Position numbers and translations under genes: made by a program. From the UHGV virus genome UHGV-0256785: 26,660 bases of DNA, one strand, 5' to 3'. Shown in pieces: positions 1-26,660 of the stretch. This DNA is from a virus. Each line of letters starts with the position of its first letter. Position 1 is the first letter of the stretch. Below the pieces are notes generated by a model. It saw nothing but the letters and a program-made list of their open reading frames with translations, did no database searches and was not told where the DNA came from.

Positions 1-7401: not shown

Positions 7402-7585
7402 CGCGGAAAACGGCTGATTTTTGAATTTTCATGGCGGCGGCAGCATGTGTGATAATTCATTGATAATTAAAAATTATTTCCGCTTTCACCTGTACAATCT
7501 TTTTTTCTCCCTGTCATTAGACCAGTTTGTAATTAATTGAAATATATAAATAAATATGGTTTTCACCTGCCAGATGGAGTTGCCT

Positions 7586-8122
7586 ATGTCAAATGTGATT
7601 GGGATCGGTGATGCTTATCACTGGAGTGTTTTTAAAATCGCCGAGGCTTTTGGGCTTCATCGGGACACAGTAAAAAAACGTCTCCTCGCAGCCAACACTC
7701 CTGTGGCTGCAACTGTCAAAGGAAACCCCGTTTATGCCCTGCAGCATGCCGGCCCTGCCCTGTTTGGCCCGAAACATGAGGCAGTAGACTCTGTTCATGA
7801 TCCATCCCGGATGGAGCCGAAAGAGAGAAAGGACTGGTACCAGTCTGAAAATGAAAGGATCAAGCTGGAAAAGGAACAGCGAAAACTCATCCCTGTCGAT
7901 GAAGTGGTCATCGTCTATTCATCCATGAGAAAGGCTGTTGTTCAGGTTCTGGAGACCATTCCGGATATTCTGGAACGCGATTGCGCCCTGACTCCTCAGG
8001 CTGTTGGTGTCGTACAGCAGGCCATTGATGACCTGCGATACACCCTTCAGGAAAAATCCTACGAGGCCTGTGCTGCTGAATTAATTTCTGATGAGGAAGG
8101 AGAGAGTCTCGAGGAGGAATAA
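7586..8122 (+). CDS. terminase small subunit (Nu1-like, N-terminal winged HTH)
   Basis: GGAG at 7576-7579 then ATG 7586; acidic C-terminus; stop overlaps the ATG of the large subunit (TAATG). Confidence 0.8.
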   Translation: MSNVIGIGDAYHWSVFKIAEAFGLHRDTVKKRLLAANTPVAATVKGNPVYALQHAGPALFGPKHEAVDSVHDPSRMEPKERKDWYQSENERIKLEKEQRKLIPVDEVVIVYSSMRKAVVQVLETIPDILERDCALTPQAVGVVQQAIDDLRYTLQEKSYEACAAELISDEEGESLEEE

Positions 8123-10221
8123 TGGGTTTTTCATCAGCCCGAAACCTTGGCAGGGACATATCTGCAGGATTTTCCCCACCACGTCGTATGCCGATTTCGG
8201 AGGCTGTTAAAAAATTCATGCGTGTTCCCAAAGGGGCTGGTAACTCGGTACCATGGGATCCTGAACTGACACCCTACATCATTGAGCCCATGAACTGCCT
8301 GGCATCGCGTGAATACGATGCGGTGATTTTTGTTGGCCCTGCGCGGACAGGGAAGACCATCGGTCTGATCGATGGATGGATTGTCTATACCATCGTTTGC
8401 GATCCTTCGGACATGCTCGTCGTGCAGATGACCGAAGATAAGGCCCGCGAGCATTCTAAAAAGCGGCTCGACAGAACGTTCAGAAGTAGTGCGGCGGTAA
8501 AGAAAAGAATGAGTCCACGTCGTAACGACAATAATGTCCATGATAAGACGTTCAAGGATGGCTCGTTCCTTAAAATTGGTTGGCCCTCGGTCAACATTAT
8601 GTCGTCGTCGGATTACCGGTTTGTCGCCTTAACCGATTACGACCGTTTTCCGGAGAATATCGACAGCGAGGGTGATGGTTTCTCCCTGGCCTCAAAACGT
8701 ACCACCACATTTATGTCCGCCGGAATGACTCTGGTGGAGAGCTCGCCGGGACGTGACATCTGTGACAGCAAATGGCGACGTAAGTCGCCCCATGAAGCGC
8801 CACCGACGACCGGTATTCTTTCCCTTTACAATCGTGGTGATCGCCGCCGCTGGTACTGGCCATGTCCGCACTGCGGTGAATATTTTCAGCCAGCCATGGA
8901 TACCATGACCGGCTATCGGGATGAACCAGATCCCTTTAAAGCCAGTGAGGCAGCGTATCTACTTTGCCCGCACTGCAGCGGCGTTATCACTGCGGATAAA
9001 AAGCGTGAGCTCAATAGTGCAGGAGTCTGGTTGCGTGAAGGTCAGGACATTGATTGTAACGGCAACGTTTCCGGTGAACCGCGCCGCTCCCGTATCGCCA
9101 GTTTTTGGATGGAGGGGCCCGCTGCCGCTTATCAGACCTGGGCGCAACTGATTTATAAGTTGTTGACCGCCGAACAGGAATACGAGGCAACCGGAAGCGA
9201 AGAAACACTCAAGACGGTTATCAATACCGACTGGGGATTACCTTATCTTCCCCGCGCCAGCATGGAGCAACGAAAAAGTGAACTGCTTGAGCAGCGGGCA
9301 GAGCCAGTTCCTTCCCGCAGTGTGCCGGATGGCGTTAATTTCCTTGTAGCGACAGTGGATGTGCAGGCGGGACGCCATCGCCGTTTTGTGGTTCAGGTAA
9401 CGGGCTATGGTAGTCGCGGCGAGCGCTGGATAGTTGATCGTTACAACATCACGCAGTCTCTGCGTTGTGACAATAACGGAGAAAGCCTGCGTATTGATCC
9501 CGCCGGTTATCCGGAAGACTGGGATGTTCTGCTGACGGATGTTTTTCATAAAGGCTGGCCGCTGGTTTCTGACTCTTCTCAGCGCATGCGGGTAATGGCA
9601 ATGGCGGTGGACTCCGGCGGTGAAGACGGGGTTACCGATAATGCCTATAAATTCTGGCGTCGTTGCCGTCTTGATGGTCTTGGCAAGCGTATTTACCTGT
9701 TTAAGGGCGACAGTATCCGACGTGCAAAACTGATAACCCGTACATTTCCGGATAACACCGGACGAACGGGGCGACGGGCGCAGGCTGCGGGTGATGTGCC
9801 TCTCTGGCTTCTTCAGACTGACGTTCTGAAAGACCGGGTTAATAACGCGTTATGGCGTGATTCTCCCGGTCCTGGCTATGTGCATTTTCCCGACTGGCTG
9901 GGGAGCTGGTTTTACGACGAACTGACGTATGAAGAGCGGAGCAGTGACGGGAAATGGAGTAAGCCGGGGCGCGGTGCGAACGAAGCCTTTGACCTGATGG
10001 TGTATGCCGAGGCGCTGGTCATTCTGCATGGGTACGAGAAAATTCAGTGGCCTGATGCGCCGGAGTGGGCGTACCGGGAAACCTGGCTGGAGTGTGTCAG
10101 TGACAACGCGGAGCCACCTGTTCTGCCGGAGCCGGAACGTCTCCCGGCCAGAAAAAAGAAACGAAAAAAAATGGCACCCGATGAGGATAACCCCTGGGTG
10201 ACATCCGGAGGATGGTTATGA
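8122..10221 (+). CDS. terminase large subunit (lambda GpA family)
   Basis: 699 aa; Walker A VGPARTGKT; zinc-ribbon-like CPHCGEYF...CPHCSGV; GAGGAGG RBS. Confidence 0.9.
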   Translation: MGFSSARNLGRDISAGFSPPRRMPISEAVKKFMRVPKGAGNSVPWDPELTPYIIEPMNCLASREYDAVIFVGPARTGKTIGLIDGWIVYTIVCDPSDMLVVQMTEDKAREHSKKRLDRTFRSSAAVKKRMSPRRNDNNVHDKTFKDGSFLKIGWPSVNIMSSSDYRFVALTDYDRFPENIDSEGDGFSLASKRTTTFMSAGMTLVESSPGRDICDSKWRRKSPHEAPPTTGILSLYNRGDRRRWYWPCPHCGEYFQPAMDTMTGYRDEPDPFKASEAAYLLCPHCSGVITADKKRELNSAGVWLREGQDIDCNGNVSGEPRRSRIASFWMEGPAAAYQTWAQLIYKLLTAEQEYEATGSEETLKTVINTDWGLPYLPRASMEQRKSELLEQRAEPVPSRSVPDGVNFLVATVDVQAGRHRRFVVQVTGYGSRGERWIVDRYNITQSLRCDNNGESLRIDPAGYPEDWDVLLTDVFHKGWPLVSDSSQRMRVMAMAVDSGGEDGVTDNAYKFWRRCRLDGLGKRIYLFKGDSIRRAKLITRTFPDNTGRTGRRAQAAGDVPLWLLQTDVLKDRVNNALWRDSPGPGYVHFPDWLGSWFYDELTYEERSSDGKWSKPGRGANEAFDLMVYAEALVILHGYEKIQWPDAPEWAYRETWLECVSDNAEPPVLPEPERLPARKKKRKKMAPDEDNPWVTSGGWL

Positions 10222-10430
10222 ATCAGAATGATATTGAAGCCATGATCCAGCGTTATATTGATGCGGAAATGGCTGTGCTGGACGGAAAATCCGTCACCTT
10301 TAATGGTCAGCAGATGACCATGGAAAATTTATCTGAGATCCGGCAGGGGCGGCAGGAGTGGGAGCGCCGCCTTGTGGCTCTGACCGTGCGGCGACGGGGG
10401 GATCCGGGGTATAAACTGGCGAGGTTCTGA
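10218..10430 (+). CDS. head-tail joining protein (lambda gpW-like)
   Basis: ~70 aa; GGAGG at 10207-10211 favours ATG 10218 over the track start 10212; C-terminal RRRGDPGY resembles the gpW C-terminus; stop overlaps the portal start. Confidence 0.7.
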   Translation: MNQNDIEAMIQRYIDAEMAVLDGKSVTFNGQQMTMENLSEIRQGRQEWERRLVALTVRRRGDPGYKLARF

Positions 10431-11935
10431 TGGCAATTCTTGATGATGTGATTGGTGTTTTTTCTCCCGGCTGGAAAGCTGCGAGGTTGCGATCAAGAGC
10501 GTTAATCCGCGCTTATGAGGCCGTGAAACCCACCCGCACACACAAAGCCCGACGGGAAAACCGTTCTGCCGACCAGCTCAGTAAGTACGGGGCGGTTTCC
10601 CTGCGGGAACAGGCCCGTTTTCTGGACATCAATCATGACCTGGTAATCGGTGTTTTCGACAAACTTGAGGAGCGGGTGATTGGTGCAAAGGGGATCATTG
10701 TTGAACCACAACCATTACTGAAAAATGGTGATATGGCTACAGAGCTGGCAATGATTATCCGTCGTTTGTGGGCGGAATGGTCTGTCAGTCCGGATGTGAC
10801 CGGGCAGCATACGCGCCCCATGCTCGAACGTCTGCTGTTGCGTACCTGGTTACGTGATGGAGAAGTGTTTGCCCAGATGGTCAGAGGCGCAGGTGCCGGG
10901 CTGGCGCGGATTGCCGGTGTGCCTTTCTGGCTCGAGGCAATGGAGCCGGATTTTGTGCCCATGCTCAGTGATGAGTCTGCGGGAATGAATCAGGGGGTTT
11001 TTCTGGATGAATGGGGCAGGCCGAAAAAATACCTGGTTTATAAAAATTATCCGGTTACCGGGCGACAGAGTGAAACCAAAGAGATCGCCGCTGAAAATAT
11101 GGTGCATCTGAAGTTTACCCGCCGCCTTCATCAGACGCGTGGCACATCCATGTTGTCAGGTGTGCTGATGCGGATCAGTGCGCTTAAGGAATATGAAGAT
11201 GCTGAGCTGGTAGCGGCGCGCATTGCTGCGGCACTGGGGCTGTATATTCGTAAAGGAGACGGGCAGGATTATGAGGAACCTGTGACGAATAAAGATAATG
11301 ATCGGGAACTGCATATCACTCCCGGCATTATTTATGACGATCTGCGTAAGGGGGAAGATATTGGCATGGTCAAATCTGATCGGCCTAACCCTAATCTGGA
11401 AACTTTTCGTAATGGTCAGTTGCGGGCCATGGCGGCGGGCACTCGTCTGAGTTTTTCCAGTGCAGCACGTAACTATAACGGTACCTACAGTTCCCAGCGA
11501 CAGGAGCTGGTTGAGTCCACCGATGGCTATCTGATCCTGCAGGACTGTTTTATTGGTGCTGTAACCCGTCCGGTGTACCGGGCATGGCTGAATATGGTGG
11601 TTGCCGCGGGGTTGCTGAAAATTCCGTCGGATGTGGATATAAAAACATTATATAACGCAACATATTCTGGTCCGGTCATGCCGTGGATTGATCCTGTCAA
11701 GGAAGCTGAAGCCTGGAAAATCCAGATTCGTGGTGGTGCGGCAACAGAATCAGACTGGGTGCGCGCCTGTGGTCGTAATCCGGATGATGTTAAACGTCGG
11801 CGCAAGGCCGAAATTGATGAAAACCGCAGGCTGGATCTGGTGTTTGATACCGATCCGGCCTGCGATAAAGGAGGTGGTAATGCTGAAACAGAACGCGTGG
11901 TTTCGCGGCGAACCGAAGGCCAGCCTGAAGAATAA
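10430..11935 (+). CDS. portal protein (lambda gpB family)
   Basis: 501 aa; position between W and the prohead protease; start overlaps the W stop (TGATG). Confidence 0.85.
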   Translation: MAILDDVIGVFSPGWKAARLRSRALIRAYEAVKPTRTHKARRENRSADQLSKYGAVSLREQARFLDINHDLVIGVFDKLEERVIGAKGIIVEPQPLLKNGDMATELAMIIRRLWAEWSVSPDVTGQHTRPMLERLLLRTWLRDGEVFAQMVRGAGAGLARIAGVPFWLEAMEPDFVPMLSDESAGMNQGVFLDEWGRPKKYLVYKNYPVTGRQSETKEIAAENMVHLKFTRRLHQTRGTSMLSGVLMRISALKEYEDAELVAARIAAALGLYIRKGDGQDYEEPVTNKDNDRELHITPGIIYDDLRKGEDIGMVKSDRPNPNLETFRNGQLRAMAAGTRLSFSSAARNYNGTYSSQRQELVESTDGYLILQDCFIGAVTRPVYRAWLNMVVAAGLLKIPSDVDIKTLYNATYSGPVMPWIDPVKEAEAWKIQIRGGAATESDWVRACGRNPDDVKRRRKAEIDENRRLDLVFDTDPACDKGGGNAETERVVSRRTEGQPEE

Positions 11936-13940
11936 TTCCTGGTTCAGAATGAAGGCGGGTCATAAAAGTGACGCAGATATTTATATCTATGACGAGATTG
12001 GTTTCTGGGGAGTTACGGCGAAGCAGTTTGTCAGCGATCTGAATGCGCTGGGTAATATCACCCACATTAATCTCCATATCAATTCACCGGGTGGCGATGT
12101 CTTTGAAGGCATCGCCATTTTTAATGCGCTGAAAAATCATGGGGCGTCCATCACTGTTTATGTGGATGGTGTCGCGGCATCCATGGCATCGGTCATTGCA
12201 ATGGTGGGTGATCCCGTCATCATGCCGGAAAACGCATTCATGATGATCCATAAACCATGGGGAGTGAGTGGTGGCGATGCGGATGATATGCGTGATTATG
12301 CCGACCTGCTTGATAAAGTTGAGTCGGTCCTGTTGCCTGCTTATGCGCAGAAAACCGGGAAAACCACCGATGAAATTGCTGCCATGCTGGCGGATGAAAC
12401 CTGGATGTCCGGTGCCGAATGTCTGGCACACGGATTTGCTGACCAGGTGACACCGGAAGTTAAGGCAATGGCATGTATTCAGTCAAAACGTACAGAGGAA
12501 TTTAAAAAAATGCCGGAATCCATTCGAAATATGATTATTCCGCCACGCAACAGTGCAACGCGTGAACCTGAAAACAAAAATACTGCATCTCAGACACAGG
12601 ATCAGACTACGGCTCCGGTTGCCACAACCGCGACTACCACAAATGCACCTTCCACAGATGAAAGCAGTATCCGTGCGCAGGTACTGGCAGAGCAAAAAGC
12701 ACGTGTGAGTGGTATTAATGAACTGTTTGGTATGTTTGGCGGGCGCTATCAGACATTGCAGGCCAGTTGTCTTTCCGATCCGGAGTGCTCGCTTGAGCAG
12801 GCCCGTGAGAAATTACTTAACGAAATGGGTAAGGAATTTTCACCATCAAATAAAAATACCCCGGCCCATATTTATGCTGGCAACGGTAATTTTGTGGGGG
12901 ACGGGATCCGTCAGGCGCTGATGGCGCGTGCCGGATTTGCTGAGCGTGAACAGGATAACGTCTATAACGGGATGACCCTGCGTGAATATGCCCGAATGTC
13001 ACTGACAGAACGGGGGATTGGGGTTTCCGGGTATAACCCAATGCAGATGGTCGGGGCAGCGTTCACGCACAGTACGTCTGATTTTGGTAATATTCTGCTG
13101 GATGTCGCGAACAAAGCCATTCTGCAGGGATGGGAAGAAGCCCCTGAGACTTACGAACAGTGGACCCGGAAAGGTCAGCTGTCTGATTTTAAAATTGCTC
13201 ATCGTGTGGGGATGGGGGGCTTCAGTTCTCTGCGTCAGGTGCGAGAAGGGGCGGAATATAAGTACGTCACCACCGGAGATAAACAGGCCACGATTGCACT
13301 GGCGACTTATGGTGAACTGTTCAGCATCACCCGTCAGGCCATTATCAACGATGATCTGAATATGCTGACCGATGTTCCGATGAAACTGGGGCGTGCGGCA
13401 AAATCCACGATTGCCGATCTGGTTTATGCCATTCTGACGTCTAATCCGAAGATCTCCACGGATAATGTGAACCTGTTCGATAAAACGAAACATGCAAACG
13501 TACTGGAGAACGCTGCAATGGACGTGGCATCACTGGATAAAGCTCGCCAGTTGATGCGCGTTCAGAAAGAGGGGGAGCGTCATCTGAATATTCGTCCTGC
13601 GTTCGTACTGGTACCGACAGCGATGGAGTCTGTTGCTAACCAGGTCATTCGCTCCTCAAGTGTCAAGGGGGCTGACATTAACGCCGGTATTATTAACCCG
13701 GTGAAAGATTTTGCGATCGTTATTGCAGAGCCTCGTCTTGATGATAACAGCCAGAGCACCTTCTACCTGGCTGCGTCCAGAGGCTCCGATACGATTGAAG
13801 TGGCTTATCTCAACGGTGTGGATACGCCATATATTGATCAGATGGAGGGCTTCAGTGTGGATGGCGTGACAACGAAAGTGCGTATTGACGCTGGTGTCGC
13901 GCCAGTTGATCACCGCGGTCTGGTGAAATGTACGGCGTAA
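11880..13940 (+). CDS. prohead protease (ClpP/S49-like) fused to a major capsid protein domain, 686 aa; start at 11880 preferred, 11949 possible
   Basis: N-terminal ADIYIYDEIGFWG...INSPGGDVFEG...MASVIAMVGD...HKPWG protease motifs; Thr/Ala/Pro-rich linker; C-terminal ~300 aa capsid-like; AAGGAGGTGGTAATG initiation region; the track ORF from 11688 is an in-frame upstream extension inside the portal gene. Confidence 0.75.
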   Translation: MLKQNAWFRGEPKASLKNNSWFRMKAGHKSDADIYIYDEIGFWGVTAKQFVSDLNALGNITHINLHINSPGGDVFEGIAIFNALKNHGASITVYVDGVAASMASVIAMVGDPVIMPENAFMMIHKPWGVSGGDADDMRDYADLLDKVESVLLPAYAQKTGKTTDEIAAMLADETWMSGAECLAHGFADQVTPEVKAMACIQSKRTEEFKKMPESIRNMIIPPRNSATREPENKNTASQTQDQTTAPVATTATTTNAPSTDESSIRAQVLAEQKARVSGINELFGMFGGRYQTLQASCLSDPECSLEQAREKLLNEMGKEFSPSNKNTPAHIYAGNGNFVGDGIRQALMARAGFAEREQDNVYNGMTLREYARMSLTERGIGVSGYNPMQMVGAAFTHSTSDFGNILLDVANKAILQGWEEAPETYEQWTRKGQLSDFKIAHRVGMGGFSSLRQVREGAEYKYVTTGDKQATIALATYGELFSITRQAIINDDLNMLTDVPMKLGRAAKSTIADLVYAILTSNPKISTDNVNLFDKTKHANVLENAAMDVASLDKARQLMRVQKEGERHLNIRPAFVLVPTAMESVANQVIRSSSVKGADINAGIINPVKDFAIVIAEPRLDDNSQSTFYLAASRGSDTIEVAYLNGVDTPYIDQMEGFSVDGVTTKVRIDAGVAPVDHRGLVKCTA

Positions 13941-13964
13941 ACGTCGCAGACAACAACTCAGATG

Positions 13965-13983
13965 GCCCGTAAGGGCTTTTTTT
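13965..13983 (+). terminator. weak intrinsic terminator or attenuator after the capsid gene
   Basis: Short stem GCCC (13965-13968) / GGGC (13973-13976), loop GTAA, T7 run 13977-13983. Confidence 0.45.
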
Positions 13984-14026
13984 GTACCTGAAATCAGCCC
14001 CACTCAGGGGCTGTGTGGAGACAGTT

Positions 14027-14350
14027 ATGGCAAAGAATTTTGTAGAAGAAGGAAAAACGGTGGCGATTGTTGCTGGTGCAAATATCAGTAGCGGAGAACT
14101 GGTGCAGGTGGGCGATATTTTTGCGGTGGCACTGACCGATATTGCGAAAGGCGAAACGGGAGATGGTATCGCTGAAGGCGTATTTATGTTGCCGAAGCTG
14201 AAAACGGATGACATGAAAACGGGTAAGAAGGTTTATCTGAAGTCCGGAAAAGTTCAGCTGACTAACAGCGGCTCTGATCCGCTGGTCGGGGTTGTCTGGG
14301 CAGATGCCGGAACCAGTGCAGAAGAAGTGCCGGTAAAACTCAATGTCTGA
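14027..14350 (+). CDS. small head protein, DUF2190-like (possible decoration or capsid accessory)
   Basis: GGAG at 14017-14020 then ATG 14027; 107 aa; sits directly after the capsid gene. Confidence 0.55.
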   Translation: MAKNFVEEGKTVAIVAGANISSGELVQVGDIFAVALTDIAKGETGDGIAEGVFMLPKLKTDDMKTGKKVYLKSGKVQLTNSGSDPLVGVVWADAGTSAEEVPVKLNV

Positions 14351-14618
14351 TCCCTTTTCCCGGCTGGCAGCGCGTATGGATGCGATCACGGTCAGAAAGA
14401 TGGGAAAGACAGCCTCGATTAATGATGTCGATATGACAGTGATCCCGGGAGAAACACTGGCAGAGCTGAATGCTCTGTCCGGACCTGCGGTCTCTCTGGT
14501 GGTGTTTTCTTCGGGATACCGCCCACGGCGCGGGGATCGCGTTGTTTATGACGGACAACAATGGACGGTCACACGGCATGAACGCTTTAACGGTAAGCCA
14601 ATGATCTTTATTGAGTAA
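14343..14618 (+). CDS. head-tail connector, lambda gpFII-like
   Basis: 91 aa; RRGDRVVYDGQQWTV resembles the FII motif RRGDTLTIGEENFWV; overlaps the upstream stop. Confidence 0.6.
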   Translation: MSDPFSRLAARMDAITVRKMGKTASINDVDMTVIPGETLAELNALSGPAVSLVVFSSGYRPRRGDRVVYDGQQWTVTRHERFNGKPMIFIE

Positions 14619-14629
14619 AGAGGTGTGGG

Positions 14630-15208
14630 ATGAAGGGGCTTGAGAATGCCATCCGCAATCTGAACAGCCTTGATACCCGTATGGTGCCACAGGCCAGCGC
14701 ATGGGCGATAAACCGTGTGGCGCAGAAAGCGGTCTCGGTTGCCACCCGGCAGGTTGCCGGGAATACCGTTGCGGGAGATAACCAGGTGAAAGGGATACCC
14801 CTGAAACTGGTACGTCAGCGTGTCCGGGTGTTTAAAGCCAGTCCGTCAGGAAAAATGACGGCCAGGATCCGCGTTAACCGGGGCAACCTGCCCGCCATTA
14901 AGCTGGGGACGGCCCGGGTCAGACTGGCCCGGCGTGGTGGAAAACTGCAGTACCGTGGCAGTGTGCTGAAGGTGGGTAAATATCTTTTCCGGGATGCGTT
15001 TATTCAGCAGCTGGCGAATGGTCGCTGGCATGTGATGCGGCGTATTGATGGCAAAAATCGTTACCCCATTGATGTGGTGAAAGTCCCGCTGTCCGGACCG
15101 CTGACACAGGCATTTGAAGATGCCCGCGACCGCATCATTACTGCGGAAATGCCGAAACAGCTGGGGTATGCACTGAAACAACAACTGAGGTTATGGCTGA
15201 CACGATGA
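14630..15208 (+). CDS. Z: minor tail protein Z
   Basis: 192 aa; AAAGAGGTG RBS; gene order and size as lambda Z. Confidence 0.75.
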   Translation: MKGLENAIRNLNSLDTRMVPQASAWAINRVAQKAVSVATRQVAGNTVAGDNQVKGIPLKLVRQRVRVFKASPSGKMTARIRVNRGNLPAIKLGTARVRLARRGGKLQYRGSVLKVGKYLFRDAFIQQLANGRWHVMRRIDGKNRYPIDVVKVPLSGPLTQAFEDARDRIITAEMPKQLGYALKQQLRLWLTR

Positions 15209-15606
15209 ACCGACATACACAAATCCGCCAGGTCGTACTGGCACGCCTTCGGGAACAGTGTGGAGACAGCGCCACGTTTTTTGACGGGCTTCCGGCATTT
15301 GTTGATGCGCAGGAACTGCCTGCCGTGGCGGTGTGGCTGAGTGATGCACAGTACACCGGAAAAATGACGGATGAAGATGACTGGCAGGCTGTTCTGCATA
15401 TTGCCGTCTTCATCCGGGCACAGGCGCCGGATTCGGAGCTGGATACGTGGATGGAGAGCACCATTTTTCCGGCCCTGAGTGATATGCCGGCCCTTTCCGG
15501 ACTCATCGACACCCTGAACCCACTCGGTTTTAACTATCAACGTGATAATGAGATGGCCACCTGGGCGATGGCGGAAATCACGTACCAGATCACGTACACG
15601 AATTAA
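15193..15606 (+). CDS. U: tail terminator protein U
   Basis: 137 aa; ATFFDG...PAVAVWL...YTG...WQAVLHI pattern parallels lambda gpU; overlaps the Z stop. Confidence 0.8.
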   Translation: MADTMNRHTQIRQVVLARLREQCGDSATFFDGLPAFVDAQELPAVAVWLSDAQYTGKMTDEDDWQAVLHIAVFIRAQAPDSELDTWMESTIFPALSDMPALSGLIDTLNPLGFNYQRDNEMATWAMAEITYQITYTN

Positions 15607-15616
15607 GGAGGTGGTA

Positions 15617-16360
15617 ATGACCACACCAAATCCACTGGCAAAGACGAAAGGTGCGGGGACGACGTTCTGGATGTATACCGGCAACGGCGATGCGTTTGCG
15701 AACCCTTTGTCGGACACTGACTGGCTGCGTCTTGCGATGGTGAAGGATCTGCAACCTGGCGAAATGACCGCTGATGCAGAAGATGACACTTATCTCGATG
15801 ATGAAGATGCAGACTGGAAAACGACAACCCAGGGGCAGAAATCCGTTGGTGATACTTCGGCGACGCTGGCCTGGCGTCCGGGTGACAGTGGGCAGAAAAA
15901 ACTGGTTCAGTTGTTCGACTCCGGTGAAGTCTGCGCGTTTCGTATCAAATATCCCAACGGCACTGTTGATGTTTTCCGCGGCTGGCTGAGCTCACTGGGG
16001 AAAACCATTGCCTCAAAAGACGTGATGACCCGCACTGTGAAAATCAGCGGTGTGGGGCGTCCGTATCTGGCAGAGAAAGGCACTGAAACCGTGAGCGTTA
16101 CCGGGCTGACGGTGGCACCGACATCTGCCAGTGTAAAAGAGGGAGCAACCACCACGCTGACCTTTACAGTAAAACCTGACGGAGCCAGTGACAAAGTGAT
16201 CAGTGTGCATTCGTCAGATCCACAGACTGCCACGGTGACCCTGAGCGGGCTTGTGGCCACGGTGAAAGGCGTGAAGCAGGGCAGTGTCAGCATTGTGGGC
16301 ATGACCGCTGACGGGAATTTTGTGGCTGTGGCTGCGGTGACTGTCAGCGCAGCAGGTTAA
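15617..16360 (+). CDS. V: major tail protein V with a C-terminal Ig-like (Big_2-type) domain
   Basis: TAAGGAGGTGGTAATG initiation region; the track ORF from 15542 is an upstream extension overlapping U; Thr/Val-rich C-terminal domain. Confidence 0.85.
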   Translation: MTTPNPLAKTKGAGTTFWMYTGNGDAFANPLSDTDWLRLAMVKDLQPGEMTADAEDDTYLDDEDADWKTTTQGQKSVGDTSATLAWRPGDSGQKKLVQLFDSGEVCAFRIKYPNGTVDVFRGWLSSLGKTIASKDVMTRTVKISGVGRPYLAEKGTETVSVTGLTVAPTSASVKEGATTTLTFTVKPDGASDKVISVHSSDPQTATVTLSGLVATVKGVKQGSVSIVGMTADGNFVAVAAVTVSAAG

Positions 16361-16380
16361 CAGGACGATACTCATCATTT

Positions 16381-16404
16381 GCCCCGGTTATCCGGGGCTT
16401 TTTT
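16381..16404 (+). terminator. intrinsic terminator after the major tail gene
   Basis: Stem GCCCCGG (16381-16387) / CCGGGGC (16392-16398), loop TTAT, T6 run. Confidence 0.65.
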
Positions 16405-16417
16405 GCAGGTGGAGAAC

Positions 16418-16807
16418 ATGATGCTTCTGAAACAGGGCACGTTTAATTATGAAAAACAGTCCGTGGTGCTCAGTGAGCTGTCCGGGCTGCAGAGAATTGA
16501 ATATCTGGCGTTTGTTCAGCAGCGAACGGCAAAGTTTGATGCACAGGAGGGAGAACTGCCGGAGGCTGAACGACAGATTGCTTTTCTGCGGATGGGGATG
16601 GATATCAATGCCTGGCTGGTTTCCCGCTCACTGTGGAATGCGGATCAGTCTCAGGATGTGGAGGCACTTTGCGCATCCGTTATTACAACATGGTCGTATG
16701 ATGCCCTCGGTGCGGGGGCGGAGATGGTTCTGTCGCTGAGCAGTATGGGGGCCATTGAGAATGCCGGGGATGATGATCATGAGGCGCTGACGCCGGAAAA
16801 GTCCTGA
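16418..16807 (+). CDS. G: tail assembly chaperone G
   Basis: ~129 aa; VVLSELSGLQRIEYLAF resembles the lambda G N-terminus; the track start 16379 (TTG) lies inside the terminator hairpin, so ATG 16418 or 16421 is preferred. Confidence 0.8.
   Translation: MMLLKQGTFNYEKQSVVLSELSGLQRIEYLAFVQQRTAKFDAQEGELPEAERQIAFLRMGMDINAWLVSRSLWNADQSQDVEALCASVITTWSYDALGAGAEMVLSLSSMGAIENAGDDDHEALTPEKS

Positions 16808-26660: not shown

Follow-up and report, generated by a model that had tools for sequence, protein, structure and literature searches.

In the virus genome UHGV-0256785, of which a stretch of 26,660 nt (the window) was analysed, a single open reading frame at 11880..13940 of the plus strand (686 aa, 74.8 kDa; the frame is open from 11688) encodes one chain in which an N-terminal serine protease of ClpP fold (Ser101/His124/Glu173) is joined, through a flexible linker and a central region of helices, to a shell domain of HK97 fold at the C-terminus. 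By analogy to phages Gifsy-2, HK97, and lambda, from which its processing is deduced, the product is very probably a self-processing capsid polyprotein of Gifsy-2 type. The arrangement of protease, scaffold, and capsid in one fusion is real but already known: it was first studied, by experiment, in the Salmonella phage Gifsy-2, it has its own curated family at NCBI as well as a PHROG, and the exact protein is named in NCBI. The initial annotation of this DNA, which had placed protease and capsid in one 686 aa ORF at 11880-13940, pointed to the same ORF as was recovered here. The features of this region are as follows (with the evidence in brackets):

10430..11935, plus strand: portal protein gene of the lambda gpB family, the 3' end of which bears the ribosome-binding site and start of the fusion gene (Pfam Phage_portal_2, TIGR01539)
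11868..11882, plus strand: ribosome-binding site AAGGAGG and start codon ATG, within the 3' end of the portal gene (sequence, mEp460, PGAP)
11880..13940, plus strand: whole gene of the ClpP-like prohead protease/scaffold/major capsid polyprotein (ORF, NF045540, PHROG 133)
11940..12479, plus strand: protease domain of ClpP fold, residues ~21-200 (Pfam, NCBIfam, AF2, Foldseek)
12546..12653, plus strand: disordered, hypervariable Thr/Ala/Pro-rich linker, residues 223-258 (composition, AF2, family alignment)
12660..13058, plus strand: central helical region, residues ~261-393, a presumed scaffolding or delta-like domain (AF2, conservation)
13059..13937, plus strand: major capsid protein domain, residues ~394-686, ~32 kDa, HK97 fold of the Mu gpT/Phage_capsid_4 type (Pfam, profile, AF2, Foldseek)
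13964..13987, plus strand: putative terminator, a GC hairpin with a T-run just 3' of the stop codon (pattern scan)
14027..14350, plus strand: head decoration (cement) protein gene, 107 aa, adjoining the capsid gene downstream (Pfam, PHROG)

The protein matches the NCBIfam model NF045540 (ClpP-like prohead protease/major capsid protein fusion protein) from end to end, with residues 32-685 aligned to positions 2-651 of 652 and a score of 991.4 bits vs. a cut-off of 475, and it matches PHROG 133 over its full length (1179 bits). A 100% identical protein of E. coli (P0002) already carries the NF045540 name in NCBI. A second type of prohead protease/major capsid fusion, NF045541, is matched by residues 226-683 only, at 402 bits and thus below its cut-off of 525; it is a sister family, with scaffold and capsid in common but a different protease part. 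The gene was found in 2074 of the 5426 complete E. coli genomes and also occurs in isolated plaque-forming phages, e.g., cdtI and mEp460, so that we have a functional fusion before us rather than a pseudogene. That a frameshift, deletion, or sequencing error joined separate protease and capsid genes in this prophage has practically no probability left. Frame-fusing indels in this region do exist in databases, as evidenced by the 1159 aa proteins discussed below, but the same full-length layout recurs in thousands of genomes and in viable phage isolates, is captured by both curated full-length models, and is kept by over 100 representatives of 50%-identity clusters, which are 34-60% identical. 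This conservation across diverged, viable phages refutes the artefact explanation. The 1159 aa database proteins, which read as a fusion of portal, protease, and capsid, were rejected as a real triple fusion; their frame changes at different places in different records, and therefore we take them as products of indels or sequencing errors.

The assignment of the N-terminal domain to ClpP-type proteases is based on several lines of evidence. Residues 45-191 match Pfam CLP_protease (1.6e-36), and the NCBIfam model NF045542 of the ClpP-related head maturation protease is matched with 224 bits vs. a cut-off of 120. The AlphaFold2 (AF2) model of this domain has a pLDDT above 90 and superimposes in Foldseek on ClpP with a target TM of ~0.8 and an rmsd of ~2 A, while the alignment to ClpP of the PDB displays the GxAASMA and MIHxP motifs. 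Ser101 and His124 could be assigned as catalytic, and Glu173 occupies the position of the catalytic Asp of ClpP; the first two are present in all 53 diverse fusion homologs compared, and an acidic residue at 173 in 50 of them. Identity with cellular ClpP was rejected, since the fold is shared but the best cellular ClpP model of NCBIfam scores only 79.8 bits vs. a cut-off of 249. The initial annotation had described the protease as ClpP/S49-like. While the ClpP type (S14) holds, the S49 type (that of lambda gpC and SppA) does not, its sole match, SppA_dom, being a weak one (22.7 bits vs. a cut-off of 155).

The segment between the protease and capsid domains (residues ~201-393, ~190 residues) was initially seen as a Thr/Ala/Pro-rich linker. 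Such a linker is present, with 30% Thr, 16% Ala, and 8% Pro in residues 226-262, and is disordered at residues 223-258 in the AF2 model (pLDDT <50); it shows the lowest conservation and the most indels across the family, and a search of its DNA for tandem repeats found none. The middle of the protein is, however, more than a linker, as it also contains conserved, confidently predicted helices (261-284, 291-299, 305-319, 338-351, 367-376, and 387-396) that form part of a scaffold-like domain. This central region is moderately conserved, with R275 invariant and P322 nearly so, and lies N-terminal to the point at which stand-alone capsid proteins of the Mu gpT type start. A second stretch predicted as disordered (324-335) separates helices 305-319 and 338-351, and both disordered segments are candidate processing regions according to the model. 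The whole segment of residues ~201-393 aligns throughout with the Gifsy-2 protein and corresponds to its ~200-residue central domain, a presumed scaffolding domain; the same role is presumed here by analogy to Gifsy-2 and HK97.

The capsid fold proposed initially for the C-terminal domain is supported by concordant results of Pfam, AF2, Foldseek, and profile searches; the domain searches and structure prediction by which the initial annotation was to be checked confirm both the ClpP and the HK97 fold. Residues 388-683 match Pfam Phage_capsid_4 (6e-54), and Mu-like_gpT is matched as well. A search of PDB sequences with the single sequence gave ClpP only, and a profile of residues 321-686 was required to detect the solved Mu GpT-domain capsid proteins 8rkc and 8rkx (E 2.8e-15). 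Residue 11 of these chains aligns to about residue 405, and the homology to solved capsid proteins of this type begins at about residue 395. Because ClpP chains swamped the PDB fold search with the full-length model, residues 261-686 were modelled separately (pLDDT 90 for the capsid domain), and this model retrieved the capsids of HK97, D3, and other phages, as well as encapsulins, with a probability of 1.00 in Foldseek. When the remaining ORFs of the window were scanned against Pfam, NCBIfam, and PHROGs, no other capsid or scaffold gene was matched, in agreement with the initial claim that neither has a separate gene. For annotation purposes, the fusion gene is the major capsid gene of this prophage, although a label such as "Clp protease", "head maturation protease", or "scaffold protein" is all that many records give it. 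Classifiers that go by the capsid can overlook fusion genes of this kind; Gifsy-2 is one of six out of 37 phages for which no HK97-fold major capsid protein (MCP) was obtained (PMC8814770).

The start codon of the gene lies within the portal gene. AAGGAGG at 11868-11874 is followed after 5 nt by the ATG at 11880, and since the portal ORF ends at 11935, the two genes overlap by 56 nt (11880-11935), exactly as the initial annotation had it. In GenBank, the mEp460 gene is annotated with a start at the equivalent of the second Met (M24); here, this would correspond to translation from the ATG at 11949 and to a 663 aa product with no portal overlap; the matches to NF045540 and NF045542, which begin only at residue 32, are in line with such a start. 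Nevertheless, we consider it highly unlikely. The ATG at 11949 is not preceded by a Shine-Dalgarno (SD) sequence, while a near-perfect one stands ahead of 11880; mEp460 itself retains the same SD sequence, followed by GTG as the start codon at the equivalent position. Moreover, sequence conservation reaches upstream of M24, where an NSW[FY] motif is conserved, M24 itself is Ile in Gifsy-2, and for an E. coli prophage of 99% identity, RefSeq/PGAP selects the same upstream start. The conservation of the SD and start, the PGAP call, and the conservation upstream of M24 together favour the longer form over the shorter mEp460 call.

The closest experimentally studied relative of the gene is the "tripartite capsid gene" STM1034.3n of Gifsy-2, the product of which is 69% identical over 684 residues and has the same three-part layout. 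The Gifsy-2 gene is reportedly the subject of an experimental study by Effantin et al. 2010 (Virology 402:355). As in our case, it overlaps the portal gene, has a homologous decoration gene behind it, and is part of a collinear late operon, while the linker differs in sequence and length and the tail-tip genes of the window are far closer to those of lambda than the Gifsy-2 ones are. The decoration gene of the window (Pfam Phage_cement_2, 2.4e-19; PHROG 122 'head decoration', 5.5e-45), the ATG of which is preceded by GGAGA, encodes a protein 62% identical to that of Gifsy-2, and its position immediately downstream of the fusion gene, with lambda-family terminase and portal genes upstream, is that of the Gifsy-2-type head module. 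In mEp460, a rho-independent terminator is annotated at the position matching the hairpin at 13964..13987. According to PMC12315714, citing Effantin et al. 2010, the prohead protease and coat genes of Gifsy-2 are fused; the capsid of this phage is T=7 (PMC8814770), and its decoration protein is trimeric and located at the 3-fold axes (PMC8538268).

Phages cdtI, mEp460, Ayreon, Tritos, and phi458 and many E. coli and Shigella prophages carry the same gene, with an identity of ~91% at the nt and ~89-90% at the aa level, and share the order of head and tail genes; the copies of E. coli phages and prophages differ only allelically, in the first ~16 residues and in the linker, giving variants of 675, 686, and 690 aa. 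Similar fusions occur outside these hosts. In Pseudomonas phage MD8, gp5 is described as uniting protease, scaffold, and MCP in a single gene (PMC8508860), and of the siphovirus-type Paracoccus prophages in another analysis, 34% had the same fusion (PMC6536676). The MD8 and Paracoccus (~700 aa) proteins likewise combine a ClpP-type protease with a Mu gpT-type capsid, a scaffold being described for MD8 (PMC8508860, PMC6536676), but come from other hosts and are more distant in sequence; full-length Pseudomonas homologs are up to 57% identical. The shell domain is homologous to the gpT type (E 2.8e-15, as given above) known from Mu (I/Z and T) and from GpT-domain capsid proteins with solved structures (8rkc, 8rkx, and 9jod). 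In those systems, the capsid protein forms a chain of its own of ~304 aa; here it makes up the C-terminal 43% of a polyprotein. With HK97 gp4/gp5, the likeness in Foldseek concerns the shell domain. In HK97, an N-terminal scaffold-like extension of the coat protein is removed by a co-encapsidated protease, as presumed here, and a separate scaffold gene is likewise absent; the HK97 protease is, however, encoded by its own gene and belongs to the herpesvirus-like S78 family, not to the ClpP fold, and the head is stabilised by covalent chainmail rather than by a decoration protein.

Based on Gifsy-2, HK97, and lambda, the assembly may be envisaged as follows. About 415 copies of the polyprotein would come together on the portal to give a T=7 prohead, with the lattice built by the shell domains and the scaffold and protease parts facing inward. 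As every subunit carries its own scaffold and protease, a separate targeting signal would not be needed and their ratio to the shell would be fixed at 1:1. The family is a neat model of viral co-assembly of shell, scaffold, and protease in such a ratio. After enclosure, the proteases would remove the N-terminal ~390 residues, including the protease and scaffold; the fragments would exit the shell, leaving behind mature coat protein of ~32-38 kDa. Terminase would then package DNA, the shell would expand, and trimers of the decoration protein (14027-14350) would attach to it and stabilise it in the manner of lambda gpD. A literature search for virion proteomics of the family gave nothing usable on the cleavage site. 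The 5- and 6-fold capsomers of a prohead do not match the usual 7-fold ring of ClpP.

The gene could also work as a nested system like lambda C/Nu3 or Mu I/Z, in which an internal in-frame start gives a protease-less scaffold-capsid or capsid-only product and most shell subunits lack the protease. Nesting has precedents: lambda Nu3 lies within C, and Mu and P2 provide further cases. Moreover, 415 proteases per head would far exceed HK97 usage, and the sharing of only residues 226-683 with NF045541 indicates that scaffold and capsid form a separable unit. Yet we regard such a system as improbable: in the linker and central region, SD-like internal sites are present but differ between the window, mEp460, and Gifsy-2, and no SD-matched internal in-frame ATG, GTG, or TTG is conserved between the three, in a comparison of sequences that detects canonical but not weak or leaderless initiation. 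There is a similarly slim chance that the gene is not expressed solely as one 75-kDa chain, and that internal initiation of an unconserved or non-canonical kind, or partial processing subject to regulation, mixes protease-bearing and protease-less subunits; the hypervariable linker might then tune the number of active ClpP-fold domains that pair in the prohead. If true, this would add a new detail to what is a known system rather than reveal a new one.

The head layout differs from lambda C/Nu3/D/E, as was recognised initially: here, one fused protease-scaffold-capsid gene is followed by the decoration gene, while in lambda the protease is of the S49 (SppA-like) type and the separate capsid gene E comes after D. 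Tblastn of the fusion protein against lambda gave no match to C, Nu3, D, or E. Common to both are a terminase and a portal of the lambda families, an overlap between the genes of portal and protease (20 nt between lambda B and C), a protease joined in frame to the scaffold, and stabilisation of the T=7 head, as presumed here, by a decoration protein. The initial annotation went further and derived the head from a different lineage than a "lambda-identical" tail. The non-lambda layout stands, but the head is not wholly foreign, since TerL is of the lambda gpA family and the portal of the gpB family (with aa identities of 24% and 21%, in partial alignments only) and since lambda, too, has the overlap of portal and protease genes. 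Nor is the tail identical to that of lambda: only the part at 20053-25059, running from the end of H through M, L, K, and I and covering most of J, is close to it, with 92.6% nt identity, while the aa identity is 50-55% for Z, U, and V, 30% for G, and 27% for H. The same head-tail block is present in cdtI, mEp460, Ayreon, Tritos, and others (head 84-88% nt, tail 94-95% nt) and is collinear with that of Gifsy-2 (40-77% aa), and it is an established late operon of the cdtI/mEp460/Gifsy-2 type rather than a one-off mosaic.

One open reading frame, 686 codons long (window 11880..13940, +), encodes a prohead protease and a major capsid protein in one chain; this fusion is real, was correctly recognised in outline in the initial annotation, and is already known. 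The Pfam search placed a CLP_protease domain at residues 45-191 (E 1.6e-36) and a Phage_capsid_4 domain at residues 388-683 (E 6e-54), confirming that the C-terminal part is capsid-like, and indicated a weaker match to Mu-like gpT. The protein matches end to end the NCBIfam family of such fusions, NF045540 (991 bits vs. the curated cut-off of 475), scores above the cut-off of NF045542 ("head maturation protease, ClpP-related"), and matches PHROG 133 over its full length (1179 bits). No second capsid or scaffold gene was found among the ORFs of the window, in agreement with the original proposal.

A 100% identical 686-aa protein, P0002, is present in NCBI and UniRef, already named ClpP-like prohead protease/major capsid protein fusion protein. 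The gene occurs in 2074 of 5426 complete E. coli genomes, and among the matches listed the E. coli copies are all annotated in this way. Full-length matches (coverage of at least 80%) were found in 80 phage records, including those of Klebsiella and Pseudomonas phages. Among proteins representing 50%-identity clusters, 7551 match at E <= 1e-30, and the majority of the top 150 of these are full-length fusions of 640-740 aa with 34-60% identity. Conservation of the fusion in viable phages excludes the interpretation of the single ORF as a pseudogene or an assembly artefact. The same architecture was independently described for gp5 of Pseudomonas phage MD8 (PMC8508860) and in 34% of the Paracoccus siphovirus-type prophages analysed (PMC6536676). 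The protein of Salmonella phage Gifsy-2, for which Effantin et al. are cited in PMC12315714, PMC8538268, and PMC8814770, is 69% identical over 684 residues, and the Gifsy-2 capsid is listed as T=7 (PMC8814770). The prohead protease and coat genes of Gifsy-2 are described as fused (PMC12315714), and its decoration protein as a trimer located at the 3-fold axes (PMC8538268). Names given to the gene in phage records are inconsistent ('head maturation protease', 'protease/scaffold protein', 'Nu3', 'preconnector protease C', 'Major head protein').

The AlphaFold2 model of the fusion protein, obtained with 53 diverse homologs as an input, has a mean pLDDT of 85.6 and comprises the following segments.

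Segments of the fusion protein in the AlphaFold2 model
Residues 21-200: confident alpha/beta domain
Residues 223-258: disordered Thr/Ala/Pro-rich stretch
Residues 261-319: three confident helices
Residues 324-335: second disordered stretch
Residues 338-396: three more helices (338-351, 367-376, and 387-396)
Residues ~400-686: mixed alpha/beta domain reaching the C-terminus

The model of the N-terminal domain matches solved ClpP structures (target TM ~0.8, rmsd ~2 A). In the 53 fusion homologs used to assess conservation (33-52% identity), Ser101 and His124 are invariant, and residue 173, which corresponds to the catalytic Asp of ClpP when the motifs are aligned, is Glu or Asp in 50. Residues 261-686, modelled separately (pLDDT 90.2), match HK97, D3, and other phage capsid proteins as well as encapsulins with a probability of 1.00. 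A profile of residues 321-686 finds the solved Mu GpT-domain capsid proteins 8rkc and 8rkx (E 2.8e-15); chain residue 11 of these structures aligns with approximately residue 405, and thus a stand-alone capsid protein of the Mu GpT type would start at about residue 395.

The region between the two domains had been taken for a Thr/Ala/Pro-rich linker. While the disordered stretch 223-258 is indeed of such composition (30% Thr, 16% Ala, 8% Pro), residues ~201-393 are not a linker alone but a conserved helical region, confidently folded in the model, in which R275 is invariant and P322 nearly invariant in the homolog alignment. The Gifsy-2 protein, as described by Effantin et al., reportedly consists of a ClpP-like protease, a central domain of ~200 residues with a possible scaffolding role, and a C-terminal major capsid protein; its central domain corresponds to residues ~201-393 here. 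The sister family NF045541 has residues 226-683 in common with our protein and does not share the protease, which suggests that the central and shell domains are a unit comparable to the HK97 delta domain and shell, with the protease joined on.

What the sequence and the models show is a one-chain layout with intact catalytic residues, two folds, and two disordered segments, together with a downstream decoration gene and no separate scaffold or capsid gene. By analogy to Gifsy-2, HK97, and lambda, the polyprotein may co-assemble on the portal such that its protease and central domain lie in the interior, and the enclosed proteases would then cut off the first ~320-390 residues. DNA packaging would lead to shell expansion, and decoration trimers, for which the gene is downstream (14027-14350; Phage_cement_2, PHROG "head decoration"), would stabilise the shell. 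The mature coat protein would be of ~38 kDa upon cleavage in the disordered segment 324-335, or of ~32 kDa if it started near residue 394. A nested internal start, like that of lambda Nu3, finds no support at the sequence level: none of the internal starts that have a Shine-Dalgarno match is conserved across the window, mEp460, and Gifsy-2.

The fusion gene ATG at 11880 is preceded at a distance of 5 nt by AAGGAGG (11868-11874). The portal ORF, which is in a different frame, ends at 11935, which gives the 56-nt overlap originally noted; lambda has a 20-nt overlap of its own protease gene, C, with portal gene B. Initiation at the second in-frame ATG (11949) would agree with the GenBank record of mEp460, where the gene starts at the second Met. 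However, it is unlikely, since no Shine-Dalgarno sequence accompanies this ATG, RefSeq uses ATG 11880 in an E. coli prophage of 99% identity, and mEp460 itself carries the same AAAGGAGG, behind which a GTG stands at the position corresponding to 11880, 66 nt upstream of the annotated start (4286-4352 of its record, L002); in addition, the motif NSW[FY] 5' of the second Met is conserved, and this Met is replaced by Ile in Gifsy-2. The frame of the fusion gene is open for 64 codons 5' of the ATG, within the portal gene (window 11688-11935). Several 1159-aa 'portal+protease+capsid' database proteins (P0049, P0053, P0059) switch from the portal to the fusion frame at positions that vary by record, and therefore do not look like true triple fusions but like the outcome of independent events, either 1-nt indels or sequencing errors.

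The head module, proposed to come from a lineage other than that of the tail, is not entirely foreign to lambda: terminase and portal are members of the gpA and gpB families of lambda (Pfam), but are only 24% and 21% identical to their lambda counterparts, in partial alignments only. The tail had been described as lambda-identical, which is not the case. Only window 20053-25059, comprising the last ~140 nt of tape-measure gene H, M, L, K, I, and most of J, aligns with lambda in blastn (92.6% nt identity), while amino acid identities are 50-55% for Z, U, and V, 30% for G, and 27% for H. This stretch is a mosaic joint with lambda, the upstream Z to H products being only 27-55% identical. The same head and tail block is present in cdtI, mEp460, Ayreon, Tritos, phi458, and others (head 84-88% nt, tail 94-95% nt), and Gifsy-2 is collinear with it throughout; judging from these comparisons, the head-tail combination is not peculiar to this prophage. 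A pair of tail assembly chaperone genes homologous to lambda G/T (16379-17145) has the usual layout of a candidate programmed -1 frameshift.

Between the capsid and decoration genes, a GC hairpin and T-run (13964-13987) resemble a terminator, and a rho-independent terminator is annotated at the same position in mEp460. The hairpin might adjust how much downstream transcript is made relative to that of the capsid gene, or Q antitermination might let transcription pass through it. The 91-aa ORF at 14343-14618 matches the Pfam family 'Gifsy-2', described as 'ATP-binding sugar transporter from pro-phage', and its homolog is named 'DNA breaking-rejoining protein' in RefSeq. Given where it lies and a weak match to Phage_attach, the ORF may encode a protein for head-tail joining, similar to lambda FII, and so both database names look misleading. 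Directly 3' of the Q antiterminator ORF (1458-1853), Rfam matches above the gathering score to c4-a1b1, isrK (Hfq-binding sRNA), and C4 antisense RNA were found at 1881-2081; by these sequence matches, this is a regulatory RNA module of P1/P7 c4 type or IsrK type of a lambdoid prophage. The genes for tRNA-Thr(TGT) and tRNA-Gly(TCC), next to each other at 4487-4640, separate the DNA methyltransferase gene from the lysis genes.
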